The position numbers and the translations under genes were made by a program. Below the pieces are notes generated by a model. That model worked only from the letters and a program-made list of their open reading frames with translations, searched no databases and had not been told where the DNA came from. A DNA stretch of 64,000 bases from a virus. Lineage: Duplodnaviria; Caudoviricetes. Positions 1 to 64,000 of this stretch are shown here, in pieces (positions within the stretch are counted from its first letter, which is position 1; every line of letters starts with the position of its first letter). The stretch is from the IMG/VR virus record IMGVR_UViG_2700988815_000001, positions 34,288-98,287 of that record; one strand, given 5' to 3'.

Positions 1-2
1 TC

Positions 3-230
3 GCTCCTTTTGCTGCAACAGCAGAAGCAGGTAGTGTTGAGATTGTTGAGGCGGATTGGACGAAGGACTACTTGATGGAACTAGAACGTTTCGATGGTAG
101 CAAGAATATTAAAGACGACCAAGTGGACGCCACATCTGATGCCTTCCACGCACTATCGTCTGAACAATATCTTCCTGACTTCTCTGTCCCAGTTATGACT
201 CAGGCAAATCCATTTGCATTCTACAGATAA
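3..230 (+). CDS. terL: Terminase large subunit, C-terminal end (partial, runs off window)
   Basis: Frame 3 reads ...ELERFDGSKNIKDDQVDATSDAF...*; DDQVDA is the RNase H-like nuclease motif of TerL; lies directly upstream of the portal. Confidence 0.85.
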   Translation, partial: APFAATAEAGSVEIVEADWTKDYLMELERFDGSKNIKDDQVDATSDAFHALSSEQYLPDFSVPVMTQANPFAFYR

Positions 231-241
231 GGTGAGGAACA

Positions 242-1699
242 ATGGCTAAGAGAAAAGTTGAAAAAGCAGTTGCTCCGATGCCCAGACTTCGCCTTGGTGA
301 GATTGGTGCGATTGGACTAAAACAATATGGTGGACATGTAGCGGAAGAGAATCGTCGTGAACTTAGGTTCCCAGAGGCGTGCAAAACATTCCGTACAATG
401 TCCCAAGACGCTACAATCAAATCTGCCATCTCTCTTGTTGAGATGATGATTAGTCGAGTTGATTGGAGTGTTGATCTGGGTATTGAACCTAGTGCTGAAA
501 TGAAAGCTCGCGGAGAATTCCTTGAGTCTGTTATCAACGACATGGAGCACAGCTTTGCTGACTTCATTCGTGAAGTGACAAGCATGTACACATACGGCTT
601 CTCTGTTCATGAGAAGGTTTACCGTCGTCGTACATTCGAATCTGGTAGCTCTTACAATGACAACAAGATTGGCATTCGTAAGCTCCCTGTTCGCTCTCAG
701 GACACAATCTCTCGTTGGGTATACAGTGATGACGGTCGTGACCTTATCGGCCTTGAGCAGTCCCTAGCGGGCGTTCAGAACGGTGATCGTTACTTCAACC
801 TCAGCTCTGATGGCATCATCCAGATTCCACGTAAGAAATTTATGCTGTTCCGTGTAGATTCTAAGCGTGACAACCCAGAAGGCAACAGCCCTCTACGTGG
901 TTGCTACAACGCTTGGCTCTTCCGCAGACAGATTGAAGAACAGGAAGCTATCGGTATCACACGTGATATGAACGGTATGCCAACTCTGTATCTTCCACCA
1001 CGCTACATGAGTGAAGACGCATCTGATAGTGAGAAGGCAATCTTCGAATACTACAAGAACGTTATCCGTAACATCCAAATGAACGAACAATCTGGTCTGA
1101 TCTTGCCACAAGCATTTGACCCAGAAAGCCGTCAACCTCTCTTCAAGTTCGAACTGACTTCTACCCAAGGTGGAAAGATGTACGACACAGACGTGATCAT
1201 CAAACGTTGGGATAACAAAATCCTGATGGTGTTGTTCGCTGACATGTTGAAGATGGGTCAAGACCAAGTTGGATCTTACTCTCTAGCTGGTGCAAAAACA
1301 AACATCATGGCGATGGCTATTGAAGCCCGTCTGAAAGAGATTCAAGACACGCTCAACAACGACCTGATCCCACAACTCTTTGCACTGAATGGAGAAATCC
1401 TGACAGCAAAAGAACTGCCTAAACTGTGCTACGGTGATCTTGACGAAGTTGACTTGGATGAATTCTCTAAAGCAATTCAACGTATGGGTAGTGTTGGTGC
1501 TCTTGAACTTGACCGCGATATGGCGAACAAGATTCGTGAATCTATCAAAGTGACATTGAAGAAACCAGATGAACCAGTTGACAAAGAAGAAATCATGGGA
1601 GGCGAAAGCCAAGCTGGTGACGGACTTGCAGCAGGTGGTGGAAACGGTGCCTCTAAGAAAGCTTCTGGTAGAGACAATGCTGCTGCAAACAACGCATAG
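242..1699 (+). CDS. Portal protein (DUF935-like)
   Basis: 485 aa, follows TerL; NPEGNSPLRGCY and GSYSLA motifs typical of this portal family. Confidence 0.85.
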   Translation: MAKRKVEKAVAPMPRLRLGEIGAIGLKQYGGHVAEENRRELRFPEACKTFRTMSQDATIKSAISLVEMMISRVDWSVDLGIEPSAEMKARGEFLESVINDMEHSFADFIREVTSMYTYGFSVHEKVYRRRTFESGSSYNDNKIGIRKLPVRSQDTISRWVYSDDGRDLIGLEQSLAGVQNGDRYFNLSSDGIIQIPRKKFMLFRVDSKRDNPEGNSPLRGCYNAWLFRRQIEEQEAIGITRDMNGMPTLYLPPRYMSEDASDSEKAIFEYYKNVIRNIQMNEQSGLILPQAFDPESRQPLFKFELTSTQGGKMYDTDVIIKRWDNKILMVLFADMLKMGQDQVGSYSLAGAKTNIMAMAIEARLKEIQDTLNNDLIPQLFALNGEILTAKELPKLCYGDLDEVDLDEFSKAIQRMGSVGALELDRDMANKIRESIKVTLKKPDEPVDKEEIMGGESQAGDGLAAGGGNGASKKASGRDNAAANNA

Positions 1700-1708
1700 G
1701 AGTGACAC

Positions 1709-2164
1709 ATGGAATTCACTAAGCAAGCACTTCTTGACATGATCGAGAAATGTTTTGGAGGCTCGCAAGAGTCTCCAGAGCTAAAAGTTGAAGTTACCAA
1801 GTCTCTAGACGAAGAGGATCGTAAGGCTCTCTTCGTTGTTCTTGAACCAGATGTAGTTGACCTTCACGGTGATACTTACACAGCGGTTGAAGTTGAGAAG
1901 GCTTGTGACAACTACAATGAACACTGCCGCGTTGCAAACCTATTCCATCAGATCGAAACAGAAGAAGCTACCGTAGTTCAATCGTTTATCGCTCCTGCTT
2001 CCTTCACACTAGACAATGGTGTTGAAGTGCAGAAGGGTACTTGGTTGCAATGGTGGAAGTTCCCTGAAACTGAAACTGGTGAGGCTTTGTGGCAAGGTGT
2101 TAAATCTGGTGACATTAATGGCGTGTCCATTGGTGCTCTGGCCGTAGCTGAGGAACTAGAATGA
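1709..2164 (+). CDS. Prohead protease (XkdF-like serine protease)
   Basis: VLEPDVVDLHGD, NLFH, GTW and W..VKSG.INGVSIG motifs; position after portal. Confidence 0.75.
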   Translation: MEFTKQALLDMIEKCFGGSQESPELKVEVTKSLDEEDRKALFVVLEPDVVDLHGDTYTAVEVEKACDNYNEHCRVANLFHQIETEEATVVQSFIAPASFTLDNGVEVQKGTWLQWWKFPETETGEALWQGVKSGDINGVSIGALAVAEELE

Positions 2165-3081
2165 CTGACCAAACAAAAGCAAAGCGTCGTCTAACAGACA
2201 TTAGCTTTGAACATGAAGGTGCTCACGTAGCCCTTGTTAGTAAGACACAAGGTGGCCCAGCTAACGGTGTGACAACCCTTATCACGAAAGCCACAAATCA
2301 AATCGACAAAGACCTCATTGAGAAGGCTACAACAGTAACCGTCGAAATGCAGTTCCCCGAATTCCTCCGTAAGTTCTTTGGACTGTACTGGGAAGATGCA
2401 GAAGTTCTCTCTTCTGTAATGGGCTATGGACGTACAGAATATCCTGATACTTCTGAGAAGGATTATATCGACTCCCGAGTTGAATCCATCCATATCATGA
2501 AAGCTGTATACCGTGCCGAAAACTTGGAGAAGGCACTAGCTGACCTAACTCCAGATCAATCGCTGGCTCTTTTGAAAGATCAAGAGATGCTGGAAAAAGC
2601 TCTGGAGTCTCTGCCAGAACAAACCAAATCTAAACATGAGGACACTCCCTTGGAACAAATCCTGAAATCCGCTCACCTAGAAGCTCTGGCTGATGCCGTT
2701 GCTATCGAAAAAGCTGCCGGTGTTGCTGCTGTTGCAGAAGTTCAAAAAGCTCTTGACGCTCAAGCAGAAGTGCTAAAGTCTGTTCAAGCAGAAGTTGAAA
2801 CTTTCAAAGCTGCCGCTGCTACCGCTAAAGTTGAAGCTCGCAAGTCTGCACTTGTTGACGCTAAAGTTCCTGCCGAAAAACTGGAAGCAGTTCTGAAATC
2901 GCTTACTGCTCTAGACGACGAAGCATTTACCGCTCAGGTAGACTTGCTGAAATCTATGGCATCTGCTGTTGATAATTCTGAAATGATGCAAGAGGCTGGC
3001 GTTGCTGGTGCTGGTGCAGAGTCTCAAGAAGAAGTTGATCGCACAACTGCAATCCTTAAAGCCCGTTACGGCGTTAAGTAA
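2161..3081 (+). CDS. Head scaffold protein
   Basis: N-terminal HVALV...GPANG motif, Ala/Glu/Lys-rich coiled C-terminus, upstream of capsid genes. Confidence 0.65.
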   Translation: MTDQTKAKRRLTDISFEHEGAHVALVSKTQGGPANGVTTLITKATNQIDKDLIEKATTVTVEMQFPEFLRKFFGLYWEDAEVLSSVMGYGRTEYPDTSEKDYIDSRVESIHIMKAVYRAENLEKALADLTPDQSLALLKDQEMLEKALESLPEQTKSKHEDTPLEQILKSAHLEALADAVAIEKAAGVAAVAEVQKALDAQAEVLKSVQAEVETFKAAAATAKVEARKSALVDAKVPAEKLEAVLKSLTALDDEAFTAQVDLLKSMASAVDNSEMMQEAGVAGAGAESQEEVDRTTAILKARYGVK

Positions 3082-3107
3082 TTTACTATCTATAGGAGAT
3101 ACACACA

Positions 3108-3494
3108 ATGGCACAATACGCTGCTGATGTACAACGTCTAAGCAACTGGCTGGTATACGAAGAAGAAGCTGGAAGTGGTGTAACACGTGAAGTGTTGCTC
3201 AAGTCCGCAACTAACGCAACCATCACTGGCTCTGTTCTGGACAGCACTGGACAACTGGTTGTTGCAGCTACCCTAGCTGACGCAACTTACATTCTGATTG
3301 ACGACCTGACTCGTCCTTCTGCCGCTGAATACACTAAGGTGTTGGTACTTGCTCGCGGTCACGCGAAAGTAGGTAAAGCTGCTCTGATCTTTGGTTCTGA
3401 CGTTACGACTGACAACCAACGTAAAACAGCAACTGACAAACTGGCTCTGAAGAACATCTTCGCAGTTGACCAACTAACCTACAACAACGTTTAA
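3108..3494 (+). CDS. Head decoration protein
   Basis: 128 aa immediately before the major capsid gene; strong RBS AGGAG. Confidence 0.65.
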   Translation: MAQYAADVQRLSNWLVYEEEAGSGVTREVLLKSATNATITGSVLDSTGQLVVAATLADATYILIDDLTRPSAAEYTKVLVLARGHAKVGKAALIFGSDVTTDNQRKTATDKLALKNIFAVDQLTYNNV

Positions 3495-3506
3495 TAGGAG
3501 GACTAA

Positions 3507-4568
3507 ATGTCTACACAAGTTCAACTCGCTAAGCAGGCCGTTCGTAGCTACGCTAACAACAACTACGAATACACAGACCTGTCCCAGCCGCTGATGATTA
3601 TCCCGAACGATTGGTTCCTTGGAACTCAACTGGGCATCTTCGGAAAAGACACAACAAACCAAGAGACGATTACTCTAGAAGAAATCACTGTTGGTTACGG
3701 CCTGATCAAAGACGTTCACCGTGGTGCTCGTCACACTGTGATCAGTGACCCAACTCGTAAAATGCAAGCATTTGCGATCCCACACTTCACCCTCGACGCT
3801 TCTATCACTCCACGTGATATCCAAGGTAAGCGTGCTTTCGGTGTTGACCAACTGGAAACTCTGGCAGCAGTTCGCGCTCGCAAGCTAGAAGTTATCCGTA
3901 AGTCTTGGGCTGCTACTCACGAAGCTGCTATCTGGCACACAATCGTAACTGGTACTGCATACGCTCCTAACGGAAACGTAAGCTACGACTGGTACGCTCA
4001 ATTCGGTGCAACACGTACAACTGTTGACTTCGAACTGAACACTGCTACAACTGACATCATCGCTAAAACTGAAGAAGTTTTCGCTTCCATCCAAGACAAC
4101 GCTCTGGACGGAACTGTACGTGGTGAAGTGTTTGCTGTTGCATCGCCAGAGTTCTTCGCTAAGCTGATCGGACACCCAACAATGAAGGCTCTGTGGCTAG
4201 CTTACGCTCAGTCTCCACAAATCCTGCGTGACCGTCTGCAAGCACGTGGCTACGACGCCCGTTACCGTGAGTTCACAATCGGTAACATCACTTACATCGA
4301 AAACCGTGGTATCAACCCAGATGGAACTCGTCAGATTCCAGTTGGCGATTGCTACTTCTTCCCAAGCGATGTGGGCGATGGCGACAACTTCGTGCAATAC
4401 TTCGGCCCAGCCGATCACTTCGACTTCGTAAACACTCAAGGGCAAGAGCTGTACGCCTTCGAATACGGAGACAACCGTGGTCAGATGATCGAAATCCAAA
4501 CCGAATCCAACTTCCTGAACGTGCTTCGCCGTCCACAGTTGATCGTAAAAGGCATCGTTGGTGCCTAA
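3507..4568 (+). CDS. Major capsid protein (lambda gpE-like, HK97 fold)
   Basis: 353 aa, biased codon usage, FGPAD and QTESNFL...RP motifs, followed by a terminator. Confidence 0.9.
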   Translation: MSTQVQLAKQAVRSYANNNYEYTDLSQPLMIIPNDWFLGTQLGIFGKDTTNQETITLEEITVGYGLIKDVHRGARHTVISDPTRKMQAFAIPHFTLDASITPRDIQGKRAFGVDQLETLAAVRARKLEVIRKSWAATHEAAIWHTIVTGTAYAPNGNVSYDWYAQFGATRTTVDFELNTATTDIIAKTEEVFASIQDNALDGTVRGEVFAVASPEFFAKLIGHPTMKALWLAYAQSPQILRDRLQARGYDARYREFTIGNITYIENRGINPDGTRQIPVGDCYFFPSDVGDGDNFVQYFGPADHFDFVNTQGQELYAFEYGDNRGQMIEIQTESNFLNVLRRPQLIVKGIVGA

Positions 4569-4575
4569 TTGAAAT

Positions 4576-4602
4576 GGGGAGAGCTTGTCTCTCCCCTTTC
4601 TT
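4576..4602 (+). terminator. Rho-independent terminator after major capsid gene
   Basis: GGGGAGAG-CTTGT-CTCTCCCC followed by TTTCTT. Confidence 0.8.
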
Positions 4603-4618
4603 GTTTTAGGAGAACCAT

Positions 4619-5098
4619 ATGCCATACAGCGGAAACCCAGCGACTAGTGCAACCGACAGAGTAAGACTCAACGTTGGTGATATCTGGCCTGACTTTGAAC
4701 TGCTTCACGATGAAGACTATCAGTATTTCATCGACAAATACAACGGCAATGAGAACAGAGCGACACTAGATGCTGCTCGCACTCTGATGTTTGTCCTAGC
4801 ACGCTTCACACGTGAACGTACAGGCGATATCGAAGTGTATGGTGGAGATATCTTCTCTAACTACTACAAAGCCTTGGAGCTTATCCTGAAAGACCCTAAC
4901 GCAGCTATCAGCTTGGCTATGCCATATGCTGGTGGTATTAGTCGTGAGGATATGCACGCTAACAGAATGAACTGTGATAACAACGCTGTCCGTATTGCAA
5001 CAGAACGTCCACTCCGTCTTGGTTGTGGCAACTGGCAATACAACTATGACATGCTGAACTGTCAAGGTGTTGGTGGTGGACATGGGTCTTACTATTAA
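4619..5098 (+). CDS. Head-tail adaptor/connector protein
   Basis: DRVRLNVGD motif and position after capsid gene. Confidence 0.65.
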   Translation: MPYSGNPATSATDRVRLNVGDIWPDFELLHDEDYQYFIDKYNGNENRATLDAARTLMFVLARFTRERTGDIEVYGGDIFSNYYKALELILKDPNAAISLAMPYAGGISREDMHANRMNCDNNAVRIATERPLRLGCGNWQYNYDMLNCQGVGGGHGSYY

Positions 5099-5549
5099 GT
5101 TCGACAACAAAATCCCAGCTCTCCTAAAGAGGCTGGACAAATTAAATGGTACGGAAGTCGAAGTTGGTTTCTTTGAAGAGGATCGTTATGGCCCTGAGAA
5201 CCACAACTTGCCTGTAGCTACAGTAGCTGCTTACAACGAATTCGGTACTGTGCATAACCCACAAAGACCTTTCATGTCTGACACGTTCTCTAGCGATGCT
5301 AACCAAGCCATTATGGCGAGGTTGATGAAGAACGTATTTGTCAGTGCCATGAGCGGCGGGACAGCCACACAAAGGCTGTTGAACATCCTTGGTCGAATCA
5401 CTGGAGAGTTGATGCAAGTTACCATTGCACAATACGCTGCTATGGGCGGTAACTCCAAAGAGACGATTAAGAAAAAAGGCGGTAGAGATACGCCACTGAT
5501 TGACACAGGTAAGATGCTTGAGTCTGTCAGATTCCACATCCACCGTTAA
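5082..5549 (+). CDS. Neck/tail completion protein (HK97 gp10-like)
   Basis: NEFGT...PQRPFM and PLIDTGKM motifs; start moved to ATG 5082. Confidence 0.7.
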   Translation: MGLTIKFDNKIPALLKRLDKLNGTEVEVGFFEEDRYGPENHNLPVATVAAYNEFGTVHNPQRPFMSDTFSSDANQAIMARLMKNVFVSAMSGGTATQRLLNILGRITGELMQVTIAQYAAMGGNSKETIKKKGGRDTPLIDTGKMLESVRFHIHR

Positions 5550-5560
5550 GGAGTATAACA

Positions 5561-5929
5561 ATGAGAAATCCCCCACTGCTCCTAACTGGACATACAACGC
5601 TCGATATTATCCGCCGTGAGGCAGAGACAATCATTCGCGGGCGTCCTAGCCCCGGAGCTGAGAGTACAGTCCAAGTTGTATGCAACGTACAGCCGGTGCT
5701 GAAATCCACAGACACCTACCTCTTGCCAGAAGCTGATCGTACACGTGCGACACTTAAAGTGTACACGAAAGGTGATCCATTGAGACAGCGTAAAGAAGGC
5801 CCAAACGGATATGCTGCTGACCGATTCTATTGGAAAGGTGAGCTGTACGAAGTGATGAAGGTTATTGATTATGACATGGGCGTTCTCAACCATTACAAAG
5901 CCTTGTGCATGAGGGTTGAGCTAACATGA
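5561..5929 (+). CDS. Head closure/stopper protein
   Basis: Beta-rich 122 aa with NVQP and HYKA motifs, neck position. Confidence 0.6.
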   Translation: MRNPPLLLTGHTTLDIIRREAETIIRGRPSPGAESTVQVVCNVQPVLKSTDTYLLPEADRTRATLKVYTKGDPLRQRKEGPNGYAADRFYWKGELYEVMKVIDYDMGVLNHYKALCMRVELT

Positions 5930-6495
5930 ATATCTATCAAGACTTAGAAGACTCTCTTTACAATATCGTCTCTACACTTCACCCAGACTGGAATATCCTC
6001 TTCGCATTTACTAACGCTGCTGAGCCTCAGAATCCTTACCTCGTTATCGACGTAAAGAAGCTGACTCCGATTGGACGTGAGTACAACTCGACACCAACTA
6101 TTGGTGCTGATGATGTGAAGTTGATCCAGACAACAATTCAAGACCACGAAGCAACTGTGAGATTTGAATTTGTTGGTAAGTACGACGATCAAACTTCTGT
6201 GGCTGAAATGGCCCAACAGCTTCAAATTGAGTTGAGGACTCAGAATGGATACTTGCTACAAGCCGAGAATAGACTCTCGCTGTACAGACTGTCCACTCTA
6301 CGCAGACTTCCACTCCCACGGGACACAGACATGTACATGATCTATCAACTGGATTGTGTGTTCGCATACGCTGCTGTACTCACAACAGAACAGGATTACG
6401 CGACAGCCCTTGAAGGCAAAGGCGTATATCACGATGCAAACAGGCCACCAGACTACGTGCTGGAAACCGAATTTGAAATCACTCTACCTACTTAG
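5926..6495 (+). CDS. Tail terminator/neck protein
   Basis: Position immediately before the sheath gene. Confidence 0.55.
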   Translation: MNIYQDLEDSLYNIVSTLHPDWNILFAFTNAAEPQNPYLVIDVKKLTPIGREYNSTPTIGADDVKLIQTTIQDHEATVRFEFVGKYDDQTSVAEMAQQLQIELRTQNGYLLQAENRLSLYRLSTLRRLPLPRDTDMYMIYQLDCVFAYAAVLTTEQDYATALEGKGVYHDANRPPDYVLETEFEITLPT

Positions 6496-6506
6496 GAGAA
6501 TAACGT

Positions 6507-7790
6507 ATGACCGTTCTTACGGATATCATTGAAATCAACATCAGCCGAGAAACTGCTGCTGTTGCTCAAACAAACTTCAACGTGCCTATGTTCGTATCTG
6601 CTCACACCCGCTTTGCAGAACGTGCTCGCACATACTCCAGCCTGACTGCCGTAGCAGAAGACTTCAGCCCAAGTGACTCCGCTTACGTGGCCGCTCAGAA
6701 GCTCTTCGGACAGGTGCTCAAGCCTTCCCAGATCGTAATTGGTCGTCGTCTTGTTCCAAGCTCTACAATCAGCATCCAAGCTGCTGTAGCTGGCACATAC
6801 ACAATGACAATCAACACAATCAACTTCAGCTACGTCGCTACTGGCGTTGACACAACTATCACTATCGGTGCTGGCCTGAAAGCTGCTTACGACGTAACTC
6901 CGGTTTCTGGCGTAACTGTTACAGACAACCTCGACGGTACACTGACTGTTTCTTCTTTGATTGGTTACTCTCTTGAAGTTACAAGCAACATGGGTCAAGC
7001 CAACCAGCCATCTACTGAATCTTGGGTAACAACAATCAACGAAATCACCGTAGTGAACAACACTTGGTATGCCGTGATGATTGAATCCCACGCTGAAACT
7101 GATGTACTTGCTGTAGCTGGTCAGATCGAAGGCATGAAGAAAGTGTTCGCCACATCTTCTCAGTCTTCTGATATCAAGACAACTGCAACAACTGACACAT
7201 TCTCTAAGCTGCAAGACCTTGGCTACCAACGTACTTTCGGTATGTACTCTGCCACTGCTGACGCTGAATTCCCAGAAGCTGCTTGGGTTGGATACCAACT
7301 GCAAGAGCAACCGGGTTCTAACACTTGGGCTTACAAAGCTCTGTCTGGTGTTACAGTGTCCACTCTGTCTGACACAGAATCTACAAACGTCCACACCAAG
7401 AACGGGACAACTTACGAAACTGTAGGTGGCTTGAACAGCACTATCGGAGCTAAGATGTTCGGTGGTGAATGGATCGACGTAATGATCTTTGTTGACTGGC
7501 TAGAACAGCGTATGAAAGAACGTCTGTGGAGCCGCTTGGCTAACAGCAAGAAAATCCCTTACACAGCCGCAGGTGCCGCTATTATCGAAGCTGAGATTCG
7601 TGCTCAGTTGAACGATGGTATCCGTGTGGGTGGACTGGCTAACAGCCCAGCTCCAACTGTAGAAGTGCCTGATGTTCTTAGCGTGTCTGTCAACGCACGT
7701 GCTCAACGTATCTTCGAAGGCATCACATTCGAAGCCCGTCTTGCTGGTGCTATCCACTTCGTTAAAATCTCTGGAACAGTAACCGTTTAA
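6507..7790 (+). CDS. Tail sheath protein (DUF3383-like)
   Basis: PGSNTWAYK, GEWIDV...DWL, KIPYT and LAGAIH motifs. Confidence 0.9.
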   Translation: MTVLTDIIEINISRETAAVAQTNFNVPMFVSAHTRFAERARTYSSLTAVAEDFSPSDSAYVAAQKLFGQVLKPSQIVIGRRLVPSSTISIQAAVAGTYTMTINTINFSYVATGVDTTITIGAGLKAAYDVTPVSGVTVTDNLDGTLTVSSLIGYSLEVTSNMGQANQPSTESWVTTINEITVVNNTWYAVMIESHAETDVLAVAGQIEGMKKVFATSSQSSDIKTTATTDTFSKLQDLGYQRTFGMYSATADAEFPEAAWVGYQLQEQPGSNTWAYKALSGVTVSTLSDTESTNVHTKNGTTYETVGGLNSTIGAKMFGGEWIDVMIFVDWLEQRMKERLWSRLANSKKIPYTAAGAAIIEAEIRAQLNDGIRVGGLANSPAPTVEVPDVLSVSVNARAQRIFEGITFEARLAGAIHFVKISGTVTV

Positions 7791-7824
7791 TTACGGTTAC
7801 ATCCAGCCAAACTAGGAGACTAAC

Positions 7825-8349
7825 ATGGCTACACAACGTCTTGCTACATTCGCTCCAAATGATGTGAGTGTCATTATCACACAAACGAGCACAGGTATTG
7901 CCCACGTTATCAGCGGCTACTCTGAGGACTCCATCGTTAACATCGAATGGACAAGCCCACGATACGCTCTGTACACTGGTGCAGACAACACTGGTACACG
8001 TGTCTTCAACGCAAGTAACTCTGCGACACTGACACTGAGCCTGCAACAAACTTCTGCATCCAACGACGTATTGACTATGTTGTTTAACAACGATGGTCGT
8101 AACACCGATGGTCTTTTCTCTATCCAAGTTAAAGACTCTTCTGGTCGTTCTACATACTTCTCTGACGATGCTTACATTGGTGTACGTCCTAACGCTGGTT
8201 TCTCTAACAGCATGATGACACGTGATTGGGCTATCCAAGCTTTCAACCTTGACGGGTATGCTGGTGGTAACGCAATCCTCACTCCAGAAGACCAAGCTAC
8301 TATCGAAACTCTCGGTGGTACTATCGCTGCGAAGTGGCTACAACAGTAA
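7825..8349 (+). CDS. Tail tube protein
   Basis: Follows sheath; TFAPNDV and LQQTSASND motifs; terminator downstream. Confidence 0.8.
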   Translation: MATQRLATFAPNDVSVIITQTSTGIAHVISGYSEDSIVNIEWTSPRYALYTGADNTGTRVFNASNSATLTLSLQQTSASNDVLTMLFNNDGRNTDGLFSIQVKDSSGRSTYFSDDAYIGVRPNAGFSNSMMTRDWAIQAFNLDGYAGGNAILTPEDQATIETLGGTIAAKWLQQ

Positions 8350-8359
8350 TACATTCGTT

Positions 8360-8394
8360 AAGGGGCTTCCATTCGTGGTGGCCCCTTTTCTTTT
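8360..8394 (+). terminator. Rho-independent terminator
   Basis: AAGGGGCT...GGCCCCTT followed by TTCTTTT. Confidence 0.75.
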
Positions 8395-8413
8395 ATATGC
8401 ACGGAGGTAAATT

Positions 8414-8917
8414 ATGGCAAGCCTACTTAACTACTCCCCAAATGATGTGACAATTACCGTAGCAGGGTTGTACTCCGTTACAGGCTATGCCGAAGGTACA
8501 TTCGTTCGCATTACAAAGGACACACAACAAATTTCTACAACACGCGCTATGGACGGTACAATGTCCCGCGTTAAATCCCCCGATACTGGTTGGAAGGTGG
8601 AGATTACTCTCGCACAATCTTCTAGCGGTAACGACATCTTCTCTACCCTCTGGAACGTTGACAAAGTTACCGGAATGGGCAAATTCCCGCTGTTCATCAA
8701 AGACGGAAGTGGGAGCACAATGTTTATGGCTGCAACTGCTTGGATTGAAGAGATTCCTGACATCATCTTCTCCAACCAGATGGAAACCCGTACATGGCGT
8801 TTCGGAGCTACAGACGTAATTGTTAACGTTGGTGGTAACGGTGATGGCGACCTGTCGTCTATCCTCGGCCTGAGTGCTTCTGTACTGCCAGTCCTTCAAA
8901 ACTTCCAAATCATTTAA
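8414..8917 (+). CDS. Tail tube-like protein (paralog 2)
   Basis: YSPNDV, LAQSSSGND and IKDGSGS segments align by eye with 7825-8349. Confidence 0.65.
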   Translation: MASLLNYSPNDVTITVAGLYSVTGYAEGTFVRITKDTQQISTTRAMDGTMSRVKSPDTGWKVEITLAQSSSGNDIFSTLWNVDKVTGMGKFPLFIKDGSGSTMFMAATAWIEEIPDIIFSNQMETRTWRFGATDVIVNVGGNGDGDLSSILGLSASVLPVLQNFQII

Positions 8918-8926
8918 GGAGATTTT

Positions 8927-9463
8927 ATGTCTGGTAGTGTATTGACGTATGACCCGAAGAGTGTTACTATTAGTGTTTGCGGATGGATTGTTCCGGGCAT
9001 TGTGAGCGTATCTCTCCAATGGAAATCGGAAGCCTTCTCTGTCCGTAAAGGGATTCGTGGTGTCCACACCCGTATCTACAACCCAGACAGACAAGCCACG
9101 CTGGTTATCGAACTACTTCAAACCTCTATCGCAAACGATGTATTCACTTCCATCGTCTTGCAGGATGCTCAGCATCACGCAGGTTTGCTCGACCCAGTAA
9201 TGCTTAAAGACACTTCTGGTACATCTCGTTTCACAACGTCGCAAGCTTTCATCAAAACCTTCCCAGAAATGACCTTCAATGCCGAAGGAACAATTACACG
9301 TAAATGGGAAATCGAAATTCTATCGTTCGTAACAGCATCTGGTAACGTTGGTGGTTCTGCCTCTAACGGTATTGACGTTACGGATATTATCTCTGGAGCT
9401 ATGTCGAGTGCTCAAGACCTTGTGTCTGACAGCTTCGGTGCAGTCTCTGGGTACTTTAGTTAA
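8927..9463 (+). CDS. Tail tube-like protein (paralog 3)
   Basis: YDPKSV, LLQTSIAND and LKDTSGT segments align by eye with the tube gene. Confidence 0.65.
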   Translation: MSGSVLTYDPKSVTISVCGWIVPGIVSVSLQWKSEAFSVRKGIRGVHTRIYNPDRQATLVIELLQTSIANDVFTSIVLQDAQHHAGLLDPVMLKDTSGTSRFTTSQAFIKTFPEMTFNAEGTITRKWEIEILSFVTASGNVGGSASNGIDVTDIISGAMSSAQDLVSDSFGAVSGYFS

Positions 9464-9482
9464 TAAGTAAGGAGAACACTAA

Positions 9483-9845
9483 ATGGCTATTCAACAAAAA
9501 GAAGTATTCATCAACGGCGAAACATACCTGCTGACTCAACTGCCGGGTATGACTGGACTGAAGCTTGGTAAGCAATTGATCAAAACCCTTGGCCCATCCT
9601 TTGCACAACTGCAAGGTGAAGAAGCAAGCGTTGCTAAAGCTCTGAACATCCTGTTTGATAACCTAGACGACAATGCAGAAGCACTGATCATCGCCCTTGT
9701 TAGCTCTGCTTCGAAAGGAAGCGTAGCAATCAACTTCAACAACGAGTTCGCTGGAAACTACGACACTCTGTTCCTGTTGGTTAAAGAGATTGTGGAGTTT
9801 AACTACGGATCGGTTTTTCAGATGCTAGGTTCCGGCGTCCTGTAA
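9483..9845 (+). CDS. Tail assembly chaperone (gpG-like)
   Basis: 120 aa between tube genes and tape measure; slippery site near the 3' end. Confidence 0.75.
   Translation: MAIQQKEVFINGETYLLTQLPGMTGLKLGKQLIKTLGPSFAQLQGEEASVAKALNILFDNLDDNAEALIIALVSSASKGSVAINFNNEFAGNYDTLFLLVKEIVEFNYGSVFQMLGSGVL
9812..9818 (+). other. Putative -1 programmed ribosomal frameshift site G GTT TTT
   Basis: The -1 frame from here is open (SDARFRRPVNSNAEPQ) and continues into ORF 9866-10090. Confidence 0.7.
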
Positions 9846-9865
9846 ACTCTAACGCGGAGCCACAG

Positions 9866-10090
9866 ATGGTTCATCCTCGACTGAAAAAGGTTGAGGACGG
9901 CTATTCACAAGACTGGGAAATCTTCCGTATCATGACAAGTGATATGAGAGGGCTTCCCAGCTACATTGAAATGCAAACCACCTGCAACGTAGAGGACATT
10001 TACAACATCCTTGAGATGCTTGATGCTAAGTTTGAGATGGATGAAGTAGCACGAATCCAGCAAGCACAACAGGCTGCTCAGAATAAATAA
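9866..10090 (+). CDS. Tail assembly chaperone C-terminal extension (gpT-like, likely made as a frameshift fusion)
   Basis: In the -1 frame relative to 9483-9845; directly before tape measure. Confidence 0.65.
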   Translation: MVHPRLKKVEDGYSQDWEIFRIMTSDMRGLPSYIEMQTTCNVEDIYNILEMLDAKFEMDEVARIQQAQQAAQNK

Positions 10091-10102
10091 TAGTGAGGCT
10101 AT

Positions 10103-12460
10103 ATGTTTCAAGAGGAAATTGCTCGCCTGACGGGTAAACTTGTATTCCAAGTTGACAACCGTCCATTGACTACGTTTCAAAAGAACCTTACTGGAGTGCT
10201 CAACGGCCTCAAGGAACTTTCGACACTAGCCAATAAGAAATTCACAGTGAAGGTTGCTCTTGATAGCAGGTCGCTTCGTGCTCAGATTGATAAGGCTACC
10301 AAGACCAAAATCACTCTGAATAATGTCGATATCTCTAACGAAGCTCTTCACACTCAAGGTAAACGAATTCAGGACTACCTGAACAAAACAACAATCAACT
10401 TGAACAATGTAAAGGTTGATATCGGTAAGCTGGTTGAACAGAAGCGTTTCATCAAAACTCTACTTGGCCAGATGCAACTCACTCTGCCAGTTAAGCTTGG
10501 ATTGAACCAACTAGAACGAGAACTTCGTACTGAGTTGCAAGCCGTTGGTAAGCGTCAGCACATCACTGTTGAAGCAAACATCAACACAACCCAATTCATC
10601 ATCAAGCTACGTCGTGCATTGAAACATGCTCAGAACAGTATTGGTGCATTGAAGATTCGTATTGCTGATCCTCAAGTAAGGCTTAAAGTTGACAAGCAAC
10701 ATTTGATTGACGAAATCAAAGCTGCTATTGCTTCCCATGAATTCCGTATCCGCATCAATGCACGTGACCAAGACTTCGGTGGTGGCCGTCGTGGTAGTGG
10801 TGGAGGTGGTGGTCGTGGACAAGCTGAGCGTGGCCTTAGTGCTGCGGCAGGCTTCGCCAGAGGCGCTCTACCGGGTCTAGGAGCTGCGTTCGCTCTCAGT
10901 GAGATGAACCAGATCAACCAACAAGTGCAAGCTGCTACAAATAGCCTACACGCGGTTTCTGGTGATGAGAAGACATTCGGTTCTAACAAAGTGTTCCTTG
11001 AAAACATGGCTAAGGAAATGGGTCTGAACTTCCGTGACATTGCTCCGCAGTTCTCTTCCATCTTCCAAGCTGCTGCACCATCTATTGGAGCAGGCGGTAC
11101 TCAGGATATGTTCCGTGGCATCATGAAGTTTGGTACTGTACATGGACTTGATAAAGAGTCTATGAAGGGTAGCATGAGAGCCTTGAGCCAGATGTTCGGT
11201 AAGGACAAGATCCAATCCGAAGAAGCAAGACAACAATTCGCTGAACGTATGCCGGGTGGTATGAAACTCTTGGCAGAAGCTGCTAAGAACGCTGGTATCT
11301 CCAAGACTGGTACAGTAAAAGAGTTCGAAGAGATTATGAAGTCTGGTAAGGGCGACCCTACTAAGATTCTTCCTGAACTTGCCAAGCTGATGGAAACACT
11401 GGCTGACAAGAACGATGCTTACGCTAAGTCTTTGCTTACAACACGTGTTGCTCAAGGTCGAATGAATAAAGCCTTTGAAGATTCTGTAATGCTCTTCGCA
11501 GAAGGTGGTTTTGACCGTGGTATGGCAAGCTTCTTCAACGCACTCACAGACGGAATGGAAAGAGCTAAACCTCTGACCGAAGCTCTTGGTGGTGCATTTG
11601 AAATCCTGATCAAACCAATCAACGCCTTGATTCGTATCGTTGGTGCTATTGGCGAGAACTGGGGTAAGTTTGCTGAGGCTCTTGGTGTATCTAAGACAGC
11701 TCTGGCGACATTCGCTTCTGCTCTTGCAATCTTCATGCTTCCATTCGGTGCTTTCATTACTGCTATCGGTGTTGCTGCTCTAGCAATCGACGACCTGCTA
11801 ACATACTTCGATGGTGGTGAATCTGTATTCGGTAATTGGGTCAAGAACACTGAGGGTGGTCAAGAAGCTATTGACGGATTGAATGAGTCTCTTGAAACTC
11901 TCAAGAAGACTTGGACTGAGTTGAAGAATTCTTTTGAAGGTGTTACCAACCCATTCAAAGATTGGTCGCTAGACGCTACGCTACTTTCTGCACTGGACTC
12001 TGTAAAGGCTTTGCTTGACAGCATCACAAGTGTCATGAAGGCAACTATCCAGATTAAAGAGGGCAACTACGCTGACGCTGGTAAGACCTTGTTCGAAGGT
12101 GCTAAGACTGCCTACGAAGGCTTCCCACTTACAAAGATTTACAAAGCTGGTTCTGCTGCTGCCGGTGGTGCTGTTGATAGTGGACTTGGCTATCTGATGA
12201 ATCCAAACGGCTCTATGAAAAACAACCTTCCAGAAACATACTCTGGTAAGATTGATAGAAGCGGTGGAGGAAACACGCCACTCCAACCAATCACAATTGC
12301 TCCGGGTGCTATTCCACTTACACTGACTGTTCAAGCTCCAGAAGGGACTGACCCTCACGTCTTCGGTGATAAACTGGGCGTACATGTTCAGACACTTCTT
12401 AACGACGGTATCATGAATATGCTGGGTGCTGCTAGAGCACAACAAGCGGAGGGACAATAA
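10103..12460 (+). CDS. Tape measure protein
   Basis: 785 aa helical; ALSQMFGKDKIQSEEARQQFAERMPG tape-measure domain motif. Confidence 0.9.
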   Translation: MFQEEIARLTGKLVFQVDNRPLTTFQKNLTGVLNGLKELSTLANKKFTVKVALDSRSLRAQIDKATKTKITLNNVDISNEALHTQGKRIQDYLNKTTINLNNVKVDIGKLVEQKRFIKTLLGQMQLTLPVKLGLNQLERELRTELQAVGKRQHITVEANINTTQFIIKLRRALKHAQNSIGALKIRIADPQVRLKVDKQHLIDEIKAAIASHEFRIRINARDQDFGGGRRGSGGGGGRGQAERGLSAAAGFARGALPGLGAAFALSEMNQINQQVQAATNSLHAVSGDEKTFGSNKVFLENMAKEMGLNFRDIAPQFSSIFQAAAPSIGAGGTQDMFRGIMKFGTVHGLDKESMKGSMRALSQMFGKDKIQSEEARQQFAERMPGGMKLLAEAAKNAGISKTGTVKEFEEIMKSGKGDPTKILPELAKLMETLADKNDAYAKSLLTTRVAQGRMNKAFEDSVMLFAEGGFDRGMASFFNALTDGMERAKPLTEALGGAFEILIKPINALIRIVGAIGENWGKFAEALGVSKTALATFASALAIFMLPFGAFITAIGVAALAIDDLLTYFDGGESVFGNWVKNTEGGQEAIDGLNESLETLKKTWTELKNSFEGVTNPFKDWSLDATLLSALDSVKALLDSITSVMKATIQIKEGNYADAGKTLFEGAKTAYEGFPLTKIYKAGSAAAGGAVDSGLGYLMNPNGSMKNNLPETYSGKIDRSGGGNTPLQPITIAPGAIPLTLTVQAPEGTDPHVFGDKLGVHVQTLLNDGIMNMLGAARAQQAEGQ

Positions 12461-13263
12461 TGTCTATCGTTATCAGACGTAACAACGGCGACATTCTGTG
12501 GTTCGACGCAATCACACAATACGACGTGAACTACACTGCGACAGTAACTAAACACCCCGTCGCCAGCGGCGGGTTTATCTCTGACCACACGACAACCGAT
12601 AACGTTGTCTTGAACATCAGCGGTATTCTTTCTGACGCAGACTTCAACATCAACAGGCCAGCGAATCTCGGTTCGCTGCCTACCTTCCAATTCGATACTG
12701 GTGCTCACGTACCAGTTGACGAGAATGGATTGTACAAACCAGTTAGCAAGCAGTACACAAACAACTCTGCTGTTGTGTATCCAGTAACCATCACTGACAA
12801 GAGTTCTATCAACAAGATTCTCCCAGAGGTTATTGCTCAGTTCACAAAGGACACTATCCCTGATGCGTTTGTAACTCAACAGGATAAAGACAAGACAGCT
12901 AAGGCTGTACAGCGTGAGTTGATCAGAATGTGGAAAGAGCGTGAAGAGTTCCAAGTGCTTGATTTGTTGGAAGACTTCGTAATCGACTCCTTCGGGCCTT
13001 GTGTTCTCACAAACCTAACATTCAGAGAAGATGAGTCATCTGGTGAGGCTTTGTTCCCAAGCATGACAATCGAACAAGTTGTGTTCACTGACTTGCAGGA
13101 AATTACTGTGCAGGTGAAGACTTCTAACAAAGGCCGCAAGACTGGTTCGATTACAACGAAAACTGGCGCTGCTGCTGAGACTGCACCAGATCACGCACCA
13201 AGAACTTACACCAAAGACTCTAAGAGTTCTGCTGTGAAACCAGTTGGCCCAACAACACAATAA
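12460..13263 (+). CDS. Baseplate/tail tube initiator (Dit-like)
   Basis: VTKHPVASGGFISDH motif; follows tape measure. Confidence 0.65.
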   Translation: MSIVIRRNNGDILWFDAITQYDVNYTATVTKHPVASGGFISDHTTTDNVVLNISGILSDADFNINRPANLGSLPTFQFDTGAHVPVDENGLYKPVSKQYTNNSAVVYPVTITDKSSINKILPEVIAQFTKDTIPDAFVTQQDKDKTAKAVQRELIRMWKEREEFQVLDLLEDFVIDSFGPCVLTNLTFREDESSGEALFPSMTIEQVVFTDLQEITVQVKTSNKGRKTGSITTKTGAAAETAPDHAPRTYTKDSKSSAVKPVGPTTQ

Positions 13264-13273
13264 GGGGTAGACA

Positions 13274-13615
13274 ATGACTACAACCGTTTATATTGAAATG
13301 CCCTTGTACGAAGATTTGAAGTACCGTTATGGACTGTCCCTAGAAGGACAGTCTTTTCAGTTTACATTCTACTGGAATACAAGATGCTCTCAGTGGCATT
13401 TGGATTTGAGACGAGAAGACCAGACACCAATTATTCTTGGGTACGCTCTTGTCCCTCAATATCCAATGATGGTTGACTACAACTTGGAAGACTACGGCTT
13501 GTCCGGTTACTTCCTGTTGCTACCAGTCAACGCCACAATCTCAAACAAAATTACAGAAGAGCCAAGCATTATGCCTGAGTTCTTTTCTCTCTTTTACGTC
13601 TACAATACGGAGTGA
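13274..13615 (+). CDS. Baseplate protein
   Basis: Position in baseplate cluster; YWN..CSQWHLDL motif. Confidence 0.55.
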   Translation: MTTTVYIEMPLYEDLKYRYGLSLEGQSFQFTFYWNTRCSQWHLDLRREDQTPIILGYALVPQYPMMVDYNLEDYGLSGYFLLLPVNATISNKITEEPSIMPEFFSLFYVYNTE

Positions 13616-13618
13616 TAT

Positions 13619-14539
13619 ATGCAGAAGGATAGAGTGTTCTCCCTAAAGATTGGAGACTATCAAACAGGCAACGGCCTATTGATTGAGCACCCTCGTAGAG
13701 ACAGCGATGGTAACTTGACCGATAACATCTGGCAGATTACCTTTGACATTTCCAAGAGTGCTGACAACAAACGCAACAACGGCAACTCGGCCACTATCGA
13801 GATTTACAATCTATCCGACTCGCAGATTCAACTCCTTGAGAGCGACTACCTTGAGGTGGAGTTCTCTGTAGGTTATGAGTCTTCCGGTGCTCACACAATT
13901 GTTGTGGGCAACGTGACTGAATCTTCCACAGTGAAGAGTGGCAACGATTATGTTACTCAACTGAGGATTGGGGAAGGATACACAGACTTGAACCACCAAA
14001 GACTTGCCAAGATGGTGAGTCCGGGTAAAACAGTGGGCGATGTGCTTGAAGAGATTCGTCAACAAATGCCGGGTGTTGCACGTGGTGCTTACACTGGAAC
14101 AAACCTTAACAACCCAATCGTATTCGGTTGGAGATTGAAAGGGACTCCACGTGAAATGCTGATGAAACTCTGTGAAGCACAGAACATGGAATACAATATC
14201 AATGCTGGTGTATTGAACGTATCGCAAGAGAACGGATTGTTGTCTAAGGACACACAACTCGCTCCAGTGTTGAACGCAAACACAGGATTGATTGACCTTC
14301 CATTCCACACATCTGAAACAGGACGTAAGCCAAAGAAGGACGCCAAGCGTCGTCGTGGTGTCCAGTTCAAAGCGTTGCTCAACACTGACATTGTTCCCGG
14401 CAAGATTGTAAAGCTGGAAAGTAAGTGGATCACAGGATTCTATCGTGTGAACTCTGCTCGTTTCTCTGGAGACTTCCGAGGGAATGATTGGTATGTGGAG
14501 TGCTTCTGCTCTGAGATTCAAGCGGAGGACTTGGTATGA
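13619..14539 (+). CDS. Baseplate hub protein
   Basis: NSATIEIYNLS, TGLI and GD..GNDW motifs. Confidence 0.7.
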   Translation: MQKDRVFSLKIGDYQTGNGLLIEHPRRDSDGNLTDNIWQITFDISKSADNKRNNGNSATIEIYNLSDSQIQLLESDYLEVEFSVGYESSGAHTIVVGNVTESSTVKSGNDYVTQLRIGEGYTDLNHQRLAKMVSPGKTVGDVLEEIRQQMPGVARGAYTGTNLNNPIVFGWRLKGTPREMLMKLCEAQNMEYNINAGVLNVSQENGLLSKDTQLAPVLNANTGLIDLPFHTSETGRKPKKDAKRRRGVQFKALLNTDIVPGKIVKLESKWITGFYRVNSARFSGDFRGNDWYVECFCSEIQAEDLV

Positions 14540-15297
14540 TTGCACAAGATTTTATGGATATCATCCGAACACAGTTCAGGATTGACATGGCTGATATTCA
14601 CACAGCCATTCCATGTAAGGTGGTTCACGTACACCAGAACATGGAACAACAGAAGGTGGACGTTATCCCGTCCGTCAACACACTACTTAAAGATGGAACT
14701 GGCGAAGAGGGTATGCAGATTCTTGGTGTACCAATTATCTTCCCCGGTTCTGCCAACACACTTATGAGCTTCCCAATCAATCCGGGTGACACTGTTTGGG
14801 TTATGTTCTCTGAACGATCTATGGACAACTTCAAGATCGGTTCTGGCGAACCAACTACAGCTAACGACTACAGAAAGTTTTCTGACCAAGACGCTGTGGC
14901 TATCCCCGGTTTGTTCCCATTCGGTAAGAGTATCAACACACCACAAGTAAGAAAGTTTGCCCATGAGCCAAACAGAGACTTGTGCATTGCACACAACATT
15001 GCTTCTGGCACTGAGGTGAATATCCTGCTGAAACAGAATGGTGACTTGATTATCAACACTGAGTCGGCTGTAACTGTGAACTGTAAGACTGGTGTGATTA
15101 ACGCCACGGAGTCTTACACTATCAACACTCCAACGATGAACATCAATGCCAACACCACAAACTGGACAGGCAATATCATCCACACTGGTAACTACACAAT
15201 GACAGGACAAGCCACATTCAATGGTGTGCTGTTCGACACTCACTTCCACTCTGGCGTTACGCCGGGTTCTGGAAACTCTGGCCCAGTTGCTGGCTAA
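14536..15297 (+). CDS. Baseplate central spike (Gp138/gpV-like)
   Basis: HTAIP N-terminal domain, beta-helix repeats, C-terminal H-x-H (THFH) metal-binding apex. Confidence 0.85.
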   Translation: MIAQDFMDIIRTQFRIDMADIHTAIPCKVVHVHQNMEQQKVDVIPSVNTLLKDGTGEEGMQILGVPIIFPGSANTLMSFPINPGDTVWVMFSERSMDNFKIGSGEPTTANDYRKFSDQDAVAIPGLFPFGKSINTPQVRKFAHEPNRDLCIAHNIASGTEVNILLKQNGDLIINTESAVTVNCKTGVINATESYTINTPTMNINANTTNWTGNIIHTGNYTMTGQATFNGVLFDTHFHSGVTPGSGNSGPVAG

Positions 15298-15305
15298 GGA
15301 GATTT

Positions 15306-15671
15306 ATGGACTTGCTACTCAATTCGGATACGGGCGATCTGGTCTTTCAGAACGGTGCTTGCCCAGCCACACAACTACAGGCAGACGTTGTTGCTCAGCG
15401 TCTGCGTATCAAACTCTACACATTCTATGGTGAATGGTTTCTGAACACTACAATCGGTGTTCCATACATCCAACAGGTTTTCACTAAGGTGAGAAAGAAG
15501 AGCACAATTGACCTTATCTTCCAAGGAATCATTTCTGCTGATCCGGGTGTAATTGAAATCCTGACCTTCACTTCTTCTATCAACGCCCAGCGTGGATACA
15601 CAATGACATTCTCTGTAAGAGCTTTGGACAACACTGAATCTCTTCCACTTACAATTTCTATCGGAGGTTAA
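15306..15671 (+). CDS. Baseplate wedge / sheath initiator (gp25-like)
   Basis: GEWFLNTTIGVPY motif. Confidence 0.7.
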   Translation: MDLLLNSDTGDLVFQNGACPATQLQADVVAQRLRIKLYTFYGEWFLNTTIGVPYIQQVFTKVRKKSTIDLIFQGIISADPGVIEILTFTSSINAQRGYTMTFSVRALDNTESLPLTISIGG

Positions 15672-15673
15672 TA

Positions 15674-17131
15674 ATGGCCGGTCTTTCCCGCGAAGGTCTG
15701 GAAATCAAAACGCTTGATGACGTTTTGACAGACTATAAAACAACTGCTGCATCCATCTTCTCTGACCTTGTACCTGCTGGTGACGTTGTTGACGTTGGGG
15801 ATAACTCTGCCATCGGTCGTATGATCGGTGTTGTTGCCCCTGCTGAGGCTTCCGTCTGGGAGGCGCTACAACAGGTCTTTGACAGCTTTAACCCAACAAC
15901 CGCTATCGGTATCGCCCTAGACAACATCATCGCCCTGAGCGGGATCACACGCCTTGCTGCACAACCAACAAGAGCACAGGTGATTCTGGAAGGCGACCTG
16001 AACATCATCGTAAGCTCTCCACTTGGTAAAGCGTACAGCTCTTCTACACAACGTGTATTTTCTATCCTGAATCCTGTGACTTTGAACCTACTTCAAGCGT
16101 CCGGTATTGGTATCTACCCAACAACAATTGCAAACAACACAGTATACAGATTCAGTTACAGTGTTGACGGTGTTAACTTCCTTGACGCTGAGTACACTTC
16201 TCCTGTGTCTGGAACCACAGCTCAGGTAATTTTGGACGGTGTGCAACAAAAAGTTGAAGATTTGTTCTCTGCGACCTTTACAACTTACCAAAGTGGTGGT
16301 AGACTATACATTACTAGGACAGATCCTTTCCAAGTAGCTGACTTCGATGTGAGTGTAAACTTGCAGGTACAGAAGGTAAGAAAACTTGGCATCGTTGTTG
16401 ACGATGTGGTTGGTGTCTTCCCACAAGAAGCCCTAGCAATCGACACAATCTCTGTACCCATCGCTGGATGGGATTCTGTCGTCAACCCAGTAGCTGCGAC
16501 TACAGGACGTTTGACTGAGACAGATGAAGAGCTTCGTGAACGTTTCCGCAACAGTAAATTCTTCCAATCTCAAAACATCCTTGAAGGCATCATCGACGCA
16601 CTATTCAACGTGCAAGGTGTTGTTGACGTGGCTGTATACGAGAACGACACAGACGCCGTAGACATTAACGGTGTACCGGGTCACAGCTTCTTGCCAATCG
16701 TTCTGGGTGGCCTACCATCCGACATTGCAGAAGCCATCTGGGAGAACAAGCCAACAGGTATTCCATCCGTTGGTGATACAACTGTGCAGATTGCTGACAG
16801 CCAAGGATTCCTTCACAATATTTCCTACAGACAACCAGATGAAGTTCCTATCTACATCACAATGACAATTGAAGACCTCGGCGGAATGCCGGGTGACGCT
16901 CCAGCACAGATCAAACAAAACTTGGTCAACTACTCTGACGCAACTCTCTTCATTGGAACTGACGTAGTTTACTCTCGTCTCTACACACCAATCAACAGTG
17001 TTGGTGGGTTCGCTGTAAACTCTTTGTTCATTGGAACATCTCCAAGCCCAGTCGGGACAGCCAACATCGTAATTGACTTCGATCAGGTTGCTACAATCTC
17101 TGCTGACAACATTATCGTAACACCTGTTTAA
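15674..17131 (+). CDS. Baseplate J-like wedge protein
   Basis: ETDEELRER, YENDT and PGHS...VLGG motifs. Confidence 0.85.
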   Translation: MAGLSREGLEIKTLDDVLTDYKTTAASIFSDLVPAGDVVDVGDNSAIGRMIGVVAPAEASVWEALQQVFDSFNPTTAIGIALDNIIALSGITRLAAQPTRAQVILEGDLNIIVSSPLGKAYSSSTQRVFSILNPVTLNLLQASGIGIYPTTIANNTVYRFSYSVDGVNFLDAEYTSPVSGTTAQVILDGVQQKVEDLFSATFTTYQSGGRLYITRTDPFQVADFDVSVNLQVQKVRKLGIVVDDVVGVFPQEALAIDTISVPIAGWDSVVNPVAATTGRLTETDEELRERFRNSKFFQSQNILEGIIDALFNVQGVVDVAVYENDTDAVDINGVPGHSFLPIVLGGLPSDIAEAIWENKPTGIPSVGDTTVQIADSQGFLHNISYRQPDEVPIYITMTIEDLGGMPGDAPAQIKQNLVNYSDATLFIGTDVVYSRLYTPINSVGGFAVNSLFIGTSPSPVGTANIVIDFDQVATISADNIIVTPV

Positions 17132-17142
17132 TCGGAGGATTT

Positions 17143-17877
17143 GTGTCTGAACTCAATCCCTTTGTAGAAGAAGAGTTCCTGAATGTGGCACGTTCGCGTG
17201 TCACAGAACAGTTCAAGAACAAACGAATTTATGACAAGTATTTGCAACTCCTGCTTTCGGGTAAGGTTGAATTGCAGAAGGTCATTAAAGATACCATGCA
17301 ACTCCGTTCTTTGGATACTGCTGTTGGTGCTCAGTTGGATGTTATCGGTGAGATTGTAGGACGCCCACGCGGTCTTGTAACCTCCGATATCTTCTACTAC
17401 TTTGGTTTTGAAGGTGCCCCACAGGGTGAATCTTTCAGCTCCACAACTGACGCCACTGCCGGTGGACAATGGTACTCTCTTGACGCTCCAGTTGGTATCA
17501 GCCGTGAGCCAAGTGACGAAGAGTATCGTTTGATCCTCAAAGCGAAGATCATTAAAAACAGAACAATGGCAAGACCAGAAGACGTAATCGCCGCATACAA
17601 GTTTTTGTTCGGTGCGTCTCAAGTAACTATCACTGAGTTGGCTCCCGCTGAAGTGCGTATTGGTATTGGTAAAATCCTAACCAACGTGGAACGTGGCTTG
17701 CTGTTCGACTTGGGTGGTGCTGGTCAGTTGCTGCCTAAGCCTGCTGGTGTGAGCTATGCCTACACTGAATATCAAGCAGGAAGGGTGTTCGCCACAGACG
17801 GATTTCCCGGTGCTCAAGGTACTGGTGATCTGAATAATCCATCTGTAGGTGGATTCCTCTCTAACCTCATTACATAA
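17143..17877 (+). CDS. Baseplate wedge protein (DUF2612-like)
   Basis: AVGAQLDVIGEIVG, DEEYR and LPKPAGV motifs. Confidence 0.8.
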   Translation: MSELNPFVEEEFLNVARSRVTEQFKNKRIYDKYLQLLLSGKVELQKVIKDTMQLRSLDTAVGAQLDVIGEIVGRPRGLVTSDIFYYFGFEGAPQGESFSSTTDATAGGQWYSLDAPVGISREPSDEEYRLILKAKIIKNRTMARPEDVIAAYKFLFGASQVTITELAPAEVRIGIGKILTNVERGLLFDLGGAGQLLPKPAGVSYAYTEYQAGRVFATDGFPGAQGTGDLNNPSVGGFLSNLIT

Positions 17878-17888
17878 AAGGAACTAAC

Positions 17889-20366
17889 ATGGATCTGATT
17901 AAATATGACATGGCGGATATCTGGGCCTCTGCGGGTGACGTAGTTGCACCAGACTCTGCTAAGATTGCACAAGGTTGGGGTGTCGAAGTTGTTCCACGTC
18001 AATGGTGGAACTGGTTTGAAAACCGTCAAGACAACAACCTTGCTTACATGCTTCAAAAGGGTTTCCCAGAATGGGACGCCACAACTGAATACATCATCAA
18101 CAAGAGTTATGTTCAACGTAGTGGTATTGTCTACAAGGCAACTGCAACAAGCACAAACTCTGACCCAATTGCATTGCTCTCTTGGGTAAAGGCTTTCCCA
18201 GAATCGTCTAACAGCCTTGAAGCTATTCGTACACTGACTCCTGCCGCTGACCGTGTTCCATATTACACTGGTGCTGACACCGCTGCTCTGATGACTGTTA
18301 CAGCCTTTGCTCGTACACTTCTGGACGACCCCAATGTAACAACAATGCGTTCCACTTTGGGCGCTCAAGCTACTCACCCTAACTTGACAACTCTGTCCAC
18401 TGTGACGGCTGCTGCTAACGCCCTGCCATACTTCACAGGAACAAACTCTGCTGCTACGACAACACTTACATCGTTCGGTCGTTCTCTGATTGACGACGCT
18501 GACGCTGTTGCTGCACGTACAACACTTGGACTAACATCTGCTGCAATCACTCAGCTACAGGCTAACGCAACTGAGCGTGATATCGCCAAAATCATGCGTG
18601 TTGGTGCTTTCGGTCTGGGTAGTTTCCTTGACCTGCGTACACACATCTACGCAACTGGTGTTCCAAGTGATTGCTACTCTGCTGGTACAGTCTTCGGATT
18701 TGTAAACGGTGGTGTTGGTGGCTTGGCTATTCCGGGGCTATCTGGTACTCAATACGGTGTCCTGCAAGTTAACGGACAATACAGCGATGCTTCTGGCCTT
18801 ACCGCTATGTCTCGCGTATTCATCGGGCCAAGTGGACGTACTTTCACTCAAACTGCTTCCTCTGCTTCGGCTTGGGGCACATGGGTTGAATCTTGGACTA
18901 CAGGCAACCTAACAAAGACAACAAGCAACCGTGACACAACAGCAGGCTCTATGCTGAAAGTTGGTGACTTCGGTCTTGGTGCTGGTGTTGGTTTGACAAC
19001 AGACGACCTTAACACTGTAATTGACTCCGGCTTCTATCGCCTCTCCACTGCCACTACTAACTACCCGCATGCAAACGCTGGCTTCGGTCAGATGATTGTG
19101 TGTCGCGGACAAGATACAATCTCTCAGATGGTATTCAGCTATACTGGCCCGCGTATTTGGACTCGCTCTGGCAACCCAACTAACGTTGGTGGTGTTGGTG
19201 TTTGGACTCCGTGGGTTGAACTGTACCACACTGGTAACACTTCTCAGATCGTTTCTGACGTAACTGCTGGTATCCAACCACAATTGGACGCCAAAGTTAA
19301 CAAAGCTGGCGATGTAATGACTGGTCAGTTGAGAGTTCCAAACATTGTTTACACTCCATTGTCTGGACAAGGCGGTACTGCCTACTTCCTAGCGAACGGC
19401 TCTACTGCTCCGGGTGGTACTGACGCAAACATCACAGTGGACACACCTACTGCCGGTAACAACGGTGGACGTATGGTGGTCAACGCTGGCAGGTTCTATA
19501 TGAACTGCCCTACCACTACAATTGGTGTCGCGTCCTTCCAGTCTGATATCAACACATCTGGTAACGTGTCGGCTGTTAACCTTAATGCCTCTGGCACAAT
19601 TACTGGTGCGTATATTACCTCTACAGGTAACGTAAACGCAGCCGGCACTTTCACTGGTTCTCAAGTCAGCGTCTCTGGCGGTGTTACAGCAGCTAATGGA
19701 TCTGGTGCTGTTACAATTAGTGCTGGTGTTGTCTCTATCAAGTCTACCTCTGCTGGTGCTAACGCCCACGTTTGGTTCTACGACAACGTAGGTAACACGC
19801 GTGGTATCATCTACGCTCAGCAGTCCAACACTATCACCCTTCAAGCTGGTGGTGCGGTTTGTGCGAACTTCAGTCCTAGTGGTGGTGCAAGTTTCAACCT
19901 GACAAGCACATCTGGTATTGAAAACAACGGACGTGTACGTTCTCTAAAGAACGGAGTCCCAGTTAACGGCAGCATGTACGCAAACTGCCACTACATGGCT
20001 GAAACCGCTGACGGTACACCACCTGCCTACTCTTGGCACCGTGGTGGTAGCTACGCCCTAGCGGTATGGCTGACTAACGGCAACGAATTGCAGATGATGG
20101 GTTCTGACGGTGTAAGTCGTGAGATTGTTAACAACTCCAACCTACCGGCTTGGAACAACTCTCTGTACGCCAACGGCAACCAAAACATTGGTAGCTACGC
20201 CTTCGCCCGTAACGGCGGCGGTACAGTTGGATTCGGTGGTGCTCAGTCTGGTAGCGTATTGTCTCCGGGTTCCACAGGTGCAAACGCTGGTGCTCTTTCT
20301 GGTACTTGGATTTGCCTTGGATACGCTGGTGGCGGCAACCACACACTGTGGATCAGAACTTCCTGA
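17889..20366 (+). CDS. Tail fibre protein 1
   Basis: 825 aa; baseplate-anchoring N-terminus, repeated (M/L)xVG(A/D)FGLG modules, Gly/Ser/Asn-rich C-terminus. Confidence 0.85.
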   Translation: MDLIKYDMADIWASAGDVVAPDSAKIAQGWGVEVVPRQWWNWFENRQDNNLAYMLQKGFPEWDATTEYIINKSYVQRSGIVYKATATSTNSDPIALLSWVKAFPESSNSLEAIRTLTPAADRVPYYTGADTAALMTVTAFARTLLDDPNVTTMRSTLGAQATHPNLTTLSTVTAAANALPYFTGTNSAATTTLTSFGRSLIDDADAVAARTTLGLTSAAITQLQANATERDIAKIMRVGAFGLGSFLDLRTHIYATGVPSDCYSAGTVFGFVNGGVGGLAIPGLSGTQYGVLQVNGQYSDASGLTAMSRVFIGPSGRTFTQTASSASAWGTWVESWTTGNLTKTTSNRDTTAGSMLKVGDFGLGAGVGLTTDDLNTVIDSGFYRLSTATTNYPHANAGFGQMIVCRGQDTISQMVFSYTGPRIWTRSGNPTNVGGVGVWTPWVELYHTGNTSQIVSDVTAGIQPQLDAKVNKAGDVMTGQLRVPNIVYTPLSGQGGTAYFLANGSTAPGGTDANITVDTPTAGNNGGRMVVNAGRFYMNCPTTTIGVASFQSDINTSGNVSAVNLNASGTITGAYITSTGNVNAAGTFTGSQVSVSGGVTAANGSGAVTISAGVVSIKSTSAGANAHVWFYDNVGNTRGIIYAQQSNTITLQAGGAVCANFSPSGGASFNLTSTSGIENNGRVRSLKNGVPVNGSMYANCHYMAETADGTPPAYSWHRGGSYALAVWLTNGNELQMMGSDGVSREIVNNSNLPAWNNSLYANGNQNIGSYAFARNGGGTVGFGGAQSGSVLSPGSTGANAGALSGTWICLGYAGGGNHTLWIRTS

Positions 20367-20373
20367 TATACTT

Positions 20374-20404
20374 GAGGCTCAGCTTGCTGGGCCTCCCTCT
20401 TTTA
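20374..20404 (+). terminator. Hairpin / possible terminator after fibre gene
   Basis: GAGGCTCAG-CTTG-CTGGGCCTC then a pyrimidine run. Confidence 0.45.
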
Positions 20405-20415
20405 AGGAGAATTAA

Positions 20416-20784
20416 ATGTTCCCATATGAAACTGAATTTGGTACTACAATCCTTGGCGTTAAAGATGCTTATGTTTCTTGCCCTGATGGTAGCCACATCA
20501 CTTGCACTATTGTAACAACTGGTGGTCACTTCGGTGATAAGGAAGTTGAGCTTCCATTCACTGCAACCCCAAATGACCCAATGAAACACGGTGTTGAGAT
20601 TTACAACTTCCTCAAGAAAAAGAAAACCACTAAGAAGTATGTGAAGCCAGCTCCAACTCTGCTTGAACTTAAAGATGAGTTTGACGAGTTGATGGTTGAC
20701 ATTACCCTTGGTCTTGCTTCTGACGAAGAGCTTGCACGTGCTAAAGAACTAAGAGTTCAGATTAAAGAACTTTCCGCTGTATAA
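20416..20784 (+). CDS. Tail fibre assembly chaperone
   Basis: LPFTATPNDPMKHGVEIY motif; follows fibre gene. Confidence 0.7.
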   Translation: MFPYETEFGTTILGVKDAYVSCPDGSHITCTIVTTGGHFGDKEVELPFTATPNDPMKHGVEIYNFLKKKKTTKKYVKPAPTLLELKDEFDELMVDITLGLASDEELARAKELRVQIKELSAV

Positions 20785-20802
20785 GCCTAGAGGAACTAAC
20801 CA

Positions 20803-22278
20803 ATGGCAAACATTACAAAACCAATTGGCCTGAGCAATGTTTGGGCTGATGGTGGTACGAAGATTGATCCGGGTGCCTCTAAGGTTAACATCGGGTGGGT
20901 TGTTCAGCTTCCACCATACGAATATCAAAACTGGATTGACAACCGTCAAGATCGTGCCATTGCTCACTTTAGTCAGCATGGTGTTCCAGAGTGGGATGGT
21001 GTTACAGAGTACCAAGGACTTCTGAGCTACGCTCAAGGCTCCGACGGTATCATCTACAAGTGCATCCAAACCAACGTAAACAAAGACCCAGCCAACCCTT
21101 TGAACGATGCCTTCTGGGCACGTGCGTTTGAAGACTATGGCTCTGTTGCTGCTGTACAGGCACAGTTGAACGACCACATCACAAACTACCAGTCTCTGTC
21201 TGGAATTGGTAACGTTGCTGGCGCCCGAGCTAACTTGTCTGTCTACTCTAAAGTTGAAAGCGATGTAAGATTCGCTGGCTTGAACGGTAACTCTGCTCAA
21301 GTGTTTGCTGTTGCTGTTGCAACACAACCAGAACATGCTGTACGTTTGGGGCAAGTTAATAGCTTGCTGACACAGGCTACAGAAGCAAACCTTGGTGTTG
21401 TTCGTCTTGCAACCAGCGGTGTAACAGAAGCTGGCACAGACGACCTAAGAGCCATCACTCCATTGAAGGCAGCTACAGTCTACCTCAAGAAGAGCGGAAA
21501 CCTAGCTGGACTTGGAAACACTGTTACAGCTCGAAACAACCTTGGACTTGGTGATATCGCAACTGAGAGTCAAGCGTCCTACGCTAAGACTGCAAACAAC
21601 CTGAGCGACCTTGCAAGTGTTGTATCGGCTCGTAGTAACCTTGGACTAACATCCACTGCTACTCAGCCTGAAACATACTTCCTGAGAACTGCTCTAAACC
21701 TTGCCGACCTCACAAACACTGTTACTGCAAGAGCAAACCTTGGACTAACATCTTTGGCTAACACTCCTGCTGCTGACGTTCTCCACAGAGCTGACAACTT
21801 GCAGGGGCTGCCTAACGTCGCTCTCGCACGTTCCAACCTTGGACTGTCTGACTCTGTTATCTACCCAAGCAACACTTGGCTGGTGAGAGTTAACAACCTG
21901 TCTGATCTGCCTAACGCACAAGCTGCACGTAACAACTTGGGACTTGGTAACTTGTCCACACGTAACGTGTTCGGTGTACCGGGTGACTTGGACTTCACAA
22001 TCTCCAAAACTTCTGGTGGATACACAAATCTACCTAACGGTTTGATTATGCAGTGGGGCCAAGGCCCAGCTCTGGGAGACGACCAAGGAACAACAGTTGG
22101 ATTGTTTGTGGCGATGAACGTTGTATCTGTGCAAGTTACAGGTATCGGTGCCGCAACTAACGGTATTGGGCCGGGGTTCTTGACTCAAGGCTGGACAACC
22201 ACAAGCTTCCAAGTTTACAACAACTACAACAGTGGGCCTTCTCGTCCATTCAGTTGGCTAGCAATCGGGTACGTTTAA
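20803..22278 (+). CDS. Tail fibre protein 2
   Basis: N-terminus paralogous to fibre 1; ~33-aa NLxDL...ARxNLGL repeats; LPNGLIMQWG tip domain. Confidence 0.85.
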   Translation: MANITKPIGLSNVWADGGTKIDPGASKVNIGWVVQLPPYEYQNWIDNRQDRAIAHFSQHGVPEWDGVTEYQGLLSYAQGSDGIIYKCIQTNVNKDPANPLNDAFWARAFEDYGSVAAVQAQLNDHITNYQSLSGIGNVAGARANLSVYSKVESDVRFAGLNGNSAQVFAVAVATQPEHAVRLGQVNSLLTQATEANLGVVRLATSGVTEAGTDDLRAITPLKAATVYLKKSGNLAGLGNTVTARNNLGLGDIATESQASYAKTANNLSDLASVVSARSNLGLTSTATQPETYFLRTALNLADLTNTVTARANLGLTSLANTPAADVLHRADNLQGLPNVALARSNLGLSDSVIYPSNTWLVRVNNLSDLPNAQAARNNLGLGNLSTRNVFGVPGDLDFTISKTSGGYTNLPNGLIMQWGQGPALGDDQGTTVGLFVAMNVVSVQVTGIGAATNGIGPGFLTQGWTTTSFQVYNNYNSGPSRPFSWLAIGYV

Positions 22279-22279
22279 T

Positions 22280-22837
22280 ATGTTGACAGAAATTGACTAC
22301 AAACAAGCCGCTGCACTTCTGGGTGTAGAGCCTGCATGTGTCAAAGCTGTCACTAAGGTGGAGAGCCGTGGAAGCGGCTTTCTTCCCTCTGGTGAACCTG
22401 TTATTCTCTTTGAACGTCATTGGATGTACAAACTTCTGAAAGCTAAGACTGGCAAAGAACCAGAGCTTAACGAAGTGTGCAACCCAAAGGCTGGAGGATA
22501 TCAAGGTGGTGCGGCTGAACATATCAGACTCAACACTGCTGTGATGATTGATCGTGAATGTGCATTGCAAAGTGCTTCTTGGGGGTTGTTCCAGATCATG
22601 GGATTCCACTGGAAGGCTCTTGGCTTTGAAAGCGTCCAACAGTTCATCAACGCACAATACAAGAGTGAAGCAACCCAGCTAGATACATTCGTGAGATTCT
22701 TGAAGATTAATCCGGGCATGTTGACAGCACTCAGAACGAAAGACTGGGCGAAGTTTGCTAAGCTGTATAATGGCCCTAACTATGCCATTAACAAATACGA
22801 TACGAAACTGGCTGCTGCCTACGCAAGTTTCATTTAA
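22280..22837 (+). CDS. Endolysin, N-acetylmuramidase (DUF3380-like)
   Basis: VESRGSGF, ILFERH, SWGLFQIMGF and YNGP motifs. Confidence 0.9.
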   Translation: MLTEIDYKQAAALLGVEPACVKAVTKVESRGSGFLPSGEPVILFERHWMYKLLKAKTGKEPELNEVCNPKAGGYQGGAAEHIRLNTAVMIDRECALQSASWGLFQIMGFHWKALGFESVQQFINAQYKSEATQLDTFVRFLKINPGMLTALRTKDWAKFAKLYNGPNYAINKYDTKLAAAYASFI

Positions 22838-22852
22838 TAGACGGAGGTTGAC

Positions 22853-23056
22853 ATGGCTAAAAAGAAACACATAACTCTCGGAGTTGTTGCTGCAATCTTT
22901 CTTGCAGCGGAACCCTTGATGATGTTGTGGCAACCTCTTCTCCCACAAGGAAGTTACGCAGGGATTGCAACATTCGTTGCTGTTGTAAGAGCCGGTTTGG
23001 TTTACTACACGACAGCGGAGAAGGAAGAAGGAGAAGAAGATGCTGACAACAATTAA
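22853..23056 (+). CDS. Putative holin
   Basis: 67 aa, two hydrophobic segments, charged C-terminus, between endolysin and spanins. Confidence 0.6.
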   Translation: MAKKKHITLGVVAAIFLAAEPLMMLWQPLLPQGSYAGIATFVAVVRAGLVYYTTAEKEEGEEDADNN

Positions 23057-23462
23057 GACATACCTAGCAGTAGGTGTGATTGTGCTGACATTGATGTTAG
23101 CTGGATACTCGTACAAGCTACATGGAGACGTTCAGAGACTGGAGCGGGAAGTGGCGATGTACGCTGCTGCGGCGGAAGCCAACAAGAAAGAAGCAGAAGA
23201 TGCAAAATCCTCCTGCCTAATCACTGTTGACCTTCTTAACCAGCACTACCGCGATGAGATTGCACTCAGCAAGGCCCAGCAAGAGGCTGGAGACGCGATC
23301 AACTCTCTACCCACCCTGACTATCAAGGAGAACGCTAATGCAGCTCCTACGAAGCCTAAAGGCTTTTCTGATGATGACCGTCTTAGTCCTGACCTTATGC
23401 AGTTGCTCGACAGAGCGTACTGTGACGGTGACAAAGACAGTTGTTCTCCACCCGCCAAGTGA
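23040..23462 (+). CDS. Inner-membrane spanin (Rz-like)
   Basis: N-terminal TM helix, coiled-coil periplasmic part with Cys residues. Confidence 0.75.
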   Translation: MLTTIKTYLAVGVIVLTLMLAGYSYKLHGDVQRLEREVAMYAAAAEANKKEAEDAKSSCLITVDLLNQHYRDEIALSKAQQEAGDAINSLPTLTIKENANAAPTKPKGFSDDDRLSPDLMQLLDRAYCDGDKDSCSPPAK

Positions 23463-23628
23463 ATTCCTCACTCTGTGCAACCCAGAACGTGTACAGGAAG
23501 ACACTGTTCGTGCATTGGCTCACGCCTATGTGACCAACACTTATGAAGTATGGAAGTGCAACAATCGAATTCAGTCTTACACGGACTGGCTAAAACAGCA
23601 GGAGAAGATTTATGGCAACAGCAACTAA
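23371..23628 (+). CDS. Outer-membrane spanin lipoprotein (Rz1-like)
   Basis: Overlaps the i-spanin 3' end in another frame; hydrophobic leader ending LCSC (lipobox-like); Pro-Pro and Cys residues. Confidence 0.75.
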   Translation: MMTVLVLTLCSCSTERTVTVTKTVVLHPPSEFLTLCNPERVQEDTVRALAHAYVTNTYEVWKCNNRIQSYTDWLKQQEKIYGNSN

Positions 23629-23911
23629 CGATATGGTGAAGGCTGTACTCAATTATGTAGCAGGGGCATTGCTCATGGTATGTGTTGGTGTAGTTGGCTA
23701 CCAACAATCTCAAATTAATAAACTAGACGACCGACTGTACACGCTACAAGCGACAACAGTTACTGAGGATAAGCTTAATTCGGCTATCAACAGATTGTCT
23801 TCTGAAATGGATACTAAGATCACAAGTCTACGTAGTGAGCAACAAATCACTAACAAGTATCTGGAACGTGTAATGGACAAGCTTGAGGATCGTAAATCTA
23901 AAGCTGATTAA
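23612..23911 (+). CDS. Hypothetical membrane-anchored coiled-coil protein
   Basis: One N-terminal TM segment, RBS GGAG. Confidence 0.55.
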   Translation: MATATNDMVKAVLNYVAGALLMVCVGVVGYQQSQINKLDDRLYTLQATTVTEDKLNSAINRLSSEMDTKITSLRSEQQITNKYLERVMDKLEDRKSKAD

Positions 23912-23926
23912 GAGAAGGTATATGAC

Positions 23927-24253
23927 ATGACAAGGAAAACAGACTGGCCTCTAATTACTGCCGTTGGAAGTCTTCTGGCAGCTCTCCTTGTTTGCATTTG
24001 TCTACTGGCCTTCCCCGCATATAATAATAAAACAGGTCAACTAGAGTTAGAAGTAGCCAAACAAGACTACCAGAGACAACTCTCGGCTATTGACAGGAAG
24101 TACGAGTCAAAGATTAACAACTTGCAGGAACAACTCAGTGCGTTGCAGTTTATCAGCAACAAGAAAACTGACCTGCTAGATGACGACGTAAAAAGGAATA
24201 GACGTGAAATTGATGACCTTAGAGAAAGAGTAAAGCCCCGCTCACGTGGTTAG
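23927..24253 (+). CDS. Hypothetical membrane-anchored coiled-coil protein
   Basis: One N-terminal TM segment; last gene before a bidirectional terminator. Confidence 0.55.
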   Translation: MTRKTDWPLITAVGSLLAALLVCICLLAFPAYNNKTGQLELEVAKQDYQRQLSAIDRKYESKINNLQEQLSALQFISNKKTDLLDDDVKRNRREIDDLRERVKPRSRG

Positions 24254-24266
24254 TGGCGGGGTTTTT
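24232..24266. terminator. Bidirectional terminator between late operon and minus-strand island
   Basis: AAAGCCCCGC...GCGGGGTTTTT. Confidence 0.75.
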
Positions 24267-24279
24267 GTTTGCCTGCGAT

Positions 24280-24468
24280 TTAACGCCAGCGTTCTACAGT
24301 GGTCTTCACGTTGCAAACTGGACAATGGATACGATAGATTGTATCACCGCAACCAGTATAGTCACGCACATACTCTTCATCAATGTCAGCATAGTGATAC
24401 TCAAGCACGCTACCGCAGTTACGGCAAGTGCAACGCTTACCGGGCGCACGTTGGACAACCTCAACCAT
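24280..24468 (-). CDS. Zinc-ribbon protein (62 aa)
   Basis: CRNC...CPVC; ATG overlaps the upstream gene stop (ATGGTTGA). Confidence 0.65.
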   Translation of the reverse strand: MVEVVQRAPGKRCTCRNCGSVLEYHYADIDEEYVRDYTGCGDTIYRIHCPVCNVKTTVERWR

Positions 24469-24604
24469 TGGCGTGTACCAGACGATTGAAGACAGCTCGA
24501 CAGTGGCTGCACTCCACACGTGCGGTATACGTCAGCGAGAGTTCAATCAGCTTACCAGACTTACAACGAGTGCAAGTGGTGTTCAACAGGTCTTTCAAAA
24601 TCAT
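24461..24604 (-). CDS. Zinc-ribbon protein (47 aa, below ORF-track cutoff)
   Basis: MILKDLLNTTCTRCKSGKLIELSLTYTARVECSHCRAVFNRLVHANG; RBS GGAGG. Confidence 0.65.
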   Translation of the reverse strand: MILKDLLNTTCTRCKSGKLIELSLTYTARVECSHCRAVFNRLVHANG

Positions 24605-24623
24605 AATGGATTTCCTCCAGTCG

Positions 24624-24650
24624 AAAAGAAGCCCCCGTTAACGGGGGCTT
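24624..24650 (-). terminator. Rho-independent terminator (minus strand)
   Basis: AAGCCCCCG-TTAA-CGGGGGCTT with U-tract on the minus strand. Confidence 0.7.
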
Positions 24651-24657
24651 GTAATTG

Positions 24658-25011
24658 TTAACCGCGAGCGGACAGAGCAGCCATCAGCTTCATCAAGAGC
24701 ATTTCCTCTGGGGTAGCGTTCTTCATGAATGCTTCTGTGATCTTCTCTTGGTCAGAAACCAGATTAGAAGTCACTTGACGGATGGCAGCTAGGCCACGAT
24801 CAACTTCGAATGTGTCGCCCTTCTGAGATTGCTCTGCGGTGATGCTTACAGCTTTGTCAACCATTTCAGTGACAGCCATCACTTCGGCCAGCGATTTTGC
24901 CAGATCACCAACCAGAGTTGCCAGTTGTTCATCTTGAACATCCAGCTCGTTCAGACGGTCAGAAACAGCGAGGCCAGCGAGAACAGCAGTAGCGATAGTA
25001 ACTTTAGACAT
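24658..25011 (-). CDS. Hypothetical helical protein
   Basis: RBS AAAGGAG; own promoter TTGACA...TAGACT upstream on minus strand. Confidence 0.7.
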   Translation of the reverse strand: MSKVTIATAVLAGLAVSDRLNELDVQDEQLATLVGDLAKSLAEVMAVTEMVDKAVSITAEQSQKGDTFEVDRGLAAIRQVTSNLVSDQEKITEAFMKNATPEEMLLMKLMAALSARG

Positions 25012-25076
25012 TTTTGAATCTCCTTTGTTGTGTTTGATGTGGTGAAGTCTACAGCATTTCAGAACCTTGTCAACAA

Positions 25077-25469
25077 CTATTTTGTATTCATTCCGCCGTA
25101 CACGATTGGGATGCCTCCGCTGATGCGTGTACGTTGCACATAAGACGTGAACCGCTCAGAACGACTCTGCCTTGCATTGATACCGCCAACTGTTGTGGGA
25201 GCAAGCCTGATCGGGTTCATGCCACGATCTTGCAGACAGCTACGTGTCACTTGACGGAATGGAAGCTCCAGTCCCTTGAACTGTTTGAGGCAGTTGGAAC
25301 ACTCAATCTTGCCAGTGTTCAGGCTGACGGTCTTTAGCGTGCATGCACATGTACGGCAGCCAAGCTTACCCTTGAAGTGGCGGATCGCAATACGTTCCTT
25401 CTTCTTGAGCTTGCACACAGCTCCAACGTCCAGTGTAGGCAGTGCATCTATATAGGCTTGATCGTACAT
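25077..25469 (-). CDS. Hypothetical Cys-rich (Zn-finger-like) basic protein
   Basis: CRTC...CSNC; RBS GAGG; minus-strand promoter at 25500-25527. Confidence 0.6.
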   Translation of the reverse strand: MYDQAYIDALPTLDVGAVCKLKKKERIAIRHFKGKLGCRTCACTLKTVSLNTGKIECSNCLKQFKGLELPFRQVTRSCLQDRGMNPIRLAPTTVGGINARQSRSERFTSYVQRTRISGGIPIVYGGMNTK

Positions 25470-25499
25470 CGTGGTGTCCTCGTTTGTTTGTGTTGGCTC

Positions 25500-25559
25500 A
25501 TCTTATACGAAAACTGAATCGAGTCAAGCCCTTGACAGCAGATTTATTCATGATACCAT
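25500..25559. promoter_or_regulatory. Back-to-back divergent sigma70-type promoters
   Basis: Minus: TTGACT(25527-22)-N16-TAAGAT; plus: TTGACA(25532-37)-N16-TACCAT with extended TG. Confidence 0.7.
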
Positions 25560-25564
25560 TCGTC

Positions 25565-25865
25565 ACGTCGTAGGGGAGATATGTCGAACACACTCACCGA
25601 CCTACGGGAACACGCCCTATGAAGAGGAAGCCACAGGGGCAGGTGAACTTGAACTGGATTATACCGTGGCGGCGACCTCTTAGGAGGGAATGATCTGGGC
25701 CTGTGACTGATGAACTCAGCAGCACATGAAAGGTAGAGTAGAGGTTGATCGAGGCAGGTAGTTCCTGTATGATCAGCCTTGGGACAACTTTACCTGATCT
25801 CTCCGAATCTAGCAGCACAGTGAAGATCAAAAGCATAACAGCAACAACATCTAGATCAAAAGCTT
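25565..25865 (+). ncRNA. Candidate structured non-coding RNA / long leader
   Basis: About 300 nt with no convincing CDS; nested stems such as AGGTAGAGT/ACTTTACCT, GAGGTTGATC/GATCAGCCTT and AAGAGG/CCTCTT. Confidence 0.55.
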
Positions 25866-25878
25866 ATAAGGAGGTGGT

Positions 25879-26187
25879 ATGTGTATTGTAGTGAACAAAT
25901 ACAAAGTGAATATGGATGATCCTGATATTGTGTACATAGGTCGCGGGAGCAAATGGGGTAATCCGTACAGCCACAAAGACGGAACTCGGGCACAATACCG
26001 TGTGTCAACCGTTCATCAGGCGATTATGGAATATCGCAAGTACCTTTGGTCGCAAATCTCTGATGGGTTTATCACACTGGAAATGCTGAAAGAGCTTGAC
26101 GGAAAACGCCTCGCCTGTTATTGTACTCCCAATCCCTGTCATGGGAACATTATCAAACAAGCAGTCCAATGGGCTAAGGGGCAATGA
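25879..26187 (+). CDS. DUF4326-like protein
   Basis: VYIGRGSKWGNPY and L.GKRLACYC.P.PCHG motifs. Confidence 0.85.
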   Translation: MCIVVNKYKVNMDDPDIVYIGRGSKWGNPYSHKDGTRAQYRVSTVHQAIMEYRKYLWSQISDGFITLEMLKELDGKRLACYCTPNPCHGNIIKQAVQWAKGQ

Positions 26188-26816
26188 TGAGTCGTGTAGT
26201 AATTCTTGGTGGCGGTACATTCAATCATGTGGCTTGCCATCTGGCGTTGGCCGCTCCAGCCTTTGGTGGGACAGCCAAGCAACTCAACAAGATGTTCGCT
26301 GATAACGGCACGCTTGAGCCTTACCTCGCCCTGACGAAGATGGCAGACCCTGCCAGTCATATGATCACTAACGATCACGTTGCTCATTTCATTGAGCTGG
26401 CCCTTGGGGACGAAGACGTTAAGGCCATCATCATGAACGCAGCCATCTGTGATTTTGAAATGGATAACCCCAGCGAGGCTTCTCGCCTGTCCAGTTCTCA
26501 GGACTATCAGGTGACGCTGCGAGGGATCAACACTAAGATCATGGCTTCCATCAAACAGAAGCGTCCAGATATCATCGTGGCTGGCTTCAAGACCACACAC
26601 GGTGCAAGCAAGGTCGAGCAGGTGGCTAAAGCCTTCTCATCTATGCACAACTCGGGGCTTGACATGGTGTTGGCAAATGATGTAGAGACACGAAACAATA
26701 TCCTTGTTACAAAGGATTTGACAATACAGACTGGCAGCCGTGAGTTTCTGCTTGACCAGTTGATGTGTACTACTGTAATCTACTACAACATGAAGCAATG
26801 GAATCTTGAAGAATGA
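26184..26816 (+). CDS. CoaB-like (phosphopantothenate-cysteine ligase / DFP C-terminal fold) protein
   Basis: GGGT, NAAICDF, VAGFKTT and DMVLAND correspond to CoaB motifs (AAVxDY, VGFxxE, DxxxAND). Confidence 0.65.
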   Translation: MMSRVVILGGGTFNHVACHLALAAPAFGGTAKQLNKMFADNGTLEPYLALTKMADPASHMITNDHVAHFIELALGDEDVKAIIMNAAICDFEMDNPSEASRLSSSQDYQVTLRGINTKIMASIKQKRPDIIVAGFKTTHGASKVEQVAKAFSSMHNSGLDMVLANDVETRNNILVTKDLTIQTGSREFLLDQLMCTTVIYYNMKQWNLEE

Positions 26817-27028
26817 CTCACTGGCTGATCAAGACCGAGCACGGATACATGCTTGAGGATGCAGACGGACGGTTGATTGAATGGTTTGACATGGCATGCA
26901 ACTCTAAGGCATACTGCATGGAAGCCGGGATTACCCCGGTATATTTGACACAGAAGTGCCGACTGGCAGATCGTCAGGCATACAATGCCTACACAGGCAA
27001 AACATTATGGTGGGAGAACGAACAATGA
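26813..27028 (+). CDS. Hypothetical protein
   Basis: ATGA overlap with upstream gene. Confidence 0.55.
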   Translation: MTHWLIKTEHGYMLEDADGRLIEWFDMACNSKAYCMEAGITPVYLTQKCRLADRQAYNAYTGKTLWWENEQ

Positions 27029-27258
27029 CGCATGAAATGCACGCTCTGTTTATGCAGTATCCAGAGGCAATGGAAGAGCTTCAATACCAGATCGCGCGTA
27101 ATGGTTTGGAGTACGCTGACAGTTTCCGAATGGCGTTCTTTGATGACGATGCACAGGTTGAAGCCTACGATGATGCTGTCACCTGCTGTGGGAGTTTCGA
27201 CACCACCATGAAGATCAACGGAAAGCGCGTTCTCATTGGCTGCAACTACGGACACTGA
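27025..27258 (+). CDS. Hypothetical protein
   Basis: ATGA overlap, RBS GGAG; CCGSFD...IGCNYGH. Confidence 0.6.
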   Translation: MTHEMHALFMQYPEAMEELQYQIARNGLEYADSFRMAFFDDDAQVEAYDDAVTCCGSFDTTMKINGKRVLIGCNYGH

Positions 27259-27259
27259 T

Positions 27260-27475
27260 ATGAAGTTTATTGTTGGGCTTGGGTTGTGTACTGTTGCTAT
27301 GTTTGGTAGTATCTTTATGGTGCAGGCTAACCACTTCGATGATCAGAAAATGGCTTGCAAGAGAGCTGATGGTCGTGGTAGCCTAGTTGTCAGTCGAGCA
27401 ACAGGAATTCCAATTGGATATGAGTGTATGAGAATGCACTTGGTACTTAAATACAGAAATGGAGAATACAGATGA
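27260..27475 (+). CDS. Hypothetical membrane/secreted protein
   Basis: Hydrophobic N-terminus; tight packing with neighbours. Confidence 0.5.
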   Translation: MKFIVGLGLCTVAMFGSIFMVQANHFDDQKMACKRADGRGSLVVSRATGIPIGYECMRMHLVLKYRNGEYR

Positions 27476-27666
27476 ACAGAGAATTGGCTCATGCTTTCTC
27501 GCAACTGCGGGTTAGCCAACGTACTACTGTGCTGCAAGATATCAATTTGAATCTCCATCAAGCGAAGGAAGAGAGCAACAACGACTTCATGAAACGTTGC
27601 TTGGAAAAGATTGCATGTGCAGGGTTGATTCGTGAGCTGGAAGCTGCTATGCTGAGGTTTCAGTGA
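27472..27666 (+). CDS. Hypothetical protein
   Basis: RBS GGAG, ATGA overlap. Confidence 0.55.
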   Translation: MNRELAHAFSQLRVSQRTTVLQDINLNLHQAKEESNNDFMKRCLEKIACAGLIRELEAAMLRFQ

Positions 27667-27983
27667 GCGGCTGGGAACGTCAAGAGTTTTATGGCCATGA
27701 TCCAAAGATTGTGGCGTTTGACTTTGATGAGACAATCAGCGATAATGAGCCGCTGTGGCTTCAAGTGATGCTTGCTCTGGAGAAGGGTGGCTACCATGTG
27801 ATTGTCTGTACGTGGAGGACACCAACAACTTATCCAGAAGATTTGAAATTTCTTGTTGACAGGGGATTTAAAGTGTACTACACTTCCGGTCAAGCAAAAC
27901 AAGATTACATGGCTAAGCAAGGAATCAGGGTAAACATTTGGGTTGATGACAATCCATTTGCAATCCTAAATAATGCAAAATAA
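27663..27983 (+). CDS. HAD-superfamily phosphatase (capless)
   Basis: Motif I DFDETI, motif II CTWR, Lys motif III, motif IV VDD. Confidence 0.8.
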   Translation: MSGWERQEFYGHDPKIVAFDFDETISDNEPLWLQVMLALEKGGYHVIVCTWRTPTTYPEDLKFLVDRGFKVYYTSGQAKQDYMAKQGIRVNIWVDDNPFAILNNAK

Positions 27984-27986
27984 GAG

Positions 27987-28014
27987 TTGACAGACTTCAA
28001 AAGTCTGCTACAAT
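27987..28014 (+). promoter_or_regulatory. Sigma70-type promoter with a palindrome in the spacer
   Basis: TTGACA-N16-TACAAT with extended TG; CAGACTT-CAA-AAGTCTG inverted repeat at 27991-28007. Confidence 0.75.
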
Positions 28015-28043
28015 GACCAAATCAAATATCAAAGGAGAAAGAT

Positions 28044-28661
28044 ATGACACAGATTTCCGTAACTCGCGCTCTGGCAGAAGTTAAAGCACTGAACGACCGC
28101 ATCGAGAAAGCAACCCGACAGGCCACCTTCATCAGCGTCACTGTTGGTGGCAAGGTTCCTAACGGTTCTGATCTGCAAGCAACAACCAACACCATCCGAG
28201 CAAACCTGCAATCGGTTCAAGACCTGATCGCTCGTCGTCAGGCTGTGAAGGGCGCTGTTGTTCGTTCCAACGCTGTAACCGAGGTTGTCATCAACGGCGT
28301 CACCATGACCGTCGCTGAGGCTATTGAGCGTAAAGGCTCTATCGACAAAGAGCGTACCCTTCTGGCTGTCCTGCAACAACAGCTCAACCAGAACCGCGTA
28401 GCAGTTGAACGCAACAACGTCACCATGAACCAGAAGCTGGACATGATGATTCAGACTGCTGTTGGTAAGGAGCGTAAAGCTACCGAGGAAGAACTGGAAG
28501 CCATCAGCAAGCCTTACACCGCATCGAACATCACTGCTCCACTTGACCCTAACGGGCTGGAAGCTGTGATCGCCAAGCTGGAAGCAGAAATCAACGGGTT
28601 TGTATTCGAAGTTGACTTCGTTCTGTCTGAGGCAAACGCTAAGACTCTGATCGAGGCGTAA
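28044..28661 (+). CDS. Coiled-coil protein, tentatively DIP1984/DUF6847-like
   Basis: ALAEVKALNDRI, SNAVTEV...MTVAEAI and EVDFVLSEANAKT motifs recalled for this family (not searched); strong RBS AAAGGAG. Confidence 0.7.
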   Translation: MTQISVTRALAEVKALNDRIEKATRQATFISVTVGGKVPNGSDLQATTNTIRANLQSVQDLIARRQAVKGAVVRSNAVTEVVINGVTMTVAEAIERKGSIDKERTLLAVLQQQLNQNRVAVERNNVTMNQKLDMMIQTAVGKERKATEEELEAISKPYTASNITAPLDPNGLEAVIAKLEAEINGFVFEVDFVLSEANAKTLIEA

Positions 28662-28668
28662 TGTTTTA

Positions 28669-28959
28669 TTCATGCTGCGACGAATTGCCTAAATTCTCGT
28701 GACCCTTTCCTCTGGGGTATATCAGGGGAGCCTATTATAGAATGGTATTCTAACCAATCACGCCAACCAATTCTCTGGCGAGAACTAGCATTGACAACGC
28801 TTAAAGTTCAAATAGGAAAGCTGAAAAGCTTAAAGGTCAACTACTAACCTTTTAAAATTTGAAACAATACAGCTAAAAGCTTCTCCAAACCTTGGGATTA
28901 CGTTGAGACGTATAACGAGACGGACGCTGGCAATGCACCCGAGCTGTCGTTAGCATGAA
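28669..28959 (+). ncRNA. Candidate structured ncRNA with an internal 7-nt repeat array
   Basis: Ends pair (TTCATGCTGCGAC / GTCGTTAGCATGAA); internal hairpins; twelve ~7-nt AA-led units at 28796-28882; no ORF; terminator follows. Confidence 0.7.
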
Positions 28960-28967
28960 AACCAATT

Positions 28968-28996
28968 AAGCCCTGCCCTCACCGGCGGGGCTTTTT
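28968..28996 (+). terminator. Rho-independent terminator
   Basis: AAGCCCTGCC...GGCGGGGCTTTTT. Confidence 0.8.
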
Positions 28997-29008
28997 CACA
29001 TCTAGGGG

Positions 29009-29036
29009 TTGACAAGGGGTTAGAATGGTGTAGAAT
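29009..29036 (+). promoter_or_regulatory. Sigma70-type promoter
   Basis: TTGACA-N16-TAGAAT. Confidence 0.75.
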
Positions 29037-29064
29037 GGCCCACATACCAGACAGGAGATACACA

Positions 29065-29277
29065 ATGATTACTGAAGGTCAGATACTAAACTTCGCGGAT
29101 GAACTTGAGAAACGTGTACAAGAACGAGACAGCAGCTACACTGTGCGTGTACAATCCGCACAAGGGATTCACGGCCCTATGTTCTTGATTCATGTAGAAA
29201 ATGCTACCGACTCCCAACGATTCGTGGTAGACTCTGCGCTTCACACATTCCTGAGAGAGTATGACGTTGGACAATAA
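29065..29277 (+). CDS. Hypothetical protein
   Basis: RBS AGGAG before ATG 29065. Confidence 0.6.
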   Translation: MITEGQILNFADELEKRVQERDSSYTVRVQSAQGIHGPMFLIHVENATDSQRFVVDSALHTFLREYDVGQ

Positions 29278-29389
29278 AATCAGAAATCCCTTGGCAGCAG
29301 CCAACCGACGTGTTAATGTACCCAAGGTTGAACGCGACCGTACCAAGTATCGTCGCAAACGTAAACACAAGAAAGGAGAACAAGAATGA
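29261..29389 (+). CDS. Small basic protein, ArfA-like (42 aa, below ORF-track cutoff)
   Basis: MTLDNKIRNPLAAANRRVNVPKVERDRTKYRRKRKHKKGEQE; fills the gap and overlaps both neighbours. Confidence 0.6.
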   Translation: MTLDNKIRNPLAAANRRVNVPKVERDRTKYRRKRKHKKGEQE

Positions 29390-29568
29390 ATGTAGGTGAT
29401 CGTGTAAAGGTTGTTGCAATCGTTGGCTCGCCACATGACTTCATGGGTGACGAAGGCACCATCGTGAAGCTGACAGAAGTACGTGACGGTGTTGTGTATG
29501 AAATGGAGGTTGACTTTGACGAGTGGTTTGCTGTACCATTCATGGCTTCTGAACTGGAGGTGATTTAA
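29386..29568 (+). CDS. Hypothetical small beta-barrel (KOW/SH3-like) protein
   Basis: VGDRVKV...GDEGTIV...ELE pattern; RBS AAAGGAG. Confidence 0.6.
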   Translation: MNVGDRVKVVAIVGSPHDFMGDEGTIVKLTEVRDGVVYEMEVDFDEWFAVPFMASELEVI

Positions 29569-29891
29569 TGGCTAGCATCCCAACCCTGAACGGCAACACA
29601 ATTATGATTCCGTTCCCAACAATCAACGCTGCATGGGACTTCTGTGTATCCGCTGGGCTGACTCAATTTGCAGTGCGAGAGTTGCCTGATGGCTTTAGCC
29701 TAGCAACCCCAATCACTGCTTCCCTTGAGGACAAGATTCCGGGTATACTGCACGGAGCGCGGGCAAGGGCCAAGCCACAAGATAAACCAAAGCCACCAAC
29801 TGGAGGTGGTGACGGTACTCCACCAAGCGGTGGGACACCGGGTAGCACGTCGGTATGGCAACAGACATTTACGGAGGCAAGAGCAGCTTGA
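29568..29891 (+). CDS. Hypothetical protein with Pro/Gly-rich tail
   Basis: RBS GGAGGT; KPKPPTGGGDGTPP segment. Confidence 0.6.
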   Translation: MASIPTLNGNTIMIPFPTINAAWDFCVSAGLTQFAVRELPDGFSLATPITASLEDKIPGILHGARARAKPQDKPKPPTGGGDGTPPSGGTPGSTSVWQQTFTEARAA

Positions 29892-31738
29892 CAAGTCAGG
29901 AACTAGCAGAAAAGTATGGCATTGACCTGTATACTTATGGTAAAGTAGCCTGCCCTAAATGCACAAAGAAAGGTTTGGATCGTACAGGTGATAACCTCAT
30001 GGTGTACGGGACAGACACAGACGGGCGTCATAAGGGCGCCCACTGTTTCGGTGGATGTGGCGGTTTCGATATTCCTTCCGAAGAGTGGTTGGAAGAACAT
30101 GGTGTGGTAGAAGAGCAGGAGTACAATATTGTGGGTGCTGAATTCAACGAAGAGATTCATGCAAGAATGAAAGAAATCACCACGACCGACTCGAAAGGGT
30201 ATCGTGGGATTCGCAAGGATACAACCGCTGCGTTTGGTGTTCGTCATGAAATCAACACGCAGACTGGTGAGGTGGCAGTTCAATACTACCCATGCACTAT
30301 GGAGAGTGAGGACAACGATCACGGGTTCATCCTGACAGGGTATAAGAAGCGAACGCTTCCTAAAGACTTCAAAGGAGCACTGGGTGAGACTGGTCGTGAG
30401 TGCCAACTGTTCGGTCAGTTCAAGTTCATGCGTGACCGTGGCAAGTATTGCATCATCGTTGGTGGTGAGATTGACCAACTGTCCACGTACCAGATGCTGG
30501 CTGATTACCAGAAGGGCAAAGGTTATGAGCACATCCCAACCGTAAGTCCTACCATCGGTGAGACTGGTTGTGAGAAGCAGATTGTTTTGCAATACGAGTG
30601 GTTCAACCGTTTCGAACGAATCATTGTCTGCATGGACAACGACGAAGCTGGCCGTAAGGCTGCTGAAATGGTGTGTAAGGCTCTACCGAAAGGCAAGGCA
30701 TACGTGATGGAAATGAGCCTGAAAGACCCTAACGAGTATTTGAAAGCTGGCAAGGAACGAGAGTTTATCTCTTGCTTCTACAAGGCTGCACCATATACTC
30801 CAAGCGGGATTGTTGGTTCTGGTTCTTTGATGAACCTGATGAAGAAGGCTGCTACCACACCTAAAATTCCTTTGCCACCTTTCATGAAGAAAGTGCAGAA
30901 GATGATGGCTGGCGGTATCCCTCTCAAGACCATCACCAACTTGGGTTCGGCGTCTGGTACTGGTAAGTCCACCATCGTAGATGAGTGTGTCTACCACTGG
31001 ATTTTCAACAGTCCACACAAACCGGGTGTGCTGTCCCTTGAGTCTGATTGTGCTCAATACGGTAACAAGATGTTGTCTCGACACATCGGCAAGAAGCTTG
31101 ACCTGATCGAAGACGATCAAGAAAAGATTGACCTGCTGAACAGTCCAGAGGTTGAGGCGAAGGCTCAAGAGTTGTTCTTCCTTGAGGATGGATCGCACCG
31201 CTGGCACTTGGTTGAAGAGCGTGATGGCTCGATTGAGGATATCAAAGAGAAGATCATGGAGCTTATCATTGCATGCGAGTGCAAGGTAATCATCGTTGAC
31301 CCTCTCCAAGACATTCTAGATGGCTTGAGCAACGAAGAGCAGGCTGTGTTCATGAAGTGGCTGAAAGGTACTGTAAAGAGCCACGACGTAAGCTTCATCC
31401 TGATCAACCACGTTCGTAAGAGTGCTGGTGGCGGTAAGCAGAACTCGGCTGGTGCTGACCTGTTCGAAGAAGACTTCCAAGGGTCGTCTGCAATCTTCAA
31501 ATCGGCTGCGTGCAACCTGTTGTTCACACGTAACAAGGAAGCAGAAAACGAGATTGAGCGTAACGTGACAACCATGAAGATGACCAAGTGTCGTTGGACT
31601 GGTAACACAAGCCCTCAAGCTGGTAAATACTTCTACGACAACCAGACACACACTCTGTTCGATCTGGACGAGTACCTTGACCGTAATCCAGCGGTGAAGG
31701 AAGCGTATCTGGATGCTCTGGCAAGACAAGAAGACTAA
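29855..31738 (+). CDS. DNA primase-helicase (T7 gp4-like)
   Basis: Zn finger CPKC...CFGGC, TOPRIM DND, Walker A SGTGKS, Walker B IIVD, LINHVRK; true start may be TTG 29888. Confidence 0.92.
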   Translation: MATDIYGGKSSLTSQELAEKYGIDLYTYGKVACPKCTKKGLDRTGDNLMVYGTDTDGRHKGAHCFGGCGGFDIPSEEWLEEHGVVEEQEYNIVGAEFNEEIHARMKEITTTDSKGYRGIRKDTTAAFGVRHEINTQTGEVAVQYYPCTMESEDNDHGFILTGYKKRTLPKDFKGALGETGRECQLFGQFKFMRDRGKYCIIVGGEIDQLSTYQMLADYQKGKGYEHIPTVSPTIGETGCEKQIVLQYEWFNRFERIIVCMDNDEAGRKAAEMVCKALPKGKAYVMEMSLKDPNEYLKAGKEREFISCFYKAAPYTPSGIVGSGSLMNLMKKAATTPKIPLPPFMKKVQKMMAGGIPLKTITNLGSASGTGKSTIVDECVYHWIFNSPHKPGVLSLESDCAQYGNKMLSRHIGKKLDLIEDDQEKIDLLNSPEVEAKAQELFFLEDGSHRWHLVEERDGSIEDIKEKIMELIIACECKVIIVDPLQDILDGLSNEEQAVFMKWLKGTVKSHDVSFILINHVRKSAGGGKQNSAGADLFEEDFQGSSAIFKSAACNLLFTRNKEAENEIERNVTTMKMTKCRWTGNTSPQAGKYFYDNQTHTLFDLDEYLDRNPAVKEAYLDALARQED

Positions 31739-31742
31739 GTGG

Positions 31743-31780
31743 TTGACGGGAGGGGGTATGCTTATGTATACTCCCTCTCA
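31743..31780 (+). promoter_or_regulatory. Promoter overlapped by a hairpin upstream of polymerase
   Basis: TTGACG...TATACT inside GGGAGGGGGTATGC-TTAT-GTATACTCCCTCTC. Confidence 0.5.
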
Positions 31781-31799
31781 TCGTTTTAAGGAGAGCAAC

Positions 31800-34082
31800 A
31801 TGAAACAAATTACCAACTGGCGTAAAGCCACCGTAGCTGACTTCGAAGCCAACGGACTTCTTTATGATGTAACTGAAATGCACGTCTTGTCCTACAAGAT
31901 GCACAGCCCACAGCTTGATGGTGCTTTCATCGAGAAGACTATCCGTCGTGACAGCCCGCTGGATAAGCTTGGCCGTGATTACAAAGGGCAAGTGGCTGCG
32001 TTCTTCCAATATCACATTGACAAAGGCATCCCGATTGTGATGCACAATGGTATTGGCTACGACGTTAAGATGACAGAGAAGGTGCTTGGCATTGACCTGT
32101 CTGACCTGATGGTTATTGACTCTCTGGCAACTTCGTGGTACTTGAGTCCTGAGCGTCGTATGCACGGCCTTGATAGCTTCTTTGAAGACTACGGGATTGC
32201 CAAGCCAGTTATTGATAGCTGGGAGCAGGGCGAGGATGAAACACTGGCAGAGTTCTTGGATCGTATGCAAAACCGATGCCAAGAGGACGTTAAGATCAAC
32301 GTTGCACTGTGGAATGACCACGCTGAACGTCTGGAGGATATGTACACCGAAGCTCAAAAGTTGATTGACTTCGGTCAACGTATTGAGGACAAGAAGGGTG
32401 GCGTCAAGGTGCTGAACGTCGGCGGGACTCGTATCTCTACTGATGAATGGATTCCGATTGACGACATGATTGGCCGTAGTGTTGACAAGGCGATTGATAG
32501 CATCCTGACGTTCCTGATGTTCAAGATGGATTGTGCCGCACTGCAAGAGACAACCCGCTGGGAAGTTGACGTAGACCATTGCAGACAATCGCTAGAGAAG
32601 CTTGAAGTGATTGTGGCTGCTGCTCGGGAAGGCTTGGCTGCTGTAATGCCGAAGGTTCCTAAATACGTCAAGAAGAACCAGCCAAAGGCTGATCCGTTCA
32701 AGAAGAACGGGGATCGTAACGCCCACTGGGTTAAGTGGGATGAGGTGATGGCTGATCTGGCGAGTGGGGCAAAGGACGAAGAGACTGGAGCTGTCAAGGT
32801 TTATATTGACCCAGATGATGGTCTTTCGCCTGAGACTGGTACTCAATTCTACCGTGTATGGCACCACAACGAAGAGCCAAATCCGGGGGCGCCGGGGCAA
32901 GTAAAGGACTTCCTGTTCTCCAAAGGTTGGGTTCCTCAGACGTTCAAGTATGAAAAGGATGAGGTTGCATTTGAGGCTTGGATCGCAAGAAAGCCACAAG
33001 GCAAGGCCAACAAACAGCAATGGGATCGTTGGAAGAACAGCCGACCAGAGGAACGTGCAATCCCACAAATCTCTGTAGGTGGTGACGATGGTAAAGAGCT
33101 GTGCCACAGCCTCTTAGAGCTTGCTGAGGAAGTGCCAGCGATTAAGGTGTACGCTGACTACAAGGTTGCTGAGAACCGCCGTAACGTGCTCAAGGGCTTC
33201 TTCCGTGATATGGAGGATGGCAAGTGGTTGAAGGCTCGCATTGGTGGCTTCACAAACACCCTGCGTGTACAGCACCGTGAACTGGTAAACCTTCCGGGTG
33301 TTGACAAGCCTTACGGCTATGACATTCGTGGATCGTTGATTGCAGGGTTGAAAAAGAAGCTGGCAGGTTCTGACTTGTCGTCTCTTGAAGACCGTGTGAA
33401 GCACCACTTCATGTTGCCGCATGACCCTGAGTACGTGGCTACAATGCAGGCTGACAACTTCGACCCGCACATCCTCATGGCATTGATTGCCAAGATGATT
33501 ACGCAGCAAGAGTTTGACGACTTCATGAATGGCATCAAGAGTGCCAACGCCAAGGCAGCACGTAAGAAGGGCAAGACAACCAACTATGCTTCCGTGTACA
33601 ATGCTGGTGCGGCTAAGATCGCTCAGGCGGCTGGTGTATCCCTTGAGGAAGGTAAGATTCTTCACACTGCTTACTGGGAGCTGAACTGGTCTGTAAAGGC
33701 TATTGCAGATGAACAGGTGGTGTTCAAAGATGCACGTGGCAATAAGTGGCTGATCAACCCAATCAACGGGTTCTGCTATAGCTTGCGTTCTGAGGCTGAC
33801 CGTTTCTCGACACTGGCTCAAGGGACTGGCTCGTATTTCTTTGACATGTGGGTTGACAACATCCTCAATGCAATGGTAGAAGAGTGGGGAAGTAAGGCTA
33901 AGCGTCTGTCTGGTAGCTTCCACGACGAGTGCATCATTTGCATTGGCGACAAGGAAGAGTACAAAGTTAAGCTGGCTAAGATCATCAAAGACTCTATCTA
34001 CAAAGTGAATGATGACTTTGGTCTGCGTCGTAAGCTGGACTGTGAGACTCAATTTGGTGATCGTTATTCTGACATTCACTAA
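31800..34082 (+). CDS. polA: DNA polymerase, family A, with 3'-5' exonuclease
   Basis: Exo DFEANG, HNGIGYD; motif A SDLSSLE; motif B RKKGKTTNYASVY (Tyr at the position equivalent to E. coli 762); motif C HDE; RBS AAGGAG. Confidence 0.93.
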   Translation: MKQITNWRKATVADFEANGLLYDVTEMHVLSYKMHSPQLDGAFIEKTIRRDSPLDKLGRDYKGQVAAFFQYHIDKGIPIVMHNGIGYDVKMTEKVLGIDLSDLMVIDSLATSWYLSPERRMHGLDSFFEDYGIAKPVIDSWEQGEDETLAEFLDRMQNRCQEDVKINVALWNDHAERLEDMYTEAQKLIDFGQRIEDKKGGVKVLNVGGTRISTDEWIPIDDMIGRSVDKAIDSILTFLMFKMDCAALQETTRWEVDVDHCRQSLEKLEVIVAAAREGLAAVMPKVPKYVKKNQPKADPFKKNGDRNAHWVKWDEVMADLASGAKDEETGAVKVYIDPDDGLSPETGTQFYRVWHHNEEPNPGAPGQVKDFLFSKGWVPQTFKYEKDEVAFEAWIARKPQGKANKQQWDRWKNSRPEERAIPQISVGGDDGKELCHSLLELAEEVPAIKVYADYKVAENRRNVLKGFFRDMEDGKWLKARIGGFTNTLRVQHRELVNLPGVDKPYGYDIRGSLIAGLKKKLAGSDLSSLEDRVKHHFMLPHDPEYVATMQADNFDPHILMALIAKMITQQEFDDFMNGIKSANAKAARKKGKTTNYASVYNAGAAKIAQAAGVSLEEGKILHTAYWELNWSVKAIADEQVVFKDARGNKWLINPINGFCYSLRSEADRFSTLAQGTGSYFFDMWVDNILNAMVEEWGSKAKRLSGSFHDECIICIGDKEEYKVKLAKIIKDSIYKVNDDFGLRRKLDCETQFGDRYSDIH

Positions 34083-34091
34083 AAATAATGG

Positions 34092-34120
34092 TTGACACCG
34101 GGGGCGAAAGCCCCCATACT
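34092..34120 (+). promoter_or_regulatory. Sigma70-type promoter with a GNRA hairpin in the spacer
   Basis: TTGACA-N17-CATACT; GGGGGC-GAAA-GCCCCC. Confidence 0.6.
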
Positions 34121-34153
34121 CTCCCACATCGAACACACATTGGAGGAAACACA

Positions 34154-34432
34154 ATGACTCAACGTAACGAACCATCCGTAGGCGCTTTCGACTTCCTCGG
34201 TTTCGGCAAGCAGAAGGAAGCTGTCAAGACTCCAGACCAACTGGTGAAAGAAGCCCTGCAAGGTTTCACTGACGCTCAAGCAACTCTTGAGAAAGCTCAA
34301 GCTGCTATCGCTGAGCAGAAGGCTGAACACGAAGCTGAAATCGCTGCACGTCAAGCTCTGCTGACCGAAGCAGAAGCATCGCACGATCACCTTGGCCGAG
34401 TGGCTGAACGCTTCAAGGCTCTGCTGGCGTGA
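34154..34432 (+). CDS. Hypothetical coiled-coil protein
   Basis: RBS GGAGG before ATG 34154. Confidence 0.65.
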   Translation: MTQRNEPSVGAFDFLGFGKQKEAVKTPDQLVKEALQGFTDAQATLEKAQAAIAEQKAEHEAEIAARQALLTEAEASHDHLGRVAERFKALLA

Positions 34433-34626
34433 GCTGGCAGGCAGACCAATACAGAGTGATCAAGAAAGACAGCTACCATATGTACGCGCTTGGCGAAATC
34501 GTCAAGCGTCTTGGTTCTGCCCGAATCCTCGACACTTATGTATACGTCAATGACCGTGGAATTATGCAGCGACTAACTGACGAACAAGTGCAATTAGTTG
34601 TTGACACCCCGGACGAACAGGCGTAA
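34429..34626 (+). CDS. Hypothetical protein
   Basis: GTGA overlap with upstream gene. Confidence 0.45.
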   Translation: MSWQADQYRVIKKDSYHMYALGEIVKRLGSARILDTYVYVNDRGIMQRLTDEQVQLVVDTPDEQA

Positions 34627-34658
34627 GATACGCTCTCTACAAACGAAGGAGGATTTAC

Positions 34659-35072
34659 ATGGTTTATGTAACAGGCGATAAAGCACTTGTGGTTGACGGG
34701 TATGATGGTGATGACGGCTATCACTACTTTCCACACGGCACAATTGTTGAGTACGTGAAGGACACCCCGTTCGGCCCAGTCTTCAAGGGTCAAACTGACA
34801 CCGGCCCTGACACACAGTTCATGCAGTACGAGCATGTGGTTCCGGTCACTGTCGAAGATGAACCAGCCGCAAAGGTTGAAGGTGGAGTAGTTGAAAAAGA
34901 GGTTGACAAAGACCTGCCAACTAAGGCACTATACGCAGTAATTAAAGGCGATGGTAACAACGTCTGGTCGGGTGAAGACCGCGACACAGCACGTGAAATC
35001 AAAGCTGCTCTCGGCGGTAAACGAAATGGTGTTCGCATCTTCTCGTACACTGCTGACAAAGAGATTCGTTGA
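34659..35072 (+). CDS. Hypothetical protein
   Basis: RBS AAGGAGG. Confidence 0.65.
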   Translation: MVYVTGDKALVVDGYDGDDGYHYFPHGTIVEYVKDTPFGPVFKGQTDTGPDTQFMQYEHVVPVTVEDEPAAKVEGGVVEKEVDKDLPTKALYAVIKGDGNNVWSGEDRDTAREIKAALGGKRNGVRIFSYTADKEIR

Positions 35073-35155
35073 TCTGATCAATCAACAATAAGCGGGGGCC
35101 AACACGCCCCCAAATTCAGCCTACGATATTAGGCATTAGTATAGGAGAAACAAAA

Positions 35156-36175
35156 ATGGCTTTTCAAACAACTGGTAACGCAACTACTGCTGGCTCCGAG
35201 AACCGCAAACAGGTCGATTACAAAGCCCTGAACGCGCACTTGGTTGAAGCTGCTGGTGGCGGGAAACAACGTTCCCTGCCGGGTATCATCACTGGTATCT
35301 ACGACCTCGGTATGCAAGTGCTGGACGACGCGGCAATCCCTGTGACTGACGCTGACTTCCTGAAACGCTACCCAGAGTACGATGGCTCCGTAGCTGGTAA
35401 CGAAGCTGTAATTGCCAAAGCTGGCCGTGAAAACGCTCGCTTCGAAGAGTTCGAAGGCAACATGTGCTTCCGTTACAAGCAGAAGGACGTGCAACAAGTG
35501 GCCGTATGTGCGGACTTCCCGCAGATCATGGTTGACAAGAGCCTGCACTTCACTGGTGTATCGAACCCAATGCCTCTGCGTTTGATCCTCAACGGGGAAT
35601 TCAACCGTCTGGTGCAGAAGCCGTTCAACCTGCGTCAAATGAACCACAACCAAGGCAAGCCGGGTGCTGCTAAGTGGGCACTGGCTAAGAACAGCCAACT
35701 GCACAAACTGGCTGACGCTTCTGGTATTCTCGACAAGGATGGCTTGTTCACAAGCAACCGTATTGACGAGCTGCTGGGCAAAGTGGTACAGTTCCAAATC
35801 AAGCTGCACTTCAACGACAAAGGCTTCTTCAAAGAAGACATCAAGATCGCTGGTATCGTGCCAGAAGGTCTGCCACACCCTGAACTGCCAGAAGGTGTAA
35901 CACTGGCTCTGGTTCAAATGTGGGATGCCAACTTGGACAAGACTGCTGCTCTGGAAGCACGTGCTTGCATCAAGAACCACCAGCGTAAAGCTGTTAACTT
36001 CACCAGCACTGATGCTGACGGCGTTGTCACTGACAGCCCACTGAAAGCGGTCATTGGTGAAGGATGGAAGAAGGACGCTGAGGCCGCTCCACAAGAGAAG
36101 GCCAAGCCAGTCGGTATCACTCCAAGTGCTCCAGCACCTGACAGTGATGACTTCGATGACGACGTTCCGTTCTAA
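35156..36175 (+). CDS. Putative single-stranded DNA-binding protein
   Basis: Acidic C-terminal tip DDFDDDVPF, biased codon usage, located in the replication module. Confidence 0.7.
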   Translation: MAFQTTGNATTAGSENRKQVDYKALNAHLVEAAGGGKQRSLPGIITGIYDLGMQVLDDAAIPVTDADFLKRYPEYDGSVAGNEAVIAKAGRENARFEEFEGNMCFRYKQKDVQQVAVCADFPQIMVDKSLHFTGVSNPMPLRLILNGEFNRLVQKPFNLRQMNHNQGKPGAAKWALAKNSQLHKLADASGILDKDGLFTSNRIDELLGKVVQFQIKLHFNDKGFFKEDIKIAGIVPEGLPHPELPEGVTLALVQMWDANLDKTAALEARACIKNHQRKAVNFTSTDADGVVTDSPLKAVIGEGWKKDAEAAPQEKAKPVGITPSAPAPDSDDFDDDVPF

Positions 36176-36187
36176 TCGAACTAGCTG

Positions 36188-36221
36188 TTGACAGCAAAGG
36201 GCACAGTCTGTATGATGTGCC
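36188..36221 (+). promoter_or_regulatory. Sigma70-type promoter with an overlapping inverted repeat
   Basis: TTGACA-N17-TATGAT; GGGCACA...TGTGCCC. Confidence 0.65.
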
Positions 36222-36249
36222 CACACCAAACATCAAAGGAGAGACACAA

Positions 36250-36516
36250 ATGGCTAAGACACTTTTCGTACTCGTATCCGATGGCGGCGACGGCTCTTAC
36301 TACCCTCACTACACCTTCAACGCTGAGTTCATCCGCAAGATGAATGACGCTTACGAAAGCGGCCAACTCGACTACGAGTCGATGGGTTGTGACGGTGACG
36401 GATTCCACTACGACACTATCAAAGTTCCTGATGAATGCACCTACGAAAGTATGGGTATCACTGACTGCTCCTACGAGCTGAACTTTGAGGACGAAGACGA
36501 AGAAGAGGACGAGTGA
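36250..36516 (+). CDS. Hypothetical acidic protein
   Basis: RBS AAAGGAG; DGGDGS motif, poly-acidic tail. Confidence 0.65.
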   Translation: MAKTLFVLVSDGGDGSYYPHYTFNAEFIRKMNDAYESGQLDYESMGCDGDGFHYDTIKVPDECTYESMGITDCSYELNFEDEDEEEDE

Positions 36517-36629
36517 TGTTAGTCACCATATTCTGGATGATGGTTGTTTTGGACTTTTTCGTACCGGGAGTTAATATCGCCCTTGGCTGGTATCTCCTGC
36601 TACTTGTGTTAATCGCATTGGAGGATTGA
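36516..36629 (+). CDS. Small hydrophobic membrane peptide (37 aa)
   Basis: TGATG coupling; fills the gap exactly. Confidence 0.45.
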   Translation: MLVTIFWMMVVLDFFVPGVNIALGWYLLLLVLIALED

Positions 36630-36631
36630 GA

Positions 36632-37210
36632 ATGATCGTAAAGGAAGAACAAGCAGTAAAAATCGTATTTGTACTTGATGAATCTGGCTCCATGAGCCAC
36701 CTGCGTCAAGACGTGATCGGTGGTTTCAACACCACTATCGCAGACCAGAAGAGCCTTCCCGGCAAAGCTGATGTGACCCTGATCACCTTCGCATCGACTG
36801 TACGCACACGCTTCGAAAGCGTTGACCTACAGACCGTTGAAGACCTGACCAACGAGTCCTACCAGCCAAGCGGCGGCACAGCAATGAACGATGCCATTGG
36901 TATTGCTCTGGCACGTGTACTGGCTGATGCTCCTGAGAAAGCAATCATCAACATCTTCACTGATGGTTATGAGAACGCTTCCCGTGAGTATACTCCAGCT
37001 CAAGTCAAGGAGCTTGTCAAGCAAGCAGAAGCCAAAGGTTATCAAGTTGTGTTCCTCGCAGCCAACATTGATGAGCAAGTGGTTGGTGCATCCTTCGGCC
37101 TTCACGCTAGTGCAACACGTGGCTTTGTAGCTGACGCAAAGGGTATGGAAACTGCATACCTGCAAGCTTCGGCATCTGTAACCAACTACCGTTCGGAGGT
37201 AATTCAATGA
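36632..37210 (+). CDS. von Willebrand factor A (vWA) domain protein
   Basis: MIDAS motif DESGSM, GGTAMNDAI, FTDGYEN. Confidence 0.88.
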   Translation: MIVKEEQAVKIVFVLDESGSMSHLRQDVIGGFNTTIADQKSLPGKADVTLITFASTVRTRFESVDLQTVEDLTNESYQPSGGTAMNDAIGIALARVLADAPEKAIINIFTDGYENASREYTPAQVKELVKQAEAKGYQVVFLAANIDEQVVGASFGLHASATRGFVADAKGMETAYLQASASVTNYRSEVIQ

Positions 37211-37482
37211 GTGACCAACACGTAAACCTGACAGAAGAGGAAATCTTCGCAGAACTGGTGAAGCTGTTCACCACTCAACTCTCGACGGCAGATGCCATCA
37301 AAGACTTGAAGAACAAGAACAAATTTAACAAGAACGCCAACCCTACTGGGATTGACTCTCACGAATTGGGACTGATCGTGGCGGCAGCTAAGCTGGAAGC
37401 CAACGAAGCTTACGAAGAGTTCACTGGTCGTAACGCTGAAATTCAAGCCAAGTTCGAAGAGCTGACTGGCTACAACTTGTAA
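37207..37482 (+). CDS. Hypothetical protein
   Basis: RBS GGAGGT, ATGA overlap. Confidence 0.65.
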   Translation: MSDQHVNLTEEEIFAELVKLFTTQLSTADAIKDLKNKNKFNKNANPTGIDSHELGLIVAAAKLEANEAYEEFTGRNAEIQAKFEELTGYNL

Positions 37483-37486
37483 GATG

Positions 37487-37506
37487 AAGGGGCTACGGCC
37501 CCTTTT
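37487..37506 (+). terminator. Rho-independent terminator
   Basis: AAGGGGC-TACG-GCCCCTTTT. Confidence 0.75.
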
Positions 37507-37522
37507 GCTATTGGAGGGGAAA

Positions 37523-38557
37523 ATGACAGACATTCTAGTATTTGACGCGGACAGCATTGCATATAAGGCAGCCGCTGCAAACGAAGACAAAAGCATCAGC
37601 ACGCAACATATTGAGAAGGGTGTCGTAGAATACTGGGCTAACCGCACAGCTTTCCGAGCCTACATCAAAGAGACAACCCACACCGAGGATATGTACACAA
37701 TCACTGATGTGCAAGAAGCTCGCCACTCAAGCTATGGTAAGAACCTGATCCGTGATATGATCAAGGGCTACCACACTCGTACAGGCGTAAGCAAGGGTGA
37801 GATTTACATTGGTGGTGAGGGTAACTTCCGTGACCTGATTCCCCTTCCGATGACACACGTTGCAACTTGTGGTAAGTGGGCGGGCAAGAGTAAACTCGGC
37901 GGGAAATACAAAGAGAACCGTGACGACACCATTCGTCCTTTGCAATTGAAAGAGCTTCGCAACTACATGATTGGTGAGTTGAAAGCAATCGTTGTCAATG
38001 GTATGGAAGTGGATGACATGGGCAGCATCCGTGCATACCAAGGCTGGAAGGCTGACAACGGACGCATCATTCAAGTGACAGAAGACAAGGACGCACTTGG
38101 CTGCACTGGCTGGCTGTTCAACCCTGCCAAGATGATCAAGCCTGTGCTGATTAAAGGCTTTGGGGAGCTGCACAAGGAAGGGAAAGGCATTAAGGGTACT
38201 GGCAGGCTGTGGCTTTACTACCAAGCTCTCTACGGCGATTCTGTGGACAACTACCACGGCTGTGACCTGTGGAAGATTGAACAGGATCGGAATGGTAATT
38301 CCGTTACATTCGGTGAAGTGGCAGCATACAACGTGCTGAAAGACGCAACCAACGACAAAGAAGCTCTGCAAGCCCTTTACAACCAATACAAAGCTTGGTA
38401 TCCTGACCGCGTTATCTTCATGGATCACACTGGACAGATGCAAGACATGGACGCAATCCAGATCATGCAGATGTACTTTGACTGTGCTCATATGCGTCGC
38501 TGGGAAGGTGATCGAATTAACGTTGAAGAACTCCTACACAAAGTGGGGGTGATTTGA
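37523..38557 (+). CDS. 5'-3' exonuclease (T7 gp6 / FEN-like)
   Basis: DADS, NFR, YKENR, EVDD, DKD and GDSVDNY motifs. Confidence 0.88.
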   Translation: MTDILVFDADSIAYKAAAANEDKSISTQHIEKGVVEYWANRTAFRAYIKETTHTEDMYTITDVQEARHSSYGKNLIRDMIKGYHTRTGVSKGEIYIGGEGNFRDLIPLPMTHVATCGKWAGKSKLGGKYKENRDDTIRPLQLKELRNYMIGELKAIVVNGMEVDDMGSIRAYQGWKADNGRIIQVTEDKDALGCTGWLFNPAKMIKPVLIKGFGELHKEGKGIKGTGRLWLYYQALYGDSVDNYHGCDLWKIEQDRNGNSVTFGEVAAYNVLKDATNDKEALQALYNQYKAWYPDRVIFMDHTGQMQDMDAIQIMQMYFDCAHMRRWEGDRINVEELLHKVGVI

Positions 38558-38781
38558 TGGCATGGTTTGAACGTAAGGCTAAACCAGAACGCAAGTATGT
38601 GATGTTCGATCTTGACAAGGTGAGGGAGGCTAACCACCTCTCGCCTATTCAAATCCTTGAACTCGTCTGCTCTGCTTTCCAGATCAGCCCAGAAGCTGCT
38701 GTGCTGATGCACGCTGACCCTGATAAATACAAAGACCAGTATCCGAACATCGCACACCTTCTGAGAGTACACAAGGTATGA
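38554..38781 (+). CDS. Hypothetical protein
   Basis: Overlaps both neighbours. Confidence 0.55.
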   Translation: MMAWFERKAKPERKYVMFDLDKVREANHLSPIQILELVCSAFQISPEAAVLMHADPDKYKDQYPNIAHLLRVHKV

Positions 38782-39332
38782 GTGATATTCGTCCTTGGGA
38801 GTTGTACCCAGAAATCTGGAAGACCGAGGCAATGTATCTTAGCTGGATTCGTGGCGGAATCCGGCGATACCTTTGGTCGAAGAACCCAATCAAGCTGGAG
38901 TTTGTTAAATCCTCTCGCAAGATGATCACCAATCCTAATGTGAAACTACGCAAAGGAAGACCCAAAGTTTGGGGCGGAGTCTGTGAGATTTGCAACAAGG
39001 AGCACATCCTAAAGAATATGGAAGTGGATCACAAGACGGGTGAGCACTCGCTCAGAAAGATCAGCGACATTCAGAAGTTTGTCGAGGGGATTGTCTTTGT
39101 CCGTAAAGAAGACTTGGCATTCCTGTGCAAACCTTGTCACAAGATCAAAACGCTGGCTGAACGCCAAGGCATGTCCCATGAAGATGCTGCCGTTGAAAAA
39201 GAAGCAATTACCATTTGCAAGCAGAAGGCGGACGTGGTAAAGTCTTGGATCACCAAACGTGGTGAGGTTCCTGCACGCACTGTGAAAGAGCGTCGAGAAC
39301 AGATTACCAGAATGTTGAAGGAGGGGAAATGA
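38778..39332 (+). CDS. HNH-type endonuclease
   Basis: CEIC...VDH...LCKPCH..KT. Confidence 0.75.
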   Translation: MSDIRPWELYPEIWKTEAMYLSWIRGGIRRYLWSKNPIKLEFVKSSRKMITNPNVKLRKGRPKVWGGVCEICNKEHILKNMEVDHKTGEHSLRKISDIQKFVEGIVFVRKEDLAFLCKPCHKIKTLAERQGMSHEDAAVEKEAITICKQKADVVKSWITKRGEVPARTVKERREQITRMLKEGK

Positions 39333-39691
39333 AAAAGATGTACATCGCTGTTCTAGATGAGGCACCAGATTATATGGTGCCAACTCTGGTGGCACACTCT
39401 GTTATCAATGCACACATAAAGTTCACCCAGCTTATCATGAGGATTGAACAGGCGTACCCTGATTACCATGAGTGGCTAAGAGACTCTTTCCGAAAGGTTG
39501 TGTTGCGAGTTAACCGTCGAGAGTATGACAAGATTAAAGATACTTTGGCACACTTTGAAGGTCATGAAAACACTATCTGTGATGGTAAGGGTAGTTGCTT
39601 AGTTGTTCTGCCAGTTGAGTCTGATGCAGTACCAAACGTATTGAAATTCGCCAAGCTATGGGCGCCTAAGAAGGAGAGTATTAATGAGTAA
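39329..39691 (+). CDS. Peptidyl-tRNA hydrolase 2 (Pth2)-like protein
   Basis: KMYIAV...VAHS...W....RKVVLRV...KLW mirrors the Pth2 pattern. Confidence 0.55.
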   Translation: MKKMYIAVLDEAPDYMVPTLVAHSVINAHIKFTQLIMRIEQAYPDYHEWLRDSFRKVVLRVNRREYDKIKDTLAHFEGHENTICDGKGSCLVVLPVESDAVPNVLKFAKLWAPKKESINE

Positions 39692-40466
39692 GCGTCACCT
39701 GATTATTGCCGACACACAGTGCAAACCAAACACCGACCTAACCTATCTGAGTGCCATCGGTGAGTTCATCGTTGATAAGCGACCTGATGTGATTATTCAC
39801 ATTGGCGATCACTTCGACTTTGAGTCCCTGAGCACTTATGACAAGGGCAAGAAATCTATGGAGGGAAGACGCCTTGTACTCGATATCGAAGCTGGCATGG
39901 AAGGTATGCGTCGTCTCACTAACCCGCTTAAACGCCTGCAAGAGCACCAGCGAGCAAACAAGAAGAAAGTGTATAACCCTGTCATGGAATTTGTGCCGGG
40001 TAATCACGAAGAACGCTTCAATCGGATGGCAAACGACAATCCAGAGCTTGACGGTTTTGTCGGTACAGCTACACTTAATCTGGAGCAGTTTGGCTGGAAG
40101 GTTGGTCAGTTCTTGAAGCCTGTTGAAGTGGATGGCATCTACTACGTTCACTACTTGGCAAACCCACTGACTGGCAAACCTCGCACTGGTAATGCTGCAA
40201 GCCTCTTGAAGCAGGTTGGTAGCTCGTTCGTTGTCGGGCACAAGCAGATACTGGACATTGCAATTGCTGACAACCAGCTCGACGGTAGACACCGTATCGG
40301 TATCGTGAATGGTGCGTGCTACCCTCACGACGAAGAGTACAAAGGTCATCAAGGTAACAATCACTTCCGTGGCATTATGATGCTGGACGAAGTGGAAGAT
40401 GGATTCGGCTTGCCTCGCCCAATCTCTCTGGATTATCTTGTACGACGTTACAACAAAAAGGGTTGA
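39684..40466 (+). CDS. Calcineurin-like metallophosphoesterase
   Basis: ADTQ, IGDHFD, GNHE, H and GHKQ motifs. Confidence 0.85.
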   Translation: MSKRHLIIADTQCKPNTDLTYLSAIGEFIVDKRPDVIIHIGDHFDFESLSTYDKGKKSMEGRRLVLDIEAGMEGMRRLTNPLKRLQEHQRANKKKVYNPVMEFVPGNHEERFNRMANDNPELDGFVGTATLNLEQFGWKVGQFLKPVEVDGIYYVHYLANPLTGKPRTGNAASLLKQVGSSFVVGHKQILDIAIADNQLDGRHRIGIVNGACYPHDEEYKGHQGNNHFRGIMMLDEVEDGFGLPRPISLDYLVRRYNKKG

Positions 40467-40503
40467 CACCAGACAGGGGCTATCGTATGATGGCCCCTCT
40501 TTC
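40463..40503 (+). promoter_or_regulatory. Promoter overlapped by a terminator-like hairpin
   Basis: TTGACA-N17-TATGAT; AGGGGCTATC-GTAT-GATGGCCCCT then CTTT. Confidence 0.65.
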
Positions 40504-40517
40504 GTTTAGGAGGCAAC

Positions 40518-40736
40518 ATGGCACAATCTAAAGCACAGTCTTTGAGGGAAACAGTGTCTAACACAGGCATTGGTATGGTAGGGAGTTGGATCATCACAAT
40601 GGTGACATTCCACTACATAAAGGACTTGACTGTGGCTTCCACAGTCGCTACAATCGGTTGTACAGTGTGGAGCATTGGTAGGGGATATTGTGTCCGCCGA
40701 TACTTCAACAAACTACAAACTAGCAAAGGAGAATAG
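40518..40736 (+). CDS. Small two-TM membrane protein
   Basis: QSK.QSL.E...N..IG and S..RGY..RR.FN pattern. Confidence 0.7.
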   Translation: MAQSKAQSLRETVSNTGIGMVGSWIITMVTFHYIKDLTVASTVATIGCTVWSIGRGYCVRRYFNKLQTSKGE

Positions 40737-40737
40737 A

Positions 40738-40956
40738 ATGAAGCTGATTACTATTAAACAATTTGAACAGGGCGAGCTGACTGCACAAGAGGAAGGCTTC
40801 TACCAGCTCTTCTCTGCGACTGCTGCCCAGATCGCGGCAGACAACCAAGGTGAAGACCAAAACGTCCTGATCGCTGGCATCACTCGGGCGGTCATGCAAG
40901 TAGCAGGTAACGCACAAGCTCTGGCTGATCAACTGGGAGTAAACACTAATGTCTGA
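40738..40956 (+). CDS. Hypothetical protein
   Basis: RBS AAAGGAG. Confidence 0.6.
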   Translation: MKLITIKQFEQGELTAQEEGFYQLFSATAAQIAADNQGEDQNVLIAGITRAVMQVAGNAQALADQLGVNTNV

Positions 40957-41149
40957 GGTAGTTAACCTACGTGACTTGGTGAGCATGGCAGAATCCGTAG
41001 AGTTTCTGGACAAGCTCCTGCAAGAGCATGGCGAGACGGAAGAACAGCTTATGATCTTGCTGCTAAAAGTGGCAAGCACAAAAGCAATTCTGGAGCGGGC
41101 GCTGGGCTGTGACCCAATCGTTGTAACTCTGGGGGAGGATGAAGAATGA
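40949..41149 (+). CDS. Hypothetical protein
   Basis: RBS GGAG, overlaps neighbours. Confidence 0.55.
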   Translation: MSEVVNLRDLVSMAESVEFLDKLLQEHGETEEQLMILLLKVASTKAILERALGCDPIVVTLGEDEE

Positions 41150-41901
41150 GAATCCTTACCATTGACGAAATGATGGATCAGGCAGAAGGTGAACAAGCTG
41201 TCCTTGCTCGCCAGTGGGGCAAGTATCCTGTGGGCACTCAGTTGGTGAGACGTAAAGCTTACCGTGACGACCTTGCAAGTGTTGCCTACTTCTTCGACGG
41301 CGGGAAATCTTTTGAGTTCTTCGAAGAGGGTGAGGTGGGGGTTGTTGAGGAAGTAGCCACCAACACCATCTGTGCTGGCCGTGTCTGCACTGACTTTAGT
41401 GCTCACATGGAACTGTTCCAGCCTGAGCCAAGCCTGACAATTAAAACTCTGGCAGAAATCATGCCACAAGATCGTGACGAAGCTGCAAAGTTGTTCGCTG
41501 ACCTTGTTCCACCGGGCGAGGATGTAGAGCTTGGTGTGTTCCGTCCTAAGTTGGAGACTCGCAAGATTGGCAAGATTCGTGTAGAGTTGGTTGACGAAGG
41601 TTTCCCGTTGGCTCTTCGTGAAGTGGCACACGTAATGACTTGGGCACAAACTGCCAAGGGATACAAAGACCACGACTGGCAGAACCTTCCTGACGCTGAG
41701 GTCGCTCTGGCGGCGGCGGCAAGCAGGCACCGTACAGACCATATCAAGCAACGTGTTGTTGATCGGCTTGACATTGACCAGTGCGTGGATGTAGAATCTG
41801 GTCTGCTGCACAAGGCTCACGAAGCCTTCGGTGTACTGGCTCAATTAGAGTTGATGTTGCGTGGGAAATTTGTTGACTCCAGACCTCAAGTCGGGGTATA
41901 A
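41146..41901 (+). CDS. Protein with a C-terminal dATP/dGTP diphosphohydrolase (DUF5664-like) domain
   Basis: ALREVAHVMTW...Y...W...AA.RH...DVESGLLH.AH motif. Confidence 0.7.
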   Translation: MRILTIDEMMDQAEGEQAVLARQWGKYPVGTQLVRRKAYRDDLASVAYFFDGGKSFEFFEEGEVGVVEEVATNTICAGRVCTDFSAHMELFQPEPSLTIKTLAEIMPQDRDEAAKLFADLVPPGEDVELGVFRPKLETRKIGKIRVELVDEGFPLALREVAHVMTWAQTAKGYKDHDWQNLPDAEVALAAAASRHRTDHIKQRVVDRLDIDQCVDVESGLLHKAHEAFGVLAQLELMLRGKFVDSRPQVGV

Positions 41902-41902
41902 T
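41873..41902 (+). promoter_or_regulatory. Sigma70-type promoter
   Basis: TTGACT-N18-TATAAT. Confidence 0.55.
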
Positions 41903-41930
41903 ATCGTCCTACACAGGCAATAACCCAAGG

Positions 41931-41961
41931 AAGGGGAACCCGTTAAAAGGTTTCCCTTTTT
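41931..41961 (+). terminator. Rho-independent terminator in the thyX leader
   Basis: AAGGGGAACC-N8-GGTTTCCCTT-TTT. Confidence 0.7.
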
Positions 41962-41977
41962 CATATAAGGAGAGAAA

Positions 41978-42919
41978 ATGATTTCTGCTAAAATTATCGC
42001 TATCTCCATCGCCCCTAATGGTCAGATGATCGTTACGTGGGAGTTGGAATATCAACGCTTCATTCACGGAGAGTTCATGACCCATCGTCTGTTCTCACGT
42101 AATGCTGCTTCTTCGCGGGCAATTCCCGTATCTGCAATTATTGATCAAGTGAGAAATGATCCAGCAATGCCTATCCACTGGGGCCAAAACCAGCCGGGTA
42201 TGCAAGCTAAGAGTGAGCTTGGGCGCTTCCGTAAGAAGGCCGCTATCAAACTCTGGAAGCTGGCTGCACGTACCGCCTGTAAGCTCGCTGAGGCAATGAA
42301 CCGAATTGGTTTGCACAAGCAAGCGGCTAACCGTACACTTGAACCATACCAGACAATGAAGACTGTCATGACAGCTACTTGCATGGACAACTTCTTCTGG
42401 CTGCGTAACCATGAAGACGCTCAGCCTGAGATTCGTGAACTGGCTCGTTTGATGTGGGAAGCTTTGCAAGAGAGTAAGCCTAATGAGTTGAAAGCTGGGC
42501 AGTGGCATGTTCCTTATTACCAATCTGGATTCTGGCTTCCAACTGGTCAAAGGGAGGACGGGCAGGTATCTGATAATCATGGGTACACTCTTGAAGAAGC
42601 TCTGGCAATCTCTTCTAGCTGCTGCGCTCAAGTGAGCTACCGTAAGCTGGATGACACGCTTGAGAAGGCTCAGATGGTGTATAAGCGCCTTGTAGAGAGC
42701 GAACCAGTGCATGCTAGTCCGTTTGAACACCAAGCGACTCCAATGTACGAGCCAGATTTCTACTGTGGTGACTGCCAGCAACAGGCCGACTGGGAAGATG
42801 GCGTGACACACGCTGACCGTAATGGTAAGTTCTGGTCTGGTAATTTGATTGGTTGGGTACAACATCGCCAACTGATCCCGAATAATGTTTGCATGAAATA
42901 CGAGGTGTCCAATGGCTGA
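41978..42919 (+). CDS. thyX: Flavin-dependent thymidylate synthase
   Basis: THRLFSRNAASSR, AQPEI and HASPFEH motifs. Confidence 0.88.
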   Translation: MISAKIIAISIAPNGQMIVTWELEYQRFIHGEFMTHRLFSRNAASSRAIPVSAIIDQVRNDPAMPIHWGQNQPGMQAKSELGRFRKKAAIKLWKLAARTACKLAEAMNRIGLHKQAANRTLEPYQTMKTVMTATCMDNFFWLRNHEDAQPEIRELARLMWEALQESKPNELKAGQWHVPYYQSGFWLPTGQREDGQVSDNHGYTLEEALAISSSCCAQVSYRKLDDTLEKAQMVYKRLVESEPVHASPFEHQATPMYEPDFYCGDCQQQADWEDGVTHADRNGKFWSGNLIGWVQHRQLIPNNVCMKYEVSNG

Positions 42920-43250
42920 TTACGCCCTGAGTTTCCACGACCTAATGTTGGTCGATGGTTTTAAAGAAGCACACGATACACAAAACAAGAAAATCTTTGA
43001 GTCTATTCTGCAAACGAATGGCTTTGATGTGAAGTTGGGCTATGAACTTGTAGCCTGCAATCATCGCACTATCAACAACATTGAATACTACGGTATCCGT
43101 GTTGAAGGCTTTGAACGAACTGACAAGGCATGGCTCGCCACTGGTTGTGCATCCCTTGAAGCTCAGATCGAAGCAACTAACGATAAGAGCCTGAGACACA
43201 CATTGCGTGCAATGAGCTATCAGGGAACACTAACTCCTACAGACGAATAA
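42912..43250 (+). CDS. Hypothetical protein
   Basis: RBS GAGGT, between thyX and nrdB. Confidence 0.6.
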   Translation: MADYALSFHDLMLVDGFKEAHDTQNKKIFESILQTNGFDVKLGYELVACNHRTINNIEYYGIRVEGFERTDKAWLATGCASLEAQIEATNDKSLRHTLRAMSYQGTLTPTDE

Positions 43251-43258
43251 GGATTACA

Positions 43259-44320
43259 ATGCCTAATCAACTAGAAGCGGCTGCGGGCATTATGCCCGCT
43301 CCGTTCGACTTCAATGCGAAGACCCGTATCATGACGGAGACGGATAGTTACGCTACCGTCTATCCACAATTCTTAGAGTTCGCAGACCAACAGTTCGACA
43401 AACAGTTCTGGACTAACACAGAAATGAAAGTTGAGCTTGACAGGATGCAACTTCTGTTCGATCTTACACCTGCACAACTTCACGCTGTAAAGTTTGTTCT
43501 TCAACTGTTCCTCAAGTATGAGTTGATTGTTGGTGAAGAGTTCTGGAATGGCCTGTTTATCAAGGTGTTCCCAACTCCAGAAGCTAAGGCAATGGCCGCT
43601 GCATTTGCTGCCTTCGAACTGCAAGTTCACGCTCGCTTCTACAACCAACTAAACACACAACTTGGTTTGGACAAAGACGAACACTACCGTGCCTACGCTG
43701 CTAACCCTGAACTGGCTAAGCGTGTTGAATGGCTGGAGAATGTACTGTCTGGTGAAGATAAACTGCTTTCGACTATTGTATTCTCTATGACAGAGACTGC
43801 ACTGTTGTTTGCCAGCTTTGCTATCTTGAAGAGCTTCCAATCTAACGGATACAACAAACTTCCTGTTGTAGTGCGTGGAACTAACCAGAGTGCTATTGAC
43901 GAAGACTTGCACGGCTTTGCTGCTGCTTGGGCAATCAACCAACACTACAAAGAGTTGGGACGACCACTACGTGAAGACACAGCAAGGGTTGAACAAATTT
44001 ACAAGGCGATTCAATACGCCTATGAACACGAATGTCTGATCATTGATCTTGCATTCTTGGAAGACACGCTGAACGGCATGACAAAGGATGACTTCAAGAA
44101 CTACATCAAAGTGAGACTTAACGTCTTCGCTGAACGTCTTGGACTCGACCTTCCATTCCCTGACGTTAAGTCTCCAATCACCAAATGGTTTGAACTGGGA
44201 ACAGACTCTTACAAAATGGTTGACTTCTTCACACCGGGTATGGGTATGGAGTATGAAAGTAGCTGGAACGAGCAAGGCTTTATCGAAGGGTATGTTGAAA
44301 AGGAGAACTTGAGTGATTGA
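43259..44320 (+). CDS. nrdB: Ribonucleotide reductase class I beta subunit
   Basis: ExxH (ELQVH) with downstream Tyr, DEDLH, DFF...Y tail. Confidence 0.9.
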   Translation: MPNQLEAAAGIMPAPFDFNAKTRIMTETDSYATVYPQFLEFADQQFDKQFWTNTEMKVELDRMQLLFDLTPAQLHAVKFVLQLFLKYELIVGEEFWNGLFIKVFPTPEAKAMAAAFAAFELQVHARFYNQLNTQLGLDKDEHYRAYAANPELAKRVEWLENVLSGEDKLLSTIVFSMTETALLFASFAILKSFQSNGYNKLPVVVRGTNQSAIDEDLHGFAAAWAINQHYKELGRPLREDTARVEQIYKAIQYAYEHECLIIDLAFLEDTLNGMTKDDFKNYIKVRLNVFAERLGLDLPFPDVKSPITKWFELGTDSYKMVDFFTPGMGMEYESSWNEQGFIEGYVEKENLSD

Positions 44321-46043
44321 TTATTCTGCACTACGCAAGCAACAAATTGAAGACGGAGTGTGCCCACCGTGGTACACTACCGGAGGCATCCAACTGTTCT
44401 ATGACAAATACTCGTACAACAACGAGACTGTCAAGAGTCGGTTCAAGACTGTAGCTGCTGCACTTGCTGTACACGCTCCAGAGGTGTATCCTGAGTGGTG
44501 GAACGTTGTTCCCTACTGGGCGGGCAAGACTTGGGAAGATGCGTTCTTCCAAGTGATGTGGGACGGCTTCGTAAGCCCATCCACTCCACTGTTGGCAAAC
44601 GGCGGGATTCGTAAGCGAGGAACTACCGTAAGCTGTGCTGGTGGTAACGTAGCCAACAACCTGCAAAACCGTTATGACTTCCTGACCGAAGCTGCTATCC
44701 TGACCAAGCACTCTCACGGTACATCGTACTGCTTGGATGACTGGCCTGCTGAGGGTGACAAGATTCGTGGTGGACGCTCTCAAGGGTTGATGCCTTTGAT
44801 CCGTGACATTATCAATGTGATGGAAGAAGTGGCCCAAGGCCCACGTCGCGGGAGTTGTGCTTACAGCCTACGTCCTCAACACGGTGACTTCGACAAGGTG
44901 TGTGATTACCTGTATGAACGCACTGAGAGTAACAACGTTGGCTGGTTGATTGACGATGAGTTTGTTGACCTGATGAATGATGAAAACGCAGAAGCTTTGC
45001 GTAAGTTTTCCAAGATGCTTGGTGTTAAGATGCCTCGCGGTAAGGGATACTTCACATTCATTGACAAGATGAACCGCAAGTTGGCTAAAGCATTTAAACG
45101 TGCTGGCCTACGAGCAAGAGCGTCCAACTTGTGTCAAGAAACAAACTTGCCAAGTAACGAGAAGTACACATTCAGTTGTGTTATCCTCAACTACAACTTG
45201 GAACTATACCGTAGCTGGCCTGAGCACCTAGTGTTCGTTGGTCAAGTAATGTCTGACTGCAACATCAGTGAATACATTGAGTGCATGGACGAAATGTCCG
45301 AAGAAGACAAGAAGGCTATGGAGAAGATTTACCGCTTCACCACAGAGTTCCGTGCTTTGGGTAGTGGCGTTCTGGGCTGGCATACATTGCTGCAAACTGA
45401 AATGCTGAGTGTTTCTAGCATGGAAGCAATGATGCTGAACATCAAGGTGTTCCGTGGTATTCGTGCTCAAGCTGACAAGGCTAACGAATGGCTGGCATAT
45501 ACACTGGGTGAGCCTGTAGGCTGTGTAGGGCTGGGGATTCGCAACGCCACAATGTTGATGATGCCTCCTACTAAATCCACTGCTGAGTTGATGGCAGGAG
45601 CTTCTGAGGGTGTTGGCCTTGACGTTGCGATGTGCTTCACTAAGCAATCGGCGGGCGGTGAGTTCTTCCGTATCAACAAAGTGTTGCTTGCACTGATCAA
45701 GAAGAAAGGCTTGAACATTGAGCAATGCGTAAGGGATATGAACAAGCATAAAGGGTCTGTCCAGTTTGTTGACTGGCTGACTGACCATGAGAAACTTGTG
45801 TTCCGTACAGGCTTTGAGATTCCTATGGAAGATCACCTGATGCAATGTTCTCAGCGTCAACCTTACATCGACCAAGGGCAGAGCATCAACCTCTACTTCA
45901 CGTCGAATGATACACCGCAGTACATTGGCAAGATTCACAGAATCGCTTTCAACGATCCTAACATCCTGTCGTTGTACTACATCTATTCCATGCGAGGCGC
46001 CGGGGAAATTACCCGTGTTGAATCGTGTGAAATGTGCCAATAA
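44313..46043 (+). CDS. nrdA: Ribonucleotide reductase class I alpha subunit (compact, no evident ATP cone)
   Basis: VSC, NLCQE, PTKST, DQGQS, LYY and C-terminal CEMC. Confidence 0.92.
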   Translation: MIDYSALRKQQIEDGVCPPWYTTGGIQLFYDKYSYNNETVKSRFKTVAAALAVHAPEVYPEWWNVVPYWAGKTWEDAFFQVMWDGFVSPSTPLLANGGIRKRGTTVSCAGGNVANNLQNRYDFLTEAAILTKHSHGTSYCLDDWPAEGDKIRGGRSQGLMPLIRDIINVMEEVAQGPRRGSCAYSLRPQHGDFDKVCDYLYERTESNNVGWLIDDEFVDLMNDENAEALRKFSKMLGVKMPRGKGYFTFIDKMNRKLAKAFKRAGLRARASNLCQETNLPSNEKYTFSCVILNYNLELYRSWPEHLVFVGQVMSDCNISEYIECMDEMSEEDKKAMEKIYRFTTEFRALGSGVLGWHTLLQTEMLSVSSMEAMMLNIKVFRGIRAQADKANEWLAYTLGEPVGCVGLGIRNATMLMMPPTKSTAELMAGASEGVGLDVAMCFTKQSAGGEFFRINKVLLALIKKKGLNIEQCVRDMNKHKGSVQFVDWLTDHEKLVFRTGFEIPMEDHLMQCSQRQPYIDQGQSINLYFTSNDTPQYIGKIHRIAFNDPNILSLYYIYSMRGAGEITRVESCEMCQ

Positions 46044-46051
46044 TGGCGAAC

Positions 46052-46070
46052 GGGGCTTCGGCCCCACTTT
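46052..46070 (+). terminator. Hairpin / terminator with UUCG tetraloop
   Basis: GGGGC-TTCG-GCCCC then ACTTT. Confidence 0.55.
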
Positions 46071-46084
46071 AATGGAGATATGAA

Positions 46085-46441
46085 ATGACACCTGTAATCA
46101 ATACAACTGTCTTGACAACTGGCGGCACTCTTGTAACCACAATCAATGACGCTGGGGCAACCCTCGTTCTGACTGGTGACACTATCGCACCTGACTTCTC
46201 TATCGGCCTCTCGCCAGCTCAGAGCCGCGTCTACGCGACGTTCTTTGACTCTGCTGAGGACAGCCGTGACCTAGAGAATCTGATGGCCCTACAGGCCCAG
46301 TTTGAGACAGAAATGGGTGCTGAGCTGATTGCTTACAACAGCCAAGCTCTGACCAAAGACCCTGTGACCAAGGTCTACACTCAAGCTGTCACACGAATTG
46401 CTTTCGATTCGTACCAAAAAGGACTTGACGGCCCGCCGTAA
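46085..46441 (+). CDS. Hypothetical protein
   Basis: RBS GGAG. Confidence 0.6.
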   Translation: MTPVINTTVLTTGGTLVTTINDAGATLVLTGDTIAPDFSIGLSPAQSRVYATFFDSAEDSRDLENLMALQAQFETEMGAELIAYNSQALTKDPVTKVYTQAVTRIAFDSYQKGLDGPP

Positions 46442-46485
46442 GTCTGTAGAATAGCCCTCATCGCTAACGCCTTGAGGGCTTTTTC

Positions 46486-46767
46486 ATGAAACCGTTTAAA
46501 GTCGAAGCAGAGTACACCTTCACAGTCAGGTACAACAAAGAGAAGTTCACTTACCGGGAGGCTAGAGGATACCCTGTGACAGAAATCCTCTGTGACGCTT
46601 GGCAGATATACGGAAGAGTCTACGGGATAAAAGCCCAACTGTGTTCAGAGTCTGGGTTGCCAAACGGGGTTTTGGAAATCAAAGGCAGCAAAAAGGCTAA
46701 GACAGCAGAAGCTGCTATGTACGTCCTAGAAAGATTCCGCAAATTTGAGAACTGGGAGGAAGTATGA
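46486..46767 (+). CDS. Hypothetical protein
   Basis: Downstream of TTGACG-N16-TAGAAT promoter. Confidence 0.55.
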   Translation: MKPFKVEAEYTFTVRYNKEKFTYREARGYPVTEILCDAWQIYGRVYGIKAQLCSESGLPNGVLEIKGSKKAKTAEAAMYVLERFRKFENWEEV

Positions 46768-47003
46768 ACGGAGCAAAGAAGTTTCACAGTCCAGATGGCC
46801 CAGCCTTCAATGAAGGTGAGGTGTGGGTAGGTTCTTCGAACTGTCCAGTAACAATCTGGAAAACTGTGCGGTACGGTGTTGACAAGTGGGACGTTGACGT
46901 GCATTATTGGGTTCCGATGGACGCACGGCGTTCTGTGGAATGTGTCAAGAACGCTTGGAGCTTCCAAGTGCGTTACCAACATAAAGCTGATCTGGAGATT
47001 TAA
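46764..47003 (+). CDS. Hypothetical protein
   Basis: RBS GGAGG, ATGA overlap. Confidence 0.6.
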   Translation: MNGAKKFHSPDGPAFNEGEVWVGSSNCPVTIWKTVRYGVDKWDVDVHYWVPMDARRSVECVKNAWSFQVRYQHKADLEI

Positions 47004-47004
47004 A

Positions 47005-47139
47005 ATGGAAATGATTGCAGGTTGGGTATTGACAATGGGGTGCGCTCTGGGTATCATCACCCTCTCTAAAGACTACGTTCCAGTTTGTCTGGTTGGGATG
47101 GTTGTTGGGGCACTGCTGTTGAATGGGGCACTACAATGA
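47005..47139 (+). CDS. Small membrane protein
   Basis: Two hydrophobic segments, RBS GGAG. Confidence 0.5.
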   Translation: MEMIAGWVLTMGCALGIITLSKDYVPVCLVGMVVGALLLNGALQ

Positions 47140-47336
47140 CCCGATACAAAATCTTCATTGAGCGTACATACGGCACCGGCTGGTATGACGGTGATGAATA
47201 CTGTGATCTGGAAGTAAGGCCCGATCCGTTTGGCCCTTGGTACAAAGTGACTGAGGTAGACAAACTGCTCGCCAAACAGAAAGATAAGATGCAAAGAATG
47301 CAAAAATACATTGACAAGCTTGAAGGGAGAGCCTAA
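47136..47336 (+). CDS. Hypothetical protein
   Basis: ATGA overlap. Confidence 0.55.
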   Translation: MTRYKIFIERTYGTGWYDGDEYCDLEVRPDPFGPWYKVTEVDKLLAKQKDKMQRMQKYIDKLEGRA

Positions 47337-47337
47337 C

Positions 47338-47703
47338 ATGCGTTGGATCAGTAAGCAGTTCTTGTCGCCTTGTGCTGATGAAACTGGCAGCATGGTTTGC
47401 CAAGTGGAGACACCGCTGGTTAAACACCTGTACATCAGCAACTACGATCACATGGGTCGTGGCAATGGTGAGCGTCGAATCAATCCTGATCTGGACGCTT
47501 ACGTCACATTCAGGGCTTGCCACGGTGAGCCAGTTAAGTTAGACTTCTGTGCTCACGATCAGAAGAGCTTTGAGAAACGCCTGACAAAGATCAGCTTCAT
47601 GATCCAAGAGCTGGAAGGTATGCGTCACCAGATGACTGAAATGTGGTACAGCCACCTCCGTGACATTGAATTCAAACTCAAAGAGGAAGAGAAGGATGAA
47701 TGA
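47338..47703 (+). CDS. Hypothetical protein
   Basis: RBS GGGAG. Confidence 0.6.
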   Translation: MRWISKQFLSPCADETGSMVCQVETPLVKHLYISNYDHMGRGNGERRINPDLDAYVTFRACHGEPVKLDFCAHDQKSFEKRLTKISFMIQELEGMRHQMTEMWYSHLRDIEFKLKEEEKDE

Positions 47704-47851
47704 TAAAGCTTGGGCAATGTTTAGCTTGACAACTCTCCTGAGTGTGTTAGGATTCACGGCTGGAATGTGTGGTGAGCACGGTGTTGCAGGAGCCTGCGGC
47801 GGCGGGGCATTCTGCACTGGTTTGCTCACTTGGGCAATGACAACATATTAA
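47696..47851 (+). CDS. Small membrane protein
   Basis: Hydrophobic, overlaps upstream stop. Confidence 0.45.
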   Translation: MNDKAWAMFSLTTLLSVLGFTAGMCGEHGVAGACGGGAFCTGLLTWAMTTY

Positions 47852-47861
47852 GGAGAACAAC

Positions 47862-48089
47862 TTGGTAACAATCTACAGTAAAATCCCATGCACCACTTGC
47901 GAACAGGCAAAGAACGTGTTAAAGTCTCGCGGAGTTGAGTTCGAAGTGCTGGTACTGGACAAGGACTATACGATGGAGAACCTGATGGACAAGCTCGATG
48001 AGCTGGGCATGATGGGCTTCCGCACCTTCCCCTTGATCGTTCAAGACGGCAAGGGTTTCACTTTCAACACTATTGGAGAAATCAAATGA
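47862..48089 (+). CDS. Glutaredoxin / NrdH-like redoxin
   Basis: IYSK..CTTC..AK, RTFPLI; TTG start with RBS AAGGAG; near nrd genes. Confidence 0.85.
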   Translation: MVTIYSKIPCTTCEQAKNVLKSRGVEFEVLVLDKDYTMENLMDKLDELGMMGFRTFPLIVQDGKGFTFNTIGEIK

Positions 48090-48283
48090 GCATGAGCACC
48101 CACGAAGCAACAGTTTATATCTCGGGCATGATCGAAGCCATCCAAGTGCTGCACGCACAGGCTCGGGCTGTTGCCGATGAACACGGCATTGCATTTGATA
48201 TCACCTTTGAAGGTGGTCGCGCATACAACACCACGGCTGATTACCAGCCTGACCATTGGTCGTCTAGCTACGGCACCTGCTAA
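48086..48283 (+). CDS. W-x-S-S-x-x-x-C family protein 1
   Basis: ...AVADEHGIAFDI...HWSSSYGTC*. Confidence 0.65.
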   Translation: MSMSTHEATVYISGMIEAIQVLHAQARAVADEHGIAFDITFEGGRAYNTTADYQPDHWSSSYGTC

Positions 48284-48492
48284 TGGCTATCATGTTTGAT
48301 GTAGAAGCAGACAAGTATCGTGATCTGTTCACCATCAAAGAGTTTGGGGAGTGCGTCAAGTATGGCGCCTTCATCCCAGACGATGGCTGTGGCTACTTCG
48401 GTACTGAAACTCATTACTCCTATGATTTTGGGGTTTGGAGTGCAGTAGAGATTCCCGCTGGTGCGACTCACGTCCACTGGTATAACAAGTAA
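48283..48492 (+). CDS. Hypothetical protein
   Basis: TAATG coupling; FIPDDGCGY...THVHWYNK. Confidence 0.6.
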   Translation: MAIMFDVEADKYRDLFTIKEFGECVKYGAFIPDDGCGYFGTETHYSYDFGVWSAVEIPAGATHVHWYNK

Positions 48493-48502
48493 AGGAGAGA
48501 AC

Positions 48503-48916
48503 ATGAGCATCAACAACCTAGAAGTATTTGAAGTAGCACGTATCGCTGACAGTATTACCCTGTTGCAAGACACCATTTATCGTGGTAACGTAGCTGCTGG
48601 CTGGTGGAAGAACATCAGCACAAATGAAGCCTTCCCAAAGGGCGACATTACCCTGATCCTGTCCAAGCTGGCGCTGGTGCATAGCGAGGTAAGTGAAGCC
48701 ACTGAGGGCGTTCGTAAGAACCTGATGGACGACAAGCTGCCGCACCGTCCAATGGCCGAAGTGGAACTGGCTGACGCCATCATCCGTGCATTCGACCTTG
48801 CTGGTCACGAAGGTTGGAACTTGGCTGGTGCAATTATCGAGAAGCTGTATTACAACGACACCAGATTGGATCATAAAGTCGAGAACCGTTTGGCCGAAGG
48901 GGGTAAGAAAGCATGA
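48503..48916 (+). CDS. MazG-like nucleoside triphosphate pyrophosphohydrolase
   Basis: LALVHSEVSEATE, ELADAIIR..D, EK..YN..R motifs. Confidence 0.82.
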   Translation: MSINNLEVFEVARIADSITLLQDTIYRGNVAAGWWKNISTNEAFPKGDITLILSKLALVHSEVSEATEGVRKNLMDDKLPHRPMAEVELADAIIRAFDLAGHEGWNLAGAIIEKLYYNDTRLDHKVENRLAEGGKKA

Positions 48917-49356
48917 AGACTCTTATGTACGTTGCAAACCTGATCGTTCAAGGTGAGCTGGATATCGAGGGTGCTGACCGTATCGTGACTGACAACCAGT
49001 GTGTATACGCTAAGAATGGCCGTGACTACATTGACGATCACTATCTTGACAGTGAGCGTCTTGGGCCAGATAAATACGACTTTGAACTGGCAGAAGCCAC
49101 CTTCTCTGTAGAAGAAGTGAAAGCTTACATTGACAGTGGTACATTTGCTGCTGAGCATGTGGCCTATCAAAAAGCCAAGCGTGAGGCCGTGGCACGTGTT
49201 GCTGAGCTGATTGCTGCTGTAACACCACAGATGAATGAGTTGCTTTCTCTGGCGAATGAGTATAACATTCCAGCGGATATCAAGGTTGGCAAATACACCA
49301 ACGACTTCCGTCTGATCGACGCCGTGGACTGGGATTCCAGCTCCATGTACTGCTGA
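48913..49356 (+). CDS. W-x-S-S-x-x-x-C family protein 2 (with N-terminal extension)
   Basis: ...SLANEYNIPADI...DWDSSSMYC*. Confidence 0.65.
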   Translation: MKTLMYVANLIVQGELDIEGADRIVTDNQCVYAKNGRDYIDDHYLDSERLGPDKYDFELAEATFSVEEVKAYIDSGTFAAEHVAYQKAKREAVARVAELIAAVTPQMNELLSLANEYNIPADIKVGKYTNDFRLIDAVDWDSSSMYC

Positions 49357-49421
49357 TGGCACACTCAAAAGAGTTTCTAGGTTGTCTGGAGACTCTCTTG
49401 AACATAAAATTGGAGGATAAG

Positions 49422-49682
49422 ATGCCTACACTACCTGAAACAATCGCTGCACTTGAGCGTGAGCTGGCTCTTGCCAAAGAACAGCACGCAAAGGAGGTTG
49501 TACGCAACCGTCCTCAAGCTGCTGCTGCTCTGTCTGAGATTAAGGGTAAGATTGATGCCCTGATCCGTGAAGCGGAACAGATTGCAAGTGCTGCTGATAT
49601 CGTGTTCTACTACTCTAACGGGTATGAAGAATTTTCGTGGCAAAACAAAGAAGACTGGTCGTACTCCAGTCAAGACTGCTAA
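49422..49682 (+). CDS. W-x-S-S-x-x-x-C family protein 3
   Basis: RBS GGAGG; ...EAEQIASAADIVF...DWSYSSQDC*. Confidence 0.65.
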   Translation: MPTLPETIAALERELALAKEQHAKEVVRNRPQAAAALSEIKGKIDALIREAEQIASAADIVFYYSNGYEEFSWQNKEDWSYSSQDC

Positions 49683-49700
49683 TCTCAAAAGGAGAATATT

Positions 49701-50117
49701 ATGACCAAGCAATACGTTAGCTTCACCACTGAAAACGCACGTGTAGAACTGGACGGTGGCGTCCTCCTGCTTCAAGTGACTCGCTCTTACGGCTATGAGG
49801 GTGAACAACTCTCCAGCTACGACCACTACGACATTGAAGGTCTGGAAGGCGAGCCAATCGCTCAACTGGCTCAACTCGCCAAGGCACTCAAGAACCTGCC
49901 AGAAGAAGGCGTGTTCGACATGGATCAAGAGGCTCTGCAAGATTTCCTGATGGAGTGGGCTGGTGACACTGCTGAAATGGCTGAGCTGCCATTCACCTTC
50001 ACTGACCGTTTCGGTGACGTGCAAACCTACACTCCAGCTTCTATGTGGGAAGCGTCCGGTGGTTGTGAGTGGGAAGAGTCTGCTCAATACGGCTCTGACT
50101 ACGGTTGGAACGTGTAA
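49701..50117 (+). CDS. Acidic protein with WExS motifs near the C-terminus
   Basis: RBS AAGGAG; ...MWEASGGCEWEESAQYGSDYGWNV*. Confidence 0.65.
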   Translation: MTKQYVSFTTENARVELDGGVLLLQVTRSYGYEGEQLSSYDHYDIEGLEGEPIAQLAQLAKALKNLPEEGVFDMDQEALQDFLMEWAGDTAEMAELPFTFTDRFGDVQTYTPASMWEASGGCEWEESAQYGSDYGWNV

Positions 50118-50371
50118 TGGGCGCTTATGTAAGCAAGACCTCATCCCAAGAAAAGCAGGACGCTGCCAAGGCCATCAACGAACTGCTTGAGTCCGCTCAA
50201 AGCCTCGTATGGGAAGCCGAGAGTATCGCTGATGAGCACGACCTATCGTTCTCTGTGAATTTCGGTGCTTACGGTATGGGTGGCTCGTACAGCCCTGTTA
50301 AAGAGGGTGATGTGGACGAATGGGGCGACCCTGTGGAAAGTGGCTGGAACGCTTCCTCGCAATCCTGCTAA
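50117..50371 (+). CDS. W-x-S-S-x-x-x-C family protein 4
   Basis: TAATG coupling; ...EAESIADEHDLSFSV...GWNASSQSC*. Confidence 0.65.
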   Translation: MGAYVSKTSSQEKQDAAKAINELLESAQSLVWEAESIADEHDLSFSVNFGAYGMGGSYSPVKEGDVDEWGDPVESGWNASSQSC

Positions 50372-50378
50372 AAGAATT

Positions 50379-50420
50379 AGCCCCGGCCCCTTGACAGGAG
50401 TCGGGGCTTTCTATTAGTAT
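50379..50420 (+). promoter_or_regulatory. Terminator hairpin carrying the -35 hexamer of the next promoter in its loop
   Basis: AGCCCCGGC-CCC-TTGACA-GGA-GTCGGGGCT-TTCT; TAGTAT 18 nt after TTGACA. Confidence 0.6.
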
Positions 50421-50451
50421 AACCACATCGAATATCACTGAGGAAACAAAC

Positions 50452-51426
50452 ATGCTGCTCATTGGCTCCCGCGCTCTTGTAGCAAACAACCCTGAACTGG
50501 AAGGCGTTCGTCGCACCATTGATTGGGATTTCATCTGCACCATCGAGCAATTCACTGCTTGGCATAAGGCTAACAAGGCCAATCTGCAATTCGCTGTGCC
50601 TACCCAACAGGGTAAGTATTACCATGCACGTGACAAGGATGGTATGAACTATGAGTTTGAGTTGGCTTGGCCGGGTACATCTGCTGAGGATTTCCTCAAG
50701 CACTACGGCCTGCTTGACCATGTGTACAAGCCTGAGATTGGCCCAGTGCCAGCAATCAACGCTGACCTGCTGATCATCAAGCTGAGCCACCGTTACAAAC
50801 GTAACAGTCCACACTTCCTGAAAACCATGAGTGATATCAAATATCTCCGTGAGAAAGTTGGGGTTGAGTTCTTTGAGAAATTCATGCAGAACGGCATCAA
50901 TGAGCCAATCCTCAAGAAGCGGGAAGCTGAGTCTTACGACTACGCACACCCTCGACTGAACGTCAGTTCAAGGGATTTCTTCAATGGTGATGGTGTGAAT
51001 TATGTGTACGATCACGACTCGATTCATGAAGCTGTAGCACTCAATTGGTGCCTTGGCCCTAAACCAGCCTACACCTTCTATATGAAGGACGGCTCTGAGG
51101 TTATGACCAGCAAGGTTAAGTTCTTCTCTGTTGACGAGAGTATCCGTCTTGAGGGTGTCTATGAAGAGTCCTGTGTACTCGCCCTTGAGCGTTCTCAGAT
51201 TCCTCATGGCTTGGGTAAGGAAGGTGGGCCATCGGCTCGCTGGAGCTTTGAAATGGCTCTGATGAAGGTGTGTACCAGCATCACCAGCGGATGGTTCCGT
51301 GAATATGCTTGGGAAAATTATCAGAAAGTGCTTGACCTGTATAACGAGTTGGGCGAGAATGACTACATCGAACGGTTCAACAGAAACAACCACTTACTGA
51401 AACCATACACTGGAGAGAACTACTAA
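50452..51426 (+). CDS. Putative nucleotidyltransferase-fold protein
   Basis: N-terminal LIGSRAL...DWDF (GS + DxD of Pol-beta-like NTases); IKLSH..., YDHDSIHE, LALER. Confidence 0.65.
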   Translation: MLLIGSRALVANNPELEGVRRTIDWDFICTIEQFTAWHKANKANLQFAVPTQQGKYYHARDKDGMNYEFELAWPGTSAEDFLKHYGLLDHVYKPEIGPVPAINADLLIIKLSHRYKRNSPHFLKTMSDIKYLREKVGVEFFEKFMQNGINEPILKKREAESYDYAHPRLNVSSRDFFNGDGVNYVYDHDSIHEAVALNWCLGPKPAYTFYMKDGSEVMTSKVKFFSVDESIRLEGVYEESCVLALERSQIPHGLGKEGGPSARWSFEMALMKVCTSITSGWFREYAWENYQKVLDLYNELGENDYIERFNRNNHLLKPYTGENY

Positions 51427-51683
51427 TGTTGCTTAACCCTGACATGATGAAGTGGAAATTGACTGGCCCAACTGGTGTGAAGTTCTTCTACGCAAGTGAA
51501 GAACACATGGTGAAGGCTGTTACCGAAGGTGGTAGCAGCTACACCAAGATGGCCTGCTACGTGATTAACCCACAAGGGCGTTTCATTAAGAACCGTAGTG
51601 CTGGTGATCAATTTCCCAACTTGCTTCTTGAAATGGGTCGTGATAAAGTAAACGAATTCTTTGACTTCATGGAGACTGTGTAA
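51426..51683 (+). CDS. Hypothetical protein
   Basis: TAATG coupling. Confidence 0.6.
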   Translation: MLLNPDMMKWKLTGPTGVKFFYASEEHMVKAVTEGGSSYTKMACYVINPQGRFIKNRSAGDQFPNLLLEMGRDKVNEFFDFMETV

Positions 51684-52078
51684 TGGCTGTTAAGAAGCGT
51701 CCTTTCAATATGTCCGAAACCGAGTTCGACCTGTACGCTGCAAAGCATCTGGTCTGGAAGGCAGAGAACGCCAAGAAGCGTGGTATTGAGTTCAGCCTCA
51801 CTCACACTGGCATGAAGAACCTGTTGGGTGCCAAGCGTTGCTATTACACTGGCATCCCACTCACTAAGAGCACTGGCAAAGAAGCTGAGCTACAGCTCAG
51901 CGATTTCACTATTGACCGTATCGACGGCTCTAAAGGCTACGTCAAGGGCAATGTGGTAGCCTGCTGCCATGCTGCTAACCAGATGAAGGGTCAGCTTGAA
52001 TCGTTGGGTGTTGTTGGTCTGAAAGCTGGCCGTGCAATCTTCGACAAAGCAATCAAACGAATTGAGGGCAACAAATGA
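51683..52078 (+). CDS. HNH-like endonuclease
   Basis: CYYTG...TIDRID...GY..GNVVACC..ANQMKG. Confidence 0.75.
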   Translation: MAVKKRPFNMSETEFDLYAAKHLVWKAENAKKRGIEFSLTHTGMKNLLGAKRCYYTGIPLTKSTGKEAELQLSDFTIDRIDGSKGYVKGNVVACCHAANQMKGQLESLGVVGLKAGRAIFDKAIKRIEGNK

Positions 52079-52404
52079 AAAAGTTATTGACCGCTGCACT
52101 GATTATGGCTACAATCTCGCTCGCTGGTTGTGAAGAAGCCAAACTCTTGAGTGAGAAACGCACTACGATGGTTGTTGAGAGTGTCTACCTGACCTCTAAG
52201 AGCAACAGCAAAGTAACTCTTCGTGAAGTGGAGAGCGGCTATGTCTGGAAGGATCAGCGTCTGAGCTGTTCCCGCTCTCGGGCACGAAACGTGGTGATTG
52301 GTAGTAAATGGGACGTGACTGAACAAGCCTACGTCTATCCTGAATCCCAGCGATACTTCAACCAATTGGTTGGTGTCTCCGCTATCTGTGATAAGAGTAA
52401 CTAA
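52075..52404 (+). CDS. Putative lipoprotein
   Basis: MKK + hydrophobic leader + LAGC lipobox. Confidence 0.7.
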   Translation: MKKLLTAALIMATISLAGCEEAKLLSEKRTTMVVESVYLTSKSNSKVTLREVESGYVWKDQRLSCSRSRARNVVIGSKWDVTEQAYVYPESQRYFNQLVGVSAICDKSN

Positions 52405-52407
52405 AAT

Positions 52408-52623
52408 ATGGCACATACCTGCCCCGGCTGTAACCTCCCAATGATTGATGGTCAAGTGTTTAATGGCTTGCTAAAATGCCACTGGGATTGCCAAGATGTG
52501 GTAAGAGAGAAGATGGGCGAGCGTAACGCTAACGACTTGATCCAGTATCGGATTGATGCTAGACTGCGTATGGAAGGACTTGATCCTGACCACCATCTTT
52601 GGAAGAAACTCGGAGGATCGTAA
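52408..52623 (+). CDS. Hypothetical Zn-finger-like protein
   Basis: CPGC...HWDC. Confidence 0.55.
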   Translation: MAHTCPGCNLPMIDGQVFNGLLKCHWDCQDVVREKMGERNANDLIQYRIDARLRMEGLDPDHHLWKKLGGS

Positions 52624-52850
52624 TGACAACTGATGACAAAATCAAATACATCCAAAGCTTCATGAGGCTTGTGACGACTGCAACAACTTACCGTGACGCA
52701 AGTGCCCACAGTAACTTTGTAAGGGGTCTGATCGGTGCATGGCACGCTGACCACACCCTGCCAAGCGGTGAATACACTCGCCTTATGGGCGATCTGGAAA
52801 TCGTCATGGCTGTAAAACGTAATCTACCAACAGAAGGGGATGTAGTGTGA
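52623..52850 (+). CDS. Hypothetical protein
   Basis: RBS GGAGG, TAATG coupling. Confidence 0.6.
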   Translation: MTTDDKIKYIQSFMRLVTTATTYRDASAHSNFVRGLIGAWHADHTLPSGEYTRLMGDLEIVMAVKRNLPTEGDVV

Positions 52851-52990
52851 GAAAGATGCAAGCAGAAGAGTTTGGCAAGGGCTATGAGTACGAGAAAGCT
52901 AAGCGTGAAGAACGCAAACAAACTCGCAACACACGTGATCGCAGACGCTCTGGACGGGGCGTTTGGGAAGCGAAGCCAGCAGACGAATAA
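52847..52990 (+). CDS. Small Arg-rich protein (47 aa), paralog of 58017-58157
   Basis: GTGA overlap; MRKMQAEEFGKGYEYEKAKREERKQTRNTRDRRRSGRGVWEAKPADE. Confidence 0.65.
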   Translation: MRKMQAEEFGKGYEYEKAKREERKQTRNTRDRRRSGRGVWEAKPADE

Positions 52991-53064
52991 GCTGGACAGA
53001 AGAGTGGAACGGGTGTATAATACTCTTGAGGCAAGGAATGCCTCCTTCACATAAGGAGCCTAGT

Positions 53065-53259
53065 ATGGCTGATACAACAACACCCGACGCAAGGGTAGCA
53101 TACTATGCGAAAGAACAAGTCCGTATTCTGAAATTGAAACTGGCTGCATTCAGGGAATGCTTGAGGACGACCACTATCCCTAAGCGTAAGATGTTCCTTG
53201 AAGCTAGGATTGAAGAGTTGACTACTGCTTTGTTTGAACGCACTGGAACACGCTACTAA
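53065..53259 (+). CDS. Hypothetical protein
   Basis: RBS TAAGGAG; TATAAT upstream. Confidence 0.6.
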   Translation: MADTTTPDARVAYYAKEQVRILKLKLAAFRECLRTTTIPKRKMFLEARIEELTTALFERTGTRY

Positions 53260-53275
53260 TTATGCCCGCCCTAGC

Positions 53276-53299
53276 ACCCGCTTCGGCGGGTTTCTTTTT
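53276..53299 (+). terminator. Rho-independent terminator (UUCG loop)
   Basis: ACCCGC-TTCG-GCGGGT-TTCTTTTT. Confidence 0.85.
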
Positions 53300-53375
53300 A
53301 CCTAAAATAAAGCTTGACTCTGTTCCTGATCCCTGTAGAATGAGCCACATCAAGACAAACAACGGAGCAACAAAC

Positions 53376-53717
53376 ATGACACTCACCACCATCCAAAACA
53401 ATATCGTTCCAGTGTTCGTAGCCTACGAAGTTCATGATGAGTATGGCCGTAACAAGAGTGTGTTGAGCTTACACCGCACCAAAGCTGATGCTGAGGTTGC
53501 AGCACGTAACAAGGGATGGTATGGTGGCCCCGGTGATGTCCAGATGAAGCACGCAATTGAAGATGGCCTTGATCTTTATCTGCTTGCAGACTTCCGACCA
53601 ACATGTTATGCTGATGTTACTGAACTGAGAGAGCGGCAACGCCAACGAGCTGTAGAAGCTGCCCTTGCTAAACTCACACCAGAAGAAATCGAAGCACTCA
53701 AAGGAGAATTCAAATGA
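53376..53717 (+). CDS. Hypothetical protein
   Basis: Promoter TTGACT-N16-TAGAAT upstream; C-terminal ALAKLTPEEIEAL. Confidence 0.65.
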   Translation: MTLTTIQNNIVPVFVAYEVHDEYGRNKSVLSLHRTKADAEVAARNKGWYGGPGDVQMKHAIEDGLDLYLLADFRPTCYADVTELRERQRQRAVEAALAKLTPEEIEALKGEFK

Positions 53718-54877
53718 TCAACATCGCAGATAAGATTTGGGCAGTTAAGGCAGTAGGTCGTGACAATCTGGCATATATGTGCCCATACAACTTGAAGCGT
53801 GATGGCACTCCTGATAGTGCAACGCAGAAGATGATGAACACTGGTAACACTTGGGCTGGTGTTGGCCCACGTGCTCTGTACCGCACTGCTGATGGTGGCA
53901 CGACTACCAACTACTACCAAGCAGACGTTGTAAAGGAAATGATTGACGGATACGAGCGCCCAGTGAGTGCTGGACAAACTCCCGCTGAACAAGGTGAGAG
54001 CGCCATCTACGACAACGTGCCGATGAAAGGCTTCAAGGTGGGTCAAGACGCCACTCGTTGGATTACAGATAACAAGGTATTCCGTCTCCATGATCCACGT
54101 GGATTCACTGTAGAGATTCCAACTGGTAACTTGTCAACCCTGATTCAAACCTGTACCATCATCAACGGCGAAATCATGGATGAATGTGTGTGGGGTCGTG
54201 AAGGCTGCCACGTTCTGTTGCCAATCAATGCACCAGAATACACCAAGGTTGTCAAGAAGATTGAGCAAGTTGAACAAGCTCTAAAGTTGAAAGATTTGAA
54301 GCCGGGGGACTGGGTTAAGATTCACCCAGCGAGTGACAAGTCTAGTGAACGCCAGTTCATTGGTATGGTGAAGCTTGAGTGGACACAACACCGTCAGTTG
54401 TTTGACCGTATTGTTGACCCTAACAACCGTGGCTATAGCTACTACACAAACTACATTGAAGTGAATCATCGTGATGATGGCACCGAAGTGATTCGTGATA
54501 CTCAATGGGTAGGTTTGTTTGCAGCGAAGGTACAGACCACACGCACCGTTGTTGGCTACCATCATGGGAACCAACCGAAGTATGAGTACAGTGAGTACGA
54601 GCCAAGCTTGACCACTGAGAATAACACTGCTAAGATTATCTCTCGTCGTGCTGGTGAATTGCCAGAGTGCTACAAAGACTTGGATAAGATGCTGGGTGTG
54701 TTGAGCTACAACTACTATGACAACCGACCTAAAGGCCGTAGTGATTGCCCACAACGTGTCCACAATAAGTTTGCAAAGCAGGAGATTACCGGGTATGATG
54801 CAACTCGCAAGGCTGCTAAAGATTTGACCCGCGACCACTTCACTGCAACTGTGTACCAAGAGGCCAAGTATGATTAA
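53714..54877 (+). CDS. Hypothetical protein (387 aa)
   Basis: RBS AAAGGAG; DPRGFTVEI...CVWGREG segment. Confidence 0.75.
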   Translation: MINIADKIWAVKAVGRDNLAYMCPYNLKRDGTPDSATQKMMNTGNTWAGVGPRALYRTADGGTTTNYYQADVVKEMIDGYERPVSAGQTPAEQGESAIYDNVPMKGFKVGQDATRWITDNKVFRLHDPRGFTVEIPTGNLSTLIQTCTIINGEIMDECVWGREGCHVLLPINAPEYTKVVKKIEQVEQALKLKDLKPGDWVKIHPASDKSSERQFIGMVKLEWTQHRQLFDRIVDPNNRGYSYYTNYIEVNHRDDGTEVIRDTQWVGLFAAKVQTTRTVVGYHHGNQPKYEYSEYEPSLTTENNTAKIISRRAGELPECYKDLDKMLGVLSYNYYDNRPKGRSDCPQRVHNKFAKQEITGYDATRKAAKDLTRDHFTATVYQEAKYD

Positions 54878-55052
54878 CTACGAACAGAAAGAAGAGTACA
54901 TCCGTGTGAAATGGCACAAGAAGGAGCTTGGCCGTATTTACAGAGAGGACAACCATTGGCACTATCGACCCCGAGGGTGTGATGGTAAAGTAAGGAGTGA
55001 AGAGTTCGCCTCTCTCACTGCATTGAAGAAGCACTTAGAAGGAACTGACTGA
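54870..55052 (+). CDS. Hypothetical protein
   Basis: Overlaps upstream stop; RBS GAGG. Confidence 0.55.
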   Translation: MINYEQKEEYIRVKWHKKELGRIYREDNHWHYRPRGCDGKVRSEEFASLTALKKHLEGTD

Positions 55053-55064
55053 TAATACTAAGCC

Positions 55065-55132
55065 CTTACTTTTGTAGGGGCTTACTTGTTTGTCTTACTT
55101 TTCGCTAGCCTTACTTTTGCAACTTACTTTTG
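55065..55132 (+). repeat. Five CTTACTT(TT) direct repeats
   Basis: Copies start at 55065, 55081, 55094, 55110 and 55123; the first two form part of the hairpin TAAGCCCTTAC...GTAGGGGCTTA. Confidence 0.8.
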
Positions 55133-55168
55133 CACGCCAAAAGGTTTCGCTAGAAGGTTTTGCATAGC

Positions 55169-55547
55169 AAATTCCCAGACAGATTTTTATAGACACACAA
55201 CAAGATACAGAATAGAATCACCACCATCAACCATCAAGAGGAACATACATCATGGCTTACCGCTTCCGCTGCAACACTTGTGATCGAGTTTTCACATCCA
55301 ACTCTCGCTCTGCTGTCTGTGATCGACACACCTACCGTGGCCACAGTGCTTCGTTCATGGGTGAGGTCGTTGAGACTGCCGTAGACGTGGCCTTGGCATA
55401 CACTGGTGTGACTGCTGCTGTTGAAGTGGCGGACGCTGCTGGCGATCTGCTGGGCAGCATCTTCAACTGGGATTAAAAGTTCCTCGACAGATTTTTACAA
55501 ATCCCCGGACAGATTTTCACAGCCAAAAATTCCTCGATAGATTTTTA
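55169..55547 (+). repeat. Four 21-bp direct repeats, consensus AA(A/G)TYCYNGAYAGATTTTYA
   Basis: Copies at 55169-89, 55477-97, 55499-519 and 55527-47. Confidence 0.8.
55252..55476 (+). CDS. Small Zn-finger-like protein
   Basis: CNTC...CDRH; RBS GAGG; TAGACA-N17-TAGAAT upstream. Confidence 0.6.
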   Translation: MAYRFRCNTCDRVFTSNSRSAVCDRHTYRGHSASFMGEVVETAVDVALAYTGVTAAVEVADAAGDLLGSIFNWD

Positions 55548-55643
55548 CAGAGCTGTACATTTTCTCGCGTAGGGGTGGATTTGTGGGGGAGTGACGTGCT
55601 ACACCTTTTTCTTGTGGCACGTCTGTAGCCCGCTGGATGCGAG

Positions 55644-55733
55644 AGAGAATCATTCTCATCTGGTATTGAGACGAGTTCTCATCTGCAAATACAAATCAAT
55701 CTCGTTATCACTGGCTGTTGATAATCATTCGCA
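55644..55733. promoter_or_regulatory. Cluster of Fur-box-like 7-1-7 palindromes
   Basis: AGAGAAT-C-ATTCTCA (55644), TGAGACG-A-GTTCTCA (55667), TGATAAT-C-ATTCGCA (55719) versus TGATAAT-N-ATTATCA. Confidence 0.5.
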
Positions 55734-55931
55734 TTACCAGAATGACGCCCACCCTCCCCACCTTGTACTCCAGTGTCTGGGCTTTCGCCTGTCGTTCCTG
55801 CTATGGCCTATTATACAGACCTAAAAACTCAATACAAGCCTTGTTTTAAAATATTTTCTATGCTATTCGCACGCGCCCCCGGTTCATCTAATTAGCCTCA
55901 AAACTATTTTCGATTTTCTTTTAAAAAGTTG

Positions 55932-55959
55932 TTGACGTGGTTTGTCAGTTTGATAAGAT
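55932..55959 (+). promoter_or_regulatory. Early sigma70-type promoter
   Basis: TTGACG-N16-TAAGAT with an AT-rich UP-like element. Confidence 0.7.
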
Positions 55960-56002
55960 GGCCCCACACAAACAAACAGCCACTAAGGCAAAGGAAAACG
56001 CA

Positions 56003-57067
56003 ATGACCACTCCAGCTCAAGAACGCGGTATCGTCGTAAACGTCACTCGCTTGCATCACCCTGAAAATTCCGGTGTGTGGTTCTTGCAAGAAGATGATGG
56101 GAGCCAGTTCCCATATTTCCGAAACGAAAGTATGACAGAACAATATCGTTGCTTTTGTATCCACGACGTGGTAGTGGTTCAACAACCAGCGCCAGCGCCT
56201 TTGCCAGTTCCTAGCGTAGATTTTTCGGTAATGGGGTTGACACCTCCCCCGGCACCTGTCACAATCGCACCACAACCAACAACCGAGGCGCCACAAATGC
56301 AATACACTACCCTGCAAAAGCAAGCCCTTGACTGCTTCACTACCATGTATAACCGTGCTGAGCAAGTGCGGAATGGTGATAGTATTTCTGATAGTTTGTT
56401 CTATGTAGGGTACGGAATTTGTGATAACATCCCTCGCTGCAAGCCTAGCGGCTCTGATAGCGACACCTTGAGCACAATCAAGGATAACTTGATCCGTCGC
56501 ACGCCTAGCTATAGCGGCAACTATCATTATCCTGTATCATGCCCTAACAATCCGGGTGACGTTGATTCTGCCGATAGTGCATGGGGCAATCATGCCAATA
56601 AGTGGACGGGAGCCTATGGCTCGCTACGCCTTGCCCAGCTTGCGGAATTGATTGAGCTTGTCAAAACCGTGTGGGATGATAAACTAGGTCAAGATCAAAC
56701 GCCAGCGGCACGTGTGGGCTTGATTGCAGGCGTCTCGCTGGTACGTGTGCCACGTCGTAACGATGAGATTTATCGCTTTGTTGCTGACGACCGTTCGTCG
56801 GACCCATACTTCGAACGACTTGACGGTGAGGATCGCCGTAGTATAGACTTGCGTCACATTGTCATTTTGCCAATGACCGAGTTTGAGAATGATTCTCGTT
56901 CGGTGGGTGAGTTCTTGGAAGCTATCAAGGCCGAACAGGATCAAGCCAAGGCTATTAAAGCCCAGATTGAGGCGCTGCAAAAGGCTTTGTCCGCCACTGG
57001 CACGACAATTGCAATGCTTGACTTTGGCCTTCGCACTGTGCATAAGGTTCAACGTCTGGACAAATAA
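56003..57067 (+). CDS. Hypothetical early protein (Pro-rich linker, coiled-coil C-terminus)
   Basis: RBS AAAGGA; first gene of the early cluster. Confidence 0.7.
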   Translation: MTTPAQERGIVVNVTRLHHPENSGVWFLQEDDGSQFPYFRNESMTEQYRCFCIHDVVVVQQPAPAPLPVPSVDFSVMGLTPPPAPVTIAPQPTTEAPQMQYTTLQKQALDCFTTMYNRAEQVRNGDSISDSLFYVGYGICDNIPRCKPSGSDSDTLSTIKDNLIRRTPSYSGNYHYPVSCPNNPGDVDSADSAWGNHANKWTGAYGSLRLAQLAELIELVKTVWDDKLGQDQTPAARVGLIAGVSLVRVPRRNDEIYRFVADDRSSDPYFERLDGEDRRSIDLRHIVILPMTEFENDSRSVGEFLEAIKAEQDQAKAIKAQIEALQKALSATGTTIAMLDFGLRTVHKVQRLDK

Positions 57068-57081
57068 ACTAAAATAAAGTG

Positions 57082-57109
57082 TTGACGCCCATTCTGATTC
57101 CTGTAGAAT
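57082..57109 (+). promoter_or_regulatory. Early sigma70-type promoter
   Basis: TTGACG-N16-TAGAAT. Confidence 0.75.
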
Positions 57110-57140
57110 GGGCCACACAAACCAGAAAAGAGGCTACAAA

Positions 57141-57296
57141 ATGAAAGCTTGGAATGTTTATCGCATTTGTGGGGTTGTAGGTGTATGGGTTGATACTGTA
57201 TACTTCCAACCTGATATGGAAGCTTCGGACGTACACGCTTCAATCGAGGATGATTACGATTATCCAGTCAGAATTAAACCAGATTGTGAGGATTAA
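57141..57296 (+). CDS. Hypothetical early protein
   Basis: RBS AGAGG, start ATG 57141. Confidence 0.6.
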   Translation: MKAWNVYRICGVVGVWVDTVYFQPDMEASDVHASIEDDYDYPVRIKPDCED

Positions 57297-57298
57297 AA

Positions 57299-57469
57299 AT
57301 GAGTCTTAAAAATATGCAATACCGCAAGACAAGTCACTTCGGCCATGCTATACTGTCGATCTTGTTTTTCCCTTGGGTTATCGTTTGGGCAATCATTGCC
57401 CTAAGTAATAACAACTATAACAACAATTTGGATGTGATCCACGCAATCCAAACCAACGGGGCTAAGTGA
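57299..57469 (+). CDS. Small membrane protein (56 aa)
   Basis: HAILSILFFPWVIVWAIIAL hydrophobic segment; RBS GAGG. Confidence 0.55.
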   Translation: MSLKNMQYRKTSHFGHAILSILFFPWVIVWAIIALSNNNYNNNLDVIHAIQTNGAK

Positions 57470-57565
57470 GTAAATTTATAGTTTAGTGTGTTGACAGTGA
57501 CGCACTAAGCCAGTAAGATTACACACACCGGCCAACAACGGCCACAACTGAAAAGAGGCTACAAA

Positions 57566-57865
57566 ATGACTACTATCGTTCGCACTGACGCCGTATCCAA
57601 TGCAATCGCTAAAATGATCCGTGACAATGGTTCGAAGTGGATGGGCGTTACCTTTGTTAAAAAGAATGGCGAAGTCCGCACCTTGAATTGCCATGTTCGC
57701 ACTGTCAAGGGCCACACCGGCCACAACAATGCAAGCCACGTCGAAAAGTACGTGACCGTCGTCCTGAATGAAAAGGACGAAAAGGGGAATGAACAATTCC
57801 GCAATGTCAATATGGAAACTGTCGTTAGTCTGTCGATTGCAGGCCGAAAAATCAGCTTCCAATAA
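57566..57865 (+). CDS. SH3/WYL-like beta-barrel protein (DUF2693-like)
   Basis: VTFVKKNGEVRTL...FRNVN motif; own promoter TTGACA-N17-TAAGAT at 57491. Confidence 0.6.
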   Translation: MTTIVRTDAVSNAIAKMIRDNGSKWMGVTFVKKNGEVRTLNCHVRTVKGHTGHNNASHVEKYVTVVLNEKDEKGNEQFRNVNMETVVSLSIAGRKISFQ

Positions 57866-57881
57866 CGCTTGCGGTTAGTGA

Positions 57882-57989
57882 GTTTGTAATATACACTAGG
57901 TAGCTCAAATGTAAGAGCAAGGGACTAGGCGCCTAGTTTCACACCCTGATATTAGCGACGAAACGCTGATTCTAGTGTATATTGCAGGC
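57882..57989 (+). ncRNA. Candidate tRNA-like structured RNA on a long closing stem
   Basis: 19-bp stem with G-U pairs enclosing a D-arm-like TAGCTC-N8-GAGCA and two further hairpins. Confidence 0.6.
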
Positions 57990-58016
57990 AATCAAGCCTA
58001 GACAAAGGATTTAAAA

Positions 58017-58157
58017 ATGCGTACAATCAAAGCTCAAGAATTTGCTAAGCCGTACCAGTATGAGCAAGCCAAGAAACAAGCTCGCCGGTCTGATATTGGT
58101 CGCCGTAGTGGTCGCCGTGGCTCTCAAGCTTGGGGTGTGTGGGCAGAAAAAGAATAA
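58017..58157 (+). CDS. Small Arg-rich protein (46 aa), paralog of 52847-52990
   Basis: RBS AAAGGA; MRTIKAQEFAKPYQYEQAKKQARRSDIGRRSGRRGSQAWGVWAEKE. Confidence 0.65.
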   Translation: MRTIKAQEFAKPYQYEQAKKQARRSDIGRRSGRRGSQAWGVWAEKE

Positions 58158-58221
58158 AGAAAAGGCTTTACAAGCCTAGCCAATCCGGTACAATGACCGG
58201 ACACAAACAGGAGATTGAAAA

Positions 58222-58335
58222 ATGTTCTTTTATGTCTGGTTCCCTTCAATTCGTTATGCTAAAATGTGGGCCGATACTTGTGGTTATGATGTCAAGTTAG
58301 GCAAACAGGACGGAATGTGGTATGTGGGGTTTTAA
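58222..58335 (+). CDS. Small hypothetical protein (37 aa)
   Basis: RBS AGGAG; promoter TTTACA-N16-TACAAT upstream. Confidence 0.5.
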   Translation: MFFYVWFPSIRYAKMWADTCGYDVKLGKQDGMWYVGF

Positions 58336-58716
58336 ATGGCTGGACTGAGGCGTCCCCCAAAAGCGCCTAGCAAGCCAAAGGCTAAAGCTAGGCCACCTAT
58401 CCACCAACGGATCTTAGGCCGCTCTCAAGTTGAAATAGACAATCTAGACGACCTAGAGCTAGAGCTGGAAAAGGCTTATAACCTTGACTTGCTTGAATAT
58501 GACACTTATCTAGATTGTTGGGAAGCCTTGAATCTAAGGCGAGAAAAGGCTAATATAGGATTGGCCAAAGCAACGGGAAAATATGTCAAACCTGATAAAA
58601 AGGTTGACATTCAAGTCAGAAGGGTGAGACAATCACGCCCAAAGGCTCTAAGCTTGTGGCAAAAGAAGTTGATTTTTGTGGTGTGTTTTCTGATTTTTAT
58701 CAAAGTTTTTTGTTGA
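58336..58716 (+). CDS. Hypothetical protein with C-terminal TM segment
   Basis: Starts directly after the upstream stop. Confidence 0.55.
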   Translation: MAGLRRPPKAPSKPKAKARPPIHQRILGRSQVEIDNLDDLELELEKAYNLDLLEYDTYLDCWEALNLRREKANIGLAKATGKYVKPDKKVDIQVRRVRQSRPKALSLWQKKLIFVVCFLIFIKVFC

Positions 58717-58780
58717 CACACCCGCTCAATGCTGTAGAATCCTCCTTATCGAAACGCAACACTGAATAGGTAAAAGCAAA

Positions 58781-59479
58781 ATGGCATTTTTCGTATTGAA
58801 CCCTGTATCTGGTAACGCTAAAACTGGCCCTATGCCTGTATCCACTTCTAACAGTGCTACATGCCCAGACGCATGCCCTATCAAGGTTAAAGGCTGTTAC
58901 GCAAAGTATGGCCCTGTAGGGATGCACTGGCGTAAACTGGACAACGGCGAATCGAAAAATGCTGCTAGCTGGCCGGAATTTGTCAAGCAAATTAAAGGCA
59001 TTGCAAAGGGTAGCTTGTGGCGTCATAATCAAGCTGGCGACTTGGTTGGTACAAACGACGTAATTGATAATGATTCTCTAGAGCAACTGGTTTGGGCGAA
59101 TCGCGGTAAAAAGGGCTTTACATACACGCACTACCCTGTACTTGACGACCAATCGAACTACAGCATTCATAACCGTAACAGCATTGGCAATGCTAACAGC
59201 CGTGGCTTTACAATCAATTTGAGCGGTAACGATACGGCACACGCCGACAAGCTCAAGGCTTTGAATATTGGCCCCGTTGTTACCCTTATGCCACGTGACG
59301 CCGAAAAGGTTAGCTACACACCCAACGGCAATAAAGTTGTAATTTGCCCAGCGGAAAACAGCGACAAGGTTAATTGCCTAACGTGCGGCCTTTGTCAAGT
59401 AGTGGATAGGAATTATATCATTGGCTTTCGTGCTCATGGTACAGCGGCAAAAACAGTTGAACTAATAGCCAAAGGCTAA
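58781..59479 (+). CDS. Gp88-like Cys-cluster (radical-SAM-related) protein
   Basis: SGNAKTG, CPDAC......CYA, RHNQAGD, FTYTH, CPA......CLTCGLC, F.AHG. Confidence 0.6.
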   Translation: MAFFVLNPVSGNAKTGPMPVSTSNSATCPDACPIKVKGCYAKYGPVGMHWRKLDNGESKNAASWPEFVKQIKGIAKGSLWRHNQAGDLVGTNDVIDNDSLEQLVWANRGKKGFTYTHYPVLDDQSNYSIHNRNSIGNANSRGFTINLSGNDTAHADKLKALNIGPVVTLMPRDAEKVSYTPNGNKVVICPAENSDKVNCLTCGLCQVVDRNYIIGFRAHGTAAKTVELIAKG

Positions 59480-59487
59480 TAGAATAT

Positions 59488-59523
59488 AAGGCGCCAGCTA
59501 TCAAGTTAGGCGCCTTTTCTTTT
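59488..59523 (+). terminator. Rho-independent terminator
   Basis: AAGGCGCC...GGCGCCTTTTCTTTT. Confidence 0.7.
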
Positions 59524-59534
59524 GAGGGTAATAA

Positions 59535-59876
59535 ATGAATAGCACAATATATGCCGCGCTGAATCAATGTTCCACCACTGGCCTAGAACGTCAAATTGCC
59601 TTTATGGAATGCCCAGACGGCAAGCGGGTTAGGCTTTACAAGGATCACAAGGAATGGCATCGTATCGCCTTGTATGAGTCAGACGCGCCGGATAGTGGTA
59701 TAAGCGGCGTTATCGTCCAACCAGACGGCGAAGTGTACTATAAGCAAACCGCGCCCCATGCTCAAGGGAACGGCCATACAAGGGCATTACAGGCAATGCT
59801 AACCATATGGGGAGTGCATTGGTATAGGTCGGAACTACTCACTGAATCAGGCGCAGCATGCTACAAAATAAAGTAA
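59535..59876 (+). CDS. Putative GNAT-fold acetyltransferase
   Basis: TAPHAQGNGHTRAL resembles acetyl-CoA binding motif A; C-terminal LTESGAAC. Confidence 0.5.
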   Translation: MNSTIYAALNQCSTTGLERQIAFMECPDGKRVRLYKDHKEWHRIALYESDAPDSGISGVIVQPDGEVYYKQTAPHAQGNGHTRALQAMLTIWGVHWYRSELLTESGAACYKIK

Positions 59877-59984
59877 AAAGAATCGAAAATAGTTGTAGAC
59901 AAGCCAAACGAAAAGCGTAGAATAGACCACACAAGAGGCAAACAAGCCTCACACACTGAAACGCACTACTAAGGAAATTGCACA

Positions 59985-60254
59985 ATGAAAGCTATCAAAA
60001 TCGACGTCCGCACCCTGACAATCGGCCAAAAGAAAATGCTGGCCGCTATCCTAAAGGATCAAGGCGCTTTCCGTATCGAGCGTGGTAGCAAACTAGTTGT
60101 GCAAGGTGAAAGCCACAAGGTGTGGGAAACTCAAAACGGCCTTTTCGTTTACGTTTCTGAATTTAACGAATTGAAGCAAGGCTACAGCGAAAAAGTTTTT
60201 AACGATAGCCCATTGCAAGCTGTTACCCTTTGCGATATCATTAAATCACTCTAA
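59985..60254 (+). CDS. Hypothetical early protein
   Basis: RBS TAAGGA; promoter TAGACA-N16-TAGAAT upstream. Confidence 0.65.
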   Translation: MKAIKIDVRTLTIGQKKMLAAILKDQGAFRIERGSKLVVQGESHKVWETQNGLFVYVSEFNELKQGYSEKVFNDSPLQAVTLCDIIKSL

Positions 60255-60280
60255 AGCAAACCACTCAAGGATATAGCAAA

Positions 60281-60784
60281 ATGCGTAAACTCATTGGAAA
60301 AGGCGCTTTCACCCGTGCTTATCAAATCGCCTTGAATCAGGTCGAAGTGATTAGTTCTTGCCCAGCTAAAGAATGTTATGCTATGTTTTCTCAAGGCAAT
60401 CCATTCGCCCCAACAATTGAGCATGTAGGGCAAGCCAACGACGGCAAGGGCATTTTCCATATGCCGCTATATCCTAAGATGAAAAGCATTAAGACTCAAT
60501 TTAATGCCACGGCCTTGCATGTTTACCGTCAATTGCGTAGACTTGAGCTTTACGCTGACAACTACCAGACATTTTGCAAGATGGTAGAAAATCTAGAGTT
60601 GACACAAGATCAAAAGGACGGTATTATCTCGCTTGCAAGTGACGTATGCAATGCGATTGATTGCCGGGATATGCGATTCGAAATATCGCCTCGGAATGTT
60701 TCTTGCGATAGCGACGGCAATCTGGTAATGTTAGACTGCTTTTTCAGTATGAAAGAATTGTGCAAAGTGAGGGGATGGTTTTAA
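60281..60784 (+). CDS. Minimal protein-kinase-fold protein
   Basis: Gly loop IGKGAFTRAY, catalytic-loop-like EISPRNV, LVMLD. Confidence 0.6.
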   Translation: MRKLIGKGAFTRAYQIALNQVEVISSCPAKECYAMFSQGNPFAPTIEHVGQANDGKGIFHMPLYPKMKSIKTQFNATALHVYRQLRRLELYADNYQTFCKMVENLELTQDQKDGIISLASDVCNAIDCRDMRFEISPRNVSCDSDGNLVMLDCFFSMKELCKVRGWF

Positions 60785-60879
60785 TGGAAAGCCTACGCCA
60801 GCGGTATCAGATTTATGTCGATTGTGCAACTAGTTTAGGCTGGACAATCAAAAGCTTTGACGAATGGCTCAATAGCTAA
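60784..60879 (+). CDS. Small hypothetical protein (31 aa)
   Basis: TAATG coupling; ...IKSFDEWLNS. Confidence 0.5.
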   Translation: MESLRQRYQIYVDCATSLGWTIKSFDEWLNS

Positions 60880-60958
60880 AAGATTCAATTTAAGGGCTTG
60901 CAATGTATCGAGCCCTTCTGTAGACTCTTTTCCTATCAACACACAAGGATACGCCAGC

Positions 60959-61432
60959 ATGATCACCGTCACCTCCCTAGTAAGTCCTACAATGATTGCC
61001 AAGATCCGTCAAGGCTTGCACCATGCTATCAAGTGCGAAGGCCACAAGATGGGCGGACATGGTAACAGGGTTTACATTCAAAACCGCAAAGGGCATAATA
61101 TCTTGCGGATTGACTGGAAAGGGCAAGGGAAGTATATTGCCTATGGTGGCGCCGACTGGGGCCAAACGGATGTCACTGAGATTGTAAAGGAAGCGTTACA
61201 GCGTGGCTGTAGCTCTAACCGTATCAAGCCACGTCTGTTAACCTGTACAGACGGATACAAAGCAACACACCCAACAACTGAAAAGAACGTACAAATGGCA
61301 AGGGCTTTTATCGAGTCCAATCCAGACCTAAAAGCTCGCCTTGCACAATTGGCAAAGCTAGCAGGCATTGGAGCTAGTAAAGTGGCAATCATTGGCCTTT
61401 GTTTGTCTAACTTGAGTGGCGGTTTTATCTAA
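60959..61432 (+). CDS. Hypothetical early protein
   Basis: RBS AAGGA; promoter TTGCAA-N17-TAGACT upstream. Confidence 0.6.
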   Translation: MITVTSLVSPTMIAKIRQGLHHAIKCEGHKMGGHGNRVYIQNRKGHNILRIDWKGQGKYIAYGGADWGQTDVTEIVKEALQRGCSSNRIKPRLLTCTDGYKATHPTTEKNVQMARAFIESNPDLKARLAQLAKLAGIGASKVAIIGLCLSNLSGGFI

Positions 61433-61605
61433 TGGCCCTCACTATCACAGTGACGCTGATTCGCTCTCTAAAGCGCGTCGAAGTGTCTAGAGCTGGAAAG
61501 GTATTCACCAGTGGTCAAGTGTATAATATGAGCCACTATAGAGCCGTTGAGAGCCGTTTTAAAGCATGGGATAGGCAAGGCTGGCCATATGAGCCGAAAG
61601 AGTAA
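61432..61605 (+). CDS. Hypothetical protein (57 aa)
   Basis: TAATG coupling. Confidence 0.45.
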   Translation: MALTITVTLIRSLKRVEVSRAGKVFTSGQVYNMSHYRAVESRFKAWDRQGWPYEPKE

Positions 61606-61773
61606 AACGGATCGGCCACACGTTACCTTGAGTATGACAGGATTTTCTTGAGCCTGTCAACCTCAAAAGTTCTTTAAAAATTTGAAAATAATGCTTTACA
61701 GTGTAGTTCGTTCCTGTAGAATGGCCGACATAGGGAAGCAAACAGCAAGCCCTAACCCAGAAGGTGATAGCAA

Positions 61774-62217
61774 ATGAACGTAATGGCCAAAGCTCACAAG
61801 ATTACCCGTGCTACTGTAGACGCCTCTCCTGTCAAGCTTTGCTATCGTTCGTTGTTTGTTGCCGCTCTAAAGGATTGCCACAAAATGAATAAAGAACAAA
61901 TGGCCGCTGTCAAGCATTTTGAAGACGCTATCGCCCGTACACTGGTACACTTCGAAAAGCTAGGCGTAAACGACTACTACATTGCAATTGAGAATAATTC
62001 TCAAATCAATGACTACACAATCCTGAAACACAAGGATGAGAATGATTTGCAATCACCGCTTGGATGGGCCAGCTACGCAAATGCGATTGTGACTCATCAC
62101 GCTCAAGCGGTACAATATGAAATAGCTTATCCGCCAGTTGTCAAGCTTCACGCTCAAACGTACCTTTCGAAAGTGCTGGAATCATTCCGCGAAAACATCA
62201 CACAAATTCAAAAATAA
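61774..62217 (+). CDS. Hypothetical early protein
   Basis: Promoter TTTACA-N16-TAGAAT upstream; RBS AAGGTG. Confidence 0.65.
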   Translation: MNVMAKAHKITRATVDASPVKLCYRSLFVAALKDCHKMNKEQMAAVKHFEDAIARTLVHFEKLGVNDYYIAIENNSQINDYTILKHKDENDLQSPLGWASYANAIVTHHAQAVQYEIAYPPVVKLHAQTYLSKVLESFRENITQIQK

Positions 62218-62281
62218 GCGTTTACAGGGGGCATTCAAATTGATAGAATGCTCCCACACCAACCAACAACGGAACAACAAA

Positions 62282-62500
62282 ATGGCAAAGCGACTGATTC
62301 ACACTGAAACGCACGTAACTGGTTTGGGCATCACCCACACTGCAAAAGTGTATCGGGATAGCGAGTGGAACGAATGGCAAGTTGTTTTTGCAAAGGATCG
62401 TAACGTGGCCTTTAAAGCCAGTTACCACACAAGCGACAAGGCCGACGCTGTAGACACTGCAAAGTATCACATTGTACGCATGGCTAAACAATTCGCATAA
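62282..62500 (+). CDS. Hypothetical early protein
   Basis: Promoter TTTACA-N17-TAGAAT; AKVYRDSEWNEW...YHT.DK.DA. Confidence 0.65.
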   Translation: MAKRLIHTETHVTGLGITHTAKVYRDSEWNEWQVVFAKDRNVAFKASYHTSDKADAVDTAKYHIVRMAKQFA

Positions 62501-62568
62501 AAGGCTATGCAAGGGCTGTTCTAGTTGATAGAATAGCCTCACACACAAACAGCAAGAAGGGTTAGCAA

Positions 62569-62769
62569 ATGTTCAAACTAGACTCATTGCACGTTGTCCT
62601 GATGGTGGCCCTTGTGGGCGTTACGATTAATCTTGGCATTGTTCTTCATAATTCTATTACCGTTGCACAATATAAGAAGAACCCCAACGCAATGGCCGAA
62701 GCTTGCAAGGCTAATCCAAATCTGCTAGTGTGCCAGCTTCCAACCTCAAATAAGAAGGATTCGCAATAA
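62569..62769 (+). CDS. Small membrane protein
   Basis: N-terminal TM segment; upstream TAGAAT promoter. Confidence 0.55.
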   Translation: MFKLDSLHVVLMVALVGVTINLGIVLHNSITVAQYKKNPNAMAEACKANPNLLVCQLPTSNKKDSQ

Positions 62770-63035
62770 TGGCTATCTCGACAATCGCTGTCATGTTCAC
62801 AGCTTGCACTTATGCCGCTTGCAACACATACGCCATTGATACAGCCGATAGCTCAAGGGATTGCATGACCAATCTCGTCAAGCATTCTAACGAATTTGCC
62901 AATGTATGGGCAATCACAACAACGCCTAAGCCCTTGCAAGCATGGCTTGACAAATTCAATGTTAGCGAGGATGCACCACTGCTAACAGATTATGACTTTA
63001 CGTGTGAACCAATCCACACCGATGACACTCCGTAA
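62769..63035 (+). CDS. Hypothetical protein
   Basis: TAATG coupling, RBS AAGGA. Confidence 0.6.
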   Translation: MAISTIAVMFTACTYAACNTYAIDTADSSRDCMTNLVKHSNEFANVWAITTTPKPLQAWLDKFNVSEDAPLLTDYDFTCEPIHTDDTP

Positions 63036-63078
63036 ACGTCGTTTGCACACCATAACCCAACACACAAGACAACACACG

Positions 63079-63104
63079 ACCCGCCATAGAGCGGGTTTTT
63101 GTTT
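63079..63104 (+). terminator. Rho-independent terminator ending the early cluster
   Basis: ACCCGC-CATAGA-GCGGGT-TTTTGTTT. Confidence 0.8.
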
Positions 63105-63659
63105 GCACGCCTAAAGCGTAGCTTTAATGGTTGTATATCCGAAAGCTACGCTTTCATTTTATGCACTATCAATGCCAAAGGCATTAGAGCTGATGCACTA
63201 GAAAAATGCGTTAGCATTTTGTTGTATTGAGTAATAAAAACCAACAATAAACTAACTCAAAACTATATCAAAACCTAAGCCAAGGCTTAGAAGGGTAACA
63301 GCTCAAACCTACGGTTTAAAGGCGTCTAAAACGGCCTGTAGGCCACGTGATACAAGGCTTAGAGCATGATCGACCGATAGCGTAGCTATCATGATATTAC
63401 CCTTTAAAATGAGTCTAAACCCCTTTCCTGTACTCTAGCTAGCGTGTGTGAGGGACGATAGGCCCGATATACTAAGCGAAGCGATCTCACTTTCAATAAA
63501 TTGTCAAGCATTTTCTTAGAATGATTAGCTATGTCCTACGGACAAAAGAATATAACACCATACGGGCGAATCCCTCAAGGTTGGCACGCACCATGCAAGG
63601 CAAACAGCATGCCAGATAATCCCCTTGACAATGGCCCTCCCCTTGTGGTGTGTCCTCTC

Positions 63660-63851
63660 TATATAGTGCAACGGTAATTCAAATGAGAGTAATTCGCATT
63701 CAGGGTAGCACACCCTGTGAGGGTAATCCTCCTGTATATAGTGCAACGGTAATTAATGCACACCGAAATGAAATGAGCACCCCTAAGAATGTATATCCTA
63801 ACGTGCGTGCCATCCCTTGTGTGATGCTCTTCTATATAGTGCAACGGTAAT
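63660..63851 (+). repeat. Three exact 19-bp direct repeats TATATAGTGCAACGGTAAT
   Basis: Copies at 63660-78, 63735-53 and 63833-51. Confidence 0.9.
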
Positions 63852-63862
63852 GCCAAAGGGTA

Positions 63863-63878
63863 TGTTTCACGTGGAACA
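63863..63878. promoter_or_regulatory. parS-like 16-bp palindrome (ParB binding site)
   Basis: TGTTTCACGTGGAACA fits the chromosomal parS consensus TGTTYCACGTGRAACA. Confidence 0.7.
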
Positions 63879-64000
63879 TTAACCCCCAAAGGGTACAACC
63901 AAAGGGCGAGCCATCCCTAATGAGAACAACTATTGAGTGAGAATGCCTCTCATTATTTTCATTTTACGGGCGGCCAACCATCGGGCTGTTGTCATTGGTT

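Follow-up and report, generated by a model that had tools for sequence, protein, structure and literature searches.

Positions 27987-28996 of the window (the whole 64,000-nucleotide stretch of DNA that was analysed) form one transcription unit on the + strand, made up of a near-consensus promoter, a gene for a 205-amino-acid (aa) protein, an RNA free of open reading frames (ORFs) (28669-28959), and a terminator. The genome from which the unit was read is that of a Pseudomonas phage and has 98,287 bases. The signals and the gene are as follows:

27987-28014, + strand: sigma-70-type promoter (TTGACA, 16 nt, TACAAT, with TG ahead of the -10 hexamer; 11 of 12 matches)
28032-28037, + strand: Shine-Dalgarno sequence AAGGAG, 6 nt ahead of the ATG, read from the sequence
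28044-28661, + strand: gene for the 205-aa helical protein (phrog_1491; 3KDQ-like fold), from ORF, profile match, and structure model
28968-28996, + strand: intrinsic terminator (10-bp stem 28968-77/28984-93, loop CTCACC, then a T run)

The initial annotation had proposed such a unit, with its own promoter, a 205-aa gene, an ORF-free region, and a strong terminator, and all four elements hold; no + strand ORF of at least 20 aa is found in 28662-28960, where the - strand has a single 30-aa ORF. The RNA begins 7 nt past the stop codon, and promoter and terminator are common to gene and RNA. A promoter is annotated at the equivalent place ahead of the homologous gene in phage KIL1, and a terminator at the equivalent place in both KIL1 and KIL4. 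An internal promoter is also annotated in KIL1 and KIL4; no promoter-like site was found on the + strand inside the RNA in this window. The unit is most likely a self-contained, early one that yields two products from a single transcript. The retron arrangement, a reverse transcriptase beside an end-paired RNA, is not seen; RVT_1 (PF00078) has no match across the whole 98,287-base genome, in agreement with the earlier remark that a reverse transcriptase is absent.

The AlphaFold2 model of the 205-aa protein is a helical bundle (pLDDT 95.9) composed of helices and a four-strand mini-sheet. The protein matches the phrog_1491 profile with an E value of 2.1e-73 (residues 1-204 aligned to positions 2-208 of the 211 in the profile) and belongs to a family of 2148 representative clusters in which length is nearly constant. 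The "tail fiber protein" label carried by phrog_1491 was considered and appears not to fit a predicted helical bundle whose gene is early and beside replication genes here, and in tRNA regions elsewhere. Codon bias in the gene is strong (ENC 39.6, against a median of 47.1 for 116 ORFs and 33.6 for the major head protein), as would be expected if each RNA required many copies of the protein.

Three separate routes give 3KDQ as the closest structural match: by profile HMM (E 0.13), by Foldseek (probability 1.00, E 2.2e-3), and by VIA-align (Z 10.1, rmsd 8.2, 151 of 152 residues aligned, 20% identity; next match Z 7.7). This is a Corynebacterium diphtheriae protein of 152 aa, against 205 aa here, with no assigned function; we take it to be DIP1984, of Pfam family DUF6847/PF20935. 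In one Atlas neighbour cluster, PF20935 is found in 16% of members (score 0.89). A resemblance to the DIP1984/DUF6847 family had been suggested, and it stands at the level of the fold; at the level of sequence it does not, since the protein has no Pfam match at E up to 1, PF20935 included. PF20935 was likewise not found at E up to 0.01 among 71 family members, Pfam and NCBIfam gave nothing above cut-off for the protein, and neither PADLOC nor the toxin and defence families matched it.

The RNA that follows the gene is approximately 290 nt long (28669-28959), non-coding, and structured. Its elements, in order, are as follows:

28669-28681, + strand: P1 5' strand TTCATGCTGCGAC; the GA after it belongs to the GAA junction seen in the family; a P1-type helix occurs in 37 of 44 viral clusters
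28684-28689, + strand: P2 5' strand ATTGCC, invariant in 16 phages
28695-28700, + strand: P3 5' strand TCTCGT, with 2 compensatory columns in the 16 phages
28707-28730, + strand: hairpin H1 (9 bp, loop GGTATA), with 2 compensatory columns and 100% of cells paired
28731-28795, + strand: variable domain with local hairpins TAGAAT/ATTCTA (28738-52) and CGCCA/TGGCG (28761-80)
28796-28882, + strand: repeat array in two blocks, with family unit AAAG-n-U-n; 5 exact AAAG, approximately 10 units by a loose count
28886-28896, + strand: CAAACC motif (AAAUC in the family) and Px 5' strand CTTGG(G), from the alignment and wide-family helices
28899-28912, + strand: hairpin H5, (T)ACGT/ACGT(A), with 96.9% of cells paired; weak evidence, there being no compensatory changes
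28915-28934, + strand: 3' strands of P3 (ACGAGA, 28915-20) and P2 (GGCAAT, 28929-34), both inside the Px loop
28938-28959, + strand: Px 3' strand (C)CCGAG, then CT, then P1 3' strand GTCGT-T-AGCATGAA, from the alignment and wide-family helices

The fold energy of the RNA has a z score of -4.0, and none of 100 shuffled sequences folds equally well. In an alignment of 16 related phages, 97.5% of structure cells pair, against 32-49% with slid partners; compensatory changes occur in 7 pairs, and none of 500 shuffles reaches the observed covariation score. The G-U pairs 41/380, 71/94, and 79/86 are invariant, so the RNA is read on the + strand; UUCG or GAAA loops close the variable hairpins. Helix scores summed over the wide family and compared with 500 shuffles are 296.5 for P2 (189.0 +/- 7.4 in shuffles) and 322.5 for P3 (241.0 +/- 9.2). 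Because the 3' strands of P3 and P2 fall within the Px loop, Px crosses both helices in a pseudoknot. The RNA is thus real and knotted, with one pseudoknot verified.

Much of this pairing had been noticed beforehand from the single sequence. The pairing of the two ends (28669-81 with 28946-59) is confirmed as P1, and the hairpin TCCTCTG/CAGGGGA, with its compensatory columns, as H1. CTTGG(G)/(C)CCGAG proves to be Px, strongly covarying in the wide family (33/37), and TACGT/ACGTA is present as H5. The hairpin TAGAAT/ATTCTA is present in the sequence, in a part that is unalignable among relatives, and where TTCTC/GAGAA had been proposed the minimum free energy fold pairs CGCCA/TGGCG instead. P2 (28684-89/28929-34), P3 (28695-700/28915-20), and the resulting pseudoknot had been overlooked. 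An additional pairing of GCCTAT with ATAGG of the array was considered and discarded, there being no covariation for it, by eye, in the 16-phage alignment.

The variable domain (28731-28795) cannot be aligned among relatives and lies outside the covariation test; its place is taken in relatives by other hairpins and, in some distant members, by a tRNA or a tRNA mimic. In one relative's contig, window positions 28839-28900 are replaced by 83 other letters, where relatives have a variable hairpin; this contig is from a set of relatives' contigs given by four wastewater runs labelled RNA-Seq, probably DNA, which carry no information on ends or strand.

The central A-rich part of the RNA had been described as an array with a 7-nt period. 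The periodicity is significant: self-identity in 28796-28882 at lag 7 is 0.49, against 0.30 in shuffles (p ~0.0002), with values of 0.47 at lag 8 (p 0.0008) and 0.45 at lag 21 (p 0.003). Only 5 of the 12 units are exact AAAG units (at 28803, 28817, 28825, 28832, and 28876), and the others are degenerate, with three 1-nt slips. Among cluster representatives of the wide family, AAAG-to-AAAG spacings of 7, 14, and 21 dominate (40, 36, and 11 cases, against approximately 2 per spacing in shuffles of 78 distinct downstream sequences), and the sixth position is U in 34 of 40 units. Entropy in the 16-phage alignment is close to zero at the AAAG and U columns, and the two n columns vary.

A search for relatives showed how widely gene and RNA occur together. 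Among candidate IMG/VR stretches, 171 of 224 encode a relative of the protein; 80 were kept. The viral loci number 87 and fall into 44 clusters. P1, flanked by GAA.. and ..CT, is found in 37 of the 44 viral clusters, T5-like phages included, and in 33 of these 37 Px directly follows an AAAYC motif, with many different sequences. Of 165 bacterial stretches, 94 encode a relative, and the 78 usable loci fall into 35 clusters, with P1 in 24 and Px in 21. The AAAG-repeat regions that the initial annotation had mentioned behind similar genes are present in both viral and bacterial loci. The simple rule used for P1 is not satisfied by 7 of 44 viral and 11 of 35 bacterial clusters. The rule itself, and not a missing RNA, accounts for at least some of these cases, because Bacillus phage BMBsp2, which fails it, has an array and end pairing visible by eye.

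The module is found in T5-like, rV5-like, Bastille-like, Vibrio, and jumbo phages and in Bacillota chromosomes, with Bacillus, Lysinibacillus, and Brevibacillus species among the bacterial carriers. The RNA lies directly 3' of the gene in all 16 aligned intergenic regions and in all 20 other downstream sequences, the element is always in the orientation of the gene in other phages, and the knotted core and the array are kept across protein identities of 35-40%. Gene and structured repeat RNA, proposed earlier as a self-contained unit, are indeed one conserved unit, held together across very distant phages and bacteria. Among close relatives, the RNA is 100% identical in phiPsa300 (98.6% over its 1201-nt region) and 99.0% identical in psageK4 (96.6% over its 1201-nt region). 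The bacterial neighbourhoods (10 flanking ORFs at 7 loci) include an SLH protein, an AbiEii-like protein, TnpB, permeases, an RNA methyltransferase, and a two-component hybrid; they are heterogeneous, share no common theme, and give no functional hint.

A tRNA lies within approximately 1.5 kb of the module in 19 of 43 viral clusters and inside the RNA span in 3 viral clusters. In this phage the unit is approximately 33 kb from the tRNA cluster, so the link is statistical rather than local; an ARAGORN search of the window for tRNA and tmRNA found 0 genes. Mimicry of an anticodon loop by the repeat units was considered and rejected: n-U-n is preceded by G instead of the invariant U33, and there is no depletion of A at the first n (7/40).

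The module is absent from the RNA and protein catalogues that were searched. Rfam gave 0 matches at gathering score over the whole window and only chance-level matches over 27900-29100 at E up to 10 (the best, isrJ at E 0.099, lies over the terminator), and no Rfam match to the RNA in 20 viral or 15 bacterial loci. RAGATH-27 (RF03100) likewise gave no match, whether in the window, in 15 bacterial loci, in 20 viral loci searched at gathering score, or in 18 viral loci searched with E up to 0.1. None of the GenBank records examined annotates the RNA. No description of the gene-plus-RNA pair was found in the literature searched; relevant loci may be listed in the supplementary files that accompany the VIPR and language-model preprints.

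Two described RNAs share features with the one found here. With YrlA and the Y RNAs bound by Ro60 (RF02553) it has in common a long stem closing the 5' and 3' ends and modular insertions; the Ro60 (TROVE) gene is not beside the RNA here, where the partner is a helical protein, and Y RNAs are without a heptad array. YrlA (RF02553) has no match in 27900-29100 at E up to 10; in a distant member (L095), a tRNA-mimic domain aligns to positions 23-85 of the YrlA model with 43.9 bits (E 1.8e-6), short of the gathering score of 69. Cluster #156,623 has a 7-nt period in which fixed 4-mers and variable 3-mers alternate, and it carries a second, reverse-complemented array (10.64898/2026.10.21.760802). 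The RNA here has no reverse-complement array and has a constant protein partner; the likeness concerns the layout.

Our preferred reading, to which we give a probability of roughly 0.6, is that the locus encodes an undescribed ribonucleoprotein: an early unit with two products, in which several protein copies would sit on the repeat array, with a general role in RNA, tRNA, or translation. One transcript would give an abundant 3KDQ-like helical protein and an RNA of approximately 291 nt. The ends of the RNA would form a knotted core of P1, P2, and P3, crossed by Px, closing a loop of approximately 190 nt that displays about ten 7-nt units of consensus AAAG-n-U-n. The two products would then join; protein copies would bind next to one another along the array, each through recognition of the constant AAAG..U letters, and the knot would set the loop size. 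From the sequence we infer that the protein binds the RNA, in what stoichiometry, and for what function. The frequent location in tRNA clusters and the vertical persistence in Bacillaceae point away from sequence-guided targeting and towards a role in the general biology of RNA, tRNA, or translation. The phage VIPR system offers an analogy that would support the particle: its Vipr protein is reported to co-purify with vrRNA and to form a filament along it (10.64898/2026.04.26.720920), with protomers oligomerising along a short-repeat RNA (10.64898/2026.04.26.720920; 10.64898/2026.04.26.720927).

The alternative that survives best, although we consider it unlikely, is that the element is a cis-acting 3' untranslated region of the 205-aa gene, a stabiliser of the mRNA or an autoregulatory site for the protein, and not a separate RNA. 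The 7-nt distance from the stop codon, the shared promoter and terminator, and the directly downstream position in all 16 aligned and all 20 other sequences would all be expected of such a region. However, a four-helix knotted core and an array that are kept at 35-40% protein identity exceed what a stabiliser needs, and some of the RNAs contain a tRNA, the processing of which would sever them from the mRNA.

GOLLD and ROOL, ornate RNAs of phages, are reported near tRNAs. The RNA described here has a complex core and frequent tRNA proximity, and might act alone in the same manner, with the protein only a chaperone or an unrelated passenger. This is quite improbable, given that the adjacency of gene and RNA survives across virus families and into bacterial chromosomes, and that RNAs that fold on their own do not typically contain a long single-stranded repeat array.

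A guide function resembling that of VIPR, in which the protein would hold AAAG..U while successive n letters read a gapped target in a competitor or host, is very doubtful. VIPR is a phage precedent for such logic: it too is a minimal module, pairing a small protein gene with an adjacent RNA whose short tandem units alternate constant letters with variable ones (10.64898/2026.04.26.720920), and in the present family only the n positions vary among relatives. The two systems nevertheless differ in both components. Vipr is described as a RAMP (RRM fold, with RRM core, G-loop, and thumb), and its RNA as approximately 100 nt with 9-16 YNNGG units of 5 nt (GGY/NN) (10.64898/2026.04.26.720920), whereas the protein here is modelled as all-helical, with no RAMP among its fold matches, and its 7-nt units lie inside a knotted RNA of approximately 290 nt. 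When the 12 triplets were compared with the phage's own genome (skips 0-5), the best scores were 21-23 of 36; shuffled unit orders scored 22.2 on average and 24-26 at most. Close relatives such as phiPsa300 and psageK4 show no hypervariability in the n letters, and the module persists in many species of one bacterial genus. A VIPR-like guide role is not supported, because no target was found in the own genome and the RNA is not hypervariable.

In ToxIN, a type III toxin-antitoxin system, a tandem-repeat RNA and a protein gene also form one unit; the RNA lies upstream, a terminator separates it from the gene, its units are of ~36 nt, and the protein is an endoribonuclease. An antitoxin or decoy function, proposed earlier as a second possibility, would have the repeat RNA neutralise the protein or soak up a host RNA-binding factor or nuclease, and an AbiEii-like gene lies downstream at one Brevibacillus locus. 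The present RNA is instead downstream, with no intervening terminator and units of 7 nt; the protein has no match to PADLOC or to a toxin family, and virulent phages carry the module in early regions. We regard this function as highly improbable; the antitoxin version finds no support here, and a decoy would be a faint possibility. An origin or iteron array acting as DNA, to which the A-rich array 0.9 kb upstream of a primase/helicase gene might point, is scarcely credible in view of the invariant G-U pairs, compensatory changes, and strand-specific tetraloops, and of the presence of the same element, always in the orientation of the gene, in the tRNA clusters of other phages.

Within the ribonucleoprotein reading, a more specific version, which we offer as a long shot, is that a filament or ring of helical protein subunits holds AAAG..U and shows n-U-n outward as three-letter words, perhaps read against tRNA anticodon loops or codons. 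If true, a noncontiguous RNA code like that of VIPR would have been invented independently a second time, and words read against nucleic acids linked to translation would explain why the module lies in tRNA clusters, from T5 to Bacillus.

A protein family of more than 2000 representative clusters is thus tied to a knotted RNA of approximately 300 nt, yet no Rfam or Pfam entry was found for either, and the "tail fiber protein" label that is widespread on the gene appears to be wrong. The module reaches from relatives of T5 to common Bacillus, Lysinibacillus, and Brevibacillus species, and T5 with E. coli offers a system in which it can be studied directly. Should the two products form a particle, phages and bacteria would share a new class of ribonucleoprotein.

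The module forms a single transcription unit in which a knotted RNA core closes a loop of about 190 nt, and a periodic array of AAAG-n-U-n units lies in that loop. The helical protein encoded upstream is strictly co-inherited with the RNA and, by its codon bias, strongly expressed. Behind the promoter, the elements are as follows.

28044-28661, + strand: gene for the 205-aa protein
28669-28959, + strand: ORF-free RNA
28796-28882, + strand: repeat array within the RNA
28968-28996: terminator

All main parts of this unit proposed in the initial annotation can be located: the promoter, which includes TG and has 11 of 12 matches, the 205-aa ORF, the terminator and the ORF-free region (28662-28960 lacks any + strand ORF of 20 aa or more). 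The region had also been described as structured, and its fold energy (z = -4.0) is better than that of 100 out of 100 shuffles. Overall, the initial observation is confirmed and its interpretation is partly supported; in the reading as a protein-plus-RNA system, the gene-RNA linkage and the RNA are real, and we infer binding and function.

An AlphaFold2 model of the protein (71 aligned relatives as input; pLDDT 95.9) predicts five helices (residues 6-26, 44-78, 90-140, 148-162, and 172-200) and a small sheet (strands 3-5, 80-83, 86-89, and 202-204). The best structural match is 3KDQ, the solved structure of an uncharacterised Corynebacterium diphtheriae protein, found by Foldseek (probability 1.00, E 2.2e-3), VIA-align, and profile HMM (E 0.13). 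The VIA-align score (Z 10.1 over 151 of 152 residues, 20% of them identical; next match, Z 7.7) is to be read against the Z below about 13 that helical bundles can reach from common arrangement alone; the match is credible because the three routes agree and coverage is full length. The resemblance to DIP1984/DUF6847 suggested earlier is supported at the level of fold only, since no Pfam model matches the 205-aa protein or, for DIP1984/DUF6847, its aligned relatives. Nearly invariant polar residues (K14, R65, K69, S75, N76, T79, K97, D191, E196, N198, and T201) adjoin the strands of the small sheet along the sequence, and in the model they may form one basic tip. The effective number of codons (ENC) of the gene is 39.6, compared with a genome median of 47.1 (116 ORFs), 33.6 for the major head protein and 36.5 for the tail sheath; this value, well below the median and approaching those of the two structural genes, fits high expression. 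A 214-aa antisense ORF (28029-28673, - strand) covers the entire gene and is probably a shadow of its codon bias, because homology and the PHROG match (phrog_1491, E 2e-73) fall on the + strand.

RNAalifold analysis of the intergenic regions of 16 phages (70-100% identical) recovers the claimed pairing of the RNA ends as the closing helix P1, together with inner helices P2 (ATTGCC/GGCAAT) and P3 (TCTCGT/ACGAGA) and a hairpin, H1. The CTTGG/CCGAG helix (Px), also predicted in the initial annotation, is part of the structure; P2 and P3 have their 3' strands inside it and their 5' strands outside it, near the 5' end of the RNA, so Px crosses P2 and P3. In this alignment 97.5% of the cells of the structure are paired; sliding the partners by 1-3 columns lowers this to 32-49%. 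Compensatory changes occur at seven pairs, and none of 500 shuffles equals the covariation score (0.159, compared with 0.083 in shuffles). P1 and P2 are nearly invariant in the 16-phage set and hold little covariation information there; the wide family is informative. This is a real RNA with a knotted core. Invariant G-U pairs in the alignment, and variable hairpins that in relatives are capped by UUCG or GAAA, show that the + strand is the RNA strand. No Rfam family, RAGATH-27 included, matches the RNA in the window, at 20 viral loci, or at 15 bacterial loci.

The gene-plus-RNA module is widespread. A tblastn search with the protein returned 731 phage records (698 over at least 80% of its length), and a search of 1.84 billion representatives yielded 2148 clusters (E up to 0.001), with a length of 200-215 aa in nearly every case. 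Six distant phages (the T5-like OSYSP, Bacillus BMBsp2, Xoo-sp15, Erwinia Hena1, Vibrio Achelous, and a Klebsiella phage) carry the gene with 150-540 unannotated bases behind it; all four of the downstream sequences inspected contain short A-rich repeats, of the AAAG type or a related one. A relative is encoded in 171 of 224 candidate IMG/VR stretches, of which 80 were kept; adding the window and the six phage loci gives 87 loci, which fall into 44 clusters at 80% identity. P1, defined as a helix with GA[AT] after the 5' strand and [GA]CT before the 3' strand, occurs in 37 of the 44 cluster representatives, a rule whose failure does not mean that the RNA is absent (BMBsp2 fails, yet its end pairing and array are visible by eye). 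Px is found in 33 of these 37, where the five bases before CT-P1 complement the five directly after an AAAYC motif; its sequence is diverse (CCAAG/CTTGG, CCACG/CGTGG, CCTGT/ACAGG, CTATG/CATAG, and others). Summed best-helix scores in 31 representatives are 296.5 at the P2 position (500 shuffles, 189.0 +/- 7.4, maximum 211.5) and 322.5 at P3 (500 shuffles, 241.0 +/- 9.2, maximum 270.0). The architecture, therefore, is conserved and the sequence is not. A relative is likewise encoded in 94 of 165 bacterial-genome stretches, mostly in Bacillota (Brevibacillus, Paenibacillus, the Bacillus pumilus and licheniformis groups, Lysinibacillus, and Clostridia), with further carriers in Sericytochromatia and others; 78 usable loci form 35 clusters, 24 with P1 and 21 with Px.

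The 7-nt periodicity reported for 28796-28882 is significant (self-identity at lag 7 is 0.49, compared with 0.30 in shuffles; p about 0.0002), with lags 8 and 21 likewise enriched; only five of the units listed are exact AAAG and the others are degenerate. Across cluster representatives, one AAAG follows another at a spacing of 7 in 40 cases, of 14 in 36, and of 21 in 11, compared with about 2 per spacing in shuffles of 78 distinct downstream sequences. Units exactly 7 apart have the consensus A-A-A-G-n-U-n (U in 34 of 40), and column entropy in the 16-phage alignment is near zero at AAAG and U, the two n columns being variable. By a loose count that includes noise, RNAs have a median of 11 units (range 4-20, n = 33), and the window RNA has 10, split into a block of 6 and a block of 4. 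In a relative's contig from wastewater, 83 other bases take the place of the 60 at 28839-28900, the site of the variable UUCG/GAAA-capped hairpin in aligned relatives; this is a tolerated insertion site between the two repeat blocks.

The source genome is a 98,287-base phage with direct terminal repeats (the window is bases 34288-98287). A 1201-base region around the module matches 80 records, 40 over at least 80% of the query; identity is 95.7-98.7% in the Pseudomonas syringae phages phiPsa300, phiPsa397, phiPsa267, psageK4, and psageK4e, and 70-87% over the module region in other Otagovirus and Flaumdravirus phages. The module is set among strong sigma-70-type promoters, and the genes for the primase/helicase and the DNA polymerase lie 0.9 kb downstream of it. 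A 42-aa basic ORF (29261-29389, + strand) matches Pfam DUF7230 (E 6.9e-14, above cut-off), and relatives have a 40-aa gene annotated at this position; the region 25470-25880, located at a strand switch, is without an ORF of more than 80 aa. In phiPsa267 (MT670417.1; 1239-1972 of the stretch analysed), a near-identical record, the module region is rearranged and duplicated in inverted orientation, one arm measuring 177 nt (98% complementary) and the other 137 nt (100% complementary), so the RNA is present on the opposite strand too; this is either an assembly artefact or a genuine palindromic rearrangement. In Pyxpy02, a 74-aa gene immediately upstream of the module (1278-1502 of the stretch analysed) is annotated 'smpB, SsrA-binding protein'; a Pfam search gave no match at E up to 0.1, and the label is probably a misannotation. 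No common theme was found among the scanned bacterial neighbours; directly downstream in Brevibacillus porteri (3056-4548 of the stretch analysed) are a 193-aa ORF and an AbiEii-like nucleotidyltransferase (E 1.6e-6), a single case without a pattern.

Of 43 viral clusters, 19 have a tRNA gene within about 1.5 kb of the module, in every case on the module's strand, and three have one inside the RNA span. The phage itself has 18 tRNA genes clustered about 33 kb upstream (25358-29163 of the genome, before the window start), every one of them on the + strand.

Predicted tRNAs and a tRNA mimic inside the RNA of viral relatives (L-numbers denote their sequence stretches)
L054, 2238-2314: tRNA
L055, 2213-2287: tRNA, given no anticodon identity by ARAGORN
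L083, 2153-2227: tRNA
L095, 2197-2260: tRNA mimic, 43.9 bits with the YrlA model, below the gathering score

tRNA processing might cut the tRNA-bearing RNAs into two base-paired pieces.

The closest concept is VIPR, a phage system of a Vipr RAMP protein and a vrRNA of 5-nt units. Compared with VIPR as described (10.64898/2026.04.26.720920), the module has a different protein fold and unit length, and its RNA is built differently; VIPR is reported to form a filament along its RNA in a companion preprint (10.64898/2026.04.26.720927), and a language-model survey (10.64898/2026.10.21.760802) reports one cluster with a 7-nt period. A VIPR-like guide role is not supported: the 12 variable triplets, compared with the phage's own genome at skips of 0-5, gave no match beyond shuffled controls, and among close relatives the RNA diverges no more than its flanks (identity in phiPsa300, 100% and 98.6%; in psageK4, 99.0% and 96.6%).

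The protein probably binds the constant letters of the array units, and several copies would align along the array into a particle whose size the knot would set. The association with tRNA clusters and the persistence of the module across many species of Bacillaceae genera favour a general role in RNA, tRNA, or translation biology over that of an arms-race guide.

What the first reader, a model, noticed from the sequence alone, without database searches (positions are those of the whole stretch)
48086..51426. Tandem paralogs ending in W-x-S-S-x-x-x-C beside a nucleotidyltransferase: candidate peptide-modification or decoy system
Seen: four genes end in the same 8-residue pattern with Trp at the first position, Ser at the fourth and a terminal Cys: WSSSYGTC (48086-48283), WDSSSMYC (48913-49356), WSYSSQDC (49422-49682), WNASSQSC (50117-50371). 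They also share an upstream helix-turn-strand (AVADEHGIAF, SLANEYNIPA, QIASAADIVF, SIADEHDLSF) despite otherwise low identity. A fifth gene carries WEASGGC. The next gene has Pol-beta-type GS...DxD motifs plus a His/Asp-rich C-terminal domain, and a MazG-like pyrophosphatase sits inside the cluster. Inference: a leader-plus-core arrangement like RiPP precursors, with the enzyme nucleotidylating or ligating the Ser/Cys tail; or a diversified set of decoys/inhibitors for host defence enzymes. The enzyme gene has its own promoter, so the link rests on adjacency only.
Basis: partly seen in the sequence, partly recalled or inferred. Interest (0 to 1): 0.85.

Follow-up and report, generated by a model that had tools for sequence, protein, structure and literature searches.

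The report
Cys-tailed phage proteins with nucleotidyltransferase partner
Four to five small acidic proteins of this Pseudomonas phage end in the same Trp-Ser-Ser-Cys tail and sit just before a nucleotide-transferring enzyme, a pairing kept in very different phages and never studied, so the two probably work together.

Summary
W..S...C$ hits 4 of 1086 window ORFs, all at 48086-50371. A profile built from unrelated phages ranks these four and the fifth gene as the top 5 of 1687 genome ORFs.

73 of 80 enzyme-centred viral loci carry a tail ORF on the enzyme strand, and about 78 do with relaxed patterns. 50 of 54 loci found through the small protein have the enzyme just downstream; three misses are contig ends. 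No third gene family is shared.

The enzyme (Pfam DUF7277+DUF7275) keeps G-S...D-x-D...E. It folds most like the MenT1 and MenT3 tRNA nucleotidyltransferase toxins and ANT(2'') (Z 10.2, 9.6, 9.8), with no sequence-level DUF1814 match.

My best reading is an enzyme-plus-partner module in which the tail docks in the acceptor site as a substrate mimic or regulator. True serine modification is the main rival, and the RiPP reading is not supported. An orphan enzyme genome and tail-less distant clades show the enzyme has a function of its own.

The chemistry is untested and I found nothing in print. This scan noted the same module before on other DNA: 78 findings in at least 66 genomes.

The parts
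48086..48283 (+). Tail protein 1, 65 aa, pI 4.7, ends WSSSYGTC
   Evidence: ORF. phrog_899 E 9e-7. Independent family HMM E 1e-5. pI.
48283..48492 (+). 69-aa gene embedded in the cluster (phrog_14149, unknown function). It is not a tail protein and not part of the conserved module.
   Evidence: phrog_14149 E 6e-33. No tail motif. Not among the families shared across loci.
48503..48916 (+). MazG-like nucleotide pyrophosphatase, embedded in the cluster. This placement is a feature of the Otagovirus lineage only.
   Evidence: phrog_5658 'pyrophosphatase' E 2e-72. The homolog in phage M5.1 is annotated pyrophosphatase. Absent from the VR5 and Acj61 modules. Start chosen by homology and ribosome-binding site.
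48913..49356 (+). Tail protein 2, 147 aa, pI 4.4, ends WDSSSMYC; it has a long N-terminal extension
   Evidence: phrog_23943 E 3e-81. Independent family HMM E 1e-4 over its last 65 residues.
49422..49682 (+). Tail protein 3, 86 aa (108 aa if it starts at 49356), ends WSYSSQDC
   Evidence: phrog_899 E 1e-10. HMM E 1e-3. GGAGG ribosome-binding site before 49422.
49701..50117 (+). Divergent paralog, 138 aa, pI 4.05. It has an internal W-E-A-S-G-G-C followed by a 16-residue acidic extension ending GWNV.
   Evidence: Aligns with the others. Rank 5 of 1687 ORFs but only E 0.12. phrog_17937. The same family is found in 11 of 80 loci.
50117..50371 (+). Tail protein 4, 84 aa, pI 4.05, ends G-W-N-A-S-S-Q-S-C. 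This is the most conserved type, with a Y-G-M-G-G hairpin.
   Evidence: phrog_899 E 4e-23. HMM E 9e-19. 56 homologs found, and the tail is invariant in the 49 rows aligned.
50391..50420 (+). Sigma-70-like promoter match (TTGACA-18-TAGTAT) between the last tail gene and the enzyme
   Evidence: Consensus match only. 16 sites were found in the region against 7.4 +/- 2.7 expected.
50452..51426 (+). Nucleotidyltransferase-fold enzyme, 324 aa, DUF7277 (residues 1-84) plus DUF7275 (residues 106-307)
   Evidence: Pfam E 9e-22 and 2e-71, phrog_2141 E 1e-118. G5, D24 and D26 invariant; S6 87 of 88; E68 85 of 88. AF2 model pLDDT 90.3. Best fold matches are MenT1, ANT(2'') and MenT3.

Best explanation
SHOWN: this is a two-gene-family phage module. 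One family is a set of one to five small, acidic, fast-diverging proteins. They share a helix-hairpin core and an almost invariant C-terminal G-W-x-S-S-S-x-x-Cys tail. The other is a single Pol-beta-superfamily nucleotidyltransferase (DUF7277+DUF7275), encoded just downstream, with an intact metal-binding G-S...D-x-D...E set and a bi-lobed, MenT-like fold.

INFERRED: the conserved tail is the handle by which every paralog docks into the enzyme. The most likely site is the acceptor pocket, where a MenT-type enzyme would hold an RNA 3'-end. Trp would serve as a stacking anchor and the Ser hydroxyls would stand in for the acceptor hydroxyl. The tail proteins would then gate or retarget an enzyme whose own substrate is something else, probably RNA or tRNA 3' ends. 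The different bodies would give different conditions or targets. Transfer of a nucleotide or phosphate onto a tail serine during docking is possible but not required by this reading.
For: 1. Linkage, enzyme to tails. 73 of 80 enzyme-centred viral loci (enzyme 40-81% identical; contigs from 5 kb to 390 kb) carry at least one W..S.{2,3}C$ ORF on the enzyme strand, and 52 carry at least two. There are 168 hits on that strand against 1 on the other, among 25,859 ORFs. 161 of the 168 end within 3 kb upstream of the enzyme start. Five of the 7 misses carry relaxed variants. The linkage holds in 27 of 28 enzyme clusters at 60% identity, or 23 of 28 with the strict pattern.

2. Linkage, tails to enzyme. 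50 of 54 loci found through the small protein alone have the enzyme downstream on the same strand. Three misses have at most 749 bp of contig left. The fourth genome holds two enzyme copies 25-30 kb away, one of them beside another tail gene. 31 of 52 loci in this set are not in the first set.

3. Named phages show the same order: VR5, Acj61, Mx1, RsoM2USA and M5.1.

4. The tail family is the only other gene family shared across the neighbourhoods: 70 of 80 loci in one BLAST component, against at most 24 loci for any other family.

5. The tail goes with the body. A profile that lacked the last 10 residues retrieved 1157 clusters at 50% identity. Of the best 150, 136 end W..S...C and 8 more end in near variants.

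6. Enzyme fold. MenT1 Z 10.2, ANT(2'') Z 9.8, MenT3/TglT Z 9.6, MenT4 Z 7.8; Foldseek's best match is MenT1 at E 7e-4.

7. Precedent. MenT toxins are controlled by upstream-encoded partners that are unrelated to one another, including the 68-aa helical MenA1, which blocks the active sites (PMC10435456, passages; PMC11375011, abstract).

8. The enzyme has a function of its own. A 97%-complete 165-kb phage genome has the enzyme but no detectable tail protein. Distant short forms and DSS3_VP1 have none within 4 kb. DUF7275 proteins also occur in giant viruses.

9. The tail proteins are acidic: median pI 4.36, and 88% of 144 are below pI 5.
Against: No physical interaction has been shown or predicted.

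The near-invariance of nucleophilic residues (Ser at -3 in 134 of 143, and 131 of 136 in the independent set; terminal Cys) looks more like a chemical site than a mere docking peptide.

One regulator would be enough, so up to five paralogs per genome are not explained by simple inhibition.

In MenA1 the helix binds the toxin, not the C-terminus; its last 17 residues were not resolved in the crystal (PMC10435456).

Fold scores for small-molecule nucleotidyltransferases are about as high as for MenT (ANT(2'') Z 9.8, LnuA Z 7.9), so an RNA substrate is not established.

There is no sequence-level match to DUF1814/AbiEii in Pfam, PADLOC or NCBIfam.
Confidence: 0.45

Rival explanations
1. The tail proteins are the enzyme's true substrates. 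The nucleotidyltransferase puts an NMP, or a phosphate, on a tail serine, or acts on the Cys. This activates or tags a diversified set of small effector proteins: one enzyme, many substrates.
For: Ser at -4 and -3 and the terminal Cys are almost invariant even when the family is retrieved without the tail. One to five paralogs with variable bodies share one tail and one enzyme. Enzymes of this fold class transfer to hydroxyls (ANT(2''), LnuA). MenT1 and MenT3 phosphorylate an active-site Thr or Ser (PMC11375011 abstract). That cis acceptor position is Ser or Thr in only 10 of 88 enzymes here, which leaves room for an acceptor supplied in trans.
Against: The enzyme persists without tail proteins in one near-complete genome, in DSS3_VP1, in short-form clades and probably in giant viruses, so tails cannot be its only substrate. 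No fused enzyme-tail form was found, though that search is weak. There is no mass or binding evidence.
Confidence: 0.27
2. There is no direct interaction. The tail proteins are independent host-directed inhibitors or decoys, with the tail binding a host protein. They merely travel with the enzyme as part of one early-gene cassette.
For: They are acidic, small, fast-diverging, multi-copy early-region genes, typical of phage anti-host proteins. A promoter-like site separates the last tail gene from the enzyme. One tail gene lies 25-30 kb from the enzyme, next to a P-loop protein.
Against: Adjacency and order are kept across enzyme lineages down to 40% identity and across phages of 98 kb to 390 kb. 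Every other neighbouring gene family changes over the same range. Such persistence is hard to explain without a functional tie.
Confidence: 0.13
3. This is RiPP-like peptide maturation. The small genes are precursors whose Ser/Cys tail is processed into a modified peptide, for example a dehydro-Ser plus Cys thioether.
For: The S-x-x-C spacing at a C-terminus resembles Ser/Cys ring-forming sites of lanthipeptide-type peptides; this is recalled and not tested. Several 'precursors' sit beside one enzyme.
Against: The conserved part is the tail and the variable part is the body, the reverse of leader and core. The proteins are 65-147 aa with a conserved domain. No RiPP-class enzyme, protease or exporter is conserved nearby or detected by Pfam. 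The setting is lytic phages.
Confidence: 0.03
4. The link is thiol-based or metal-based. The terminal Cys pairs with the enzyme's invariant Cys274, as a disulfide or by joint metal binding with H188, D189 and H192.
For: C274 is invariant in 88 of 88 enzymes and sits in the most conserved block, K-V-C-T-S-I-T-S-G. Three short-form enzymes without tail partners have Thr there. 70 of 145 tail proteins have no other Cys.
Against: The orphan enzyme (L048) and DSS3_VP1 keep the Cys without tail genes. The Thr change is a single lineage event. I could not measure where C274 lies in the model.
Confidence: 0.05

Closest known systems
MenA1-MenT1 and the wider MenAT / AbiE systems (DUF1814 nucleotidyltransferase toxins with upstream partner proteins)
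   Same: The predicted fold is bi-lobed and nucleotidyltransferase-like, with best matches MenT1 (Z 10.2, 152 residues aligned, rmsd 4.1) and MenT3 (Z 9.6). It has the G-S and D-x-D motifs. The small partner is encoded immediately upstream. In MenAT the partner families are unrelated between systems (PMC10435456, passages), just as the short-form phage enzymes here have a different small neighbour.
   Different: There is no sequence-level DUF1814/AbiEii match. The enzyme is about 130 residues longer than MenT1. The MenT cis phospho-acceptor position is not conserved: 10 of 88. The module is found in lytic phages and in only 6 loci, all from MAGs or metagenome bins, of a pattern-limited scan of 185,579 species genomes, rather than in bacterial chromosomes. 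There are one to five paralogous partners with an invariant C-terminal tail that MenA1 lacks. Toxicity and tRNA targeting are untested.
Small-molecule nucleotidyltransferases ANT(2'')-Ia and LnuA/LinB
   Same: The fold of the N-terminal lobe scores almost as high as MenT: ANT(2'') Z 9.8 over model residues 1-156, LnuA Z 7.9. These enzymes transfer NMP to substrate hydroxyls.
   Different: The matches cover only the N-terminal 140-156 residues. No resistance context is present. The conserved protein partner has no counterpart.
Pfam DUF7277 / DUF7275, PHROG phrog_2141 (enzyme) and phrog_899 (tail proteins)
   Same: Direct members: E 9e-22, 2e-71 and 1e-118 for the enzyme; E 4e-23, 1e-10 and 9e-7 for three tail proteins.
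   Different: All of these are 'unknown function' bins. None records the tail motif or the pairing. I found no paper that names these families.
RiPP clusters with several precursors and one modifying enzyme
   Same: Several small genes stand next to one enzyme, with conserved Ser/Cys at a C-terminus.
   Different: The conservation pattern is reversed, the proteins have folded bodies, and there is no class-defining enzyme, protease or exporter.

Membership tests
MenT / AbiEii (DUF1814, Pfam PF08843) nucleotidyltransferase toxins | Sequence match to the DUF1814/AbiEii profile | tested here: not met
   Pfam scan at E up to 0.1 gave only DUF7275 and DUF7277. PADLOC at E up to 10 gave 0 families. 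NCBIfam gave nothing relevant. A PDB sequence-profile search gave 0 hits.
MenT / AbiEii (DUF1814, Pfam PF08843) nucleotidyltransferase toxins | Bi-lobed MenT-type fold | tested here: inconclusive
   MenT1 Z 10.2, MenT3 Z 9.6 and MenT4 Z 7.8 are top-ranked, and the MenT1 and MenT3 matches span model residues 1-290. But ANT(2'') scores 9.8, and Foldseek gives only E 7e-4 and TM 0.49.
MenT / AbiEii (DUF1814, Pfam PF08843) nucleotidyltransferase toxins | Pol-beta motifs I and II (hG[GS] ... D-x-D) for metal and nucleotide binding | tested here: met
   G5 88 of 88, S6 87 of 88, D24 88 of 88, D26 88 of 88, E68 85 of 88.
MenT / AbiEii (DUF1814, Pfam PF08843) nucleotidyltransferase toxins | Active-site Ser/Thr phospho-acceptor two residues before the first Asp (MenT1 T39/D41, MenT3 S78/D80; PMC10435456 passages and PMC11375011 abstract) | tested here: not met
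   Ser or Thr at that position in 10 of 88 aligned enzymes. The window's own enzyme has T22.
MenT / AbiEii (DUF1814, Pfam PF08843) nucleotidyltransferase toxins | C-terminal motifs III and IV (Lys and Asp needed for toxicity: MenT3 K189 and D211, MenT1 K137 and D152) | tested here: inconclusive
   Invariant K110, K124 and D189 exist. No residue-level superposition was available to equate them.
MenT / AbiEii (DUF1814, Pfam PF08843) nucleotidyltransferase toxins | Growth toxicity neutralised by the upstream partner; extension of tRNA 3' ends | not testable with these tools
   Needs expression, tRNA sequencing and in vitro assays.
Tail-protein family (phrog_899 and relatives) | Helix-hairpin core plus C-terminal W-x-x-S-S-x-x-C | tested here: met
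   Met for four window genes. The fifth gene is borderline at E 0.12. The tail is present in 144 of 150 hits found with a body-only profile.
DUF7277-DUF7275 enzymes (PF23942 + PF23940; phrog_2141) | Matches above the curated Pfam cut-offs | tested here: met
   78.0 and 240.4 bits against a cut-off of 27.
RiPP precursor plus maturase cluster | Conserved leader with a variable core; a class-defining modifying enzyme; a protease or exporter | tested here: not met
   The body is variable and the tail conserved. Only two gene families are conserved in the neighbourhood. No RiPP enzyme domain was found by Pfam.

The most novel reading that the evidence does not exclude
A single Pol-beta-fold enzyme charges a whole family of diversified acidic phage proteins on the serines of an invariant G-W-x-S-S-S-x-x-Cys tail, with a nucleotide or a phosphate. 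That would be a new protein-tagging system, with protein serine as the acceptor in place of an RNA 3'-OH. It would be used by large lytic phages for host takeover or counter-defence, each paralog body aiming the tag at a different host target.
Probability: 0.25. Interest if true: 0.9.

Novelty: new variant of a known kind. Interest (0 to 1): 0.72.

Why it matters
The enzyme is present in 722 of 50,697 deposited phage genomes, 260 of them Escherichia phages; Acinetobacter, Aeromonas, Pseudomonas, Klebsiella and Vibrio phages are also represented. The tail family spans at least 1157 clusters at 50% identity. Yet both are annotated 'hypothetical', and I found no paper on them.

A conserved enzyme-plus-tagged-partner module in well-studied phage groups is directly testable: co-expression, intact mass, tRNA 3'-end sequencing and knockouts. 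It could reveal either a phage version of MenT-type control of translation or a new protein modification. The invariant 8-residue tail is also a simple sequence rule for annotating this family.

Tried and rejected
**Folding.** The single-sequence fold of the enzyme was useless (pLDDT 35.5). The second job, with 88 aligned sequences, gave pLDDT 90.3.

**ESM Atlas.** The 84-aa protein gave only an unnamed viral cluster at score 0.76, and no structure was held.

**Fused forms.** A search for longer proteins with the 84-aa query gave none at E up to 0.001 among 69 candidates. This is weak evidence.

**RNA evidence.** No RNA holder was listed for 48000-51700.

**Cys274-to-tail covariation.** Rejected as evidence. 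The orphan enzyme and DSS3_VP1 keep the Cys, and the Thr change is a single lineage event.

**Third conserved component.** I looked for a protease, kinase, phosphatase or exporter. None was found: every other family occurs in at most 24 of 80 loci.

**MazG, NrdH-like glutaredoxin and RNR neighbours.** These are specific to the Otagovirus lineage and are not part of the module.

**Literature.** Four searches were run.
- DUF7275, DUF7277, PF23940, PF23942: 0 papers.
- phrog_2141, phrog_899, MenT-like, AbiEii-like, ACLAME 1471: nothing on phages.
- Phage nucleotidyltransferase, DUF1814, anti-defense, tRNA repair: nothing relevant.
- The MenT papers were found.

The HIDEN-SEQ paper (PMC13716836, passages only) covers T4, Bas37 and Bas54 and does not mention a nucleotidyltransferase. 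Supplements were closed and may hold gene-level data that I could not see.

**Tail proteins in four enzyme-bearing records.** The search with profile A4 found nothing. That profile is narrow, so it carries weight only for G002, which I rescanned in full with a broader profile and the tail pattern.

Full report
**What is there.** The window is bases 34288-98287 of a 98,287-bp phage genome with direct terminal repeats. It is about 95% identical over this region to Pseudomonas phage phiPsa397, and a related phage record (M5.1) is classed in the genus Otagovirus.

The pattern W..S...C at the C-terminus hits 4 of 1086 six-frame ORFs of at least 30 aa, and all 4 lie here. The fifth gene (49701-50117) has W-E-A-S-G-G-C followed by a 16-residue extension. 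All five align over a helix, a short strand and the tail.

Three of the genes hit phrog_899, and the other two hit their own PHROGs; all are 'unknown function'. I built a profile from 118 tail proteins of non-Otagovirus loci only. It ranks the five ORFs first to fifth of 1687 ORFs in the whole genome, with E 9e-19, 1e-5, 1e-4, 1e-3 and 0.12. No further copy exists elsewhere in the genome. The five proteins are acidic, with pI 4.05-4.7.

**The family.** To avoid circularity I built a body-only alignment of 67 sequences with the last 10 residues removed. I searched it against 1.84 billion cluster representatives.
- 1157 clusters score E up to 0.001, and 254 score up to 1e-10.
- Of the best 150, 136 end W..S...C, 8 end in near variants (a shorter spacing or one extra residue), and 6 lack the tail.
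- In the 143 unique tails taken from enzyme-linked loci, W(-7), S(-4) and C(0) are fixed by the pattern. S(-3) is Ser in 134, position -5 is Ser in 93, Ala in 21 and Pro in 13, and Gly is common at -8 and -9.
- 70 of 145 proteins have no other cysteine.
- Median pI is 4.36, and 88% of 144 are below pI 5.

**The enzyme.** The gene at 50452-51426 matches Pfam DUF7277 (residues 1-84) and DUF7275 (residues 106-307), and phrog_2141. It has 2326 homologs at E up to 0.001 in the 90%-cluster database. It has tblastn matches in 722 of 50,697 phage records.

In an 88-sequence alignment G5, D24, D26, K110, H113, K124, T125, R133, R157, H188, D189, H192, E238, E239, E246, R247, K272, C274, S276, T278, S279, G280, R283, W287 and E288 are invariant. 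S6 is kept in 87 of 88 and E68 in 85 of 88.

The first fold, without an alignment, failed. The second gave pLDDT 90.3 and pTM 0.86.
- Foldseek's best PDB match is MenT1 (8an4, E 7e-4, TM 0.49).
- The independent VIA-align sweep gives MenT1 Z 10.2 (152 residues aligned, rmsd 4.1, model residues 1-290), ANT(2'') Z 9.8, MenT3/TglT Z 9.6, LnuA 7.9 and MenT4 7.8.
- At sequence level there is no DUF1814/AbiEii match in Pfam, PADLOC, NCBIfam or PDB.
- The MenT cis phospho-acceptor position is Ser or Thr in only 10 of 88 enzymes. That position lies two residues before the first Asp: T39 in MenT1 and S78 in MenT3 (PMC10435456 passages; PMC11375011 abstract).

So this is a probably active Pol-beta-superfamily nucleotidyltransferase. 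It resembles MenT in fold, but it cannot be filed as a DUF1814 member.

**The link, tested both ways.**

*Forward.* An enzyme alignment retrieved 80 viral loci with enzymes 40-81% identical, on contigs of 5 kb to 390 kb.
- 73 of 80 have at least one W..S.{2,3}C$ ORF on the enzyme strand, and 52 have at least two.
- There are 168 hits on that strand against 1 on the opposite strand, among 25,859 ORFs.
- 161 of the 168 end between 0 and 3 kb upstream of the enzyme start.
- Of the 7 misses, 5 carry relaxed variants: W-x-x-S-S-C, W-x-x-S-x-C (L073), or a 3-residue extension after the Cys. L048 and L050 are unclear.
- By enzyme lineage (single linkage at 60% identity), 23 of 28 clusters have a strict tail locus and 27 of 28 a relaxed one.

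*Reverse.* A small-protein alignment retrieved 54 loci.
- An enzyme HMM finds the enzyme downstream on the same strand in 50 of them.
- Three misses have at most 749 bp of contig left.
- The fourth (L103) lies in a 305,782-bp genome that has two enzyme-family ORFs 25-30 kb away. One of those sits beside another tail gene.
- 31 of 52 reverse loci are not contained in the forward set.

*Named phages* show the same order.
- Dhakavirus VR5 has five tail genes, then two other genes, then a 46%-identical enzyme.
- Acinetobacter phage Acj61 has three small paralogs upstream (the third ends WSSSYE and lacks the Cys), then a gene with 51% identity over 205 aa.
- Myxococcus phage Mx1 has a 44%-identical enzyme and Ralstonia jumbo phage RsoM2USA a 40%-identical one.
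- M5.1 has an 80%-identical enzyme.

In the pattern-limited scan of one genome for each of 185,579 prokaryotic species, only 6 loci matched, all on contigs titled as MAGs or metagenome bins. 5 of these 6 carry tail-like ORFs upstream.

Clustering all neighbouring ORFs of the 80 loci shows that the tail family is the only other family shared widely. It occupies 70 loci in one component, plus a second tail component of 15 loci. Everything else occurs in at most 24 loci. The MazG-like gene, the 69-aa gene and the NrdH-like glutaredoxin of this window are lineage-specific neighbours.

**Limits of the link.**
- One phage genome, 165,540 bp and estimated 97% complete (G002, locus L048), has the enzyme. 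It has no ORF that matches the tail profile better than E 0.53 and no credible pattern hit.
- DSS3_VP1, whose enzyme is 32% identical, has no tail gene within 4 kb, and none by the narrow A4 profile in the whole record.
- Short forms of about 260 aa occur in Vibrio phage R16F, Gordonia phage Cucurbita and Streptomyces phage Ankus. They keep I-G-S...D-x-D but have no tail genes. Instead they are followed by a different small protein family, present twice in Ankus.
- DUF7275 proteins of giant viruses (Sylvanvirus, Satyrvirus) match the model at E 1.6e-12 and 2.9e-9.

The enzyme therefore has a function that does not depend on tail proteins.

**Mechanism.** What is shown: there are two families; the linkage is tight and directional; the catalytic set is intact; the fold is MenT-like; the partners are acidic and multi-copy with an obligatory tail.

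What is inferred: the tail is the common handle that docks each paralog to the enzyme, probably in the acceptor site.

I prefer a docking, regulator or adaptor role (0.45). The enzyme survives without tails, the nearest structural relatives are enzymes controlled by unrelated upstream partners, and a second lineage of the enzyme has a different small neighbour.

The main rival is true serine modification (0.27). It better explains the invariant nucleophiles and the many paralogs. The two readings merge if the tail is a pseudo-substrate that is itself modified.

Independent function (0.13), a thiol or metal link through Cys274 (0.05) and RiPP maturation (0.03) are less likely.

**Known or new.** I found no paper that names these families or describes the pairing. 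The MenT literature covers bacterial toxin-antitoxin pairs only: PMC7450476, passages; PMC10435456, passages; PMC11375011, abstract and outline.

This scan's own earlier notes report the same module on other DNA, with 78 findings in at least 66 genomes and the same MenT-like reading. They are unchecked AI notes. I reproduced their main claims independently here, and they add no experimental evidence.

I class the finding as a new variant of a known kind: a nucleotidyltransferase with a dedicated small partner. A more radical reading is left open in the section on the most novel reading.

**Not done.** No RNA run was listed. Supplements of papers were closed.

Noticed in passing
L089:4617-4982, L088:4561-4917 and 5414-5725, L090:4399-4689: Short-form (about 260 aa) relatives of the enzyme occur in Vibrio phage R16F, Streptomyces phage Ankus and Gordonia phage Cucurbita. 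They lack tail genes and are followed instead by a different small protein of 96-121 aa that ends ...ITVYE or ...ITKYE. It is present twice in Ankus. Ankus versus R16F gives E 9e-8, and Cucurbita is marginal at E 0.008. This may be a second, unrelated partner family.
   Followed up: partly
model m3841fe29c282 against BFVD: DUF7275-domain proteins of the giant viruses Sylvanvirus (508 aa) and Satyrvirus (571 aa) match the enzyme model at E 1.6e-12 and 2.9e-9. The enzyme family therefore reaches viruses of eukaryotes.
   Followed up: no
L156 (G002:C1, enzyme at about 67.7-68.7 kb) and L048: A near-complete 165.5-kb T4-like genome has the enzyme but no detectable tail protein anywhere in the record. 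The stretch upstream of the enzyme translates like tRNA genes; I did not check this with a tRNA finder.
   Followed up: partly
L103:5968-6246 and 6219-6773: In a 305.8-kb jumbo phage, one tail gene (ending GGWSASSQSC) sits 25-30 kb from the two enzyme copies. It lies directly before a 184-aa P-loop (G-P-S-G-S-G-K-T) protein.
   Followed up: partly
window 47862-48089: An NrdH-type glutaredoxin-like gene (TIGR02194, E 6e-10) ends where the first Cys-tailed gene begins, and the RNR large subunit lies at 44313-46043. This thiol-redox neighbour is not conserved with the module outside the lineage.
   Followed up: partly
window 51683-52078: A 131-aa HNH endonuclease-like gene (phrog_3118, E 2e-42) also scores against PHROGs named 'Srd anti-sigma factor' and 'decoy of host sigma70' (E 2e-18 and 1e-14).
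   Followed up: no
window 46000-53500: 15 of 16 sigma-70-like promoter matches lie on the + strand, against 7.4 +/- 2.7 expected for the region. This fits a multi-promoter early region.
   Followed up: no
L006:8479-10207 and L087:8185-8813: Nicotinamide phosphoribosyltransferase genes lie a few kb downstream of the enzyme in both Acj61 and DSS3_VP1, with a ribose-phosphate pyrophosphokinase as well in Acj61. This may be coincidental.
   Followed up: no
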